Position numbers and translations under genes: made by a program | Part shown: positions 1-64,000 of the stretch, in pieces | Layout of the letters: every line of letters starts with the position of its first letter | How positions within the stretch are numbered: the first letter of the stretch is position 1 | Source of the DNA: Perkinsela sp. CCAP 1560/9 | Taxonomy: Eukaryota; Protista; Euglenozoa: Kinetoplastea | Length of the DNA stretch: 64,000 nt | Direction of reading: 5' to 3' | NCBI GenBank assembly: GCA_965644495.1 | Contig: CBFFSA010000011.1 | Location: forward strand, 1-64,000 | Notes under the pieces: model-generated | What the model saw: only the letters and a program-made list of their open reading frames with translations | What the model was told of the DNA's origin: nothing | The model's database searches: none

Positions 1-52
1 CACTTTTTTTTCAATAATCGAGTGTAGAGCGGTAGTTTTACAACCACCGCAA
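1..52 (+). mobile_element. 3' end of hairpin-ended repeat element (upstream tandem copy, truncated by window edge)
   Basis: Identical to 929-980, including terminal stem-loop GCGGTAGTT-TTAC-AACCACCGC (29-50); period 928 bp. Confidence 0.8.
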
Positions 53-980
53 TAATTTCTTTTTTAGGCTCTTCGTTAAACGCGGTGGTTGCTTTCAACG
101 TAGAAGTCACTCATGCTGCGCGCTTCGCGTTGAAAACTACCGCCGCGCTTAACGAAGAGCCTAAAAAAGAAAATTTTAGCCTGGAAAACGGAAAGATAAT
201 AGCCAAAAATAGCCGAATTTCGGGTACAAATGGGGTCATTTTCGCGTATTTTTGCTCTCAGAGCACTAAATCCGACATTCGCGCGTGGGGAAATCACTCG
301 CAGGCATGAATGAAAGCCTACCGAACGTATTGGGTAGAGAATACGACTCCAACCATACCATTCTTTCGACACAAAAAATGCCCCTTTAGGTCCGAAAAAT
401 ACTTTTTCACCTTTTTAGTCAAAATTGGGTCATTTTGAGGGCGCACCACGGTTCGAAGAAGTGATACCTTGCGAAAACAACTGCGTAGAAAGCTAGTGTA
501 GGTCCCAAACTATCAAATACAATAGGGGAAACGATTTGGAAAAATATTTTTTTTTGTCATTTTTTTCGCCAAGTTGAAATGTTTTTCAAAAAAAATTTTC
601 CGAAAAAATCCGAACTTGGCGGACCCGTCTGCGGATACGCGGGGGGTCACCCCGGGTAGGGGGGTGGAAAATGCGCGCCAAGACCCCGGCTACCCTTTCT
701 GCGGTTTTTTTTCGAAAACTAATTTTTTCGAAAAAATTTGCTCGACCAGCCCCCCCCCCCCTGGACCCCCCCCCTGGACCCCCCCCTGGACCCCCCCCAT
801 GACCCCCCCCCATGGACCCCCCATTTTTTTCAAAATTTTTTTCAGTTTTGGACCACCGGAGCCCCCTTTTATATTTTTTTCTTCTATTATATTACTGTGT
901 TCCTCTTTATATTTTCACTGTTTTTGTTCACTTTTTTTTCAATAATCGAGTGTAGAGCGGTAGTTTTACAACCACCGCAA
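53..980 (+). mobile_element. Non-coding hairpin-ended repeat element, apparently full-length copy (Helentron/HINE-like architecture)
   Basis: Long 5' inverted repeat (54-100 vs 128-175), internal GGACCCCCCC(T/A) minisatellite (~750-822), 3' stem-loop 957-978; related copies at 14.6, 39.3, 39.9 and 42.0 kb. Confidence 0.75.
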
Positions 981-1052
981 CGTTATTGTTAACTTCGGCT
1001 ATGGTTGCCATTCTATCTGATCATTACTATGACTTCATAAGATCTATCGTGG

Positions 1053-4000
1053 ATGCTGCATTTGATTTCCGATGTGACTGCAGAACATGTGGAGTATCTT
1101 TCCGAGATAGGCCAACGGTACCAAAGAAAATTACCTACTTGTGGGAAGCATCCGCCACACTGTATAGATGAGCCTGTAGGTGAACAACAGACATACTCAG
1201 CACTGAGTTCTACCGTGCTCGGGCGCGTCGTGCTGCAGGACTCGAGCCGTGTGCGATGTGCCAAACTTAAGGATATTCGACACGCAAACGACACGATGTC
1301 TCCTTATATAGAAGGAATGCCTAAGATAGATGGCTTACGGATAGGAGTGATAATATACTCTGGGCTCCACTTTGGTATTATATGTGAATCCCAAACCGAT
1401 GAACTGTTCAGCTTCCTTCTTGAAGCAGGTAAAAAAACGTGTTTTTTGTACATATTTGAAGGACTTACTTCAAAAGTTGAAGCTACCCAGGAAAGGCCGT
1501 GTATGGCGAAAGATCTGCTGCTTCCGAACGGCTCAGTAGTATGCTTCTCAACATATGAAGGCACCCATCTGTGCCAGAAACTCCAATTGGCAGGTTTAAG
1601 GTCCGTAGTTACACCGAGTGACACAGCTGGAAAAAAGCTAAATGACTCTTCCAAAGAAAAAGCCTTTCTTACTACTCTGATGGCTCGTGTGTGTGCTTCT
1701 TGGATTCAAGAGTGTGTACATTCTTCGTCGATGATTTCGGATTCCTCGGCGACGAGTCCTGAGAGTGCGTCAAATGAGGGAGTGCACCCAAAGAATTGCG
1801 TAGGGGTCCATCCCTCACCTCATGTAAAAATCTGGTTCGGAAGTCCCCACCCCGATATTGTAGCTCGCTCTCTCAAAGAGGTCGGCAACAAGGATATGAC
1901 GTACACAACATTTTGTGAAGTTTGCCCCTCCGCGTTTGGCACACGCTTACCTCCATGGTGTAGCGGTAATCAATGCGATAAGTATCATCCGCCCGATCGA
2001 CTCATTCATATATGGGGTCTAGAAAACGTAGTTCTCGTGGACAAAATCGTTACGGAAACAGAGCAACTGGGTTCATTCTTTCCAAATGTCTTACTATTGC
2101 AAAAAAATGGGGGAATAGGCACCGGACCTTACCATATGGACCCACAGACTGAAAATGACGCGCAAATGGAAGAGAGGCCACGGTACAACAATTTGTCGAA
2201 TAATAGTAATCCCAACAATGTTATTGTCCCATGTTCAACCTTGGATCGCATTCCACTGATACGAATGATGCCAATAGACGCAGAAAAACGAAGCAGGTCT
2301 GTCTCGCTGATCAAATTTCATAACATTGAGGAAAATGTTTGCCTTACTGATCCAAAAGATCAAAAAAATGAAATTCCCTTGCCTACAACAAATGCTAAGT
2401 TAGACTCTACGTACTGTGAGGCTTCACAATTCCGTTTTTCAGCAAATCCTGTGACTTCTGAAACTTTCGGAAACCGTTTGGTGCGCAGCTCTGCAGATCG
2501 CAGATTGTCAAAAGTTGTCTTTCCGAGCTTGCCCAACACGAATGGCAAGAATTCTTCAAAGGATGAAACAATAAGCAATACCACGTTCGAGGATTCCCCA
2601 TGCCTGAGTGAGTCTACTTCGAGGAAAGCAAATCGTACTCATCTCGATTTGGTTGCAAAATCGAGCGATCGCGTAACTACAGTCAGCGATGCCTTAGAGA
2701 ATGATGTCATCGCCGTTGTATCGACGCCTCATAGTGGTGTACGTAGAGACTCAATGTTTTCCGAAGAAAGTAGTCCGAAACGAGACACTGTAAAGCTAAA
2801 TCCCATTGATAAGGATGTAGCGCCTTTATGCAATGATGAAAAGGACGTTGTGGATGAGACAATAAACAATACCACGTACGAGGATTCCCCATGCCTGAGT
2901 GAGTCTACTTTGAAAAAAACAAATCGTACTCATCTGGATTTGGTTGTAAAATCGAGCGATCGCGTAACTACAGTCAGCGATGCCTTAGAGAAAGATGTCA
3001 TTGCCGTTGTATCGACGCTTCATAGTGATGTACGCAGTGACTCAATGCTTTCCGAAGAAAGTAGTCCGAAACGAGACACTGTAAAGCTAAATCCCATTGA
3101 TAAGGATGTAGCGCCTTTATACCATATAGAAAAGGACGAGCGAAGTGCTGTACAACAAGGGGAATTCTCAACGAATGATTTAGTGACGAGTAGCCCAATC
3201 GAAAATTTTACCACTCATTTGGAAGAAAAAGCAACATTGAGAGGTCGGAAAAGGAAGGAAACGCCTCCAGTTTCACAGTCTTGTGCCACGATTGAAGGAA
3301 GTATGACGGTCGGCGAAAGTCCAAAAGAAGTTCCAAAGGAAAGATCACATTTCATGCTCTTAAGAAACACCTCACGTACTGAGGTAGAAGATTCAACTAC
3401 TGAGTTGCTTCAAATTTCCCAGCGGAAGACCTCGGAAAGGAAGGTTGAACGACGTCAGATAATGCTTTCTGAAACCACGGAAGACGAAGAAGTACTACAG
3501 ACTCCGAAAAAGCAGAAGATATTAAATTTTTCGTCACCAAATGATGAGAAGAAAGTAATGAACGCACAATCGGTCAGACGTACTATGATACGCAAGCATC
3601 TGTCCGAACACAACCAAGAGCATTTTATCCCTTTTGACGACGATCTCTGCCGACTTCCGCAATTATCCAGCACTGTTTTCCTCTGGAGGAATCACTATCT
3701 ATCGCCGAATCAGTCTTTACACTTGGAACCATTCTTCGACCCTGGAAGAGCCAACCCGCTTTTGACTTGTCCACAAGATTACGAGAATATTGCCGCACGT
3801 GGGAATATTTCCGAATCGAGACCCCGGACGCAGCACTCAACAAAGAAATCCCAATGCCGAAAGGAATGCGGAAAAATGCCAGTAACAAGGGTTCACAAAG
3901 GAAAACTACAACAGACCAACGTACATCTTTGTAGTGCTCGCGAAGTGATTTTGATTAACTATGGATCTTCTGCCTTTTCTGTCTCAAAGGGGGAGGACTC

Positions 4001-5843
4001 GGCTATACCCTCCTTGGTGCTCCCGAAGGATAAAGAGCTTCGAGATTTTATCTCCCACGTTTCCTACTGCTGTGCGATTCCGACTCTAGAGGCCCGAGCT
4101 CGTGCACTCGCCGCGGAGGTTTGTCTGCGGCTCGGGGGCAGATCTGACCACAACCCGGAACAATTTGACGAGGAAGCAGAGCGACACGTTCTTTCCAAAC
4201 GGATCAATGCTTCTACTGGTGCTCCACGTGCTTGTGTGTCCCTCGGGACGCTTCGCCTGGGACTCTGTCGTCACCGCACTCTCCTGTTCAAACTCCTCTG
4301 TGACCTGTTTGAGGTTCCGTGCTACATGATTCGCGGCGCGGTGCATGAAGGGAACGATGCCCCCAACACCACCGCCCCAGACCCCGGCGCCATTCACCAC
4401 CGACACTCCTGGAACGTGGTCCGCATAAGTGCCGAGGTCGGTCCCCTCCCGCACCGTGCCCCCTCCCATGACCCTCTCACCGACTGGCGTCTCGTCGACC
4501 TCATGCTCCACGGTCCCCAACTCCACCCCCTCTCCACCCTCCCGGAACACTACCTCTTCCCCCACACCCCTTTCCTGGAGTGGTCCCGTGCCGTGATCGC
4601 GGGTCAACCCCTGTCCTCCACCCAACATGCCCTCCCCGCTCGTCTGCCCCAACATATACCCCTCCCCCACCCCTCCCCTTTCCGCTCCCTCGCCCCCCTC
4701 GCCCTCCTCCCCCACCCCCTCCCCCACAACCGCCCCTCCCCCTCCCCCCTCACCCTCGAGCGCCCCTGTGGCTACGGCGTCACCGGGGTAGTCTACAAGG
4801 CCTCCCTCTCGGGGTACACCGTCGCGGTGAAGACCATGCGGGCCTCAAGGCGTTCTACCACAACCCCCCCCTCGCTCCCCCCCGCGCTCCACAACGAGTA
4901 CCGCTGGCTCCACGCCCTGCGCCACTCCCCCCACGTGATCTCCGTGCTCGGGGTCCACACCGACGCCACCGCCTCCAGCCTCTACCTCGAGTTCCGCACG
5001 CACAGCCTGCTGTGGCTGCTGAACATGCGGCGGGAGGGGCTGGACCCCGGGGCGGTGCTCGCGGTGGGGCTCGGGGTGGGGGCGGGGCTGGTGGGGCTGC
5101 ACGGGCTCGGGGGGGTGCACCGGGACGTGAAGGCGGAGAACGTGCTGCTGGAGGCGTACCCGAGGGAGGTACGGGCGCTGGACCTGCCCCCGGAGGAGGG
5201 GGGGTGTGAGATTCGGTGTGTGCAGCTGTGTGATTTTATGGAGGCGTGTGAGGCGGGGCGGACGCCGGAGATGGATGAGGAGGGGTGGGGGAGGGAGGGG
5301 AGGGGGGAGGGGGAGGGGGAGCAGGGGGTGCCAGAGAGTTCTCGGGTGACGGGGAAACGAATGGTGTGTGCGGTGACGGGGACGGAGCCGTATATGGCCC
5401 CGGAGATTTTGCATAACGCGGGGGTCCAGATGCCGCATTTGGGGAGGAAGGGGAAGTGTGCGAACCCGGTGGTGTGGCAGCCCTCCGCGGATATCTGGGC
5501 CCTTGGCGTGTTGCTCTGTGAGGTGTGTAATCTGGAGCTCACCACCAGTGCCTCGTTGACGAAGGAAAATGCGCGGGAGGGGGGAAAACGGAGGTCCAAG
5601 AATGAACGGTTTGTCGCGCGTACAGTGTCATTCACGCTGGCGAATGGAAAGGCAAAGTCGATTGTGATTCCACAACTCCGAGATCCAGATCACTGGCCCC
5701 CGATTCTGGTGGAGGTTATAGAAAGATGTCTGGAGCTCAATCCCTCGAAGCGTATAACGGCGAAAAGGGTGGTATCCCAATTGAAAGTTTTAAAAAGGAA
5801 GAATACGCTAAATGATGCTACCTCGACGGATGTGTCGAGGTAG
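1053..5843 (+). CDS. Protein kinase with EDR1/CTR1-type (transglutaminase-like) domain preceding a C-terminal kinase domain
   Basis: GLCRHRTLLFKLLCD..PCYMIRG..HSWN..LVDLM, then GYGVTG, VAVK, HRDVKAEN, CDFM (DFG variant), YMAPE, ADIWALG. Confidence 0.85.
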   Translation: MLHLISDVTAEHVEYLSEIGQRYQRKLPTCGKHPPHCIDEPVGEQQTYSALSSTVLGRVVLQDSSRVRCAKLKDIRHANDTMSPYIEGMPKIDGLRIGVIIYSGLHFGIICESQTDELFSFLLEAGKKTCFLYIFEGLTSKVEATQERPCMAKDLLLPNGSVVCFSTYEGTHLCQKLQLAGLRSVVTPSDTAGKKLNDSSKEKAFLTTLMARVCASWIQECVHSSSMISDSSATSPESASNEGVHPKNCVGVHPSPHVKIWFGSPHPDIVARSLKEVGNKDMTYTTFCEVCPSAFGTRLPPWCSGNQCDKYHPPDRLIHIWGLENVVLVDKIVTETEQLGSFFPNVLLLQKNGGIGTGPYHMDPQTENDAQMEERPRYNNLSNNSNPNNVIVPCSTLDRIPLIRMMPIDAEKRSRSVSLIKFHNIEENVCLTDPKDQKNEIPLPTTNAKLDSTYCEASQFRFSANPVTSETFGNRLVRSSADRRLSKVVFPSLPNTNGKNSSKDETISNTTFEDSPCLSESTSRKANRTHLDLVAKSSDRVTTVSDALENDVIAVVSTPHSGVRRDSMFSEESSPKRDTVKLNPIDKDVAPLCNDEKDVVDETINNTTYEDSPCLSESTLKKTNRTHLDLVVKSSDRVTTVSDALEKDVIAVVSTLHSDVRSDSMLSEESSPKRDTVKLNPIDKDVAPLYHIEKDERSAVQQGEFSTNDLVTSSPIENFTTHLEEKATLRGRKRKETPPVSQSCATIEGSMTVGESPKEVPKERSHFMLLRNTSRTEVEDSTTELLQISQRKTSERKVERRQIMLSETTEDEEVLQTPKKQKILNFSSPNDEKKVMNAQSVRRTMIRKHLSEHNQEHFIPFDDDLCRLPQLSSTVFLWRNHYLSPNQSLHLEPFFDPGRANPLLTCPQDYENIAARGNISESRPRTQHSTKKSQCRKECGKMPVTRVHKGKLQQTNVHLCSAREVILINYGSSAFSVSKGEDSAIPSLVLPKDKELRDFISHVSYCCAIPTLEARARALAAEVCLRLGGRSDHNPEQFDEEAERHVLSKRINASTGAPRACVSLGTLRLGLCRHRTLLFKLLCDLFEVPCYMIRGAVHEGNDAPNTTAPDPGAIHHRHSWNVVRISAEVGPLPHRAPSHDPLTDWRLVDLMLHGPQLHPLSTLPEHYLFPHTPFLEWSRAVIAGQPLSSTQHALPARLPQHIPLPHPSPFRSLAPLALLPHPLPHNRPSPSPLTLERPCGYGVTGVVYKASLSGYTVAVKTMRASRRSTTTPPSLPPALHNEYRWLHALRHSPHVISVLGVHTDATASSLYLEFRTHSLLWLLNMRREGLDPGAVLAVGLGVGAGLVGLHGLGGVHRDVKAENVLLEAYPREVRALDLPPEEGGCEIRCVQLCDFMEACEAGRTPEMDEEGWGREGRGEGEGEQGVPESSRVTGKRMVCAVTGTEPYMAPEILHNAGVQMPHLGRKGKCANPVVWQPSADIWALGVLLCEVCNLELTTSASLTKENAREGGKRRSKNERFVARTVSFTLANGKAKSIVIPQLRDPDHWPPILVEVIERCLELNPSKRITAKRVVSQLKVLKRKNTLNDATSTDVSR
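2562..3137 (+). repeat. Two in-frame tandem copies of a 291-bp (97 aa) unit inside the kinase gene
   Basis: DETISNTTFEDSPCLSES...KDVAPL repeated with offset 291. Confidence 0.9.
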
Positions 5844-6110
5844 TGGGGCTCGTAGGGGGCTGTGTAGTAGACTGGGGGTTGTGAGTAAACATACGAGACT
5901 AGGAGCAGGCTTGTGTAAGCTCCGGTTTCCTGTACTGATCGTAAGAGGCTAAGGTCGTATGTCCGTCTAAGGTGCTTAATGTTTGTCTAATGTACCGTAA
6001 TCTATAGCTATCAGATTTTTTCGTGTTTTTTGTTCTACGCGTTACAATATTTTAGCGCGATTGGTATTCTTAAAAAATCTATGTTTTAATGTTTTGTACA
6101 TACTTTACGA

Positions 6111-6863
6111 ATGGAATCTACGACTGCCATCAAAAACGCCCACAATGGACTCTACGAACAACTGGACTCCCTGTCATATGGATTAACGCAACTCGTTTCC
6201 GTCGATAAAGGTCGAAAAGGAAAGCGTTTTCGAGAAGAGAACTCGGTGAGTTCCTCACATGTAGAGGTGATGTCGATGTGCTTCCGTGCACTAGCGACGC
6301 AGGGAATGGTTCCATTTGCGCCATCCATTCGCGCGGAGCTCCGTGACTTGTTTAAAGGCCGAGACATTGATCCGAGTTCGCTTGCGGGTTTTCTTCTTAA
6401 CGGCACTGGGCTGCACTCTCGTACGCGTCATGAAACAGACTCCACAAAGAAGCTAAGAAAAGAAAAGCGAGCACTCCTATGTGTGTCTATCACACGTGTA
6501 CTGTTGTATTACATAAGTGAGTTGCATAGTTGTTACGAAGTTTTTTGTGACCCCATGAGTGCAGTTCTGGGAACACAAGGCACTGCTAGAGTTAAGACCA
6601 ATGGTGGTCAAAAAAGACTTGCGATTTGGCACTCCATCCGAACGTTTGCCTCCGTTGTGCGAAAAACAGAACAAAAATATCTGCAAAGGCAAGCTGTGAA
6701 GCATCAAACGGAAGTACTTTCAAGCACTACATCTCAATTAAGTATATCCACACCCCAAGGTTGGCAACAAATAGAAACTCTGCAAGTCGGTCTAAGATAT
6801 ATTTTGCCGTTCTTAAAACACTTGCCGGACTTTAGCACGCATTTTCCCCAATCATTCGTTTGA
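6111..6863 (+). CDS. Hypothetical protein
   Basis: 250-aa ATG ORF on the cluster strand; no motif recognised. Confidence 0.6.
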   Translation: MESTTAIKNAHNGLYEQLDSLSYGLTQLVSVDKGRKGKRFREENSVSSSHVEVMSMCFRALATQGMVPFAPSIRAELRDLFKGRDIDPSSLAGFLLNGTGLHSRTRHETDSTKKLRKEKRALLCVSITRVLLYYISELHSCYEVFCDPMSAVLGTQGTARVKTNGGQKRLAIWHSIRTFASVVRKTEQKYLQRQAVKHQTEVLSSTTSQLSISTPQGWQQIETLQVGLRYILPFLKHLPDFSTHFPQSFV

Positions 6864-7202
6864 AATTAGAAAAGGGTTCAGAAGCACATTAAGATGCCAC
6901 GAACACATCATACAAGAATTTTGCGAGCTGTATGAAAAGCGAATCCTTTCGTACGTTTCACTAATACACTGTACTCTTTTACTAAAATTATTTTAACTGC
7001 GTTATTTCTTGCTGTTTATCTTGCCATTGGACATAGTTTTACGTTAATCTTACGTTACTTTTACGTAGTTGGTCATCAGTTTCAAGGAAAATAAGGCTTT
7101 GACTCCCATAAATACCTTTTACCATTCAATCGTTTAGTAAAGTATCTGAGGTGTTTTGGATAAAGAGTATTATTCTTTGATCTCATATCCTATTTCCTCA
7201 TC

Positions 7203-7499
7203 ATGTCCGCAGTCTTAGCGACGTCTGTTTTTGAAATGAACGGAGGCAAACGATTAGTACCGGACACCGAAGAAGAGGAGTCCTATCACTATGAAACCGT
7301 TGAGCTAGGAGAGATGCAATTCGTAGCTCAACGTGATTTGTTCCGCTATGAGTGCCCTTGTGGCGATTGGTTTGAAATTAGTGCGGAGGAAATTCTGAAT
7401 GGAAGCCGTGTGGCTCAGTGCCCGACATGCTCGCTTACGATATGGGTGACACCGAGCCGGGATGTCTCGGGATATCTTACATCGTTGGGACGAAGGTGA
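7203..7499 (+). CDS. DPH3: Diphthamide biosynthesis protein 3 (CSL zinc finger)
   Basis: YECPCGDWF.IS...NG..VAQCPTCSLTI. Confidence 0.9.
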   Translation: MSAVLATSVFEMNGGKRLVPDTEEEESYHYETVELGEMQFVAQRDLFRYECPCGDWFEISAEEILNGSRVAQCPTCSLTIWVTPSRDVSGYLTSLGRR

Positions 7500-7602
7500 A
7501 TGACCTTCAAAAATTAACTTTTGATGAAAAATGTATTCAAAAATGTGTTCCGTATTGGATGATTGAACGTCTGATTCTTTGAATACGTATTCTTGTTAGC
7601 GA

Positions 7603-7720
7603 AGAATGCTCGAAGAATTATTAACAATAAACGAGCCCTTTATACAGCCCTTTATACAGCCCTCTATACGAGCCCTGTACTAAAATTGTACCAATAGTAA
7701 TACAGTATTACTAATACTAC
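7603..7720 (+). repeat. Dispersed repeat with internal (AGCCCTTTATAC)n, also at 24777-24868
   Basis: AGAATGCTCGAAGAATT.TTAACAATAAACGA.CCCTTTATACAGCCC...CGAGCCCTGTACTAAAATTGTACCAATAG shared by both loci. Confidence 0.8.
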
Positions 7721-7840
7721 TATTTCTAGTAAGGATAGTACCGTGCACGCAGTATTTTTTGCACGTAGTATACACATATCTAAACAGCAAAGTCTACATT
7801 TGTAGTTTCACACAAATATTAGATTTGTAGAATTTTCTAT

Positions 7841-7936
7841 TTTTCCTGAAGGTTTTCTAATGCAACGTGTGTCTACGTTGGACGACACTTCCGATCTGCG
7901 TCGAGGTTCAGTTACCTCGTTGCTAATGCCCAAGAG
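7841..7936 (+). pseudogene. 5' fragment of the LRR gene family (MQRVSTLDDTSDLRRG.VTSLL.P)
   Basis: Near-identical to 31608-31702 including upstream CTGAAGGTTTTCTA; breaks off after ~25 codons. Confidence 0.85.
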
Positions 7937-8007
7937 GTGTACAACATAACAAGTACACCTACACACACACATCGGTTGGACTTGAAATTCTCAAGTCTCA
8001 TCATCAT

Positions 8008-8130
8008 AGCCATCTCATCATGGCTTTAGGAGTAGCCATGCAGAGGGGGAACGCTCAGATAGCGAATGCCGCCGTACAAAATTAGTCCTGAAGGGGCGTG
8101 CGCTAACTGGGCTTTGGGGATAAAATAAAT
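8008..8130 (+). mobile_element. Severely 5'-truncated CRE-clade retrotransposon 3' end
   Basis: Aligns with 30189-30300 (SHLIMA.GVA.Q.GNAQIA.AAVQN...GVR*), followed by A-rich tail. Confidence 0.85.
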
Positions 8131-8401
8131 ATAATTACACATAACCATATGAGGGGCTGCGGGTCGCGGGTTCGGTGCGAGTTCGGCGCGGGTTGAAAAA
8201 AAATCTTCTGAAAGCATGCGAAATTAGTCGGAGCTGCAGACATTGAAGGAGAAAAATAGTTAGATCGAAGGAGAAATCATAATGTGCGACATACATAGTG
8301 TACATAATATACGATAATAACAAAAATTTATAAGCCATGTATACGATATGACTACGTAGTTTACATTTCGCAATTCATGGAAAACGACTAGATACTTAAT
8401 T

Positions 8402-9498
8402 TTATTTAGTTTTTGATCCGTACTGTGGTTTCTTGGGAACATATCCCACATCGTATATGTGTTCTTTGAGCCAATCCCTCCGTTCATCAATCGGTTTGAC
8501 TAAACCACACCCTTTGCTACACCAACAAAAAGATGAGTCATCGATATTTTGTAAGTGTACATTTATTTCACTATCAAAGTCGTATTGGGGTTCTGATGCA
8601 AGCAAACCATACACTGCAACAGATACAATCTGAACGACATCCTTTACCCACGTAATATCGTGGTCCGTTCCATGAAAAAAACGAAATTTATCGAAATGAG
8701 CGAAACAACGCTCGATTCTTGAACGAATCCAAGAATGCATACGTTTGAACCGATCCTGGTGTTCATCAAGGCAACCTTTGCGTGGTGCTTTGAATGGAAC
8801 AAAACAGTGGTTGCAACCCACGTATCCTAGATCCGCCAAAAACATTTCATCTTCATGATGGTCAAAAAGAAATGTTCCGTGCGTGGTTCTTTCTTTATAA
8901 ATTTTCGCATCATGTACACTGCCCGGAACGGGTCCGCGAAAAAAATAGGGACTCCGGCAAGCGTAAGCCAGAACTCCACTTTAAAACAGTGTTCCCTGTG
9001 CTTGCCGGAGTAGGTCGCATCTTTTTTTCTCATTTCCTGAGAGGCTTCGTCCCATACGTCCCGCGGTTTCCTTGCACGACATGGGATTGTCGTAACGTCC
9101 ATCATACATGTCACGTCAGACATCCAAGATACCCCATGCTTGAAACGAAGTTTCGGATTCATTAAAGCAGGAGAGCGACAAAGATCAGCGATGCGGCTAA
9201 AGTCATCGCGGAGAGTCCTGATGGGTAGAGGAGGAGTTTCGGGAGCAATCCAGATGGGCTGTAAATCATACAGTTGCTCCCATGTGCAGTTCAAAACGCA
9301 CATAGCTAAGGAAGAGCTAAGGCGTCTGAGATCAGTGTCCGTGGCGACAAGAGGACTTGCTCTCTGTAGCTCAAGAAAAAAATCTGTGAGTTGCTCTCTG
9401 GTAATGCCGTACATGATAGAATTGCAGGATAAAATATCGCCTAGAGAGAAAACAAAAAGTAAGATGACATTCATGGGTAAGATACCTAACTTATTCAT
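8402..9498 (-). pseudogene. DDE_Tnp_4-type (IS5/PIF/ISL2EU) transposase, split by one frameshift near 8925
   Basis: MDVTTIP, YSGKHREHCFK, frameshift, GSVHDAKIY, FLADLGYVG, VPFK, RSRIERCF. Confidence 0.85.
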
Positions 9499-9538
9499 GA
9501 TACAAGATGCATGATATATCTAAAAAAAGAATGATATA

Positions 9539-10290
9539 CATGGGTGGGCACCTTCAGAGTGGGGGGGTCTAAAATTCGTAAAACTTGTTCAATTTTGGAA
9601 AGTAATAGCGCATTCGAGAGCTCTCAAATAGTCTGGTGTAATCGTAAAAAGCACTCTGCGAAAGTTTACGGGAATCAAAGAAAGCTAGAATGGTCCCAAA
9701 CACGAATTGCAACTTTATTTTTTAAGCGAAAAAGTCCTTTTTTTCCAAAAAAAATCTCAGTACCCACAATTTCCCCCTTTTTTCTCAATAACGATTTGAA
9801 AGCGCTTGGAGACACTCTTTATGGTCTTCACGCAAGTACTTTTGAGATCGGTTTGAAGTGCCTCGTATGCACTCTCGATAGAAGAGAGGAGATCTTCTAT
9901 CTCTCGATAGAAGAGAGAATGCTGTAGCATTGTAGGACCCAGAACGAAAGTAATGGTCTACGAGAAGCATGCGATGCGACGGCCTTACCTTCCCAGGTGG
10001 TGAATAAGCATCTCTCTGGAAAGGAAACCGTGATGTTCGCGATCGTACACGTTTCTGAGGCATTAACGGCGCAAAAAAACTAAAAAAAGCCAAAAAAACT
10101 GAAAAATTGCATCTTCGGGGAAAAATAAATTCCTTGTTTTTCTGTCATTTATCTCGAATGTCTAAAAACGGGAAACGGATGTTGCCATTACACCAGACTA
10201 CTTGAGAGCTCTCGAATGCGCTATTACTTTCCAAAATTGGTCAAGTTTTACGAATTTTAGACCCCCCCACTCTGAAGGCGCCCACCCCTG
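9539..10290. mobile_element. Tc1/mariner-type internally deleted element (MITE) nested in the Harbinger-like transposon
   Basis: ~100-bp TIRs CA(T/G)GGGTGGGC.CCTTCAGAGTGGGGGGGTCT..., TA on both flanks (9537-38, 10291-92); possible transposase N-terminal relic (HRMLLVDHYFRSGSYNATA) on -. Confidence 0.9.
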
Positions 10291-10405
10291 TATAAAGGTT
10301 AGCACTTCAAACTTCAAAAAAAACGAGCTTATCACTTCTCTTGAATTACAACTCTTTCTCTTATGTACGCTTTGCGGGGGAAACGTTCGCTTCTGCGAGG
10401 GAAAA

Positions 10406-11071
10406 CTAAAGGGAAGGAAAGCGCATCACACGAGAGGAACGTGGCTTCAAAGAGACTTCCCCAAGCGAAGGTTGAGGGAGCGAGGAAGGTTGAGTGCGCA
10501 AGTTGGGTGAAGAGATCACCGTAGAAGAAAAGGATTCCTCTGCTACGTTTTCTTTACCCTGGCCACTCTTCCGTTTGCGCCACAGAGTGCATGATCTGGA
10601 ACGCTTTCCTGAAACAGAACGCCACACGTTCTCCACGAACTCCCCCACAGCTCCTTCATGAGGAGGGGCGTAGAGAGGGTTCTGTTCCAAGAAAGCTTCC
10701 AGATCACGCGTCGCCTCTGCAAGGAAGTAGACCCCTCGTGGCAGACAATCCAAGAGAAGGTGTCCTCGGCGCTCCACAAGGTGGAAGATGACACGCTGCA
10801 GCACTTGGGAGCTAACCTCCACGCCACACACAGAGCGTGTGGCATGTAAGTAGCTGTCCATCGTGCGCGATACGCGCCTCATGCATTCTTCCACCTTGGC
10901 TCCCAACTCCTCTTCAGTGATAACGAGCGCTGGGGGGGCGAAAGGAGTTTTGCGCTTCGTGAAGGTGCGCATAAGCGATGCGACAATGACGTCGTATACG
11001 TCATCATCCCTCGCAGATGTTACCTTCATACGTGAAGTGAAATCTTCGTTGCTCTCAACAGGGCTCATCAT
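10406..11071 (-). CDS. Unknown 221-aa ORF carried inside the Harbinger-like element
   Basis: ATG ORF antisense to host cluster, co-oriented with transposase, within the TIRs. Confidence 0.55.
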   Translation of the reverse strand: MMSPVESNEDFTSRMKVTSARDDDVYDVIVASLMRTFTKRKTPFAPPALVITEEELGAKVEECMRRVSRTMDSYLHATRSVCGVEVSSQVLQRVIFHLVERRGHLLLDCLPRGVYFLAEATRDLEAFLEQNPLYAPPHEGAVGEFVENVWRSVSGKRSRSCTLWRKRKSGQGKENVAEESFSSTVISSPNLRTQPSSLPQPSLGEVSLKPRSSRVMRFPSL

Positions 11072-11555
11072 ATAAAAAGGAGGATAATGTAAAAGAATTA
11101 TGCATGTATTGTGGAGGGTATATTAATTGTACATTTGATTTGTGTAATGCATACACCGTTCGTATACAGCACCGTATACAGCGTACACCGTATTTTCACA
11201 GTGAGGCGGCTATGTACGGCAACAAACTAAAAAAACTACGCTTTAAGCTACTTTGTACGTGTACAATCCATTTTTTTGGGCTAAAATAGACCTCGTTCGA
11301 CCTCAAATGCAAAGCGCGGGTTCGGTGCGGGTTCGGTGATGCACACCCGCAGCCCCTCATATGTATCAGTGTCTTTGTTGTTGTTTTTGTGATTCCATCA
11401 AAAAGCCATATTAAAGTGGGGGTACATTGAAAATTATGTGAGAAAAAAATCGGCGGCATTTTTTGTTTATCTGTAAACACTTATATAATGTTGAACCGGA
11501 GCTGTATATATTCAAATATAGCTTTTATAGCTTTTTTCCGCTTAAAAACTTCGAA

Positions 11556-12740
11556 ATGACTGCAGCTGTAGAAATCTCTTACGAAGATTCTTCTATCGAC
11601 ATGAACGTATTAAAAAAACTCAATCCGGAGAACTCTGAGATTGCAAAAGGACTTCTTCTAGAAATTGAAACGGAATGTACGAAAGCAAACATATTGGACG
11701 ATACAATTTCTCAAGCACATGATCACTTAAACGCCGCGGCTACGATTCGGAAACAAATCGCACAGGAGTCTGACAAAATCACTGAACTTGAAAGCTCTAT
11801 TTCCCAAACCACGCACAACGTTGCCCACATGAGGACACGCATTCAATCCTTTCCCACCCCTGAGCGCATCCATTCTCTCGAAACCCAAGTTGCGGCCAAA
11901 TCCGACGCGTTAGACACCTCAACCTCCACACTCGGTACCTTACAAAACGACAAGAAAACGCAACAGCGGCAACTCGACGACACCCACAGCAACCTCTCCA
12001 GTTTAATGCACGAAGTCTGCACGATTCTATGCGAGACCTCCTCCCTCCTCCAGCAACGTCACCGTGAGATGGTCGAGCTCCCGATGCCCTCCGTTTCGTT
12101 ACCCGATCTCACGGCACAGTGCACCGAAAGAGAGGCACGGCTCCGTGCGACCCTACTCGACACGGACCTCAAAAAACAAAAAGAGAAAAGTATTCGAGAA
12201 GCCATGGAATGTGCTCGAACGGAGCTAGCCACCCAATGTGGAGATGTGGAGCGCAGTCACCTTGAAAGCACGCAGCAAATTACAGAAGAATGGAGCCGGG
12301 AACAGAAAGAGCTCTGGGTTTCGTTGGCCCAACTTCGCGTGATCCACAAGGAGCAGGTTTATCATTTGCAGCGGGGGACGCATATTAAGCAGAGCACGAG
12401 TGGGGGCGTCTCGTCGGAGTCTAGACTGGCGAGAGAAGAGACGGCATTGACCCGCGAGCTGATACAAATCCAGCAGCGCATTAAGGATGCCACCGACCAG
12501 CTACACTCCAGGCGTGTGGTGTTGCGGAATTATAAAACGGAGCTACGTAAGATGAAGGATGAGTTTGAGGAGACCCGAAAGAAGGTACAGGAACAGCTAC
12601 AGGAATCCGCGAAAGAGCACAGAGAGCTGTTCCAAGAAAAGTGTCAGTTGCAGAAAATGAAGGCAGATATGGAGGACCAAATTGCTGTCCTACACAGTGC
12701 TCGATCGCCTGCTTTAATGACACCCAAAAAAGAAATTTAG
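11556..12740 (+). CDS. Coiled-coil hypothetical protein
   Basis: Long E/Q/K/L-rich helical ORF; first ATG at 11556. Confidence 0.75.
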   Translation: MTAAVEISYEDSSIDMNVLKKLNPENSEIAKGLLLEIETECTKANILDDTISQAHDHLNAAATIRKQIAQESDKITELESSISQTTHNVAHMRTRIQSFPTPERIHSLETQVAAKSDALDTSTSTLGTLQNDKKTQQRQLDDTHSNLSSLMHEVCTILCETSSLLQQRHREMVELPMPSVSLPDLTAQCTEREARLRATLLDTDLKKQKEKSIREAMECARTELATQCGDVERSHLESTQQITEEWSREQKELWVSLAQLRVIHKEQVYHLQRGTHIKQSTSGGVSSESRLAREETALTRELIQIQQRIKDATDQLHSRRVVLRNYKTELRKMKDEFEETRKKVQEQLQESAKEHRELFQEKCQLQKMKADMEDQIAVLHSARSPALMTPKKEI

Positions 12741-13162
12741 CTTCTAGGAAATTGGATGTTCAAGTAGATTTTTGTAGATATTCTTCGTAACGGAACCGTT
12801 TCGTAGGGTGTATGACTCAAGTGTAATTCTTTGTTGGTTCGATGGAATTATGATTACGGAGTTCAATTTATCCGTTGACTCCACTTTACCCGTAGACTTA
12901 AAATGTACACATGCTTATAATTCTGTACTTGTTTGTTTATATTGTAGAACACCTTTTAGTCATAATCTACCTTTGATTCCCTTTTAACAGCCTATAAATA
13001 CATGTATGATATTATGCCTGGTGCTCTGTTCCGTACCGTGTTTGTGTGTTCCATACCTTTTGATCACGGGTTCCGATAATTTTACAAAATAATAATAATA
13101 ACTTACAAATCTTTTTTTTTCGTTTCTTTCTACTGCAATTTTTGTTCGTTTCCTTCTACTGC

Positions 13163-14545
13163 ATGGATGACAGTTCCGATTTGCGTCGCGGCAAGGTTAC
13201 CGCCTTGTTGCTACCCCCAGAGGAACTCCTTGAGCGTTTCATATCAGATGTGGAACCAAGATCAAGGCACCCCACTTGGCGCCTTGCTAAGAAGGGAGTC
13301 TTTGGGCATGTGAAAAGCGTATCGGTATGCACGTGGTATGGGGTGACTTGCGATGCGCAGCATCGTCTAAGAAGGATTCGATGGGATGACATGGGGCTCG
13401 AACGACAGGTACAATGGGAATTCCTACCCCAAACACTAACGGCTTGTAGTTTCCTTAGAAACAGACTTACGGGATCATTGTTACTTGATGCATTACCACC
13501 GCAGCTGACATACCTGCATGTATCGAGCAACCGATTTGGCGATGAGTTATCCTTGACTAATTTGCCGCCTACCACAGAGTCTCTTTGGTTCAATGACAAT
13601 CGCTTTGAAGGAAGCGTAGATCTTACCCATTTACCCCTTCGTCTCTGTGACTTGATAAAGATACAGTTTCTGTACCTTGTTGGTACATTTTCCCTTTAGT
13701 TCATCTTTTCTTTCCCCGGCAACGGGCATAATCTTACTGTTTTATATGCCCGTTGCCGGCCGGCACTAAGGCCGAAACTGTCCCTCTTTCTCGGCGAAGT
13801 AGGGGACGCGCTTCCACGCCATCACCCCTCCCCGGCTCACTCCTTGAGTGGGTTTTCTTCCCTCCCCGGCTTTCTTCCCTTCGCGCCCTTTTATTCCCGG
13901 GGAGCCATGCGCCATGGTGGCCTCCCTTGAGGACCACTGGGCGTGGCTCTGCCTCGTCTTATCGCGAGGCAGCGGTCGGTTGCAGTGCGCCCCTCCGGCT
14001 GCGTAAAGAGGTGGTGAGTTGCCTGGACCACCTCTACCGACTGGGACCGAGTCGGTTGCAGTGCGCCCCTCCGGCTGCGTAAACAGAGGGCGAGTTGCCT
14101 GGACCCCCTCTACCGACCGAGTCCGTGTCGAACCCCCTTGGTGCGACATCCGTCAATACGGATTGTGCCGATGATATCGGCTGTCGCATCAAGGGCTGTA
14201 TCTCTGCGCCAACGAGCGCATGAACATCAAAAACTTGATTACAATGAGCTCTCCGGTGGAGTCGATCTCTCTTGTTTGCCCTACGAAATGAAAACTCTGA
14301 ATTTGGCCTTTAACAGGTTTACAGGACCACTAAATTTGCAGAAGACGCCTCCTTTGCTGGAATTCATTTACTGTCAAAGCAATTGTTTTTCGGACTTGAT
14401 AATGTTTGCTTCGATTCCCAAGGAATTAAAAGCGTTAACCATATACGACAACAAAAATCTTAAGGGCGAAATTAATTTTTCTATTCTCCCGAAAAATTTA
14501 TTTGCAGAGATCACTACTTCAGGAACGGATGTCAAGGTACTGTGA
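13163..14545 (+). pseudogene. LRR protein gene interrupted by a 576-bp insertion
   Basis: C.W.GV.C cap and LP..L..L.L..N.F.G repeats; removing 13655-14230 restores in-frame LCDL-KLDYNELSG. Confidence 0.85.
13655..14230 (+). mobile_element. SL-headed structured non-coding retroposon (SINE-like), copy 1
   Basis: Starts ATAAAGATACAGTTTCTGTACCTTGTTG|GTAC, many hairpins, internal ~75-nt dimer, ends CATCAAAAA; homologous to reverse complement of 27238-27818. Confidence 0.8.
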
Positions 14546-14561
14546 TCATAAAAGTATGAGT

Positions 14562-15240
14562 AGTCACTCATACTGCGCGCTTCGCGTTGAAAACTAACTC
14601 CGCGTTTAACGAAGAGACTAAAAAAGAAAAATCGCCAAAACGTCATGAATAATCTACTTTTTTGGGGGAAAAAGCTCGATTTTTCGGCAAAAATTGCGAA
14701 ATTTTACCCCGAATTTTTGATGCCTTACCAGTACAGTGGGGGCAGGAGTCGAATCTGTCGACAAAAACGTCGTAGAATGGTGACTCTCCGAATATGGTTT
14801 AGGAGTCGATTTGGAAAAATATTCTTTTTACTTTTTCTTAGGTCAAAAAAAACTATTTTTTGGCTATCCCAAAAATTTCGGAATTTTTGACCTTGTCGGA
14901 CCTCGCCCGCGCGTACCAGGGGGGGGACCCCCAGGTGGGGGTATGGAAAGTCATCGCCGCGGCCTACTCTACCACTTCCCTGCGCTCGATTTCGAATATC
15001 AAGATTTTGAACTTTTCAAAAAACGACGTATGCCCCCCTTTGGACTCCCCCCCCATGGACCCCGCCATGGACCCCCCATTTTTTTCAATTCTTTTTTTTT
15101 CAGTTTTGGACCACCGGAGCCCCCTTTTATATTTTTTTCTTCTATTATATTACTGTGTTTCTCTTTATATTTTCACTGTTTTTGTTCACTTTTTTTTCAA
15201 TAATCGAGGGTAGAGCGGTAGTTATACAACCACCGCGATA
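14562..15240 (+). mobile_element. Hairpin-ended repeat element, 5'-truncated diverged copy
   Basis: AGTCACTCATACTGCGCGCTTCGCGTTGAAAACTA matches 105-139; 3' part matches 810-978; stem-loop 15215-15236. Confidence 0.8.
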
Positions 15241-15340
15241 AGTGTCCCTAGGGTCCTTATTATACCCCGCCTCCTACCGCATCAGAGGCAGGTGCAGAAT
15301 TTACAGGACCGTAAATTTGGATATGGGAGGGGTCTAATAT

Positions 15341-15395
15341 GCGCAGCATGAGTGACTTCTAAGTTGAAAACAATCACCGCGCTTAACGAAAAGCC
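15341..15395 (-). repeat. Inverted copy of the hairpin element's left-end motif
   Basis: GCGCAGCATGAGTGACTTCTAAGTTGAAAACAATCACCGCGCTTAACGAA is the near reverse complement of 72-121. Confidence 0.75.
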
Positions 15396-15711
15396 GAAAT
15401 TATACCTAGGAGGTACAATAGGTGTCTCTAGGTATAATGACCCGGACGGTCGTTTAGTTTATTCTAATTTTAGTTTAACAAGTTTACGTGGGGCTTTTCC
15501 CTGAATTCTTAGAAAGTAACAGGGTCTTCCTATTTTTCCCCGTCTTGAACGTACATCTTTCTATTTATAGTTCATTTGTGTAAATTTTTCAGGAGCAAGA
15601 AAATAAAACCTTTTGGGCTCGTTTAATGTAGACACGAATTCACTTGTTGTGGAAAGTTACGCATTTTGTGTTTTCTCAAACAAATGCCCTTAGCTTTTTA
15701 TTCTTTCTTCC

Positions 15712-15966
15712 ATGATAATACCTGTACGCTGCTTTACGTGTGGGAAGGTTGTTGGTAACCTTTGGGAGACTTACGAAGCTATGATACGGGAAGAAGATTT
15801 AACTCCTTGCGAGGCTTTGGATGAACTTCACCTAAAGCGATACTGTTGTCGGCGTATGATATTATCTCACATTGACAACGTCGACCATTACGCCGAGTAC
15901 AGCGCCCCCATCCATGCCACTATGCCTGTACCTCACAAGGTGGAGACAAACCTTACAGGAGTTTAG
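15712..15966 (+). CDS. RPB10: RNA polymerase I/II/III subunit RPB10
   Basis: MIIPVRCFTCGKV...RYCCRRMILSH. Confidence 0.97.
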   Translation: MIIPVRCFTCGKVVGNLWETYEAMIREEDLTPCEALDELHLKRYCCRRMILSHIDNVDHYAEYSAPIHATMPVPHKVETNLTGV

Positions 15967-16235
15967 TACATGTAGTTCTGCTTAATGCATAAATTTGTGT
16001 TTCGGAGATGATCTCGTGGCTGTCCTCCACCCTTCATACCAAACTTCGTGGCACCAGCTCATACCAAACTTTGGCACGTACACAACCTTGCGACTTTTAC
16101 ATAAACATGATTTGTAGGATGCTCATACTTTTTATGTGGCTACACAAGCGCACATAGAATGCTGATCTTACGTTTACCTATATTGAACGAAATTATTCAC
16201 TGTAGTCCTTTTACCTTTGTATTCTATTCTGCCAT

Positions 16236-17318
16236 ATGCCAGCGCTCATGAGCCACGCATGGGGGCTGCGTGTTCCCTTACCGATGTCTTCACTGCGCCA
16301 TAGCCATCGCGCCCTGGGCCGTGTCTCCCCACGCCTTCAGTTGGGTTCACCCTGTTTCACCATTTGTCTCCGATCTTTTTCACAACACCCGCTTCGATCC
16401 CCATTTGGCAGTGACACAAACAAACTTTCACCTCAACTCGGTGGCCTGCGTCGTGCAAACCTCAACACGCGTTCCTCGCTGTTTGATGTTCGGTTCCGTT
16501 TTTGCGCCTCATCTCCCCAAAGCGACCCCAAGCAACCGAATACCCGACCAGGAGGGGAAAGTACCCCAAACGCTGTCGGTGGGTTCCGCGGTCTCTCCAC
16601 CCACTCCGGGGAGGAGCAAAAGCAGGAGGGCACGGAGGACGGCTACGAGGCCGGGGGTGCGGCTTACAACGCCTGGATCCACCTCCCCTTCATGCCGCCC
16701 TTCCACACGGTCAACATTGTGATGATTCTCATCCTCGCGAACCTGTTAACGTACCTCGCGATGGCCTATTTGAACGATGACTGGCGGGATTGGATTGTTG
16801 AGCACTTCACGCTAAGTCACGCCAACGCCCACCGGCTGTACCCGTTCCTTACGTGCAGCTTGTACCAGGAACACTTCCTACAGCTCGCGATTGACGTGTG
16901 GCTGCTGGTGCAGTTCGGGAAGACCATGCTGGGGTTCCTGGGTGGGGTGCGGATGGCCGCGTTCTGGGCGATGTGCTGTGTAGGCGGTGGCACACTCCAT
17001 CTCGCCCGGCAGTATGTCGAGCTCGCGTATGGGATGGACCCTACGGAGGTCCGAGGACGGTGTTTTGGCCCCAACCCGTTTATTCTTGGGCTTGTAGCCG
17101 TGGAGGGGTTGATTTTCCGTCATCTGAACTTTATGCAGAACCCCCCGATTCCGTTTCTTGTGCTTACGGCGTTTGTGATGATTATTGATGTCTGGCGGAT
17201 CTTCACGACGAAGCCGCAGGAGCACGGAGCCGCGACGGGAGGGGCACTGGTCGCGTATGTGTTCTGGCGACTCCCGACCCGTGCAATGGGGCTGGACCGC
17301 CTCACGGCGACTGTGTGA
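16236..17318 (+). CDS. Rhomboid-family membrane protein, probably mitochondrial and catalytically inactive
   Basis: R/S/L-rich N-terminus, multiple TM segments, rhomboid-like spacing; GxSG replaced by GPNP, EHGAA.GGAL present. Confidence 0.7.
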   Translation: MPALMSHAWGLRVPLPMSSLRHSHRALGRVSPRLQLGSPCFTICLRSFSQHPLRSPFGSDTNKLSPQLGGLRRANLNTRSSLFDVRFRFCASSPQSDPKQPNTRPGGESTPNAVGGFRGLSTHSGEEQKQEGTEDGYEAGGAAYNAWIHLPFMPPFHTVNIVMILILANLLTYLAMAYLNDDWRDWIVEHFTLSHANAHRLYPFLTCSLYQEHFLQLAIDVWLLVQFGKTMLGFLGGVRMAAFWAMCCVGGGTLHLARQYVELAYGMDPTEVRGRCFGPNPFILGLVAVEGLIFRHLNFMQNPPIPFLVLTAFVMIIDVWRIFTTKPQEHGAATGGALVAYVFWRLPTRAMGLDRLTATV

Positions 17319-17629
17319 TGGCAACAGGGGGAAGAGTAAAGTGCTGACTCAACATGTGTGCTTAGATAGCGTCTAGGAAATAGAAACAACAACGACAACA
17401 TAAGCCATCGAAATAGAGGTATCCGAAGTATATTTTCAAAACCATGACAAACTCTGTACGAACTGATTTTGATAACTGTGCAGTCTATTTTGTAGTAGGT
17501 TTCTCGCGCAGCTTCCCTATATCCTACCCCTAGCTTTACTCCTTTCAAACCTTCATCCAACTTCTCCCTTACCCTTTCCACAACACCCTCCCCAACCTCT
17601 ATTTCTTGACCCCTCCCTCCTTTCCCCCT

Positions 17630-19036
17630 ATGCAACCCGAATCTCCCCCTCCCCCTCCCCACCACCACCACAGTCTGCTCCGTTCCTTCCTCCCCCACCT
17701 CGACCCCCACGTCGCCATCGCCCTCCTCGACACCCTCCCCAAACCCCACACCCCCTACACCGACACCAGCATCCTACGCACCCAGTACGCCCTCTTCCAA
17801 CACACCCAGCTCTACAACGACCTCCAAGCCCTCGCCTCCGACCTCCTCACCGGAGACGAGCTCACCCATACCCTCACCGACTACCAAACCAAACAAGCCG
17901 CCCTCTCCCAGGCCCACGAGCAGCTCCTCGCCTCCGAGCCCGTACTCAAGTACACCCACACCGCCGCCACCCCCGAGGGCAAGGAAACGCTCCAGCGCAT
18001 GTGGCGCGAGCGCACCCTCGCGTCCGCCGGTGCCGAGGCGTTTGCGATGTCCCCCCGCGACCTCTCGCACCTCCACGCCTTCGCGCGCACCGTCTACGCC
18101 TACGGGCAGTACGCGGAGGCCCGGGACGTGCTGCGGTTCCTCCGCGGGGTCAGCCCCGGGGCCTACAAGTACAGCGAGGACACGACGTGGGGGCTGCTGG
18201 GGTGCGACCTGCTGTGCGCGCGGGCCCGCCGGGCGGGGGTGAAGTGGCAGGACGCGGTGAACACGTTCAACGTGCTCCAGGAGGGGGTGGTCCCCGCCGC
18301 GGGGAGGGGGGAGGGGCTGCCCTCGGTGGTGCGGCTGCTGCACTACGCGGTGCTGCTGTGTCTGTGGTCGGAGATGGGTTCCGGGCGGGAACAGCTGTCG
18401 GAGTTGCTGCTCTCGGAGAAGTACCTCGGGGTGGTGTGTGCGCATGTGCCGTACCTGTTGCGGTATGTGGTGGTGGCGGTGCTGTCGAGTGCGCAAGGGT
18501 CCCGGGCCCGGGCCTCGAGTTTGCGGAGTCACCCCTCGTTTCGTGAACTGCTGGCGGTGATGGAGAGCGGGTCACGGCTTGGGGATTACACCGACCCTCT
18601 GCTGGACTGTTTCCATACGTTGTTCGTGGAGTGTGATCTTGAACGCGCGGTGAGCGGGATAGGGGAGATTGAGAAGATGCTTCTGGCGGATCCCTGCACG
18701 TGTGCGTATGCCACGGAGGTCACGGAAAGTCTGCGGCGACAGATCATGGAGGACATGTGCCGGGTTCGCGAGGAGGTGCCGCTGAGCTTTGTGTCCGACA
18801 CGCTGGGCATAGCTCCCGGGGAGGTGGAGAAGTGGACGATGGGGGTGTTGCGCGTGGCGAAGATAAAGGGTAAGGTGTTGCCCGAGGAGAAGTGTGTGCG
18901 TCTGGGGCACGAGAACACCGCCCCCACGGCCTCATCCCTTCTCGTGCAGAAGTCCAAGCAGCTTACGATGCGACTGCAGACGCTGTACAACACGTGTAGG
19001 GAGGAGACTCGAAAGCCGATTGAGCAGGAGGGGTGA
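17630..19036 (+). CDS. eIF3e: Eukaryotic translation initiation factor 3 subunit E (PCI domain)
   Basis: LDPHVAIALL, GQYAEA, WGLLGCDLL, PYLLRY, YTDPL and C-terminal PCI-like region. Confidence 0.8.
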   Translation: MQPESPPPPPHHHHSLLRSFLPHLDPHVAIALLDTLPKPHTPYTDTSILRTQYALFQHTQLYNDLQALASDLLTGDELTHTLTDYQTKQAALSQAHEQLLASEPVLKYTHTAATPEGKETLQRMWRERTLASAGAEAFAMSPRDLSHLHAFARTVYAYGQYAEARDVLRFLRGVSPGAYKYSEDTTWGLLGCDLLCARARRAGVKWQDAVNTFNVLQEGVVPAAGRGEGLPSVVRLLHYAVLLCLWSEMGSGREQLSELLLSEKYLGVVCAHVPYLLRYVVVAVLSSAQGSRARASSLRSHPSFRELLAVMESGSRLGDYTDPLLDCFHTLFVECDLERAVSGIGEIEKMLLADPCTCAYATEVTESLRRQIMEDMCRVREEVPLSFVSDTLGIAPGEVEKWTMGVLRVAKIKGKVLPEEKCVRLGHENTAPTASSLLVQKSKQLTMRLQTLYNTCREETRKPIEQEG

Positions 19037-19303
19037 AGGAATCAGTATAGGGAATTTTTATTCTGGAACGAAGAGAATCTTTTGAGACAATAATATGTAA
19101 TTTTTATTTTTTTGACATTTTTCGTAATGATGATTATTCAAGTCGTACATTGTGCAATCGAGGATCAAGCATGATAGAAAAGCAAACATGACTTTAAAAT
19201 ATAAAACGCATTATTTTTTTTTGGATCAAAACTATTCCCTTATTCCTTTCTTCAACCCAAGACAACCCCCATTCCTTAATTTTCAGCACCCCCACCCCCA
19301 TTC

Positions 19304-21016
19304 ATGTACCGTCGCTGTCTCCGTCTCCTCAACCTCCCACCCGCCCCCAAGAACGTCTCCCAAGGTCTCTCCCTCCTCAACCCACGTCCCCCCACCCCCT
19401 CCTCCCCTCTCCCCTCCCCCACCTCTTCCCTTATCCTCCCCCCCTCCACCCACCATTCCCACCACCACGACACCCCCCACCCCCCCCACCCCCCCCGCCG
19501 CTGGGTCCGCCGCCCCGACGAGTCCTGCATCCTCCACACCCGCCGCCTCAGCGACACCCTCCCCCACTACCTGGTCACCTACAAGTTCGCCGACCCCCAC
19601 TGGTCCCCCCTCCTCGCGCTCCCCGCCCACGACCCCGCGGGGCTCGAGACCCGCGCCCGCCACATCGCCTGGGCCCTCCGCCACCTCTCCGAGTTCGGCC
19701 ACGCGCTGTGGGTCACGACGGGGACCCACCACACGGTGCTGCGGCCGTATGGGGTGGTCGAGCGCAGCTACGTCGCGTGTACCCACGAGAGGGGGAACTG
19801 CCAGCGGCTGCAGTGTTACATACGGCATGAGGGGGTGGTGGGGGGGAGAGAGGGGGAAGCCCCGGAACGTGGCCTGGTGGCGGTGTCGGAGATCCGTACG
19901 TTGAGTCGGGCGTTTGACCGGATGGAGATGAGTGTTCGACGCTCGCGACGGGCGGGGGGGATGTCCGCGGCGCTGGGGGCGTTGACGTTGCGGTTGCTGC
20001 GGCCGGAGGTGGTGGGGAAGAGAACCCAGGAGGAGGTGACGTTGCTGGCCCCGCACACGCAGGTGGTGGCGGGGGGGATCAATGCGCGGTGTTTGGCGAG
20101 TGGGTGGAATTTTTGTCACCACCCGACGTTGTATCTTCACCCGATGGAGGTTCCCCCGGTGGTGGGGCTGGATAGTTTTGTCCAGGCGGCGTATCATACC
20201 GCGGTGACCACGAATGGGTTGGTGGCCCCCGGGGAGAAGCTGCTGTGTCTAGCCTTTGGCGTCGAGAGCTCGTTTCCGTATTGTCCGTTGGAGGCAGAGC
20301 TCCCGTATACGGTGGTACAGTCCCGCCCGCTGGTCTACCCCCCAGGACAGGAGATCCCGGAAGGGACCGGGATGGGTACCCCAGTGCTGGGTGGGGCTCC
20401 GATACAGTTCTACCGCGGGAGTCTACTCGTGGGATTTTCTCAATACGTTGAGCACCAGGAGGAGGTCCCGGCGGAGCGAGCGATGCACTGGTGGAGTCAG
20501 AAACGTGAGACACCGTTTTATATCCACATGTTTTTTACCCGTGAGGCCCACGCGGACGCGTTGCATCTGACGAACGACACCCACGTGAACCCGTTTGATG
20601 AGCAAAGCCCCGAGAGCTCTCCGAATGCGTTGCAGCGCTCCAAGCAGCGGCTGCGGCAGGCGGTGTGGAGAAGAGTAGAGGAGTTTGGGGAGGACCCATG
20701 GGGGGACTCGGATAAGGAGTACGTGCAGCTGCCCGGGGAGCCCGTGCAGGACACCGAGCCCTTCCTCGCGATGGGATCCTCCGTGCGTAAGCCCCCGGAG
20801 GGGGAGGGGAGCGGGGTGCCGGGGATTGGCACAATGGATACTGAGCAAGGAGCTGTGGGGCTCACCACCGAGGAGAGCGCAAGAGGGGTGGAGGCTGCCG
20901 TGGTGACCTTAGAGACAGCTTTGTTGGAAGGGGGTGAGGGTTCAGCCGTGAAGAGGCTAGAGGGAGGGACCGGACTGGAAAATAAGGAGGATAGGAAGGG
21001 TGAGGATTTGTCGTGA
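19304..21016 (+). CDS. Hypothetical protein, possibly mitochondrial
   Basis: 570-aa ORF, MYRRCLRLL presequence-like start, acidic tail; family not recognised. Confidence 0.7.
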   Translation: MYRRCLRLLNLPPAPKNVSQGLSLLNPRPPTPSSPLPSPTSSLILPPSTHHSHHHDTPHPPHPPRRWVRRPDESCILHTRRLSDTLPHYLVTYKFADPHWSPLLALPAHDPAGLETRARHIAWALRHLSEFGHALWVTTGTHHTVLRPYGVVERSYVACTHERGNCQRLQCYIRHEGVVGGREGEAPERGLVAVSEIRTLSRAFDRMEMSVRRSRRAGGMSAALGALTLRLLRPEVVGKRTQEEVTLLAPHTQVVAGGINARCLASGWNFCHHPTLYLHPMEVPPVVGLDSFVQAAYHTAVTTNGLVAPGEKLLCLAFGVESSFPYCPLEAELPYTVVQSRPLVYPPGQEIPEGTGMGTPVLGGAPIQFYRGSLLVGFSQYVEHQEEVPAERAMHWWSQKRETPFYIHMFFTREAHADALHLTNDTHVNPFDEQSPESSPNALQRSKQRLRQAVWRRVEEFGEDPWGDSDKEYVQLPGEPVQDTEPFLAMGSSVRKPPEGEGSGVPGIGTMDTEQGAVGLTTEESARGVEAAVVTLETALLEGGEGSAVKRLEGGTGLENKEDRKGEDLS

Positions 21017-21164
21017 CGGTCGGAAGAATAGAGTTTGTTCGTGTATTTTGTGTTTGTCTTGTAGATCATTAGTTTATCATCGCACAGTGTCGCATACGAA
21101 TACATGCATTTTACGACTTGTAACTTTTTTAGAGTTCTCACTAGACTCTTGTTTTTAGTGTTTT

Positions 21165-21860
21165 ATGCCAAAACTATTTTGGGCTGATTCCATCACGCTA
21201 GAAGAGAACGTAACTAAAAAATCGAATGATCGCAAGGCCAGCGGTTCATTGGAGGTAGTTGTTCCCTCTATGATGCGTGTCGTAGTCTGTCATGCGGCGC
21301 TGTCGCACAGCAAAATTTCGCCTTTGCCGGACGGCAGGATCGCTTTATACGTTGCGGGATACGCCATTGGCCATTTGATCCCCTCTCGAGCGCTACACAC
21401 CGATTTATCACTATCCATTGGACCGAGCGAACAGCTCACCCTTACGGCAAAAACCCACGGTGGGCTATCGCCAACAAACTTTCGTACCATTGATTTAATT
21501 GGGTATATGATAACTGTGCGTTCTTCAATTCCGCGAGTACGTTCTTTGCACATGCGAAAAACGCGAAAAGGGACACTAAGCGAGAACACGGCAGATTCGC
21601 ACACTCTGGAAGAGAATTCAGATGATTTGGATACGATCAGTGTAGACTCTGTGTCTATTCATGGCGTGCAATACTATCAAGAACGGTGTACCAACCGCTT
21701 ATTCTCGCACAGTAAAACTTCCGCAGATTATGTAGGCGAGTACAATGCAAGGCATCACGCCATCTTGTACACAAATGCGTCAGAACCTCACCAGAATATC
21801 CAAAGAGCAGAGAAAAGGAGAAGGGAAACCTCAGAAGAGGATGATGATACAGTCATCTAA
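21165..21860 (+). CDS. Nucleoplasmin-like (NPL) domain protein
   Basis: LFW...HAAL...LYV..AIGHL...LSL.I...LTL...IDLIGY pattern followed by acidic and basic tracts. Confidence 0.6.
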   Translation: MPKLFWADSITLEENVTKKSNDRKASGSLEVVVPSMMRVVVCHAALSHSKISPLPDGRIALYVAGYAIGHLIPSRALHTDLSLSIGPSEQLTLTAKTHGGLSPTNFRTIDLIGYMITVRSSIPRVRSLHMRKTRKGTLSENTADSHTLEENSDDLDTISVDSVSIHGVQYYQERCTNRLFSHSKTSADYVGEYNARHHAILYTNASEPHQNIQRAEKRRRETSEEDDDTVI

Positions 21861-22207
21861 AATAATACTAAATAGTACTAAATAATAAAATCGTATATCT
21901 AGCAGATCCTTCAACCGTTTCGAACGTGATTTTTTACGGCGATTATACCCATTCATTCTATTAACTGATAGTAATGTTCGTCGTTTTATGCGTGACTATA
22001 TAGACGCATAATGTTTTGTCCTTATTTTAATTGGAGGCACGGTGTAATAGTATGGCGTTTCATTCTTTGCGCACCCTCCCCTAGTACACTTTCCTTCTAC
22101 CCTTTGCTAAAGTCATACGCGGTGACCTATTCCTACGTTTTTTCCATGAGATGAATGGGCGGGACATTTGAATATTCAGTTTTTATATAAATTTTCTTTT
22201 TACGAAA

Positions 22208-22462
22208 ATGAGTCGTTGGGTATCACTTCGCGATCGCATTAGTGAGTATGGACAACGCGTATTCTCAGAGTATTATAGCGTGGTTTCTCCCTTACTGATG
22301 CTATTGGCGTGTGCTGCGGCCGTGTCCATGCACACGCACGATATGGAGAAGGAAGGTATGTTATGGTTGCACTACACCTCTTTGAGTGAAGAAGAGCGAT
22401 CAACACAGTTTCCCAACTCTGAGAAAGACGGCATTCAAAAAAGAAGTGATGTAAACGCATAG
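22208..22462 (+). CDS. Small single-pass membrane protein
   Basis: 84 aa with one hydrophobic segment, on cluster strand. Confidence 0.5.
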   Translation: MSRWVSLRDRISEYGQRVFSEYYSVVSPLLMLLACAAAVSMHTHDMEKEGMLWLHYTSLSEEERSTQFPNSEKDGIQKRSDVNA

Positions 22463-22839
22463 TCAGATTTCTAAGTAATTTTCTCTTAACACCCCAGAAA
22501 AGGGATAACGAATAGAACACGTGTATGGTCCGCTATCCATTCAAAAAAGAAACATCTGTGTGTTATTTTTTACGATATTGTAACGGCAACTTAACCTCCG
22601 CACTCTGATTCCTCGCTTATTTATATTCATTAGGATTCAATCCTTCAAGGGGAAACTGCTGCAACTTATTTTCAAGTAGTTTCTCTTCTTAACAACTACA
22701 ATACCCATGAACACCACAGCCTTATTGTCGTTCTACGCATGATTTGCTTTTGTTTTATATTCATTGTATTATGTCAAGATTTGTATCAACACTATTAGGC
22801 GCAACCATTATTTTTACCCCGAAGTTACTTTTCAAGCGT

Positions 22840-23415
22840 ATGCCTCTTCGTCGTGCCACCTTTGCGGATCTTGTTGACATACAACAAACCAACCTGAAGT
22901 GTCTCCCAGAGAACTACCCCCTGCGGTACTACTTCTACCACTACCTTAGTTGGCCTCACCTTCTTTGGGTTGAGACGGACTACAATGGTAAAATCGTAGG
23001 CTACGTGTTGGCGAAGATGGAAGAAGACACCGACGACGGGAGTCCTCGACGAACTTCACTCTCCGAGCCCAGTGAAGAGGTATCGAGTACGCACGGGCAC
23101 GTCACCAGTCTAGCCGTTTTACACAGCCAGCGAAGGTTGGGTATTGCCACAGAACTGATGCGCGCCGTACAGGAGAGCATGTCGAGTCTTTATGATGCTG
23201 ATTATGTGGCGCTTCATGTGAGGGTGAGCAACCGAGCAGCACTGCGGCTGTACCAGGACACGCTCGGGTTCCGCGTGAAGGACGTTGAAAAACACTATTA
23301 TGCGGATCAAGAAGATGCATACGAGATGCGAAAATGGTTCCAGTCGTACGCCAGGCACCGTGCGGGACAAATGCGATATGCCACGGACGATGGGAGGCTT
23401 ATTCCTGTCACGTAA
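22840..23415 (+). CDS. NAA10: N-terminal acetyltransferase A catalytic subunit
   Basis: NLKCLPENY, LSWP, IVGYVLAKMEED, HGHVTSLAV, RRLGIA, LHVRVSN.AA, YYAD.EDAY.M. Confidence 0.95.
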   Translation: MPLRRATFADLVDIQQTNLKCLPENYPLRYYFYHYLSWPHLLWVETDYNGKIVGYVLAKMEEDTDDGSPRRTSLSEPSEEVSSTHGHVTSLAVLHSQRRLGIATELMRAVQESMSSLYDADYVALHVRVSNRAALRLYQDTLGFRVKDVEKHYYADQEDAYEMRKWFQSYARHRAGQMRYATDDGRLIPVT

Positions 23416-23945
23416 TATCACAGATATGAATGAATAAGTACACGGGCGATGGGGGGCTTCGTCTATCATTAACGATGTTTTGTTATTGTTCACAATAGAC
23501 AGGCTTTCATACAGTACGCCCTATTTTCCATTTTCAGTACTATGCTTCTCCCCCTATTTAGTGTTTAATTTTGAGCTTCGTAGACATTGGCGCGGCGAAG
23601 CGGCGCCGAATTAATTTTAATAAGATTGAATTTTCAAAATTCTATTCAAATATGATTCAATTTTGCCTAAACAAATTGATCCATCCGAAATAGAAGTGGA
23701 AAAGTTTGCCTTTCTTTGATTTCTTTTTCCTAACGTCGATTGAATCTCCTTCTGTCCCATACAGGTCACGACAACAGCCCCCTCAAATTGGGTAATTGAC
23801 GAACCAGATCCCTTCAATTGTTGATGTGCGTCCGCCCTCCAGGAAGCTTTGCCCCACACAAAGGTCAGTCTTTCAATGGAGAGTAGGCAGTCTTTCAATG
23901 TAGGCAGCAACGCACTGTAACATGTTTCGAAAGTGAGTTGCCAAG

Positions 23946-24545
23946 CTAGCTCTGGATCACTGCGTACGCTTCCGATTTTAACACATTGAGTGCAATATTG
24001 CGCTTGAGATCTTGAGCTGACGCACCGAAATTATAGTGCTCGCGCTCGGTCCAGTCTTTTATATTTCGGTACACACGCTCAGCATGGTTGGTATGATATC
24101 CATGCAGTTCAACGAACTCCTTCGAATGGTTCACCGCAAAGTACCGACATAACTCCTCCTTACCGAAGTACCTACGCCACGAATCAGTCACGCTCAAGGA
24201 CCGCGCACCCGCCAAGTGCGGAAGCTTCCAATGCGTCCGCCCCATTCGTCTTCCCTTAACCTCCCTTAACCTCGACTATGGTCACAAACCAATGTCCGCC
24301 GTTTTAGGGGCGCCTTCCTCGGTGGTATTTACGTTTCCCAACAAAGGTTTCATCGACCTGAAGACGAGAAAATGTGTAAACCGTTTCTTCTTTGTGTAGT
24401 GCTGCGTTACCTAAAGTGCATAGCATTTTTGTGACTCCCTTGTGCCGACTCAAAACGGGTTCTTGCAATTTGACCAGCTGTCAAATTGTCGGCAATATCT
24501 GCCCAAACTTGAAGCAAGCTTCCCACGTCAATGCCCATTCGAATA
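23946..24545 (-). pseudogene. Merlin (IS1016/IS1595-like) DDE transposase relic
   Basis: LQVDETFVGKRKYHRGR (24363-24313), stop and frameshifts, then VTDSWRRY, VNHSKEFV, HTNHAE...K. Confidence 0.85.
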
Positions 24546-24671
24546 GACACGTAAGGTTATCGCATCCTGATAAAATGAGGGAACCGGGAATCGAACCTGC
24601 AAATCGACCATAGGGGGGAGCTGGACCCCATTTTCTTACCCTCCTGGATCCACCCTACCCCGGACACAATA

Positions 24672-24720
24672 AAGGAGGGAGAGGCGGAGGTTGTAAACAA
24701 CCCCCGCAATAAGCGACCCT
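24672..24720 (+). repeat. Variant 3' terminus of the hairpin-ended family
   Basis: GAGGGAGAG-GCGGAGGTTG-TAAA-CAACCCCCGC-AATAAG versus GAGGGTAGA-GCGGTAGTT-(T/A)TAC-AACCACCGC-AAT. Confidence 0.55.
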
Positions 24721-24776
24721 CTATACAATTTGTACAGCCCTTTATGGGAGCCCTGTATACTCAAAGTTTTAGTAGT

Positions 24777-24868
24777 AGAATGCTCGAAGAATTTTTAACA
24801 ATAAACGAACCCTTTATACAGCCCTTTATACGAGCCCTGTACTAAAATTGTACCAATAGCAATACTAC
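24777..24868 (+). repeat. Second copy of the 7603-7720 dispersed repeat
   Basis: Direct sequence similarity. Confidence 0.8.
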
Positions 24869-24969
24869 TACTGTGCTCCCCCCACTTATATTGCCGCGGG
24901 GTACCCCTCACTTATAGTGCAGTTTTGAAAAAAAAATGTCCGAAAAAAATTTGACCTGTCCGAAAAAAA

Positions 24970-24985
24970 TTTCTGTACCTTGTTG
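24970..24985 (+). other. Spliced-leader exon 3' remnant at the retrotransposon 5' end
   Basis: TTTCTGTACCTTGTTG, identical to 13667-13682 and similar to kinetoplastid SL CAGTTTCTGTACTWTATTG. Confidence 0.8.
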
Positions 24986-25031
24986 AATCCTTTTTCTTTT
25001 CTCTACCTCTACTCTTCTCTCCCCCCGATAC

Positions 25032-26564
25032 ATGCCCACGACACGACGTCGACGAGGCTACCGGGGGCGCAAGGATTCACCCGGTGGGCCCGATTCCCCA
25101 CCTACCTCGACCTCAGGGGGACGCTCTACCACCCCTCTCAGGCGAGGTTCTAGCCCCCACTTCTCCACCGAGACTGTGGGGCTACACCAGCTCTCTATCG
25201 AGGAGCTGAAGAAGGCGAGGCCGGACCTTGAAGTCCGTGCAAAGACCCCTGTCAAGTCCCGCGCGTGCGACTTCTGTGGCCTCCCCTTTGTGCCCGCCAG
25301 GCGGGATATGTGCTTTTGTGATGCGTGCATTTCCCTTCGAGCGCAGCACAGAAAAGACCTTCGCGCGCGTGCGAAGACGCAAACCCCCGGGATCCCTCCT
25401 CCCCTCTCTGCTTCTTCTCCTAGGTCCTCTCGACACCGGTCGGTAACCCGAAGACCCCCGCGCTCCATCTCTCCTCGGAGCCGCTCCCGGAACAGAGCTC
25501 GCACCCCTCAGGCGAATGCTCCTGCTCCGATCCTGAAGAAAGCGTCAAACGTCTCCTTTGCACCTTTCCCCCAGGCAGACCTCTCCTCTAAGCCCTTCTC
25601 CACCGTCACCCGCATGGGCGGTGGTGACACTGTGGCCCGAGACGAAATGGACAGCGACGGCCCGCCACCCGGTGAGCGGTCGTTACCCCTACCCACAATG
25701 GCACAGCAGTTCAAATCCATGGACGCTGTCCGCCTCAAGCTCCTTCCTGCCCGAACCGGCTCAAATCGCTTTTCCGCGGAGACAGGAAGATGCGCAGTCA
25801 CCTTATGGCTGGCTGTGACCCTCAGCGCCGAACACGACGTAACATCAATGATGGAGAAAGAGGCCCGTGAACGTCGGGCCCTTACACTCGAAGCCGTTTG
25901 GACGCTGCACGACACCCACAAGTCCATCGAGGAGCGAATCTACCTCATTAATGAAGGGTGTTTGGTTTGCTCCGAATGCGGCATTACGCAGCCGCATATT
26001 GTCGCCCTCCAGGCGCATCGCATCAAGGTGCACGGGCCGAAACGCCTAAGGGCTGCGTCACGGGCCCTGCTTCGGGAACACGCCCCGGAAGCGCTCAGGA
26101 TCAAGGCCGATCGCTTCTCCTCCTTCATGGCTCTATATGAGGAGTTCTGCACGATGGAGGCCCACCTCCAAAGGGCACAGGCGAGTGCGATGGCTGGCGG
26201 CCCACCCTGGCCCCAGCCCACTTTTCGTTCTCCCCCTCATCCCACACCTTTCCCCGGGATAGCGACGAAGCTAATCCCCTCGCAGGCTACACCTGCACCG
26301 CCAACCAATCCCCTGGTCGACTCTGTTTCAGAGCCCTTCAAGATCCTACTCGATCTCGGGCCGGAGCGGGCCGGATATGCCACTATCCCCTGCCCCCCGG
26401 ACTCCTCTTTCCAGCACAGTGGGGAACACTTTAGGGGTCCCTGGGGAAAATCTCCTCCTCAAAGACAGCGCTGGCGAAACCACCCCTATCACAGATCGGG
26501 AGGGCCTAGATCGCGCTCAACGAGTAGCGGTCAGCCTGTCCCTACCTCCGTACAACCCCCGTAA
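25032..26564 (+). CDS. Retrotransposon ORF1 (basic, C4 and C2H2 zinc fingers)
   Basis: CDFC-x12-FCDAC; CSEC-x12-H-x4-H; R/S/P-rich. Confidence 0.75.
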   Translation: MPTTRRRRGYRGRKDSPGGPDSPPTSTSGGRSTTPLRRGSSPHFSTETVGLHQLSIEELKKARPDLEVRAKTPVKSRACDFCGLPFVPARRDMCFCDACISLRAQHRKDLRARAKTQTPGIPPPLSASSPRSSRHRSVTRRPPRSISPRSRSRNRARTPQANAPAPILKKASNVSFAPFPQADLSSKPFSTVTRMGGGDTVARDEMDSDGPPPGERSLPLPTMAQQFKSMDAVRLKLLPARTGSNRFSAETGRCAVTLWLAVTLSAEHDVTSMMEKEARERRALTLEAVWTLHDTHKSIEERIYLINEGCLVCSECGITQPHIVALQAHRIKVHGPKRLRAASRALLREHAPEALRIKADRFSSFMALYEEFCTMEAHLQRAQASAMAGGPPWPQPTFRSPPHPTPFPGIATKLIPSQATPAPPTNPLVDSVSEPFKILLDLGPERAGYATIPCPPDSSFQHSGEHFRGPWGKSPPQRQRWRNHPYHRSGGPRSRSTSSGQPVPTSVQPP

Positions 26565-29500
26565 CAACGAGGCGGCCGTTATTTGGGTGTACGATGGATC
26601 CATGCACGGGTTCATTAACGCCCCCGGACTACAGGCGGCCCACAACATCCCGGCCGGTCTGAGTGAGATTCTCGGTATTCCCCCAGTGCTGACTGGAGCT
26701 TGGAAACCTCGTGAATACGAGGAGGGTGTGCTATGGTGTTTCCTCCCTACAGAAACCCTAGTCAGCGAAACGGGATGGACCACTCGGGTTGTCAAATGCA
26801 ATCTACGCAGGGGATGCATCGAGGCAAACCCTGGCCCCAGACACCAGAACCGAGGGTCGCTGGCCTCATCCGCCCCCCAGCCCCGGCAGGCACCGAGCGA
26901 GACTCCGAGTGCCCTCCTCCAGGAGCCCGACACCCCTTCCCCCAGCAGGGAAGGAACTATCATGGAAGGAATCGCGGCTGTGACCTCACCGCAACACCCT
27001 CCTCTCCATGCATCTTCCTCCCATGCTCCGCCTCCGTACTCCCACCGCGCAGGGCCGGACCCCCCCGACATGGCCCCCAGCGCCACGCCCCCTCATACCC
27101 AAGGCGCGGTCACTGAGCAGGGTAAAGTCACGCCTTCCCCGGACAGCCTAGCCCAGCTCCTCGATAGGGGCTCACTACGTAAACTGTACGCAGTCCAATG
27201 CCCCGCGTGGAAAGACTACATTAAGTCTATCTTTTGTTTGTTTATCATGCGCTCTTTGGCGCAGAGATAATCCTCTTAATGCGACGGCCGATATCATCGG
27301 CACATAATCCGCCCACAACGGATGTCGCCAAAGGGGGTTCGACACGGACTCGGTCGGTAGAGGGGGTCCAGGCAACTCGCCCTCTCTTTACGCAGCCGGA
27401 GGGGCGTACTGCAACCGACTCGGTCCCAGTCGGTAGAGGTGGTCCAGGCAACTCACCATCTCTTTACGCAGCCGGAGGGGCGCACTGCAACCGACCGCTG
27501 CCTTGCGATAATGCGAGGCAGAGTCACGCCCAGTGGTCCTCAAGGGAGGCCACCATGGCGCATAGCTCCCGGGAAGAGACAGGCGCGAGAAGAAAAAAGC
27601 CGGGGAGGGAAGAAAACTCACTCAAGGAGTGAGCCGGGGAGGGGTGAAAAGTCGGAAGTACGTCCCCTACTTCCACGACAAAGAGGGACAGTCCCTGCTA
27701 GCCGTCAGCCGGAAACGGGCATTTAAAAGGAAAATGTATGCCCGTTTACGGGAAAAGAAAGGAAGGGCTAGCAAAATGTACCAACAAGGTACAGAAACTG
27801 TATCTTTATAGCGACTTCTTTGTAGCGACTTCTTGGGGAAGTCGCAGGAAGGGAAGACCAAAATCGCCTGGGATCTTCTTCTCGGGGTTAAACGGTTCCT
27901 GTTTTTCCCTGAGGACAAGCTGTCCCAGAGGCAGTTGGCGAGGGAGCTACGGAAACGGGCTCACCTAGAGGGGTCCGAATCCATCGCTCCAAATCCCCTC
28001 CTCACCAACAGCTTCCCCCGTTCTGTTATCAAACGGGTTACCGAGCTGATCCGGGCGGGGGCTTTCTCGAGGGCGGCTAAAATTCTGGAAGCCCCCCTCG
28101 ACCCGCCGGCAAACCCGGCTACAGCGGGGGAACAGGTGAAACGCCTCCACCCTACGGGAGGTCCTTATAACACCCCCAAGTTCGTTTATGAAAAGGAATG
28201 TCATGGACCCCTCCCGTCGGCGGCAGACGTTGTCCGTAAGGCAACTAGCCTTGCGCCGCTTAGAGCGCCAGGCCCGTCCGGATGGACCAAAGAACTCCTG
28301 GTCCCCATCCTCCAGGAGGATGACCCGAGGGACGTGGTCACTTGGATCATCCAAGGGATCCTCACGAACTCCCTCCCTCCCACGATGAGGGATTTCCTCA
28401 CGGGAGCCAACCTCAAGCTCTTTAACAAGCCTGGGGCCCCTGTGGGACATCACTCCTCATACAGGCCCATTGCCATGGGGGAGGTCATCCTGAAGCTCGC
28501 GGGTCTTCTAGCCCTTGAACAGGTCAGAGACCACCTCCCTGCTGTGTTTCAGGGCCTCCAATTCGGAGCCCAATACACGCAAGGATGCGAGCACGTCGTG
28601 TATGAAGTGAGAGATCACTTCCGCGACAGACCCGATGAGGTGATCGTGGCGGTCGACCTGGAAAATGCTTTTAACAGCATTTCCCGCGCGGCCATTTTCC
28701 GAGCCTTGAAAAGGTACCCGAACCTTTCCCCTATGCTCGGGATCTCCCTTTTCGGGTACGGGACCCCTAGCAAGCTCCACCTGGGGGAGGGGATTGCCAT
28801 CCCTAGCTCCCGGGGGGTGAAACAAGGGGACCCGATGGCGCCCATCCTGTTTGCCTTAGGGATTCAGGGGGCCATCTCGGCCGTGGCGCCAAAATACTCT
28901 GGCTGCCTAAAGCTATGGGCATATCTGGATGATATAACCTTAGCCGCGGAGCCCGGGGTGTGCGTAAAGGCCCTTGGCTCCATGGAAGCGGAGATCAAGT
29001 TTTTGGGCTTAAAACTCAACTTAAAGCCTCAAGTGCATGGTGGCTACTCGGCACCCGGACTTGTACTCGGTCTTCTCGGGGAGCAGGATGCAACATGCTC
29101 CGGGGGGGTTCAAGCTTCTGGGGGCGTATATTGGCGCCACGGAAGCGTTTGAAGAGGAATGGGTCCTATCGAAGGTTCCCAAGGTCACAAACTTCTTGGG
29201 TAAGCTGAAGGACTTACCCAGGCAGTGCGCCCTTCCCCTTCTTCGCCTATGCGGGAGCCCCCGGTGGAACTACATAGTTCGTACGCATGAACCGGGGGTG
29301 ACCAAAAAGGCAAACCTTCAGGTAGACGCGGCCATCACCGCATGCTCCGAAACCTTAATCGGGGGGATGGGTGCAATAGGAACGACGCCGTTCGCAAACA
29401 AACTTTTTACGGCGGACTTCCTGGGCACCATCCCCTTCGAAGACAAGGCGGAGGACATGCAGGCCAAAGCCGTCAAGGCCTTACAAGGCCGACCCCCTGG

Positions 29501-30287
29501 CACCCCAGCCAGGGAGCAGCGACGCGCTTATGGGGCGGCGGCTATGGACAAGGCCCCGTCGGCCACGCATCTGGTCTGCATGCGACAGATCCAGAACACC
29601 CACTCCACCAAGTGGATGAACGCGTGGCCGAACAGGCCGGAGTACTACATGCGGGATCCCGAATGGGAGACCGCCGCTAGGCTCCGGTACATGGTGGCCC
29701 CCACCTCCGAACCTGAGATCCAATGTGTGTGTGGCGCAGCCCTCAAAAACGAGGATTTCTGTCTCCATGCCATGGATTGCAAAAAGGTTCGGGGGAAGAC
29801 ACAGGCCTCTCGTCACAAGGGGGTCAAGGAAACCTTCAGGAACCTACTGACCCAGTACGGATTCTGCCCGGACCTAGTCGAACCTAGGTTCGACAACGGC
29901 CGGGGACCGGACATCTGTTTCCTTTTGGGGCGGAAGCTCGTCCTCGTAAACGTGACGGTGGTGAACCCACTGGCACCGTCTTATGTGGACAAGGAGGCAG
30001 CAGACCCCTCCTTCACCGTGAGACAGGCCGAACGCCTCAAAAGGCGTACTCACGAAGAAATGGCGGGGGCCAGGGAGATGGATTTCTTCCCGCTGGCCTT
30101 CACCACTTACGGTGTCCCCGGCCCCGAGACCCTCCAGTTTCTTAACCTGGTCGCTCGGAAGGCCACCGGCGAGAAGAATGGTTGCCTCAGCCACCTCATC
30201 ATGGCAATCGGGGTAGCCATCCAAAAGGGGAACGCCCAGATAGCGCACGCCGCGGTACAAAATTGGTACCGACGGGGCGTGCGCTAA
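26377..30287 (+). pseudogene. Retrotransposon ORF2 (2A-like motif, RT, REL endonuclease), broken by an insertion and a frameshift near 29030
   Basis: APGPSGW, YRPIAMGE, QFG, VDLENAFNSISR, GVKQGDP, AYLDD; CVC-x11-H-x3-C, RH, GPD; excising 27238-27823 fuses KSIFC-SDFLGK in frame. Confidence 0.9.
27238..27818 (-). mobile_element. SL-headed structured non-coding retroposon, copy 2, inserted antisense in the CRE ORF2
   Basis: Minus strand begins ..CGCTATAAAGATACAGTTTCTGTACCTTGTTG|GTAC (27813-27778), ends ATAAACAAACAAAA; TTTGT direct repeat at 27233-37 and 27819-23. Confidence 0.8.
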
Positions 30288-30477
30288 ATGGGCCACGATG
30301 GAAAAAGGAAAAAAAAAATTTGATTGCTTGTTTTAAAATCATACACCCCCCCCAATGGACCTTCATGGTTCATGTATTGGGTACTATAGAGGCAATGCCG
30401 CGTTTCATACTTCTCCCCCCTTATTAATCGCAAAAAAAAAAGAAAAAAATTGACCAATTTTTTTGACCAAAAGGGTA

Positions 30478-31020
30478 CCGGGCGTTACTTAACTATGGAA
30501 TTTCTTAATTACGGTTAACGGTTAAAATTTCGTCGATTTTAACCTTATCGGTTAACCGTAATTAAGGAGTAACCGTAATTACGAATTTCCGTAAATAGGG
30601 GAAATGAGCTATGCATTGACCGCAACGAATTTCAACATCAATGAAACGATAACAATCAATCATCAATATCGTGCACCTTATACCCACTAGATTCGAAAGT
30701 GCGTTGTCGCTTTCTCCTAGTGGTATCCACATCATTGTTGCGTTCCCCGTAGCCAAATCCAAGCTATAATGTTTCCAAGCCCCTCGTAATGCAATTATCT
30801 GATACTATGTCGCAACATGGTAGCGCATTCCACATTGCACGAGGAATGCCAGTCGCTCTATTCCCCGCCAAGGAGGCTTTCTGCTTCCTGATATTTCAGT
30901 CACTGGGCGCATAAAAATATTTTGCTCGAAAAATAAAAATGTCACCTTTAATCTTAAATAGATTAACCGTAATTAGGTAAAAACCGTAATTAAGGGCAAC
31001 CGTAATTAAGTAACGCCCGG
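30478..31020. mobile_element. MITE with CCGGGCGTTACTTAA TIRs and TA flanks
   Basis: TA|CCGGGCGTTACTTAAC ... TTAAGTAACGCCCGG|TA; multiple subterminal AACCGTAATTA motifs. Confidence 0.9.
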
Positions 31021-31625
31021 TACAGTAAATATGGTGTAAATTTCTAATATTTTTATTTACAGAAATCATTGAAACTTTATCACTAGCTCTCTTCATCCTT
31101 TCAATGACTGTCGATTCTCACGAGAACAAGACGCCAGACAAAGCGCACACTCGTGGATCAGCGATTTCAGGTCTTTTGGAACGCTGGTTCACGGTTGTTC
31201 CGCTAGCGCCGAGAATGGGTCCCCCGGTGGCCAGCCGTCCTCCCCCCAACACACTTGATTCTCTTCCCACCAGCACGCCTAGGACCTCTAGAGTGTGTAT
31301 GACTACGCAAGAGAAGTTGAAGGTGTTTTTTAGGGTGGAAAAAAATTTACGCTCGACCTGAAATATACTATGCCCCCCACTTATAGTGCCGTTTGGTCGA
31401 AAACTGCGGCTCTATGTGTGATCTCATAAATAAAAATAATGATAATAATAATTTTTCTGAGATTATCATTATTATTTTCATTATCATTATTTATGAACGC
31501 AATAAGGGGAGATGAGAAAAAAAATACATCTGTTTAGTAAGATAAACTTTGTCTAAAACGGAAAAAAACAAGATAAGATTTAAGAGATCACGGGCGATTT
31601 TCCTTATCTTTCTGAAGGTTTTCTA

Positions 31626-32387
31626 ATGCAACGTGTGTCTACTTTGGATGACACTTCCGATCTACGTCGAGGTAAGGTTACCTCGTTGCTAATACCCCAA
31701 GAAGATTTACTCGAACGTTTAATTTCTGATTTAAACGGAAAGGACAAGACGTGGCGTACTACAAAAAAAGGAATGTTCGGTCGGGTAAAGAGTATATCCC
31801 CATGTACTTGGAAAAACGTCATATGTAATGAAGGCGGTGAGGTCACTTCTCTTAATTGGTCCGCGATGGCTCTTTCTGGACTGCTTCAGTGGGACAATTT
31901 GCCTCGCACCCTGCTTACCTGTGATGTATCGCGGAATAGAATATCTGGGAACGTACAACTCGATCGGCTTAATCCGCCAATTACTGTCCTGGATACAGGA
32001 ATGAACTTTCTAGGTGGGGGAGTAGAGTTGACAAATTTGCCGGATAGCATCACAAGGTTATCACTAAACACTAATGTATTTGGAGGGAGTATAAATTTAT
32101 ATCATTTACCACAAGGTCTGGAGCGGCTAATGCTCCACAGGAATAGTTTCGATAATTGCCCAGATCTGTCTTGCCTGCCGAGCACGTTGCAAGTACTTAA
32201 TTTGTCCGACAATACTTTCAGTGGTGTGGTAAAATTTGATACTCTCCCTGCCGGACTAATTCTCCTGTGGTTACAGGGGAACTCGGAATTATCCGGTGAA
32301 ATCGATGAGAGCCTTCTTCCTATTCATTTGCGAGGACAAAGTATAAAGATTGAGAATACCTCCATTTACTTTAAACAGTCGTCATAG
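31626..32387 (+). CDS. Leucine-rich repeat protein (intact family member)
   Basis: C.WKNV.C cap and ~6 LP..L..L.L..N.F.G repeats; paralogous to 13163-14545 and 7860. Confidence 0.9.
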   Translation: MQRVSTLDDTSDLRRGKVTSLLIPQEDLLERLISDLNGKDKTWRTTKKGMFGRVKSISPCTWKNVICNEGGEVTSLNWSAMALSGLLQWDNLPRTLLTCDVSRNRISGNVQLDRLNPPITVLDTGMNFLGGGVELTNLPDSITRLSLNTNVFGGSINLYHLPQGLERLMLHRNSFDNCPDLSCLPSTLQVLNLSDNTFSGVVKFDTLPAGLILLWLQGNSELSGEIDESLLPIHLRGQSIKIENTSIYFKQSS

Positions 32388-32561
32388 CTGAGATGGTGAG
32401 GAAATGCTTTTAGTGTTCTTCGCACTTTTATTTCCGTAAGTTTTAGAGTTCTCCGTGAGTGCATTTATAATGTTTAGCCGGTTTTCAAATGTAGCTTTTC
32501 AAATATACAGCTTATGACAGTTCTGAAGGATTCCAGCGTAGATGATGTAGAGAACCGTGAT

Positions 32562-32807
32562 CCCCCCCTATCCTATCGTTGCCTCGGTACCCCGCCCACA
32601 TTAGCGTTGCTTGCTATACTGTCTCTTGCCTCGAAACGGCAATTTTCTTTTTGGACTGGTAAAAATGTGCCCTAAAAAAGCGATTTTTTTAGATCTTCCT
32701 CAATAATCCCACAACATCTTCGGCTTGCCAATTCTTGGGCCCCTGTTTTTGACCCCCCCTCCTAGCGTTGCTTTTTATCAAAACTAGACTACACTAGGAT
32801 AGGGGGG
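32562..32807. repeat. Possible degenerate MITE
   Basis: CCCCCCTATCCTA / TAGGATAGGGGGG inverted pair, internal TA(G/T)CGTTGC x3; no clean TSD. Confidence 0.45.
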
Positions 32808-32889
32808 TAGTACGTGTTTGATGAATTCGCATGAATTTTGCCTACTGAAATTTTAGTATACAAGACATTTATTTTAAACCACGTTACCA

Positions 32890-35424
32890 ATGACATCTTG
32901 CTCTTTGCCTGCTACTATGGATACTTTTGCTCTAGAGTGTGTCTCTTTCTGGCGTGCAGCTCTGGACCCATCTCGGGCTTCTTGTACTTGCAAGGAGGAA
33001 AAGTATCCAGATCTAAGGTTAGACCATGTTCCCCATGAAGAGGGTCATTCCATTTCTACACAGGGAAGGAGAGCCCTAAATGTTCTACTTCAATCTTTCG
33101 TGGAACACAATTTCACAGGAATTACAGAGTCAATGCGTACCTTACACTTATGTGAACGATGTTACTTCCCCGTGCATCAAGACTTTACAGAGAAAGATTT
33201 ATCGAAATTGCGCTCATGGCTTTCGCTGGATGGGGAAACTGTGTGCCCTGTGCTGTCAAAACAACATTACCTCTTTTTATTGTGGATAGGAGTCAAAAAC
33301 TTTTCCTCCGAATTAGGCCCCCATTTACGGCTGCGCATTAGCATGCTCTACCAGCGTTGCCTTAGTCATCGAAGTCACACATTGTATACAGCCATAAAGA
33401 ATGCCACCAAAGAAATTATTGAAGCCGGTAACGTTTCCATTTCCTTTTCCGAAGCAAGGGCCGAGACACTTGTGGAAGTAGCCAATGCACTGCATTACTA
33501 CGGCGACCATACTGAAATGCAAAACATTCTTTTCAAGGCAGCGAAATACAGCAATTTAGTTTTTGAGGAAGCTGTGCTGGTTGGAGTGCGAACTCGATGG
33601 CAAGAATTTCAGACGGCACAACTCGTCGTAGAGGCGACATCAAGCACAAACGTTTCACGTCCCGAAAACGGGACGTGGGATTGTGCGACCAATGTGAAGG
33701 ACCTAAATAAAGAACTGCCGTTAGAAATAGAGGGTGAGGGTGCCGGACATGATCTGTATACAAGACCCAGAAATGACACAACTTCATGTGATGGAAGTGT
33801 AGAGAACTTGTTACCGGTTCACAATGCGATACTACTCGCCTTCTGCGCTGATATTGAAAAGGAGAACCCCGTGCATGAGTTGACGACGGAAAAAATGGAT
33901 TCTTACGTACAACGGGTCCTGGCCAATCCAACACATACTTGGATTTTAAAGGCTATGTCATTACTTCTCCGCTCCCGGGGGGAAGAAAAGCGAACACGTG
34001 TTGCGCAACGGAGTTTATTGCAACTTCAGCAGCTTGCGGATGAATTTACCAGTGATCCACAAGCGGAACGTGCGAATGGATTTTTCCTTACTCAGTATCC
34101 TTCCTACCATGCTCTCCGATACGAGCTTGCAGGTCGATATTTTAGTGAAAACCTGTATAAGACTGCATTGGAGTATTTTGAACAGTTACACGCTTGGGAC
34201 AAGATAGTATTATGCTCCTTACGTCTTGAGCGACGGAACAGTGTGGAGTTGTTGGCCAGAAGGGCACTCGAAAAAGGCTGCGAATCCGTCGACATACTTG
34301 TTGCTCTAGGCATTGCCACTCACGATGAAACTTCTCTCAGCAAGGCATGGAAACAATCCAATTTTAGTCATGCTGGGGCGGCACGTGCGTTGGCGCGCCA
34401 CCATTTATCTCATAAAGATTTTGAACAAGCGATTGAATACTTCGATGAATGCATAAGATTAAACCCCAGTTTTGGTGGAGACTGGTTTGTTTTAGGATAC
34501 GCCGCCTTGCGGCTGTCCGATTGGTCTCGTGCTGCCGAAGCATTCACCCGTGTATGCCAAATGGAACCTGAAAATGGATGGGGCTGGAATAATCTTTCTA
34601 TGACGCTGATGACGATGAAGAAATTTCGTCCTGCGTATCATGCTTTGTCACAAGCTGTTAAATTTAATGAGCAGAGCTGGCAAGTATGGGAAAACTTTTT
34701 CACTGTTTCAGTGAAATTAAAGGAAACCGATTCCGCACTACGCGGCCTGCGTAAGCTTGTTGATCTTGGTGGACGTCAAGCAGAGCTTGACGATACGACG
34801 TTAAGCGATTTTGGAAACCACGTCTATGAACTGTTGTCGCGTGAGGGAGACGGTGAATTGACAATGTCAGAAGATGATTCAAATACTCATCACTGTGATG
34901 ATGTTCGGCCCGTAATTCAAGCAGACGACAAAATTCAGATGGAATGTACGAATCTAGATTCACTTCTGTGTGAATTTTCGGATGTATCTCAGGAGAAGCA
35001 CACGAATTTACACAGATATTACAACCTTCCACGGATCAATCTTTGGAAAACCAAATATGAAGATCTTTTAGAAGAAATCGTTTCCTTTCACCCGTTTAGC
35101 GAAAAGATTTGCAAAGTAGCGTCTGACTTTCACTACAAAGTAGGAAACTGGAAGAATGCTGCAGATTATAATCTGGCGCACGTTCGCGCTTGTCAGAAAG
35201 AAAATTGGCAACACGACACTAAGAAAGCATTATGTGTCCTTGACGCAGTAGATGAACTTCTGATTCTTGTCAATAAACTTAAATACCGGAAATGGGAAAA
35301 CGTTGCAGCGTTTGAAAATGTAGCAAAAAGGAGAGCTAGTGCCGTGCTCGAAACAACGAGGGTGGTACATGGAAAGTTGAGTCTCTGGGAGCAGGTAAAT
35401 ACCAGACTGAACGCCGTTACATAA
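32890..35424 (+). CDS. TTC27: TPR protein of the TTC27/Emw1 family
   Basis: GVRTRWQ.FQTAQL, RSR.E..R..QRSLLQLQQL, TPR motifs (WF.LGYAAL, WNNLS, WQVWEN). Confidence 0.85.
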   Translation: MTSCSLPATMDTFALECVSFWRAALDPSRASCTCKEEKYPDLRLDHVPHEEGHSISTQGRRALNVLLQSFVEHNFTGITESMRTLHLCERCYFPVHQDFTEKDLSKLRSWLSLDGETVCPVLSKQHYLFLLWIGVKNFSSELGPHLRLRISMLYQRCLSHRSHTLYTAIKNATKEIIEAGNVSISFSEARAETLVEVANALHYYGDHTEMQNILFKAAKYSNLVFEEAVLVGVRTRWQEFQTAQLVVEATSSTNVSRPENGTWDCATNVKDLNKELPLEIEGEGAGHDLYTRPRNDTTSCDGSVENLLPVHNAILLAFCADIEKENPVHELTTEKMDSYVQRVLANPTHTWILKAMSLLLRSRGEEKRTRVAQRSLLQLQQLADEFTSDPQAERANGFFLTQYPSYHALRYELAGRYFSENLYKTALEYFEQLHAWDKIVLCSLRLERRNSVELLARRALEKGCESVDILVALGIATHDETSLSKAWKQSNFSHAGAARALARHHLSHKDFEQAIEYFDECIRLNPSFGGDWFVLGYAALRLSDWSRAAEAFTRVCQMEPENGWGWNNLSMTLMTMKKFRPAYHALSQAVKFNEQSWQVWENFFTVSVKLKETDSALRGLRKLVDLGGRQAELDDTTLSDFGNHVYELLSREGDGELTMSEDDSNTHHCDDVRPVIQADDKIQMECTNLDSLLCEFSDVSQEKHTNLHRYYNLPRINLWKTKYEDLLEEIVSFHPFSEKICKVASDFHYKVGNWKNAADYNLAHVRACQKENWQHDTKKALCVLDAVDELLILVNKLKYRKWENVAAFENVAKRRASAVLETTRVVHGKLSLWEQVNTRLNAVT

Positions 35425-35627
35425 AGTTCGTTCGCAGTTGCAATTTAATTATAACATTAATTAATTTAATATTGAAATAACAACAATCGCGTACAAAATC
35501 TTACCCCGAAAAATAGTGCTAGAGTAGAAAAAATAACAACCCACAATAACAATGTAGCGCATAATAATATTATGTACAGAAGTCTAGAAGAAACGACTAG
35601 AAAAACTTGACTTAAACAGAATATAAT

Positions 35628-38396
35628 ATGAAAACGTTTTGGGTACATCCTGTCCAAACACTCTCAGTTGAAAGCGTCGCTTTGAAGTGGATGGAGGAGC
35701 GCCAAAGAGATGCAAGATTAAAATGGGTTTCAAAAATGCGTCCCTCTACTTGTCTTGTCTCGAACATCTTTCCACTACACGTAGTGAACAATTCTTCCTT
35801 ATTCCAGTACGATATTAATTTTCACTTGAGACCCAACATTCACACAACTGTCACGCCCGGTATCTCGCGCGCAAGGTCTAGTGTCTTGCATTATCTTCGC
35901 TCGAAAACCGGAGAAACTCCATCGTCAGGCGCTTTTATATGCGTTGCGAATAGAATTTACAGCACAGTGTCATTACCTCAAAATTGTATAAATCTTCCCG
36001 AGAAATGCTTTGATCTAAATATCTCAAAGTGCACTTTAACTATGAAGAAAAGTAAAATTTTGCTCCACGAACTTCCGATGGACGAACTGCAACAACTGTG
36101 CAATCGACTGCTCAATTGGAGTATTCAATATCACGGCAGTCGGCACGGTAACTTCAGGCTCTGTCGATCAAATGGTAAAGTAGTAGACTTATCCGATGGA
36201 TGTCTTGTTTCGGGAATTAGAATTCATCGTGGAACTCAACTGCGCACCATTTTTGTGAAGCGTTCTGGTGAAAATGAAGCCCTTTCGACCTTCTCTCCCC
36301 TTTCGCCTCCCCCTTCAACCCGAAGCCTGGCCACTTTAAACGTAAATACCAGCCGTGGCCATCCGCCAATTGTATTTCAGTGCGCCGAAGAATTGCTCAG
36401 CAAAACTTTGAGAAACAAATCTATGCGCCAATACCTTATTCGTGATGCTAGTGGTTCCATGACCCTCACAGATTGGGATTCATCTTCTAGCGGAATCTCA
36501 TTGAAGACTGGCAACGTCTACAGGGCACTGCAACTAAGAATAAAATTGGTGAACCAGAAGTATGACAGGGGAAATTTCGGATTCGAAGCGCATATTGGGA
36601 AATCAACCCGCATTTCAACTTTGTCAGATATGCAAGATGACTCAAAAATTTCGAAGGGGCACGTGTTGATTCCTGATGGAAATAAAAGCCTTTATGAGAT
36701 GGGAGTCCGCGTGGATACGCTTTGTACCGTGGCGAAAAACGAGAGCATTCTTGAAGAGATTGTTCCGATGTATGGCCTCGACATGGACAAAGGTTTGCGG
36801 GACAATTTACGCAGAGAGCTGATTGGCACACCTGTAGTGAATAGCTTAACACTTACGCATGGACAAATTATGGATGTGACGTTTGATGATGAAAATTCTA
36901 AGGAAATCCGCTTGGAGCGGGACAACATTAATCAGTTTTCTTCGCACCATGAGTATCTTCCGAACCAACCTAGAGCGGTGCTTCAAGACCTAAAAGGAGT
37001 ACCATTGCAAGTTCTTCACCGTTCCTATAATCCCAATGAGTCATGGATGGATGCTATATTACCTACATGCTCTCTTCTTCCTCCCCGTCGTCTCCCACTG
37101 TTACAACAAACGGTGCGAGCACTGCAAGAAGGATTGCAGCATTGGGGATTGCAAATAAACGAACAGCCGATAATTACGAAGGATGTGGCAGCGTTTACGG
37201 CACCTTTGGTGACAAAGAAGGCTGTTGGAGCAAAAGACCCCCGACTTAAGGGACCTCACCTTTTCATCTTAATATTGATTGGAAATATCGATGGCAAGAC
37301 ACCTGAGATTTTGTTAAACGGGCTGCCAGGGGAAGAGAGGGCCTGTTGGAAATATTCAACCTTCGACGAAGCAATAAATGCATTACAAAACTGTTCGATC
37401 TATGGTGCGTGTACTGTAGCTGGAATTCTGGCGAATAAAAATCTGCCTGAGGCGGACAAACTAAAACTCAGTGCTTTATGCTTACGACGGGGTATGATAC
37501 CAGTTCACTTTTACGGCAGGAGTCCCAGGAATAAAAATCAATGGCTTGCTGCGAAAAGGCTTGTTGTATGCACGCGTTCTAATGGCAACCCATTGTCCGG
37601 CTTCAATTTGTCTGCAGAAGTGCCCCGTATAGGCACACGGATGATTTTATTCGTTGGTATAGACGTTTGTCACACAAGAACAGGTTCCACAGGAGCCCTA
37701 GTTGGGACACTCTACAATGGTCCGCCTCTCTTGCCCATTATGTATCCATTCTTTTGGCACAGTGAACACGCACGAAACAGTGAGAGTGATGGTGTACTTA
37801 GCGCTTTTTACGAACTGGTAGAAAATGTTCAAACGATACTTTCACAATATTCACCCACACTTCCGCCTTTGTCCGAAATTATGGTAATGCAGGACGGAAG
37901 TGTGCGAAGTGAGATTGATAAACTTGAATTATACATTCCCCAGGGGGTCGAGTTTTCTTTTATTAATCTTCATAAAAGAACTGGAATCCGTTTTACCAGA
38001 GCTGTGTGCGACACCCAAGTAAACTGTATGAGTGGCCAGCTTGTGAGAAATTTGATACCCTCAAATTTGCATCACGGGAAGAGGGATCTTCCAGGCTTCT
38101 TCTTGCAAAGCCATAATTGTGCATTGTCGACAGCTAGAACGCTTTACTGTGTAGTACAACGACGTGCGCATCACTGGGACATTGAAGAACTGAATCGCTT
38201 ATGCTTCGTGCTAAGCTTCCCATTTTCGACAATGCCTTCTAAGTTGCCGTTCCCCACTAGATGTGCGCATCACTTGGCCGCGATAGCACACGAACTACAT
38301 GCCGTGGATCCGGAATTTCAATACCAGTCACTACCTTTGTGCGTTCGCCATCGAATGTGGTTTTCGGGATATAAAAAAAGTGCTTTGCCCGCTTAA
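35628..38396 (+). CDS. Argonaute/PIWI-domain protein, PIWI-tryp-like with OB-fold-like insert
   Basis: FVGIDVCH, MQDGS, HKRTGIRF, FFLQSH..STAR, KLPFPTRCAHHLA; N-domain-like SNIFPL..FQYDINF. Confidence 0.85.
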   Translation: MKTFWVHPVQTLSVESVALKWMEERQRDARLKWVSKMRPSTCLVSNIFPLHVVNNSSLFQYDINFHLRPNIHTTVTPGISRARSSVLHYLRSKTGETPSSGAFICVANRIYSTVSLPQNCINLPEKCFDLNISKCTLTMKKSKILLHELPMDELQQLCNRLLNWSIQYHGSRHGNFRLCRSNGKVVDLSDGCLVSGIRIHRGTQLRTIFVKRSGENEALSTFSPLSPPPSTRSLATLNVNTSRGHPPIVFQCAEELLSKTLRNKSMRQYLIRDASGSMTLTDWDSSSSGISLKTGNVYRALQLRIKLVNQKYDRGNFGFEAHIGKSTRISTLSDMQDDSKISKGHVLIPDGNKSLYEMGVRVDTLCTVAKNESILEEIVPMYGLDMDKGLRDNLRRELIGTPVVNSLTLTHGQIMDVTFDDENSKEIRLERDNINQFSSHHEYLPNQPRAVLQDLKGVPLQVLHRSYNPNESWMDAILPTCSLLPPRRLPLLQQTVRALQEGLQHWGLQINEQPIITKDVAAFTAPLVTKKAVGAKDPRLKGPHLFILILIGNIDGKTPEILLNGLPGEERACWKYSTFDEAINALQNCSIYGACTVAGILANKNLPEADKLKLSALCLRRGMIPVHFYGRSPRNKNQWLAAKRLVVCTRSNGNPLSGFNLSAEVPRIGTRMILFVGIDVCHTRTGSTGALVGTLYNGPPLLPIMYPFFWHSEHARNSESDGVLSAFYELVENVQTILSQYSPTLPPLSEIMVMQDGSVRSEIDKLELYIPQGVEFSFINLHKRTGIRFTRAVCDTQVNCMSGQLVRNLIPSNLHHGKRDLPGFFLQSHNCALSTARTLYCVVQRRAHHWDIEELNRLCFVLSFPFSTMPSKLPFPTRCAHHLAAIAHELHAVDPEFQYQSLPLCVRHRMWFSGYKKSALPA

Positions 38397-38427
38397 TCTT
38401 AGAACAAACAATTCGTTTTTCTTTTCT

Positions 38428-38501
38428 GATGCGTATCTTGCCTATACGTATCTTGCCTACACGCATCTTGCCTATGCGCATCCTGCCTATGCGTATCTTG
38501 C

Positions 38502-38550
<49 letters not shown>
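38428..38550 (+). repeat. 15-bp minisatellite (GCGTATCTTGCCTAT, ~5 copies) followed by (TTTC)n
   Basis: Directly visible just 3' of the PIWI stop. Confidence 0.9.
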
Positions 38551-38552
<2 letters not shown>

Positions 38553-38738
38553 TTTTGTTTGAATTTATCTAATTCCAGCCGAAAACATATTTTAATTGCA
38601 CCGTTCATGTTCTACAAGAAAGCACACCCCATGGATTCAATTTGAGACACTACAAATTGATACACATTACTACTCTCATCTTTATTATCTCGGTACATTT
38701 ACATTTTTCCTTTTAAGAAAATTTCGTTTTTGCTTGTA

Positions 38739-38845
38739 CCGGGTATTGCTTAATTACGGAATTTCTTAATTACAGGTAACGGTTAAAATTTCGTCGATTT
38801 TAACATTAAATCGGTGTAACCGTAATTAAGAAATTCCGTAAATGG
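38739..38845 (+). mobile_element. Left end of a MITE related to 30478-31020
   Basis: TA|CCGGGTATTGCTTAATTACGGAATTTCTTAATTAC..TAACGGTTAAAATTTCGTCGATTTTAAC; right end not found. Confidence 0.75.
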
Positions 38846-38871
38846 GAAAACGGTTATTGATTGATGGCACG

Positions 38872-39095
38872 CGCACCCTTATAAGTTATAACGGACCCAG
38901 AAAGGTATGTATAACGCATAAAGCTTGCACTCTTATAGTGCATATTGTACCCTTGATAACGCAGATTGTACCCTTGATAATGCATATAGGGCCACTGATA
39001 ATGCATATTGTATCCTTGATAACCCATAAAACTCGCACCCTTATAATGCATAATGTAACCTGATAATGCATAATGTAACCTGATAATGCATCATG
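38872..39095 (+). repeat. Degenerate ~21-bp tandem repeat (ATAATGCATATTGTACCCTTG)
   Basis: About 10 diverged units. Confidence 0.8.
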
Positions 39096-39264
39096 TAATC
39101 GAATAAAAAAAATCTGTCTTTCTTTCACCATGTGCCAAACGGTAGAAATGTTGGGAAAATAATATACTATAAAACTGTATGGGCCTTGTTTGTATTGGAT
39201 ATTTGCATTGCGTGTGCCTTGTATTGAGAGGGTTGAAACCTGTTAAGTTTTGTCTGGTTTTTGC

Positions 39265-39600
39265 CAGGACACCTATTTTTTGGGCGTCATTTTGGGAGAC
39301 GTGTCACGGCTTCAAGAAGGGGTATCTTGTGAAAACAACGGCGTAGAAAGCTAGTATTGTTCCCAAACTCTCAAACTACTATAGGTGAAACGATTCGAAA
39401 AATTATTTTTACCCATGTTTTTCGCCAAGTTAACATTTTTTTCAAATTTCTTTTCAGAAAAAAACGAACTTGGCAGCCCCATCCTGTTGATACCAGGGGG
39501 AGTCGTCCCCGAGTACGGTGGAAAATGTGCGCCAAGACCTCGGCTACCCCTTCTGGTGGTTTATTTCGAAAAGTTTTTTTTCAAACGACGGAGACCAAGT
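39265..39600 (+). repeat. Internal fragment of the hairpin-ended family
   Basis: GAAAACAAC.GCGTAGAAAGCTAGT...CCCAAACT.TCAAA...CGCCAAGACC.CGGCTACCC matches ~430-720. Confidence 0.7.
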
Positions 39601-39927
39601 TTTTTTCGTGAGTTGAATTCCAACACGTTACAGCGTGTGCTGTGCTAATTTTCCAATATAAAACTTGAAATTCACTCATTTCTTCGTTAGCCTGAGAGTT
39701 GTAACACATTTTGCTTTCGCTGCTCACTTCGAATTCTTCCATATACCACCATATCACCACAGACGCATTACCCCCCTCTAAGGTGTTGGTAACCTGTTCT
39801 GGGCCGTGAAGATGCCCTATGAGCTTCTCGATATGGCGCTTCACGGGCCCATAGATCATCCGAGGGCGCAAAGGTGTATTTTCCAAGCGTCGCGTGGATG
39901 CTCTCTGAGCATAATATTTTTGAATCG

Positions 39928-40675
39928 CTTCGTTAAACGCGGTGGTTGTTTTCAACTTAGAAGTCGCTTCATGCTGCATTGAACGAAGTACGATGGAAGT
40001 ACGATGATGAAATTTTAACCCAAATTTGGGCCGTTTTTGATCCCTGACCAGTAGGGGTAGGAGGCGAATCTGTCGAAAGAAACGTCGCAGAATGGTAGCT
40101 GAAATCCAAAACTCTTAAAATACGTTTTAGGAGTCCATTTTGGAAAAGTAATATTTTTACTTTTTTTTAAGTAATCCCAAAACTTTTTTTTTGGGAGTTT
40201 TTTTTCGTCATCCCAAAAATTTCAGATATTTTGACCTTGTCGGACCCCTCCTGCGCGTACCAGGGGGGGTCACCCCCAGGGGCGGGGGTGGAAAATTATC
40301 GCCGCGGCCTACTCTTCCACTTCCCTGCGCTCGATTTTGAAAAGTAAAAAATTCGAAAACGAATTCGCGACGTATGCGCTCCCCCCTGGACCCCCCCCAC
40401 CTGAACCCCCCCTGGACCCCCCCCTGGACCCCCCCTGGACCCCCCCTGGACCCCCCCTGGACCCCCTCCTAGACCCCCGCCCTAGACCCCCCCTAGACCC
40501 CCCCTAGACCCCCCATTTTTTTGAATCTTTTTTTTCAGTTTTGGACCACCGGAGCCTCCTTCTATATTTTTTTCTTCTATTATATTACTGTGTTTCTCTT
40601 TATATTTTCACTGTTTTTGTTCATTTTTGTTTTCGATAATCGAGGGTAGAGCGGTAGTTATACAACCACCGCAAT
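39928..40675 (+). mobile_element. Hairpin-ended repeat element copy with expanded C-tract minisatellite
   Basis: Left motif CTTCGTTAAACGCGGTGGTTGTTTTCAACTTAGAAGTC, T(G/A)GACCCCCCC array ~40380-40514, stem-loop 40651-40672. Confidence 0.8.
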
Positions 40676-40919
40676 GTAGATGTACTATGTAAAAGTAATT
40701 CTATTTACTATGTAAATTAGAAAGAAATTGAATTTCAATTACCTCTCTTCGAGTTGAGGAAAGGAAAAATTGTAAATACCTACGGAGGGTTTACGAAACA
40801 CCAAGTAAAAGCACAGAAAAACTTAGAAATCACTCTGACTTCAAAAATTCAAAATTAACCTTCACTTTAAAACGTCTTCTTACACACTTTAATGACAACT
40901 TCTAGTATCTGTTTCTTTT

Positions 40920-41132
40920 TCATCCCTTAAAATGAACGCTGGAGGCGCGCTGTGCTTCTTCCGCTTTGGTGAAACACACATGTGTCAGCCTTTTCTTCGA
41001 TACGACTGTGACAAAATCAACAGTCCCGTACAGAGAGTAATACTTTGTTATGTCTTCTTTGGTCATTAATAAGGGAAGATTTGCAATTATGATTGATCGC
41101 TCATCACGCTCCCCACGCGCAGAGTACAACAC
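40920..41132 (-). pseudogene. Isolated RRM-domain fragment
   Basis: SIIIANLP...TKEDI..YYSLYGTV..V......HVCFTKAEEAQRA; no ATG start, antisense to cluster. Confidence 0.55.
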
Positions 41133-41228
41133 GTCAAGTGAACCAATGTACTAGTCCCACTTGCGCTTTGCATCCCTTTCCTTTGTCCGAAATACTGTCC
41201 TTGATTTAATTCACTCTCCGAAGACATA

Positions 41229-41951
41229 CTCCTCCTCTCATTAATTTTTATACTGTCCCCCCCCTTTAAGCGCACCCGGTCAGACCCCCCCGTTTAAGCG
41301 CACATAGAGTTGAAGGAAAGAGCCCGGCGCCGCGAAGCGGCGCCAATTTTTTTTTTATGTAGTGATTCAGACCCCCCCGTTTAAGCGCGCTTTTCGCGGA
41401 AAGCGAGGTGCGCTTAAACGGGGGGGGACAGTAAATATAGATTATAACAAAAATGAAAATTTATATTTATATTTATAATAATTAATGAGAGAGGGTAGGT
41501 GGAAGGAGGGTGATATACAACAGTTTAGATGATAGGATGAACCAATTTGTTTCGCTGTAAGGATAGATTGCGGGTAAGCGAGGATGATAATTATGAGATG
41601 TTAACTATAAATATTTGATTAAGCGCCCATAGAGTAATGAAGGGAGGGCTAATGTACAAAAGGCAGATCTGTACTTTCTGGAGAAAATTCTTCCTGTCCC
41701 TTCGTCTCCATAAGCGTGATTATGCGCTGATTTCTACGAATTTCTCCGTGATCAGCGATGCGCTGCGGGGAAAAATAAAAGCCAAGCCCGTTGTCCGAAG
41801 TGCGGTCCAAACGTTTCGGGGATATAGAAATAATGTACTTGAGAAAAACTTAAAAGGATATGACTCTGAACAAAATTATAAATTTTTGCAGAAATATAAA
41901 TGCTTGCAAAAAAAACCAAAGGTCATTTATAAAAATTAATGAGAGGGGGAG
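41229..41951. mobile_element. MITE with CTCC(T/C)CCTCTCATTAATTTTTATAAAT TIRs and TA flanks
   Basis: Left TIR 41229-41252 plus 41434-36 (split by nested MITE) matches reverse complement of 41925-41951 with one mismatch. Confidence 0.85.
41253..41431. mobile_element. 179-bp MITE nested in the left TIR of the above
   Basis: TA|CTGTCCCCCCCCTTTAAGCGCACC ... GGTGCGCTTAAACGGGGGGGGACAG|TA; internal repeats of the TIR motif and a GGCGCCGC-GAA-GCGGCGCC hairpin. Confidence 0.9.
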
Positions 41952-42009
41952 TAGTAAAGTATGCGAAGAATTTTGGAAATTTTTTTCGCAAAAAGTTTTG
42001 CAAAAGTTT

Positions 42010-42203
42010 CGCGTTGTATGCCCCCCCCATGGACCCCCCCATGGACCCCCCAATTTTTTTTTTTTCAGATTTGGACCACCGGGGTCCGTTTTATATTTTT
42101 TTCTTCTATTATATTACTGTGTTCCTCTTTATAAATTTTCACTGGTTTGGTTCACTTTTTTTTTCAGTAATTGAGGGTAGAGCGGTAGTTATACAACCAC
42201 CAC
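42010..42203 (+). repeat. 3' part of hairpin-ended element (degenerate stem-loop)
   Basis: Matches ~790-975. Confidence 0.75.
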
Positions 42204-42448
42204 CAGGCACACTGCGAAGGTGACAGTCTGTTCTACTAGGCAGCCGTATTCTCTCGATTTTAAAAAATTGAAATAAACTTTTTTAAAGTTTTATCGAAAA
42301 ATTATGTAAATAAATTACCATGTGTATAGTAACTTTGCTGTATAGTAACTTTATTCGCAAAAGAAATAAAGTACTTTATTAAAGTTTCCGCGAACCCTGG
42401 ATAAGATTACTGATACTTGTTTTTTGATGCTTTCTATACTTTGTATGT

Positions 42449-44497
42449 ATGATAACGTTGAAAAATAGAATTAAAGAATATGGAGTTTTATTGAGTGGGT
42501 TTTCCGAAACCTCCTATTACACGGCCGGGTGCATCCTTCATTATCGATCCCGAGGATTTCGTGTGAAGAGATGGAGTGAAATAGTCTTCACTGATATTCA
42601 GATTCGGAATCGACTCATGTTGCTCTTTCTTTTATCGGACCTTCCTCAACGGAAGTTGGATCTTGCCGATTTCGTCAAGCATCCTGAACAGGAGCACCAT
42701 CAGAATCTTCTACACAGTATTTCCCGAGGCTACGAGACTACGTTCCTTCCAATACAATTGACGAATAGGAACCTAAGTAAAATTGATAATTGGAACGAGT
42801 ATTGCTTAGGTCGCTCTTATCTAAATTTCGCTACACCGAATGAAATACAACAGCAAAATGCTTTGCAACGTAAAAAAAGTACACATTCTCAACTGCCTTT
42901 AAGTGTGAGAGTGGTTGCCCTCTTGGTTTTAACTCCCGACGCATGCCCTATCCTATCACATGTATTTCTAGGGGATGCTGATTCGCAAGTTGGTATAGAA
43001 AGTTGTTTGCCTCTAAAAGCAATTCAATACAGAACACTTATTTCTGCATTGAAGCATTTAGAAATGCAGTGGAAAGCTAATGAAATCGTCATACGAAAAA
43101 TTGCCTTGAGAAACATAGAAAATTCTGTAATTCGAATAACACATTCGAATTCTCTACAATCTGAGATACTGCAAATAGTGCATAATGTCGCGAGCACGTG
43201 TACACGTACTTTCCAAGGCCAGACCAGGTTACCCACAATGGACGAGAGGACAGACATATATTTTATGGTTCGCGCGATGTCAATGTTATCCCTTCATCGA
43301 TTACTGTATCCGAATGAAACATCGCCATCATTAACATCAGACACTCTTGAGGAAGTACTATGTGCGTGCGCTACGCATTTGTATGAGTGCGAATCGCTGG
43401 GCTTGTATGACAAATCAATGTTCAGCCTGACAATTCACATTTTTGAGGCACTTATGATTCTTCGTCGTGCAATCATTGCCTTAAGCAAAACTGATTCGCT
43501 CACAGAGCGGGAAAGTTTTTTGATAAAACGAATTAGCGAAGTAATAACAAAGAAAATAACAGATTTACAAAAAGAGTTTAATTCAGGAGATCCCACTCTG
43601 GAAGAGTGCGTTGAATACTCACAATATGTCAACATTTGCTTTTCGGAAGGTTCGCCAAAATTATCAAAAATAGCACTCATAATTTTCGATAGACTGCGCT
43701 TGACATACAAATCTGCGCAGCTTCGAGTCACAGAGAGAGAACTAAACACGGAGAAGAAAGACCCCAATAAGGACAATTTTATCGAATTCGTGAAGTTGCA
43801 TGGGCTCATACTCCACGTCTATTACCAACGAATCTTGCTGGATGCTTTCGAGGAGACCGGGTGCACCAAGTATCTGGATGAAGCCTTGACTCTAGGCAAT
43901 GTAATCGACGATGTCTTTTTCTTCACAGCAGCCTCTGTGAAAAAATTTCTTCCCAACATCCGTGCTAAGGGATACTATTGCGATCTCGCAGTCCGTGAAA
44001 GAATGTTTTTTCCCGTAGTACAGCACTGCGACGATATAAATCAGCCGTGTGCAGTTGCCGTATTACTTCAGAATTTGCACCGTTTGAATCACATGCGCCA
44101 TCCACTAAAATCTGAATACCGTGCGAAATTAAACACCTCCTTATCACATATAGTACCCATAATAAAAAAGAATCCAGAAAAATATTTGCAGCTCATTCAC
44201 TGTGCGTTGCTTTGTTCGAAGAGTCCTTTCCTTGTAATTGTTGCAAATAAAGGCAATACCCACGAAGGACTTCGGAATATTATTGATGCTATTCCCACAA
44301 ACAGATTGTCCATCATAATGCGTAATACGAATCCGTCACACCCTGATTTTCTTCACCCATTCGCAATGCATCCCGTTTTTCGAAATATCACCATGTCTTC
44401 TTCAAACTTTGTTGTGTGTATTGGCGATACCGCTGTAGCCCACTGCGATTCAATCTCTGAACTGGAGGATGCGTTGCGAAAAGAGCGCAACATGTAA
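42449..44497 (+). CDS. Divergent SPATA20/YyaL-like protein
   Basis: LLDAFEETG..KYLDEA..L...F...GYY...D...P..AV..QNL.RL resembles the family C-terminal region. Confidence 0.5.
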   Translation: MITLKNRIKEYGVLLSGFSETSYYTAGCILHYRSRGFRVKRWSEIVFTDIQIRNRLMLLFLLSDLPQRKLDLADFVKHPEQEHHQNLLHSISRGYETTFLPIQLTNRNLSKIDNWNEYCLGRSYLNFATPNEIQQQNALQRKKSTHSQLPLSVRVVALLVLTPDACPILSHVFLGDADSQVGIESCLPLKAIQYRTLISALKHLEMQWKANEIVIRKIALRNIENSVIRITHSNSLQSEILQIVHNVASTCTRTFQGQTRLPTMDERTDIYFMVRAMSMLSLHRLLYPNETSPSLTSDTLEEVLCACATHLYECESLGLYDKSMFSLTIHIFEALMILRRAIIALSKTDSLTERESFLIKRISEVITKKITDLQKEFNSGDPTLEECVEYSQYVNICFSEGSPKLSKIALIIFDRLRLTYKSAQLRVTERELNTEKKDPNKDNFIEFVKLHGLILHVYYQRILLDAFEETGCTKYLDEALTLGNVIDDVFFFTAASVKKFLPNIRAKGYYCDLAVRERMFFPVVQHCDDINQPCAVAVLLQNLHRLNHMRHPLKSEYRAKLNTSLSHIVPIIKKNPEKYLQLIHCALLCSKSPFLVIVANKGNTHEGLRNIIDAIPTNRLSIIMRNTNPSHPDFLHPFAMHPVFRNITMSSSNFVVCIGDTAVAHCDSISELEDALRKERNM

Positions 44498-44879
44498 TTT
44501 CCAATTTGACCTAACGTTTACATACCAGAAGGAGTAGCGTTATTTTTACACATGATTCTTCTCTACTAGAAAAATATCGTGAAACGGAGCTTTCCTGTGC
44601 CAACCAAAACATTCTAAACGTACTCCATTAAACGTACTCCATTCGGACGCCACATTAACTCCCTAATCCCCTCGACATTATCGTATGAGATCCACGTATT
44701 GCGGACCGGACAAGAAATTCGAGAGTTCACTTGCCATCCTCTTTCCATACGACAACTGTTTAATATGAATCTCCTTTCTACTTCTCTGTAGAAGTGGTAT
44801 GGCTAGAATTCCATTATCAAACATTTGTAATCTCAAACCTTAACTTTAGAAAGGTATACTATATCTTTAGCGGGTCTTA

Positions 44880-46385
44880 ATGGAGCCTGATGAGGCGCGT
44901 GCCATAGAGCATCTTCGTCGTCTGTTATGCAGTACCGAGCAACAGGATAATTTGATATTTTTAGACAACAGCGCTTTAGAAAATCAGAGGTTGATTGCCC
45001 AACAGTTAATTAGATACCCGTCCCTGTTAGAGTGGGAAAAAATATGTTCGCTGTACCAACTTACTCAGAATAAAGATTCATGTTCTCCAGCGCTGGAGAA
45101 AGTCGCTCCATTTGATTCAATGATACGTGAGCGGACTGCAGGAGTAGAAAAAGATTGTAACTGGAAAGTGGGAATACATCTTGTTCAAGAAGGTCGTTCG
45201 GCTGTATGCATACTCGCTGGAGGTATGGGAACACGATTAGGATCCAACATGCCTAAGGGCATGTTACCATTATCCGGACTTTTGTCACATGACTCAGTAT
45301 TCGCTTTCATAATGAAGAAAATACGCCGTGTAAAACATCTTGCCGATGCTTCGACCACTCCACTTCCCGTTCTTATAATGACAAGCGACGCGACTCACGA
45401 CCTGACAAAACATTTTTTTGAAGTTCACAACTTTTTTGACCTCAATCCGGACCATATTCATTTTGTAGAGCAGTCTATGCTACCGTGCTTCACCATTAAA
45501 AATGGCACACCTCAGTACGTATTCGATACCTCATCGATAGCCATGTCACCCTGTGGTAATGGTGATCTCTACGCCACACTGGCTCGCTCTGGAATGCTGT
45601 GCAAGCTTAAGGAGGAGTACAACACGGAGTATCTCCATATTTTAAATGTAGACAACCCACTCGCTCGGGTAGCCGATCCCTATCTCTCCGGCTACATGAA
45701 GGCAAATAACTTAGACTTCGCGGCCAAGTATGTGGGCCGTGAAGACCCCAGTGAGTCCGTGGGTGTGTTTGTAGTAAGTCGAAGGCGAGATTGTGAAAAA
45801 GGGGTTTCTGCGGCTCCCGATGAATACTCAACATGGAAATGCCATGTTGCTGAATATACGGAGCTTGATGAGGCCAGTCAACAGAAACGGAAACCCAACG
45901 GAGAGCTTTATTATTTGTGCGCGAATATTGGCATGTATTGTGTAAGCATGAAACTGGTTCTTTCCCTTTGCGGTGATTCCTTAGGACGTCCTTCTGTAAA
46001 TTTGCCCATGCATTTAGCTACGAAGAGACACCCTACTCAGCGGAGTGAAACAGGTTTTGTGAACATCGTTAAATTAGAGTCGTATGTATTTGATATCATT
46101 TCTTATGCGAAGCACGTTGGACTTCTAAACGTCGAACGCTGTGAAGAATTTAGTCCAGTGAAGTGCGCGGATTCGACTAACACGATTGAATGTAACACAC
46201 CCAGAAGGGCTGCAGAGGACATCATGTCCCTTCACGAAAGCTGGTTGAGAGCGGTCGGAGCCATTATTATACCCAATAATGATGGTATTTATCGAGTTGA
46301 AATCTCACCTTTGATAAGCTACGACGGCGAGGGGCTAGAAAAATACAAAGGCAGACAAATTAGTTCTCCTTGTTATTTGAATTAA
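44880..46385 (+). CDS. UAP: UDP-N-acetylglucosamine pyrophosphorylase
   Basis: LAGGMGTRLG...PKG, PCGNG, VDNPL, KLE.YVFD, EFSPVK. Confidence 0.92.
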   Translation: MEPDEARAIEHLRRLLCSTEQQDNLIFLDNSALENQRLIAQQLIRYPSLLEWEKICSLYQLTQNKDSCSPALEKVAPFDSMIRERTAGVEKDCNWKVGIHLVQEGRSAVCILAGGMGTRLGSNMPKGMLPLSGLLSHDSVFAFIMKKIRRVKHLADASTTPLPVLIMTSDATHDLTKHFFEVHNFFDLNPDHIHFVEQSMLPCFTIKNGTPQYVFDTSSIAMSPCGNGDLYATLARSGMLCKLKEEYNTEYLHILNVDNPLARVADPYLSGYMKANNLDFAAKYVGREDPSESVGVFVVSRRRDCEKGVSAAPDEYSTWKCHVAEYTELDEASQQKRKPNGELYYLCANIGMYCVSMKLVLSLCGDSLGRPSVNLPMHLATKRHPTQRSETGFVNIVKLESYVFDIISYAKHVGLLNVERCEEFSPVKCADSTNTIECNTPRRAAEDIMSLHESWLRAVGAIIIPNNDGIYRVEISPLISYDGEGLEKYKGRQISSPCYLN

Positions 46386-46857
46386 GAATTCCTTTATTCG
46401 CTGCTAGATGTTCGGGTACGTATCTACTTCGTTGACGGGTCAAGCAAATGGCATCCACTTCGTTGACAGTCGGATTTACTTTCAGTAATGCTCTTTTTTG
46501 GGGAAAAAGTCCCTTTTCACCCTTTTTATTCTACTGTAGCATTGAAATCACATCAACGAATCTTGAATTGTATTCCAATCTTCACTCTCCTTCAAAGTCA
46601 TGTTATATGTCTTAGTAGTCTTCATCCCTCTCTACTTCATCTTTTTCCACTTCATCTCTTACAGACATTAGCACCAACATTTAGCGCCAAGTGGCAGGAC
46701 TCGTGGTAGCCAAGTGGCATTCGTACTCCCTCCTTTGTAACAAACCTATATAAACCTATACCTTACTTATACCTTTCGTGCTATGATTCACGACTCGATG
46801 TTTTCATAGTTCGATTTGTTTTTATAGATTTGAGAAATTTTATCGTTGGAAAAGAGC

Positions 46858-49800
46858 ATGCCTTCGAAAAGGAAAGTGTCAACGCCGAAGGCGAAAAGCA
46901 TAGGTGCGAAGAAAGAAATGAGCCCCGAAAAACGATCAACGAAGGCACGAGCAAAGAAAACGACACAGCCTAACAATGATGTGGAAGCAAAAAAGGAAAC
47001 CCGAAAGCGGACAAGTCCGCAACCAGAGTCTAGTAACGTGGAACCAAGAGAAAAACCGACAAAAAAGAAAGAGCCCCATAAGAGCGGATCAAAATCACAC
47101 ACAGAGAAAGATGGGTGTTCCAACACAGACGAAGACGTACGATCTATTGTCGTGAGTGCGTTTCAAAAAGCTCAACGCACTTCGGGATCTCATAACGCTC
47201 AGCGGAAAGTGTGTATGAAACTTCGCGCCTCCCTCTCTCACTCCGGCCTACTTACGCACACCATGTCTTCCTTCCTACTTCGGCTCTACACGGAGGTCTC
47301 CTCCTTACCCACAGACGCTATGAACCGACTGATGAGTTTCCTACGTGACTACGTGCTGGAATGTCACCGTGAAGACAAAAACGACAACGAGGGGGTGGCT
47401 CTAATTGAGTTCTTCCTGCCCTATGAGAACGCGATGGAGAAACACACACGGCTACGTGTGCTTCACACGCTCCACACCCTTCTGGAGACCCTGGACTATC
47501 GCCAATCCCGTCACGCGCTCTATGACACTCTCGTTGATATCCTGAGGCGTAGGATCCATGATAAGGCCCCCGCAGTGGCTGAGCGGGCGGTAAAAACTTG
47601 TGCATGTTTTATTTCCCAGGAGGATGTGGTACAGCATCTATTGGGAGTGCTGTGCTCCCATGAGAGCTCGGCGGTACGCGCTGCAGCCGTCGCGGCGCTC
47701 ACCCAACACCCTCCGAATGACACAGCGGTGGTACCGCACGTGCTGCGCTGTGTGCGGGACGTAAGCGCTGTGGTGCGTCGTGAGGCATGGGAGGGGCTGG
47801 GGCGGCTGAAGTGGAACCGATTTGTGGCGTACTCCGGGGACCAGGTACTGTTTTATCTCCACCATGGACTGCAAGAGACCTCCACGGCGCTGCGTACTGC
47901 GGTAGCGACCACCGTGCTCTCCTCCTGGACTACTCGGGATAACCACAATGATATTGATGCTATGCTCGCCCCGATGGATCTGTCGAATTACACTCACGTG
48001 GACACGGTGGTGGGTCGGCTGCTGGCGCATGTCGCACGGATTGAGCCCAGCCGCGGACGTGTGCCTTTGCGGTTGACAAAACTCACCACACAAAACACGC
48101 TGTTGTGGCGATTGTCGGTGGATAGCTGGAATGAGGCCCCCAGGGTTAAGGAGACCGCGTCCGAGAGCACGACAAAGAGTACCGGCGAGGTGTACGACAT
48201 GAAGATTGGTGAATACATTTCTCTTTTGCATGGGATTGCGATTCAAATCCATGATCCGAGCAAGGAGTGTGTGGCGGGGGACGTTCCCATCCATATACTG
48301 GACTTTGAAAACCAAAGCCTCTCCATTGTTCGAGAGTTACTTTTAACACTTCCATTATTTGAAAGCCGTGGGCTTTTACAAACTGCTACGGATAAGGATC
48401 GCTCGAAGTTACGCACAACGTTTGCTTTACTGTTCACAGCTGCCGTGGAAGACGACGCTCGAATTCTAGTAAAGGAGTGCATGCATTCCGCTCCACTGGT
48501 GATGCAGCAGGATGACTTAGTGGCGCTGCTAACACATAGTTTAGAGCGATTGTACAGTCACCTGGGCGTCGTGTCCCGAAACCGAATCTGTCTGGACGAC
48601 GTAGAAGCCTACATTCAAGCCGAATCGAAGAGAGGTTCGGTGAAGGCGTCTCGAATTTCTCCCGAAGTTGAACGTGAAATTGAGGTCGATACCGTATACC
48701 TGCTACGAATGGCATACATTGTACATTGCTGGCTCGGTATTCATCGAAAGAAGGGGGTCTCCATTCCGAGCACATTTTTACAGATTTTGAAGCTTTGTCG
48801 AGAGAGCTCACTCTCGTCTGACGTTAAGGCACAGGCCATACGTGCGACGGCAATGGTGTGTTTTCTTCATGCCGACACCGTAAGTACCTTCTTTAATGTG
48901 ATTCATAAGAACCTTCACGATTCTCACAGCACCATATCGAGCGCTTCAGCGGAGGCTATTATCGATCTCATGTGCGAGTACGGAGTAAAAATATTTATGC
49001 CCACAACAACGAAAAGTGATAGCGCGGCTCTTGTAGCTGAAAGAGAAGCCACCTCCCAGGAACTCTACGCCAAACTCCTCAATGAGCTCTTGCAGGGCGA
49101 CAAAAACCAACTCCCCATCCACGTCGGGATCTGCAAACTCCTCTCCTGTGGCCGAATTAAAGTCGAGGACAGCACGGCAGTAATGACCCCCCTGCTCGAG
49201 CACCTTTTCCGCCAACAATTTCTCCAAGACAAAACCCACAAACACCACCCCGAGGACCTACGCTCGATCCAATGCCTGGACACGTTCTTCACCCTCTACG
49301 CCCACTCCCACCCCCGCCGCATGTACGCCGTCGCCCAATCCGCCATCGCGGTCCTCCAATCCCTCCTCCCCCACCCCGCACTCACCCGTCAAGACTTCCG
49401 CAAAATCTGGCAACGCATCCTCTACCTCACCGATGCCTGGCACCTCTCCTGTGTCCGCCAACTCGACCCCGAGGCCTCCGTGAAATACTCCCTCTCCCGC
49501 GAGGGCGAACCCCCCCACAGTGAGGACGAACTCGACAACAACAACAACAACAACAACAACAACACGCTTCCCCCCCACAGCAAAAGTAACAACACGAACC
49601 GTACCCGCGCCCACTCCCCCTACCCCTCCCCCTCCCCCTACGGCCGCTCCCTCTCCCGCGAGCTCTCCCGGTGCAGCTGCCACGAGCGCCTCACGCTCGC
49701 GATGCTCATCGAGGCCCTGTGCCTTCCCCGGCCCGTGGCCGCGGCCCGGGTCCTCCCCGGGCTCACCGCGATCCGGGTCTATAAGCGGGACCCGGTGCTG

Positions 49801-50691
49801 CTGGCGCAGCTGCGGGTGGCCGCGCTGCGGTGCGTGGGGGGGGTGGCCGCGGGGAGTGCGGAGCTGCAGCGGCCGCTGCGGGCACTGCTGCGCGCGCTGG
49901 GGAGGGTGGAGGGGGGGGAGGGGGGGGTGGAGCCGGGGAGGCCACAGGGACAGGGGGGAGGGGGGGAGGGGGTAGAGGGGACACGGGAGGGCTCGGGGGT
50001 AAGGGGGAACGGGGGTAAGGGGGTGGAGGGGTACCCTGGGGGGACACGGGAGGGGTCGGGGGTAAGGGGGGACGGGGGTAAGGGGGTAGAGGGGTACCCT
50101 GGGGGGACACGGGAGGGGTCGGGGGTAAGTCGGGGGAACGGGTGGGGGGTGGATTATGGTGTGGCTACGTATTTGTCCTCCCGTGCGGTGTCGGTGGCGA
50201 CGACACGGAATATGGAGGATACGGTAACCGCGATGGTGGAGATGAGGATGGGGAGGGGGAGGGGGGTGTTGGGGGTTTCGCGAAAGGGGGTGAAGGAGGT
50301 GGGGGGAGAGAAGGAGGACAGGGTAAAAGATGAGGATGCGGAAGAGGAAACGGTGTTGAGTGGGAAGAGACGAGGGGTGGCGGCGGGGAAGGAGGATGGA
50401 GATTCTGTGGGGACGAAGAAAGTATCGGGCAAGAAAGCGGCAAGTGTGGCGAAGTCTCCGCGTTCGTCTCGCAGTTCTATACGGGAGAGTGCAAAGTCAG
50501 CCTCTCAGCGGAGTTCCTTGCGGAAGGGATCACAGGAGATAGGTCCACGAAGAAAAGGAGAGCAAAGTTTTTCATCAGCTGCGTCTCCAATGTCTACGCA
50601 TTCCATGAGTATGAGGAGTAGTAGAAAAGGTGCGACGGCGTGCGAAGAAGTTTTCGTATCATCGCAGAGAAGTACAAGGAAAGGTAGATGA
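46858..50691 (+). CDS. Condensin HEAT subunit CAP-G/Ycg1-like
   Basis: FQKAQ..H, R.HDK.P.V..AV, S..VR.AA, RDVS..VRR, AIIDL..EYG, G.CKLL..G, QCL..FF..Y. Confidence 0.75.
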   Translation: MPSKRKVSTPKAKSIGAKKEMSPEKRSTKARAKKTTQPNNDVEAKKETRKRTSPQPESSNVEPREKPTKKKEPHKSGSKSHTEKDGCSNTDEDVRSIVVSAFQKAQRTSGSHNAQRKVCMKLRASLSHSGLLTHTMSSFLLRLYTEVSSLPTDAMNRLMSFLRDYVLECHREDKNDNEGVALIEFFLPYENAMEKHTRLRVLHTLHTLLETLDYRQSRHALYDTLVDILRRRIHDKAPAVAERAVKTCACFISQEDVVQHLLGVLCSHESSAVRAAAVAALTQHPPNDTAVVPHVLRCVRDVSAVVRREAWEGLGRLKWNRFVAYSGDQVLFYLHHGLQETSTALRTAVATTVLSSWTTRDNHNDIDAMLAPMDLSNYTHVDTVVGRLLAHVARIEPSRGRVPLRLTKLTTQNTLLWRLSVDSWNEAPRVKETASESTTKSTGEVYDMKIGEYISLLHGIAIQIHDPSKECVAGDVPIHILDFENQSLSIVRELLLTLPLFESRGLLQTATDKDRSKLRTTFALLFTAAVEDDARILVKECMHSAPLVMQQDDLVALLTHSLERLYSHLGVVSRNRICLDDVEAYIQAESKRGSVKASRISPEVEREIEVDTVYLLRMAYIVHCWLGIHRKKGVSIPSTFLQILKLCRESSLSSDVKAQAIRATAMVCFLHADTVSTFFNVIHKNLHDSHSTISSASAEAIIDLMCEYGVKIFMPTTTKSDSAALVAEREATSQELYAKLLNELLQGDKNQLPIHVGICKLLSCGRIKVEDSTAVMTPLLEHLFRQQFLQDKTHKHHPEDLRSIQCLDTFFTLYAHSHPRRMYAVAQSAIAVLQSLLPHPALTRQDFRKIWQRILYLTDAWHLSCVRQLDPEASVKYSLSREGEPPHSEDELDNNNNNNNNNTLPPHSKSNNTNRTRAHSPYPSPSPYGRSLSRELSRCSCHERLTLAMLIEALCLPRPVAAARVLPGLTAIRVYKRDPVLLAQLRVAALRCVGGVAAGSAELQRPLRALLRALGRVEGGEGGVEPGRPQGQGGGGEGVEGTREGSGVRGNGGKGVEGYPGGTREGSGVRGDGGKGVEGYPGGTREGSGVSRGNGWGVDYGVATYLSSRAVSVATTRNMEDTVTAMVEMRMGRGRGVLGVSRKGVKEVGGEKEDRVKDEDAEEETVLSGKRRGVAAGKEDGDSVGTKKVSGKKAASVAKSPRSSRSSIRESAKSASQRSSLRKGSQEIGPRRKGEQSFSSAASPMSTHSMSMRSSRKGATACEEVFVSSQRSTRKGR
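49960..50135 (+). repeat. ~60-bp G-rich in-frame repeat (GVEG(YPG)GTREGSGVRG) x3 in the CAP-G-like gene
   Basis: Directly visible; (AAC)n poly-Asn at 49537-49563 nearby. Confidence 0.85.
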
Positions 50692-51155
50692 ATTAATGTT
50701 TTTTGTTCATGTAGCATTAGCCACGTGTAGATCAATCACGTCACGGAGTGCGTATAGTGTGTTCGCCATCTTGTACATATCACTAGTTGTATAAACAAAA
50801 TTCCTGTACGTTTGTTTGTTTTTTACCATCGTACAGGAGTTCAGTACTCCTAGGGATTTATAGCTTCATAGATCAGAAGAGAAGGTAACATTTGATTGAG
50901 TCCGAATTTCGATCTCCTTATGCACCCATTTCTATGCCTTATGCACCCAATTTCTATTGAATTCTGCAGAATATGATTTGACTTTGATAGATCAAGCTTG
51001 CCGATTCATATTCTTGTCTGTTGCTTCAGAAACCAATAGTTCTGATGACAGTCTGCTACTTCTGCGAAGTATCTCGTTCTCCGGAGTGGAGAAAACTTGA
51101 GTACCTTAGTGTGATCCGGGATCGCCAGATTCCAAGCCAACGATTTCACAAACGC

Positions 51156-52658
51156 ATGCAACACGAGGAGAGTTTCCGGATTGCGCTCCCGTCTTTTGAG
51201 AAGGAAGCGAATTTAATAAAAGTTCAATGCAGTACTACTATTGACGAGGAAATATTGAATGCTCTATTTGACTTGGCGCGTGCCAGGGGGATCTCTCACG
51301 AGCTTGACAGACTTTCAGCGGGCGAAAATATGAACACAACCGAAGATCGCGCAGTGTCTCATGTTGCACTTCGACGCATAATTCGAACTCGAAAAGAAAA
51401 CTTAGGGAAAGCTCCACAAATTGCATGGTTTCCAGAGCTCCGCGATTTCTGCGAATCCATTCGCAATGGTTCTCGTCTCACCTACACCCGTGAGACGTTC
51501 TCCCATGTCGTTCATATCGGTATTGGCGGCAGCGAGTGGGGCCCACGACTGCTATGCGATGCGCTCCAACATGACATACATGGCCTCACTCCGTATTTTG
51601 TTTCCAATACGGGAGGACAGTCTCTTGTGGATGTGTTAAATCAAGTCACTCTCTCCCGTACACTTTTTGTAGTATGCACCAAGACGTTTACGACCGTCGA
51701 AGTCCTAGCCAATGCTTTAGATGCGCTAAGTGCCCTACAAAATACGAATCTTGGTTCCTCTTTTCCTGTTCCTTTGCGATCTCAATTGCTAGCGTCTCAC
51801 TTTGTGGCGGTTACCTCAAATATGGAGAAAGCGTCTGCGTTTGGTATTCCCCAAAATTCAGTATTTCTGCTTGACGAAGGTATCGGGGGTCGGTACAGTG
51901 TGTGGAGCGCCATCAGCCTTACCGCTGCGTTATGTCTTGGATTCCACCGATTCGATCAATTTCTTCATGGAGGCTTCGCGATGGATGAACATATTCGGCA
52001 AGCCCCTTTACGGGGGAACGTTCCGGTTCTTTTATCTCTTTTGGATGTGTGGTATCAAAACTTTCTCGGGGCTTCTACCCATGCTGTGCTTCCCTACCAC
52101 ACCCGACTACGATTTCTTGTGCCCTACTTGCAGCAGTTGGAAATGGAGTCCAACGGGAAGAGAGTATGTAAGTGTTCGCATGGCTCTGTTGTCCATACTG
52201 GACCTGTGCTTTGGGGTGGCGTGGGAACGAATGCCCAGCATACGTTTCTACAACACGTTCACCAAGGCACACGGCTGATTCCGTGCGATTTTATAGCAGT
52301 GGTGAACCCCATCGAAAATTCGAGCGAAACTGTCAGAAAAAGGCACCAAAGTTTACTCAATCATTGTGCTGCGCAGGTGAAGGCGCTGCGAATCGGTACG
52401 ACGGATGACCATCTCCCAATGTACAAACAAGTAGTTGGAGCCAAACCATCAAACGTGATCATACTTGGCTCGCTCACTCCGGCAGCACTAGGAGCACTTC
52501 TGGCGCTTTATGAGTACAAAACTTTTGTGTCGGGCGTTTTATGGGGCATTAACTCTTTTGACCAATGGGGTGTGAATGTCGGCAAGTCGCTTGCCACAGA
52601 AATTGAAGATGAAACGAACGCTAGAACGAAAAATCGGTGGGGGAAATCACATTTATAG
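51156..52658 (+). CDS. PGI: Glucose-6-phosphate isomerase with PTS1 (-SHL); start could be 51045
   Basis: N.TEDRAV.H.ALR, IGIGGS..GP, KTFTT, GGRYSVWSA, QQLEMESNGK, GTNAQH, INSFDQWGV..GK. Confidence 0.95.
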   Translation: MQHEESFRIALPSFEKEANLIKVQCSTTIDEEILNALFDLARARGISHELDRLSAGENMNTTEDRAVSHVALRRIIRTRKENLGKAPQIAWFPELRDFCESIRNGSRLTYTRETFSHVVHIGIGGSEWGPRLLCDALQHDIHGLTPYFVSNTGGQSLVDVLNQVTLSRTLFVVCTKTFTTVEVLANALDALSALQNTNLGSSFPVPLRSQLLASHFVAVTSNMEKASAFGIPQNSVFLLDEGIGGRYSVWSAISLTAALCLGFHRFDQFLHGGFAMDEHIRQAPLRGNVPVLLSLLDVWYQNFLGASTHAVLPYHTRLRFLVPYLQQLEMESNGKRVCKCSHGSVVHTGPVLWGGVGTNAQHTFLQHVHQGTRLIPCDFIAVVNPIENSSETVRKRHQSLLNHCAAQVKALRIGTTDDHLPMYKQVVGAKPSNVIILGSLTPAALGALLALYEYKTFVSGVLWGINSFDQWGVNVGKSLATEIEDETNARTKNRWGKSHL

Positions 52659-52841
52659 AAAATACAATAAATTGGAAAGACTATGGAAGACATGTACGTG
52701 TAGATTGTAGATGACGGCCTATTATTGGGAGAGACTCGAGATATCTGTATATTTTTGACTACACTACTTTCCCTTTTTCGGTTCTTTAGGTACTGTCATA
52801 ATGTATGACGAATTGGTCAGAAGATAGCAGCCAACATTCTA

Positions 52842-55800
52842 ATGACCACTTCGTATTTATTCAACAGCCAGAAGTTGGATTATCGGACGATTGCTACAGA
52901 AGGAAGATCTTACCGAATATGGAGAACCTTGCAGGACGTCACTAAAAAACTGGAGAGAACTTTTAAAGCCCATTTTGAGAATGATTTTTCACTCGACATC
53001 GAGCTGCTAAATAAATTATGGGACGCTTGGAACAGTTTTACCAACGAATGTGAATCATGCGTAAGAGATGGTGACATTCATGGATTTCGATGCCTCAGTG
53101 GTATTGCGAAAGGCTCCCTTCTGAAGATTAGCAATTCTAGCTTGGCAGTACTCCGCAGGGTGAATCAGAAGATGGACGAGACATTGGTCATGCGTGTTTT
53201 GTCTGCTATCATTCAATGCGCCTCTCTATTCAGTAATTTGGACCTGGTTGATCGAACCACCCAAGCTTTTCAACTTAATGCCACAGAAAACAATGAAGAG
53301 ACATCTTCTGCCGCTGATTTTAATTTTGAGCGTGGAAGCCTACCCACCGGTCAACTGGGACCTCCAGCTGAATTAGCAGTGTTTCTTTTACAGTGTGGAG
53401 AGATTATGTTGAAATTACGTGATCAAATTGATGATTCCGTAAAACCGGCATTGACACGTATTTTTACTGCGCAGCTTGCGGGTGAACTTAGCCATGGGGG
53501 ACAGTGGAGACGATGGTGTGAGGCAGTCTCCTCCCACCCGGATCTTCGCGAGGAGCACTGTAGTCCCTGTTTGTCACTTCTTGCGATGTATGACTACCTT
53601 AGATCGGAAGACAAAAAAGAAAAGGAATGGGACGAAACAATCCAGCGTATTATAAGCAACACTCTAACCTGTGATCTAGAGCTTTTTAACTCTGTGCTTC
53701 CGGAGCTTGATTTAATTCTGGGCGGGAAAGAAAGTGAAAATAAGGAGCGCAAGAAAAAGATTGACGAAAAGTCTGCGACTTCGTGCACTTTCCTGACTGA
53801 ACTTTTTAGAAATGCAGAACAAAAAGAGAATCGTGGAATTTTTAAGAAGATTTCTTACCAACGAATCTACATGGCTATTTCGGCGTGCTTAATACTCCAC
53901 TACAAGGAGGAGTCCGAATCAACTTCCTTTAATAATTCGGAATCCCGCCCGAAAAGACCTAGAGTGGATGTGGCGAAAACCGAAGAAAAGGGAGATAGAG
54001 TGCTTTCCTCAGTGAATGCTATCTGTCTTTGGCTCGAGGTTTCTTATCATTTTTCGATGGATCTTCTGGCCCATTCCTTAATGCTTTGTGTATCTGAAGA
54101 CTCATTGTTGATCTTTCCTACCGCTTCCATTGAAGATTTATTCCATCGAAAAATTAATCATATCTTGGACCAGTGCGTGATTCAAGAAATGAAGAAAACA
54201 GAATTAAGGGTGCTGGAAACTCTTGAACACACAGACCCTGTCGTCTTAAAGGCAGGGCTTTGTATAGGCCAGTTGCATGCTACCGCGTTTTTTAAAGATC
54301 GCACTGGAAGTCGTGAAAAATTAGGAAAAGATGCCCCCTTTACAATGCTCATGCAACATTCAATACTCTGCCCGATTAATCAATTTGACGATTTTCGTGC
54401 CTTATGGGAGACATTTATTTCCCGCGTTTGTTATCTCCATTACGAGAAGCGGTTCTTTCGTTCGTTTTACAAGGCGTGTTGTGCGCAGCCCCATGAGAAA
54501 CTTCTAAACGCTTTTCATATTCTTGAGCAGTTGCTGCTGATATTCTTTCGAAATGCTAACTCGTCTAGTCAGAGTCTGACTACCTTTCTTGAGGACGTAT
54601 GGCCTCCTGATTCTAATTTAATTTATGATGCAGAAGCTTTGACACCTGTACTATCGGCAAGCGCCTCCACCGATTTGAAGTGCGATTCTAATTCCTCAGC
54701 TGCAGTGTTTTCATGCCTGGTTTGCAATGCTGTCAGCGACTTGGCGCTCGGCTTAGAATCCTATCAATGGTCGGACCCTCCTCTATGGCTGGCGTTAGTG
54801 AAGGACAAATTTGAAGACACTCTGATTTCTTGTTTGCAGCATACGACGGTGAATCTCGAATTCGAAAGTATCTTTTGCGATATCTGCAAGACCAATACTG
54901 AAAATGTCAATCATATTCAGAGCAGATTGAATTTTTGCTTTCGAACGCTATATGGAATGAATCGATTGCGCTGCCTAACTCTTCGATTTTCCCAAGAGCA
55001 CTCGAATGTGGATACATCTGCTCCCTTTAATATCAGGGTTCACGAACGTTTCCTTCAATTGTTTGTTCCGGATATACGCGTAGCAGAACAAGTGGGAGGT
55101 TTATCAGATTTTTCAAAATTATTGTTAAAGAAATGCGGCACTGCTATCTTTAAAAAATGGGGCACGTGTGCAGCCCCGTGGTGGTGGCTCTGTAGCTTGA
55201 CGTTAGACTACAGGCTCTTGCGCGCCTACAATGTGGACCACACAGACGCACCTGTAGTGTGTCAATTCTTACAACAGCTCGTTCAGTTTCTTCGTGAAAA
55301 GGTGACAGTATGCAAAGAAGGACCCTGCAGAGCAATTCAAGAATTATGTGATCTACTTAAAAGTCTAGATGAAATAATTTTTGGTGCCGATCCCAACACC
55401 GTAGTAGAATCTATTTTTTGCAGCAGCGAACTCGTGGAAGATGAAGAGCAGCACATGGAAAATCAAGTTATTTCAAGTCTTTCGCGCCTTCCCCACATGT
55501 CAGTAGAACATTATGTAAGATGCGTAAAATGGATTCTGAATGGTGGCACTGATACATATATTTCAAAACACGCTAACAATGTGACAAACGAATGCACAAA
55601 AGGTGGACTAACCTCGCTTCGTGATACTACGTTAGGTTTGATCGGTGCACTTTGCTCCTGTTCACAAGACACTTGCAAATCCTTGCATGCTGCATCGACA
55701 TCCACTCGAGATGCAGAATTCAATCATTTCGGCGCAACAGATTATCAAAAATTGCTTAAAAAAATTCTAAACGATTCACCGAATACCAAAGCATCCAAAT

Positions 55801-57542
55801 ATCGCATAAATGATCACACTCATCTGCGTACAGACTACATAGATATATTCTTGAAACTTATACAACTCTCAGATTTACAATCTATTTGTGTTGCTGGGCG
55901 TGCCTTGATAGATTATATCAAGGATACTCCTTTGAGCTTGTCATCCCTTCAAGAAGACAAGAGTCTTGCTCTTCAGTTAACATGCGCTTTCTTCGAAGAG
56001 GCGACCCAAAAGGCAATCCAATCACGCTTTTCGAACTTGGAAACGTCGCCGTCTGCATTCCAAGACGAGGCCTTCGATACGCTCAAAAATCTGTGCTTTG
56101 TATATTTGAACTCCACAAAGACGCTGATGCGAGCGGCTGTCAACAGTGCAATAGGGAAAGATGAAGCAATGCATTTTCTTACGAACGGCACGCATGTGCT
56201 GCGATTGCTCAATCTGTTGATTAGAAGTGAAGACATTGACAAATTCGGGGATACACTCCCACGAATGCTGCTTCGATTTTGGAAAATTCATCGTCGATTC
56301 GTTGACAAAACACGGGGTGAACGAGCGTGTGAACCTGAAAATCTTACGTCCTTCGCTATGGAATTGATAGCTCTGACGGATTATTTCACAGCCAGCATGA
56401 ACTCGGATGAATGGTGTACGCTATTTCAAAGTCGTATCACGGGTAAAGAGGAGTTTGCCCCATCAAGTAAGTACCACGGTCTGAACTCTAACGTGGTGCA
56501 ATTCGTCTTGGATGAAACTACTTCAGATATGAACCCGAACGCATTGCCTACAATTTTAAGGGAAACCAGAGTTCTTCGCACCGTTGGCTCTGTGCGTCAT
56601 TACTTTTTACAAAAATTACAGGACAGAATTCGTCGAATCGAGGTCGAAACTTGTCTTGAGACAGATGAGAAACGCTTGCTACACTTTCAGTACATCTTAG
56701 ATATTTTTCGATCATTTTTAGTAACTCTGTCAAAACCATCGGTTCAGCTATCACAAATCTTCACCTCACTTTTATCAAAGGTGAGCATACTTCTAACAGT
56801 GGAAACACGTAGTCAATCTGAAATTCTCAATAAAACTCTGCCAATCGTTTGTGAGGCTTTGGTCCGATCGAAACTTATATCTCTTTCATGTGTAACCACT
56901 AGTCTATTGCTACGTGTTGTGGCGCAAGCAACGAGATCTACGTGCAAAATTTCGCTTCCCACGAAAGTCTTGCATAATATCCTTGTAGCACATGGACAAA
57001 GCATATCCACCGCTGCATTTCCATTTCTTTTGCTCACCTATCGTAATGTTCTGAGAATGAGCTTTTCGTGCTTCATGGCGAAAAATGAAAATGTGAATGC
57101 AACGAAGTGCTCTGTAGAGAAGTTTGACGAGACAAGAAAAGTCGACACATCTAATACCACCAACACAACAACATTTCTTAGATCTCTGCGCTTGGTGCGT
57201 GAGTTCATTAAAGTTGATCTTTCTTTGTCCCAATCTCGTTCTTTGCTGAACACTATTTTTGATACACTTGGCTCCTGTACAGTGCCTATTAATTCACTGT
57301 GCCTGAAGGAAGCCTACTTGGTTCTTCGTCCTCTTTTAGAAAAGCACCACAAGTCAGATAGCGAGATTCGAAGAGCACAAATCACAAAATCAGATGCACA
57401 ATCTAGCAAGGATGCCCAGAGAACTTTCTGCAATGAGAATTATTTCATAGTTCCAAAGTACGATATCACACTTTGCTCATATCAATCCGATATCGTGAAA
57501 TCTATCATGCAGTTCCATATGCAGAGCCTGGGGATTCGTTAA
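52842..57542 (+). CDS. Large hypothetical alpha-helical protein (1566 aa)
   Basis: Uninterrupted 4.7-kb ORF; no motif recognised. Confidence 0.8.
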   Translation: MTTSYLFNSQKLDYRTIATEGRSYRIWRTLQDVTKKLERTFKAHFENDFSLDIELLNKLWDAWNSFTNECESCVRDGDIHGFRCLSGIAKGSLLKISNSSLAVLRRVNQKMDETLVMRVLSAIIQCASLFSNLDLVDRTTQAFQLNATENNEETSSAADFNFERGSLPTGQLGPPAELAVFLLQCGEIMLKLRDQIDDSVKPALTRIFTAQLAGELSHGGQWRRWCEAVSSHPDLREEHCSPCLSLLAMYDYLRSEDKKEKEWDETIQRIISNTLTCDLELFNSVLPELDLILGGKESENKERKKKIDEKSATSCTFLTELFRNAEQKENRGIFKKISYQRIYMAISACLILHYKEESESTSFNNSESRPKRPRVDVAKTEEKGDRVLSSVNAICLWLEVSYHFSMDLLAHSLMLCVSEDSLLIFPTASIEDLFHRKINHILDQCVIQEMKKTELRVLETLEHTDPVVLKAGLCIGQLHATAFFKDRTGSREKLGKDAPFTMLMQHSILCPINQFDDFRALWETFISRVCYLHYEKRFFRSFYKACCAQPHEKLLNAFHILEQLLLIFFRNANSSSQSLTTFLEDVWPPDSNLIYDAEALTPVLSASASTDLKCDSNSSAAVFSCLVCNAVSDLALGLESYQWSDPPLWLALVKDKFEDTLISCLQHTTVNLEFESIFCDICKTNTENVNHIQSRLNFCFRTLYGMNRLRCLTLRFSQEHSNVDTSAPFNIRVHERFLQLFVPDIRVAEQVGGLSDFSKLLLKKCGTAIFKKWGTCAAPWWWLCSLTLDYRLLRAYNVDHTDAPVVCQFLQQLVQFLREKVTVCKEGPCRAIQELCDLLKSLDEIIFGADPNTVVESIFCSSELVEDEEQHMENQVISSLSRLPHMSVEHYVRCVKWILNGGTDTYISKHANNVTNECTKGGLTSLRDTTLGLIGALCSCSQDTCKSLHAASTSTRDAEFNHFGATDYQKLLKKILNDSPNTKASKYRINDHTHLRTDYIDIFLKLIQLSDLQSICVAGRALIDYIKDTPLSLSSLQEDKSLALQLTCAFFEEATQKAIQSRFSNLETSPSAFQDEAFDTLKNLCFVYLNSTKTLMRAAVNSAIGKDEAMHFLTNGTHVLRLLNLLIRSEDIDKFGDTLPRMLLRFWKIHRRFVDKTRGERACEPENLTSFAMELIALTDYFTASMNSDEWCTLFQSRITGKEEFAPSSKYHGLNSNVVQFVLDETTSDMNPNALPTILRETRVLRTVGSVRHYFLQKLQDRIRRIEVETCLETDEKRLLHFQYILDIFRSFLVTLSKPSVQLSQIFTSLLSKVSILLTVETRSQSEILNKTLPIVCEALVRSKLISLSCVTTSLLLRVVAQATRSTCKISLPTKVLHNILVAHGQSISTAAFPFLLLTYRNVLRMSFSCFMAKNENVNATKCSVEKFDETRKVDTSNTTNTTTFLRSLRLVREFIKVDLSLSQSRSLLNTIFDTLGSCTVPINSLCLKEAYLVLRPLLEKHHKSDSEIRRAQITKSDAQSSKDAQRTFCNENYFIVPKYDITLCSYQSDIVKSIMQFHMQSLGIR

Positions 57543-57867
57543 TCGCATGTTTTATGTTTTCAGCCATCCAATAGTTTCAGTCATCTTCAAACGTTTAAGC
57601 TTCGCAAACACGAGATGCCATTCCAGATCATCCTATGTATCACATCTGAATTTTATTTGACGACTTTTATATGACTTTCATTTGACGAAGTTTTATTGGT
57701 TTTATTCATACGTGTATATGTATGTACATTTATATTCATGAAAGGTTTGAGTGTGTATGAAAACATGAAACTCTCCCAAAAGGAGATAATCCAAAGTTTT
57801 CCACTTTATCTTTATCCTACCTTTGACCCCATGCTCCTCTTCGACCTCTCCCCTAACTAATCCCTCC

Positions 57868-58704
57868 ATGCGGCGTTGTCTTTCCCACTTGATCTCTCAA
57901 GCCGCTCCAAACGGGAAACCCAACTTCTGTATTCACTCCTCCTTCCCGACGCCTAATATAGAAATCCTGACCCTTCAATCCACTCACGCTATTCACATAC
58001 TGAACGAGCAGATCTCGAGTGAAATGATTTCCGTATTGCGTCGTGCCCAGGAGAGCACAACTACTGATGTTGTGATCCTTACCTCCGAGGGGAAGTCTTT
58101 TATGGTGGGAGCAGATGTAAAAATGATGGCCAGCTGGAGATCTTCTTCTTCTTCCTCATTTCAGGAAAGCACTCTGGAGCCCTTTCGAGATCTACAAGAG
58201 ACCTTTTTAAATTTTCCAAAACCGCTGATCGCCGCTGTAAATGGATTTGCTCTAGGATGTGGCTGTGCGTTGGCTACGTTGTGTGATATTGTGATGGCTT
58301 CTGAAAAAGCAGTGTTTGGGTTTCCGGAGGTTCGTCTGGGGCTGATTCCGTTCCTCGGCACCACGCAGAGACTCCCCCAGTTAATTGGGAAGACCCGAGC
58401 CATGGAGTGGATTCTCTCTGGGAAGTATTACTCGGCGACCGAAGCGGAACATGCAGGGCTTGTGTCGAGTGTACACCCTGTGGGGGATTTAACGACCAAA
58501 GCCGTGGAGCTCGCGACAACGATAGCCTCTCGTCCGGCATCGGCCGTGCGTCTGGCTAAAGAGGCGATGAGTTATGGCCATCAAGAGAGAGCGCTTCACG
58601 GTTTGAAATTTGAGCAAAGATGTTTCACTACTGCATTGCAGTCTGCTGAATCAAAAAAGGAGATGGAACGTTTAATCCAAGGCCTAGATTCGCGCAATTC
58701 GTAG
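57868..58704 (+). CDS. Enoyl-CoA hydratase/isomerase (crotonase) family protein
   Basis: F.VGADVK, PKPLIAAVNGFALG.G, CDI..ASEKA.FG.PEV.LG..P..G.TQRL. Confidence 0.92.
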   Translation: MRRCLSHLISQAAPNGKPNFCIHSSFPTPNIEILTLQSTHAIHILNEQISSEMISVLRRAQESTTTDVVILTSEGKSFMVGADVKMMASWRSSSSSSFQESTLEPFRDLQETFLNFPKPLIAAVNGFALGCGCALATLCDIVMASEKAVFGFPEVRLGLIPFLGTTQRLPQLIGKTRAMEWILSGKYYSATEAEHAGLVSSVHPVGDLTTKAVELATTIASRPASAVRLAKEAMSYGHQERALHGLKFEQRCFTTALQSAESKKEMERLIQGLDSRNS

Positions 58705-58932
58705 CCGAGTTCTACAGCTACGCAGTATTTCAAGTTTGGCGAACGCTACTTTGTAAGGAATTGCGCTCCGGATACCTTTTAAAGGGCATACATATTGCGA
58801 ATACGCCCCAAAAGAATTTAACAAGCCATTGAGTAAAGCATAAATACTTTGACCAAAATACTTTTTGCGATTGTGACAAAAAAATAGGTCTTCAGTTTGT
58901 TTCTCGAACAGCTTTTCTTTCCCCTTTTTCCC

Positions 58933-59991
58933 ATGTCTCAAGGCTTCACATTCACCCGGGCTTGGATTAACGGGCGCAAACTACGCTACCCGGTCTACGG
59001 TATGGAGTACTCCAGCTTCCTCCCCCACTACAACATTTGGGCATGGAAACAAAGTGAACTGTACCGCCAGCTCTATGAGGCCCAGATGGAGCACCTGCGT
59101 CGGGTCTACCGCAGACAGTGGTATGAGTCCTACCGCACGAACGCAGATGAGTACATCAGTGTGTATTCCGTAACCAAAGCCGCACAATATAAAAAGTGGA
59201 AGGCGGAGGTCATCCTAGAAGACGAAAAACGACGGAACGCTATGTGGAAACGAGCCGCCGCAGATTCCTTAAAACAGAAGCAAAACGAAATGTGGCGCGA
59301 GTTCAGCGAGAAGCAGTTCTTTTACTGGTACGAGAGAGCCTCGGAACGACTGCAGCACATGAGTCAAATCAAGTGGATTGCTCGACCGCAACTCTCTACG
59401 CACATCCAGCAGGAGCTGCAGCGTTACGTCGCGCGGGATAACATGGGGAAGGACTCCTCGGAACATCGCTACCCGTTAAACTTTGTGGGACAAATGCCGT
59501 TGCTGGAGGATTCAGAGGGGAATATTGTCGGCGTCCCTCACCATCTCGCGCCGTGGCATCATCTCCGAGAAAGAGACCTGCAACGAAAGAGCGATGCTGC
59601 AGACGAAACAACCTCGGGGGCGAAAAAATCAGAAATGGCACCCTCCTCTAAAGTGTTTTTCTATGGTCCTGAGGGAGACCGTTCGGAGAGCATGGCAGCG
59701 AAAACGGACAAGGACGCTATGTTTTCCGTAGATCCTCACTCGATTAGCAGTGAGCCAATGCGCTTCACGACGCAAAAGAGTGCTCCAGGGGAGGAAACGC
59801 GCTTTAAAGCTGAAGTTGAGGCCCAGGAGTCCATTGACGCTACTTTTGAAAATACTTCCGAAAGCAAAGCCGTAGAAAGATCTGCTGCTCAAATGCAAGA
59901 GGACAAGGAACGGCTTCGATTGCGCGAACGTGAAGGACTCTCACACAAAACCGCCTCGAAAATGACAAAGAAGAAAACAAATCCTAATTGA
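58933..59991 (+). CDS. Putative mitoribosomal protein (mS26-like)
   Basis: Long charged helix followed by WI....L..HI...L...Y.LNF pattern; tentative. Confidence 0.45.
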   Translation: MSQGFTFTRAWINGRKLRYPVYGMEYSSFLPHYNIWAWKQSELYRQLYEAQMEHLRRVYRRQWYESYRTNADEYISVYSVTKAAQYKKWKAEVILEDEKRRNAMWKRAAADSLKQKQNEMWREFSEKQFFYWYERASERLQHMSQIKWIARPQLSTHIQQELQRYVARDNMGKDSSEHRYPLNFVGQMPLLEDSEGNIVGVPHHLAPWHHLRERDLQRKSDAADETTSGAKKSEMAPSSKVFFYGPEGDRSESMAAKTDKDAMFSVDPHSISSEPMRFTTQKSAPGEETRFKAEVEAQESIDATFENTSESKAVERSAAQMQEDKERLRLREREGLSHKTASKMTKKKTNPN

Positions 59992-60598
59992 TGTAGTCAG
60001 AAGCTCTGACACTGCTTTGCTAACATTCTACTAAGTTTTCTTGGAGCTTCCAAGAGAGTACCAAGAGAATGGTAGTCCTTCCTTAATGTTCGAATTACCG
60101 TATTCGCAGGATCGCCTTATCTAGTCCTCGCAATAGAGTACAGAGGATACAGAATTGTGAACATGTTACGGCTTCTAAATATCATTCTCATGGTACACCA
60201 CGATATTAAGAGGTTTCACGTATCAGTATTAGATGTGACCACTTTTCGCACCCCGAGACATTCCCTTAGATAGCATTTCCTCTCCATTACCCACGTTTCG
60301 GCAGAATGCTGGACAACGCGAGAATGAAAGGCGCAACCTTTAGTACCCACCTTTAGTACCTTTCCGGGAAAGTCTAGAGCTACACAAAAGAGTTCGTCGG
60401 TCTTGTGACGTAGACTTTCTAAGTCAAAAGTGTAAGTCACGGCCATTTCAACGCGAAGCAAGTAGCTTTGTCTTTGCGGTTGACGACGATCATGTTTAAC
60501 AAAGCCTATAGTTTATTACGATATTATGATTCGTGAACAGCTGCGCAATACAGCGCGTTCAATTTTTATAGGTTCAGTTCTTGCTTATTGTATTAAAA

Positions 60599-61462
60599 AT
60601 GTCCGAGAACGTGGATGAAGAAACGGCATCAAGCAGGTCATCGCTGCGAGATGGTGAAACGAAGCTTAACCCCAAGAAACTACTTTCCCGGGAAGAATTT
60701 TACACACTCTATCAGCAGCAGAAGAAACATTTACTAGCGACTTCTTCGGGGAATGAGAATGTACTTTCATGTTCTGATTCTCTCAAATCTGAATCCTCCA
60801 ACACTTTGTCGAGACCCCATCGCAATCTCTCAGCTGTGGCCGCAGCGGCGATGGCACGTGCAGAACGTCAACGAAATCAGTCCGGTGCACAACAAAATGC
60901 GGATCAAGCCACAGAATGCGACGAAGAATCATCCCGGGATCATTCCGAAACCGTTCCGAACTCATCTGAAGTGATTCGGGACCTAAAGAACGATTCTCCA
61001 GCCATGCCACAGGAAATTTCAGAACTTATCGAAGAAAACAGCGAGGGACGAATGCACATGGAGGACAGCGCGGCGCCAGGGTTTCAATTTATTGCTGTTA
61101 TCCGTCTTTCGCATGAATTTCGATTATTGCTTCTTAACGTTATTAAATGTGCTTTCCTTAGTGCGTTAGTCACTCGAGGACTTTCATCTCGTACGCTTCT
61201 CGTTTTTTTCTTATTGATTGCGTCCAGTGTATTGCGGTATTTTTCGAGTTTTATCGTTACGCGACAACCAGACAGGAACGCGCGAACAACAAGCGCTGTC
61301 CGTTCTGGTGAGAATGCTCCACCTGTTCCCATATCCCGGGTAGCTTATGTATCACTCATCTGTTGTCGCACCCTTACTTTCTTATGGCAAATATTATTCA
61401 CGTTTCTGTGTTCTCTTTACCCTGGTTGGAGAATAGAGACGTTAGAAAGCGTGGAATCATAA
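60599..61462 (+). CDS. Hypothetical membrane protein
   Basis: Hydrophilic N-terminus, hydrophobic C-terminal segments, F..SL.P.W ending. Confidence 0.7.
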   Translation: MSENVDEETASSRSSLRDGETKLNPKKLLSREEFYTLYQQQKKHLLATSSGNENVLSCSDSLKSESSNTLSRPHRNLSAVAAAAMARAERQRNQSGAQQNADQATECDEESSRDHSETVPNSSEVIRDLKNDSPAMPQEISELIEENSEGRMHMEDSAAPGFQFIAVIRLSHEFRLLLLNVIKCAFLSALVTRGLSSRTLLVFFLLIASSVLRYFSSFIVTRQPDRNARTTSAVRSGENAPPVPISRVAYVSLICCRTLTFLWQILFTFLCSLYPGWRIETLESVES

Positions 61463-61819
61463 ATAGTAGGGTTACATTCATAAATTCAAAATTTAATTGC
61501 CGCTTAAATGAAAAACGCGAATTTTTGAATATCTTGCACATTTTTGCTATGTTTTTCTCCTACCCAAACTATTTTTTGGACGAGGAATTAGGGATCACGC
61601 GAACTGCATGATGAATGTCTGCATAAAGTAGGAGACCATATTCTTTACCCGCTTAATTTTATAATGCGGTTACTTAGAGGCGGCGTATCACAATTTTCAA
61701 AGTTGAATCCTTTTTAAATGCCATGATAAACAGGTATTTCATTTTTTACGCCAATCCTTTTGCAAACTGCTTAAAAATTTCCTAATCATAACCTAATCAT
61801 AACCTACCCATAACATTCA

Positions 61820-62218
61820 ATGCCTCCTAAGCAAAAAGCAGACCCTGTTGTGTTGCATAAGTACGAAGGAATGATCAGCGAACATCGCGCTCTCATGGCC
61901 AAAGTAGCCGAAGTCGATGCTGAGAAAAATCAAACCGAAATGACACTAGAAGCGCTACGTAACATGGAGGCAGAGCGACGCTGTCACCGACTGGTTGACG
62001 GAATTTTGATCGAAGGAACGGCTCGGGATACGATACCAGAGTTGGAGGACGCGACTACCCAAATGGAGCGTCTTTTAAAAATTTTACAAGAACAGCTGGA
62101 AAGAAAATCACAAGCTTTGCGAGAATATGCTGCGGAGCACAACTTAGAAGAGCGTCTGGGATCAAATAATGTGCAGAAAGATGAGACCAGTACTTCAACT
62201 CCTGGAGTGCTTGCGTAG
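61820..62218 (+). CDS. PFD2: Prefoldin subunit 2
   Basis: Coiled coil - RRCHRLVDGILIE.T..D.IP.L - coiled coil. Confidence 0.85.
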   Translation: MPPKQKADPVVLHKYEGMISEHRALMAKVAEVDAEKNQTEMTLEALRNMEAERRCHRLVDGILIEGTARDTIPELEDATTQMERLLKILQEQLERKSQALREYAAEHNLEERLGSNNVQKDETSTSTPGVLA

Positions 62219-62638
62219 TGTTTTAGCGGCGTAAAGGGATGAAGGCGTGCCCATGCCCTAAGCAGACGCACTCATATTCCATGTTTTCCGTGTCATGCCT
62301 TCTGCCACGTGTTTGAGTCGACTACCTTGCACCATGTATTCATTGCAGAAACCCGCACTTCGAAAGTTCTTCTATTTAGAGAAAAAATAATCTTAAGGAG
62401 TATACAAGAGAACCCACGAGCATACACGATATACTGGACTAACTAAAAACTCTAAAGGACGCGACAAATACATTAAGGAGAAAAGATTACATTGGATGTA
62501 GTACTAGTCCACATCCATGTATCGTCAAAGAGTGTATTTTTCTGCATCGCATTGTCACTTCTCTTTCCCTTTTAATCCCTATTCCTCAATGCTCACGCAA
62601 ATCTTCGATATTAAGTGAATGGAGAGAACATCTTAACC

Positions 62639-64000
62639 ATGCCCACCGAATCATCTCTACCCTCCGAACCCTCGCTCTCTGACATCCTCCATCCCTACTC
62701 CCACCTCGGGGACCCCACCACCTGTTACCTCTGCGAGAGAAAACTTCTACTCTCCGAAGACCCAACGAATCAAACCATTCATCCAACCCCAGCAGACGAC
62801 TCGCCTCAGCAATGTAACCGCTGCGGGGGCACCGTGTGTTCCTCTCCGAGTTGTTTCCTGAATAGCGCTTCGAATTGTGCAGCCTGTGAGGGGCTGTGGC
62901 GTGTGGGGTCTCAGACGGCCGTGTCACACAGCCCGACACACATGGACCCCAACCTCGGGGAGACGTTGCAAAAGATTTCGAGTACGAAAAAAAGGACGAA
63001 AGGAGGTGTAGGAAAACACCAGCCTCGAACTCAAAACGAGTTCTCTTCTCAAAAAGAAGGACAAAGAAAAAGGGCGCATGGTGTGAGTAGAGCTATGGAT
63101 CACGACTCGTTTCGCCCGTTTTATGGTATGGACGCGCTGCGAGGATCCACTCTCGACGACGAGAGCGACCAGGAAGAAGATTTTGTATTGTGCGGGAAGT
63201 CCCGGTGGAGCAGCGGTCGACGTGATAGATTTGATGAAACCAATCCGTATTTTGAAATGTTGCGAAATACTGCATATGGGGACCGTTTACCGGAGTTATG
63301 TCCTTTCGTGACTCCAGACCCGCATAGTGTTCACAGCACGTTCTGTCCCTCAAGGAGTCTTTTGCTGCGTATTGGAGCATATGCTGCTGGTCTGTCCAAC
63401 ACAAACATGATGCCTGTACCTTCGTCCGGTGAACATGAAACCTTTGAGGGTGCGAAAGCTAAAGACCCCAACAATGAAGAGGATGTTCTCACTGGATTTT
63501 GCAAAACTGTCCAAACCCAAGGTGTTGCGATGACTGAGGAGCGACCATCACCTCATCAAGATGGGAGGATTCTCTTGGCCAGTGATAGTGTAGGAGTAGG
63601 ATCCAGTGCCAAGTTATTTACACTAATTGCCCGAGAATCCGTTTCTTCCTTCATACTAGCGGCGCATCCTTCTCGAAGACATTTTTATATTTGTCCTGAT
63701 CCGTACCTTCCTTGTGATATAGCACTTGACATTGATAAGGCTGTGCACATTCCCCGCACACTTGAGAAAATAAAAAAGAACGGAGTTTTACTGCTGGATC
63801 GTATTATTAGAGCGATTGAAACACATTTGGATGAACAATGGAACGCACGGGTAAGCTCCATAGTAATTTTAACAGGTTGTCGTTCTGAAAAAATTAGTTT
63901 CCATCTTCACATTCGCTTGCAAGATCAAAAAGCGTTTCGTAATCTCGAGGCTGCGCAACACTTTATCTCTCATCTAAAGCTTCATCCGAGATCTATCGCC
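62639..64000 (+). CDS. PrimPol-like (AEP primase-polymerase) protein, partial; absent from ORF track because it runs off the window
   Basis: Manual translation from ATG 62639 (MPTESSLP...): Cys-rich N-terminus, RHFY..PCDIALDID (motif I), KISFHLH (motif II SxH). Confidence 0.8.
   Translation, partial: MPTESSLPSEPSLSDILHPYSHLGDPTTCYLCERKLLLSEDPTNQTIHPTPADDSPQQCNRCGGTVCSSPSCFLNSASNCAACEGLWRVGSQTAVSHSPTHMDPNLGETLQKISSTKKRTKGGVGKHQPRTQNEFSSQKEGQRKRAHGVSRAMDHDSFRPFYGMDALRGSTLDDESDQEEDFVLCGKSRWSSGRRDRFDETNPYFEMLRNTAYGDRLPELCPFVTPDPHSVHSTFCPSRSLLLRIGAYAAGLSNTNMMPVPSSGEHETFEGAKAKDPNNEEDVLTGFCKTVQTQGVAMTEERPSPHQDGRILLASDSVGVGSSAKLFTLIARESVSSFILAAHPSRRHFYICPDPYLPCDIALDIDKAVHIPRTLEKIKKNGVLLLDRIIRAIETHLDEQWNARVSSIVILTGCRSEKISFHLHIRLQDQKAFRNLEAAQHFISHLKLHPRSIA

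Follow-up and report, generated by a model that had tools for sequence, protein, structure and literature searches.

The 64,000-nucleotide window analysed here, the first stretch of a contig of Perkinsela sp. CCAP 1560/9, holds two copies of a unit that is a young, multi-copy, non-coding mobile element and carries at its head most of the exon of the organism's own spliced-leader (SL) RNA gene. We regard it as probably a SINE-like non-autonomous retroposon that parasitizes R2-like LINEs with a restriction-like endonuclease (RLE), copied from an RNA template that would begin with the leader and end in a 3' handle of the LINE type. Sequence searches covered 21 Mb (110 contigs) of the window's own assembly, and all counts given for the family are therefore lower bounds.

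Two insertions in the window and their host genes

Both copies of the unit (13655-14230 on the forward strand and 27233-27809 on the reverse strand) are discrete insertions. They align with each other from end to end at 87-89% identity and represent two subfamilies, A (copy 1) and B (copy 2). The initial annotation, made from the letters of the window, had described two discrete insertions of about 580 nt whose removal restores the host gene. This is confirmed for both copies, as is the position of copy 1, while the interval proposed for copy 2 (27238-27818, reverse strand) had to be shifted to 27233-27809.

Copy 1, which at least 15 other full copies match at 98% identity, has sharp ends and lies in frame inside an LRR gene. 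Its length of 576 nt is three times 192, and translation across the joint shows the LRR frame and the repeat rhythm to be continuous (..LPLRLCDL / KLDYNELSG..) from the upstream half of the gene (13142-13654, forward strand), which ends in ..DLTHLPLRLCDL, to the downstream half (14231-14545, forward strand), which starts with KLDYNELSG. Another high-copy repeat begins directly after the stop codon of this gene (window positions 14562-15300), where contig depth in the DNA runs goes up about 300-fold.

Copy 2 is inserted antisense in a leader-headed, poly(A)-tailed CRE-like LINE (24970-30445, forward strand), recognized by its reverse-transcriptase domain and element ends, whose 3' end has no similarity to the unit. 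The empty site is visible in two paralogous copies of this host LINE (L079 and L080). Compared with them, the extra sequence in the window consists of the unit and a 12-nt stutter at its 5' joint (27810-27821, reverse strand), which repeats 11 nt of the upstream target; apart from the stutter, copy 2 was inserted precisely. The ORF pieces of the host are shifted by one base because 589 bases were inserted, and taking these 589 nt out returns both pieces to one frame. The apparent CGCT before the head of copy 2, which had been read as more of the SL, is duplicated target sequence, since the stutter repeats the upstream target; the second leader variant that it implied ('..CGCTAT..') was dropped on the evidence of the empty site. 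Leader variants AGCGAT and AGCTAT at nt 8-10 are present in other copies. The A-rich tail first attributed to the two copies is not poly(A), as subfamily A ends only in ..CATCAA(AA) and subfamily B in ..GATAAACAAACAAA.

A young and highly structured non-coding family

The family is not limited to these two copies, as the assembly search places it at dozens to more than 80. BLASTN, proposed at the outset as a check on copy number, returned at least 46 matches out of 343 candidates in the 21 Mb, where the head followed by GTA stands at 91 places, all of them dispersed, and the 3' motif of the tail at about 84. Identity between nearest neighbors reaches 99.8% among 36 full copies, and subfamilies A and B are about 13% apart. 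In the DNA runs, contig depth marks the head and body of the unit as highly repeated.

The unit contains chance ORFs and no real one. Its minimum free energy is -254 kcal/mol versus -201 +/- 6 for shuffled sequences (z = -8.5), and this, with the missing ORF and the many dispersed copies, supports its earlier description as a non-autonomous, non-coding and highly structured retroposon. Compensatory changes are found in only 2 of the 157 pairs of the consensus fold because the family is too young. A long hairpin of 14-16 bp (13716-13759, forward strand) has two compensatory pairs (CG to UA and CG to AU) that separate subfamilies A and B. Farther along, a structured unit of about 76 nt is duplicated in tandem (13975-14130, forward strand; self-matches of 89-91%), and some members, such as the 492-nt variants L044, L068 and L072, have it singly. 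Related families have the first 290 nt in common, different middles and diverged last 90 nt. Against Rfam, the window gave nothing at gathering score and the unit and the SL gene gave chance-level matches only, none at E < 0.03 and none to tRNA, 7SL or 5S; Rfam seems to have no kinetoplastid SL RNA model available to match.

The last 112 nt form a 3' module (14119-14230, forward strand) that recurs at 96% identity at the end of a non-coding tandem element 5.15 kb long (L073), the only other carrier of the module. This element (G000:C1:394700-400100, minus strand) repeats head to tail, starts with leader nt 22-37 and ends with the last 112 nt of the SINE, with tails at C1:394837, 399990, 405208 and 406826. 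No reverse transcriptase was found on its own strand. Two different SINE subfamilies (L069 and L071) are both preceded by one 45-nt sequence joined at leader nt 20, which could represent another element or come from a chimeric template.

The head is most of the exon of the organism's own spliced leader

A genuine SL RNA gene is located on contig 1 (L053; G000:C1:660300-662700, minus strand) as two tandem 297-bp repeats, the only genuine SL RNA genes found; a large SL array was not seen in the 21 Mb searched. Its 38-nt exon starts with AACTTTAACGATAAAG and ends in ..CCTTGTTG, its intron starts with GTATGAGAAGCTTCGAAC, and its RNA folds into the usual three stem-loops. A metagenome contig from a relative (L081) agrees with it in the exon and in the start of the intron (GTATGAGAAGC in both). 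The exon sequence is fixed by near-full SL copies at 138 places in the genome, which run from exon nt 2-3 onward and stand before many different retroelement bodies. The leader begins AACTTTAACG here, and the canonical start AACTAACGC followed by CAGTTTCTGTAC, which we had also considered, is absent from the genome.

The first 28 nt of the unit (13655-13682, forward strand) are identical at all 28 positions to exon nt 11-38 of L053 and L081, which bears out the proposal that the head is the organism's own SL exon. The further proposal that the head continues into the SL intron fails, since L053 and L081 go on with GTATGAGAAGCTTCGAAC and the unit with GTACATTTTCC, and only GTA is common to the two. 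Three of the first 11 intron bases agree, and BLAST of the SL repeat against the unit found no similarity beyond unit nt 31. The unit has neither the full 38-nt exon from nt 1 nor the conserved intron (GTATGAGAAGC.. with stem-loops II and III), and it forms no tandem array; as judged from these comparisons, it is not a piece of an SL RNA gene. Likewise, no master copy was seen in an SL array: the 91 heads are dispersed, and the sole tandem SL genes carry the normal intron. A metagenome scan for leader plus GTAC found none, and one contig with a genuine SL gene (L081).

The GTACA of the unit completes a perfect 6-bp hairpin with the leader that mimics the top of SL RNA stem-loop I. The unit reads UGUACC/GGUACA in this hairpin and the SL RNA UGUACC/GGUAUG, a difference of two transitions that turn G.U into Watson-Crick pairs. 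We take this predicted hairpin as no more than suggestive; in the partner LINEs, a conserved GTACTAAC of the 5' regions likewise starts with GTAC.

Three retro-copies of unspliced SL RNA (L062, G000:C2:801574-; L082, C25:23760-24140, minus strand; L083, C20:10770-11150, minus strand) begin at exon nt 3 or 6 and extend to ..GGGGCTTA. An A run comes next in all three, as do short tandem repeats in two of them. Hence, SL RNA itself serves as a reverse-transcriptase template in this organism. A decayed SINE fragment lies about 360 bp from the L053 SL repeats, in the opposite direction.

Joints between leader and body

Most copies (35 of 54) begin at leader nt 10-13. A few reach farther into the leader, to nt 6 (L054 and L018), nt 3 (L055) or, in the old subfamily B copy L084, nt 1; these copies lie at ordinary insertion sites. 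Because a copy cannot exceed its template, these single copies indicate that the template RNA carried the whole leader. We do not claim that a start at nt 11 is specific to the R2-like clade, to which some 'TTT' families with near-full leaders may also belong.

Directly behind the head, the unit has GTAC and a pyrimidine tract ending in AG (13683-13699, forward strand), the GTACA of which pairs in the fold with TGTAC of the leader. In two separate subfamilies (L019 and L021; L046 and L039), the joint with the leader lies 17 nt deeper in the element, immediately past the internal pyrimidine tract and AG, so that these copies read leader/TTCATC. Such joints are exactly what trans-splicing onto a transcribed copy would be expected to give. 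All DNA copies with the usual joint read ..TTG/GTAC, with no AG at that point, and a transcribed copy therefore cannot be re-spliced there. A pattern search of the 21 Mb for a leader-less master (AG/GTAC) found none: the first pattern had 14 matches, 12 of them reading GGTACATTTTCCTTTAG, where GTAC follows a G just as it does at the leader joint; the second had 3 unrelated matches, not above the reversed-pattern control. The head could be kept up over successive cycles by masters outside the searched sequence, by an internal start or self-cleavage, or by re-extension of the cDNA on other leader-bearing RNAs.

Stutters are common at the 5' joints, where a few bases are repeated, either from leader nt 11 onward or from the target upstream. 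They suggest a strong stop near nt 11 at which template jumps take place. Runs of stutters (ATAAAGAT and similar) stand before both LINE and SINE copies (L074:1-110, L003, L008, L015, L041, L043, L049 and L056) and always start from leader nt 11; it looks as if copying had halted at this nucleotide and restarted several times.

The 3' end is held in common with R2-like LINEs

The last 31 nt of the unit (14200-14230, forward strand) consist of ATCTCT, a hairpin (GCGC/GCGC) and ATGAACATCAA, and the same motif (ATCTCT, a hairpin of 4-6 bp and ATGAA..) ends five R2-like LINE copies (L074, L026, L014, L013 and L012). The LINE stems (GCAG/CTGC, GTAG/CTAC, AGTGA/TCACT and ACAG/CTGT) differ from that of the unit and are fully complementary; every stem position varies between copies and pairing is always kept. 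Although the common stretch is short (only about 31 nt), this covariation in the sequences suggests that the motif is likely a handle for the LINE reverse transcriptase. No LINE was found with the full 112-nt 3' module, and crossing unpaired tails with 150 scored reverse-transcriptase places yielded only C10, a LINE followed by a complete SINE.

The LINE at L074 has one ORF of 1609 aa with a reverse-transcriptase domain and zf-RVT, and solved R2 proteins can be aligned with its aa 860-1594. Its C-terminus, read by eye, contains CX2CX8HX4C, RHN, RPD, ELT and KMQKY (KxxKY), the hallmarks of the RLE of R2/CRE-type elements. The C-terminal 250 aa alone, compared with the PDB by sequence, matched no solved R2 chain, so the RLE assignment depends on the motifs read by eye. 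Like R2-type RLE LINEs, the element combines a reverse transcriptase, a CCHC motif, a PD..(D/E)..K motif and N-terminal zinc fingers. Three CxHxCxxKxxCxHxCCK repeats lie in the N-terminal part of the protein (aa 257-405; L074:41-4867); as a candidate DNA-binding module, they could direct the element to its LRR target. The relatives retrieved in a protein search with this LINE were unnamed or were R2-like elements of animals, and none supplied a clade name.

The L074 LINE and the CRE-like host of copy 2 share only 27% identity in the reverse-transcriptase domain. The idea that a CRE reverse transcriptase mobilizes the unit found no backing in the window, since its CRE-like element ends in poly(A) and has no 3' sequence in common with the unit; the match is to another, R2-like clade.

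The unit also resembles the first 100 nt of these LINEs. The likeness comprises the GTAC start, a CCCC..GGGCAT hairpin (at the start codon in the LINE) and a 17-nt block (13919-13935, forward strand) that four R2-like LINE families also carry, at a distance of about 70-90 nt behind their leader, with a 16/17 match to L049 and a 12-nt core common to L074, L036, L041 and L049. Collinear-chain tests of this likeness are statistically weak, ranging from 1/300 to 140/300 shuffles. The GTAC past the leader probably belongs to a LINE-type 5' region, as its place at the opening of GTACTAAC in the LINEs would suggest, pieces of which the SINE would have kept. The middle 200-300 nt of the unit have no counterpart in the LINEs sampled. 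The genome is unusually full of apparently intact retrotransposons; the 21 Mb contain 1072 candidate reverse-transcriptase places, many of them with long open frames.

Insertion sites

About 20 of 52 independent 5' flanks translate right at the joint to ..(V)DLxxLPxxLxxL in LRR genes, and the 3' flanks at these sites continue with xLxxNx(F/L)xG, which defines one phase of the repeat (DLxxLPxxLxxL/xLxxNxFxG). With the motif density of the window, a stretch rich in LRR genes, taken as background, this preference has a chance probability of about 1e-56. Furthermore, an L074-family LINE and the SINE occupy the same codon of two tandem LRR paralogues at L026. In two cases (L074 and L014) the SINE abuts the last base of the LINE, with the LRR site after the pair, and at L004 two units are stacked. 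We infer from these arrangements that the downstream half-site may stay intact and can be cut again. Other copies are in microsatellites and in other elements (copy 2 among the latter); none of the copies takes the fixed position inside SL RNA genes that CRE, SLACS and CZAR use.

Around 27 copies with both ends, no consistent repeat was found that would represent a target-site duplication, which fits R2-type integration. At L074, the LRR gene resumes past the LINE and SINE (L074:5545-5700), and its next repeat holds another leader-headed SINE in the same phase, giving three elements within two neighboring repeats of one LRR gene.

Proposed mechanism and alternatives

The unit RNA would carry the complete 38-nt leader, the structured non-coding body and the LINE 3' handle. 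In the sequence of steps that we infer, the LINE protein would bind the handle and nick a preferred site, either the one phase of the LRR-gene repeats or a position directly behind a resident element, and the RNA would then be reverse-transcribed onto the nick. Copying would usually stop or jump near leader nt 10-13, and template jumps would make the 5' joint, leave the stutters and produce no target duplication. The presence of the leader would reflect a template RNA that starts with it, most probably as a product of trans-splicing, and not descent of the unit from an SL RNA gene.

Descent from an SL RNA gene, which the initial annotation had favored, would make the head an exon plus intron start, with a master under the SL promoter, perhaps in the SL array, giving rise to a capped transcript that is then retroposed. 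We consider this quite improbable. Its adherents could point to the GTACA that rebuilds the top of SL RNA stem-loop I via two transitions, to the unspliced SL RNA retroposed at least three times (L062, L082 and L083), and to the searches for an AG/GTAC master in 21 Mb, which found none in a searched genome that may be partial. Yet the 3/11 agreement with the intron start and the lack of a match to the SL repeat beyond it are poor traces of such a parent, and the 91 heads are dispersed, with a normal intron only in the tandem SL genes. The GTAC could also be accounted for by the partner LINEs, where it opens the conserved GTACTAAC of the 5' regions, and the leader is joined at another point of the same body as well. 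It is scarcely conceivable that the units, as dispersed or orphan SL RNA genes, go on providing trans-splicing with leaders: they do present the 3' 28 nt of the exon and then a GT donor inside a hairpin, but almost all copies are missing exon nt 1-10 with the capped end, they are without the conserved intron and its stem-loops, and they sit inside broken genes in either orientation.

The choice of partner is the other point of divergence. There is a very small chance that the window's poly(A) CRE-like LINE, or another poly(A) family, moves the unit and that the likeness to R2-like 3' ends is convergent or accidental. Such an element does contain copy 2, and leader-headed poly(A) families are numerous, but the unit is devoid of poly(A) and shows no resemblance to the 3' end of the CRE-like element, whose ORF copy 2 breaks in antisense orientation. 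The covarying hairpin and the common insertion site point instead to the R2-like clade.

We thus favor a SINE-like retroposon copied from leader-bearing RNA by R2-like LINEs. A bolder version, which we judge rather unlikely, would make the leader a working part: the R2-like LINE clade and the SINE would use leader-capped RNA obligatorily, the GUAC of the leader would pair with a conserved GUAC at the beginning of the element and so rebuild the SL donor hairpin, the reverse transcriptase would stop or jump at nt 11, and the head would be re-made in every cycle, even though no acceptor AG is present in the DNA copies. If so, the leader and the homing to one codon phase of a protein-coding LRR family would give a site-specific retrotransposon a new means of gaining its 5' end and its target. 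If the favored model is true, a retroelement in a trans-splicing organism can do without its own promoter, and recently active elements are interrupting a large family of LRR genes at one fixed position. The stuttered joints, together with the abrupt halt at leader nt 10-13, would furthermore offer a handle on 5'-end completion by R2-type enzymes.

Relation to known elements

Like other SINEs, the unit is short, non-coding and present as dispersed, near-identical copies, with a 3' end shared with a LINE over about 31 nt; it has neither a Pol III-derived head nor target-site duplications. Known SINE heads derive from tRNA, 7SL, 5S and snRNAs. A full-text literature search found no amplifying non-coding retroposon with a constant spliced-leader head, no report of this leader sequence and no RLE-type elements that home to a protein-coding repeat family.

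By analogy, the unit would be mechanistically closest to SINEs that borrow the 3' stem-loop of a LINE and to R2 SIDEs. The eel UnaSINE1/UnaL2 pair and tRNA-derived SINEs with CR1- or RTE-type tails use the 3' end of the partner LINE as a handle for its reverse transcriptase. UnaSINE1-type SINEs are also short, non-coding and multi-copy, with a stem-loop and tail copied from the LINE 3' end, but the unit differs in its Pol II spliced-leader head, in having no target duplication and in its RLE-type partner (theirs is APE-type). R2 SIDEs, which Eickbush and Eickbush reportedly described in 2012, are said to be short, internally deleted R2 elements in Drosophila. They too are parasites of an R2-type site-specific LINE, with 3' and possibly 5' cis-elements, insertion at the LINE's own site and no regular target duplication. 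In contrast to SIDEs, most of the body of the unit has no counterpart in the LINEs sampled, the target is a protein-coding LRR gene instead of rDNA, and the 5' end is a spliced leader instead of a self-cleaving ribozyme.

Within the kinetoplastids, CRE1/CRE2, SLACS and CZAR (RLE LINEs of the CRE clade) insert in SL RNA genes at one fixed position (PMC12278014). The unit has in common with them the host group, the use of an RLE (that of the partner LINE, since the unit has no ORF) and a link to the spliced leader. However, the leader is their target, whereas here it forms the unit's own first 28 nt in copies outside the SL genes. RIME, NARTc and SIDER are the trypanosomatid non-autonomous partners of ingi and L1Tc and have a Pr77 promoter/ribozyme head (PMC2323293, PMC3383444). 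These kinetoplastid retroposons also share ends with their LINE and differ from the unit in the Pr77 head, unspliced transcripts, partners of the APE-type ingi clade and target duplications.

DNA-encoded leader remnants have a precedent in dinoflagellates, where retrogenes carry relict DinoSL (PMC5585692, PMC6050394, PMC12014239). There as here, a remnant of the trans-spliced leader at the 5' end marks a copy of a processed RNA. The dinoflagellate retrogenes are protein-coding and have poly(A), whereas the unit is not a poly(A) copy of a protein-coding mRNA but a dedicated non-coding element that amplifies, has a LINE handle and prefers one kind of insertion site. Trans-spliced transcripts of transposable elements have also been reported in Hydra (PMC12220107).
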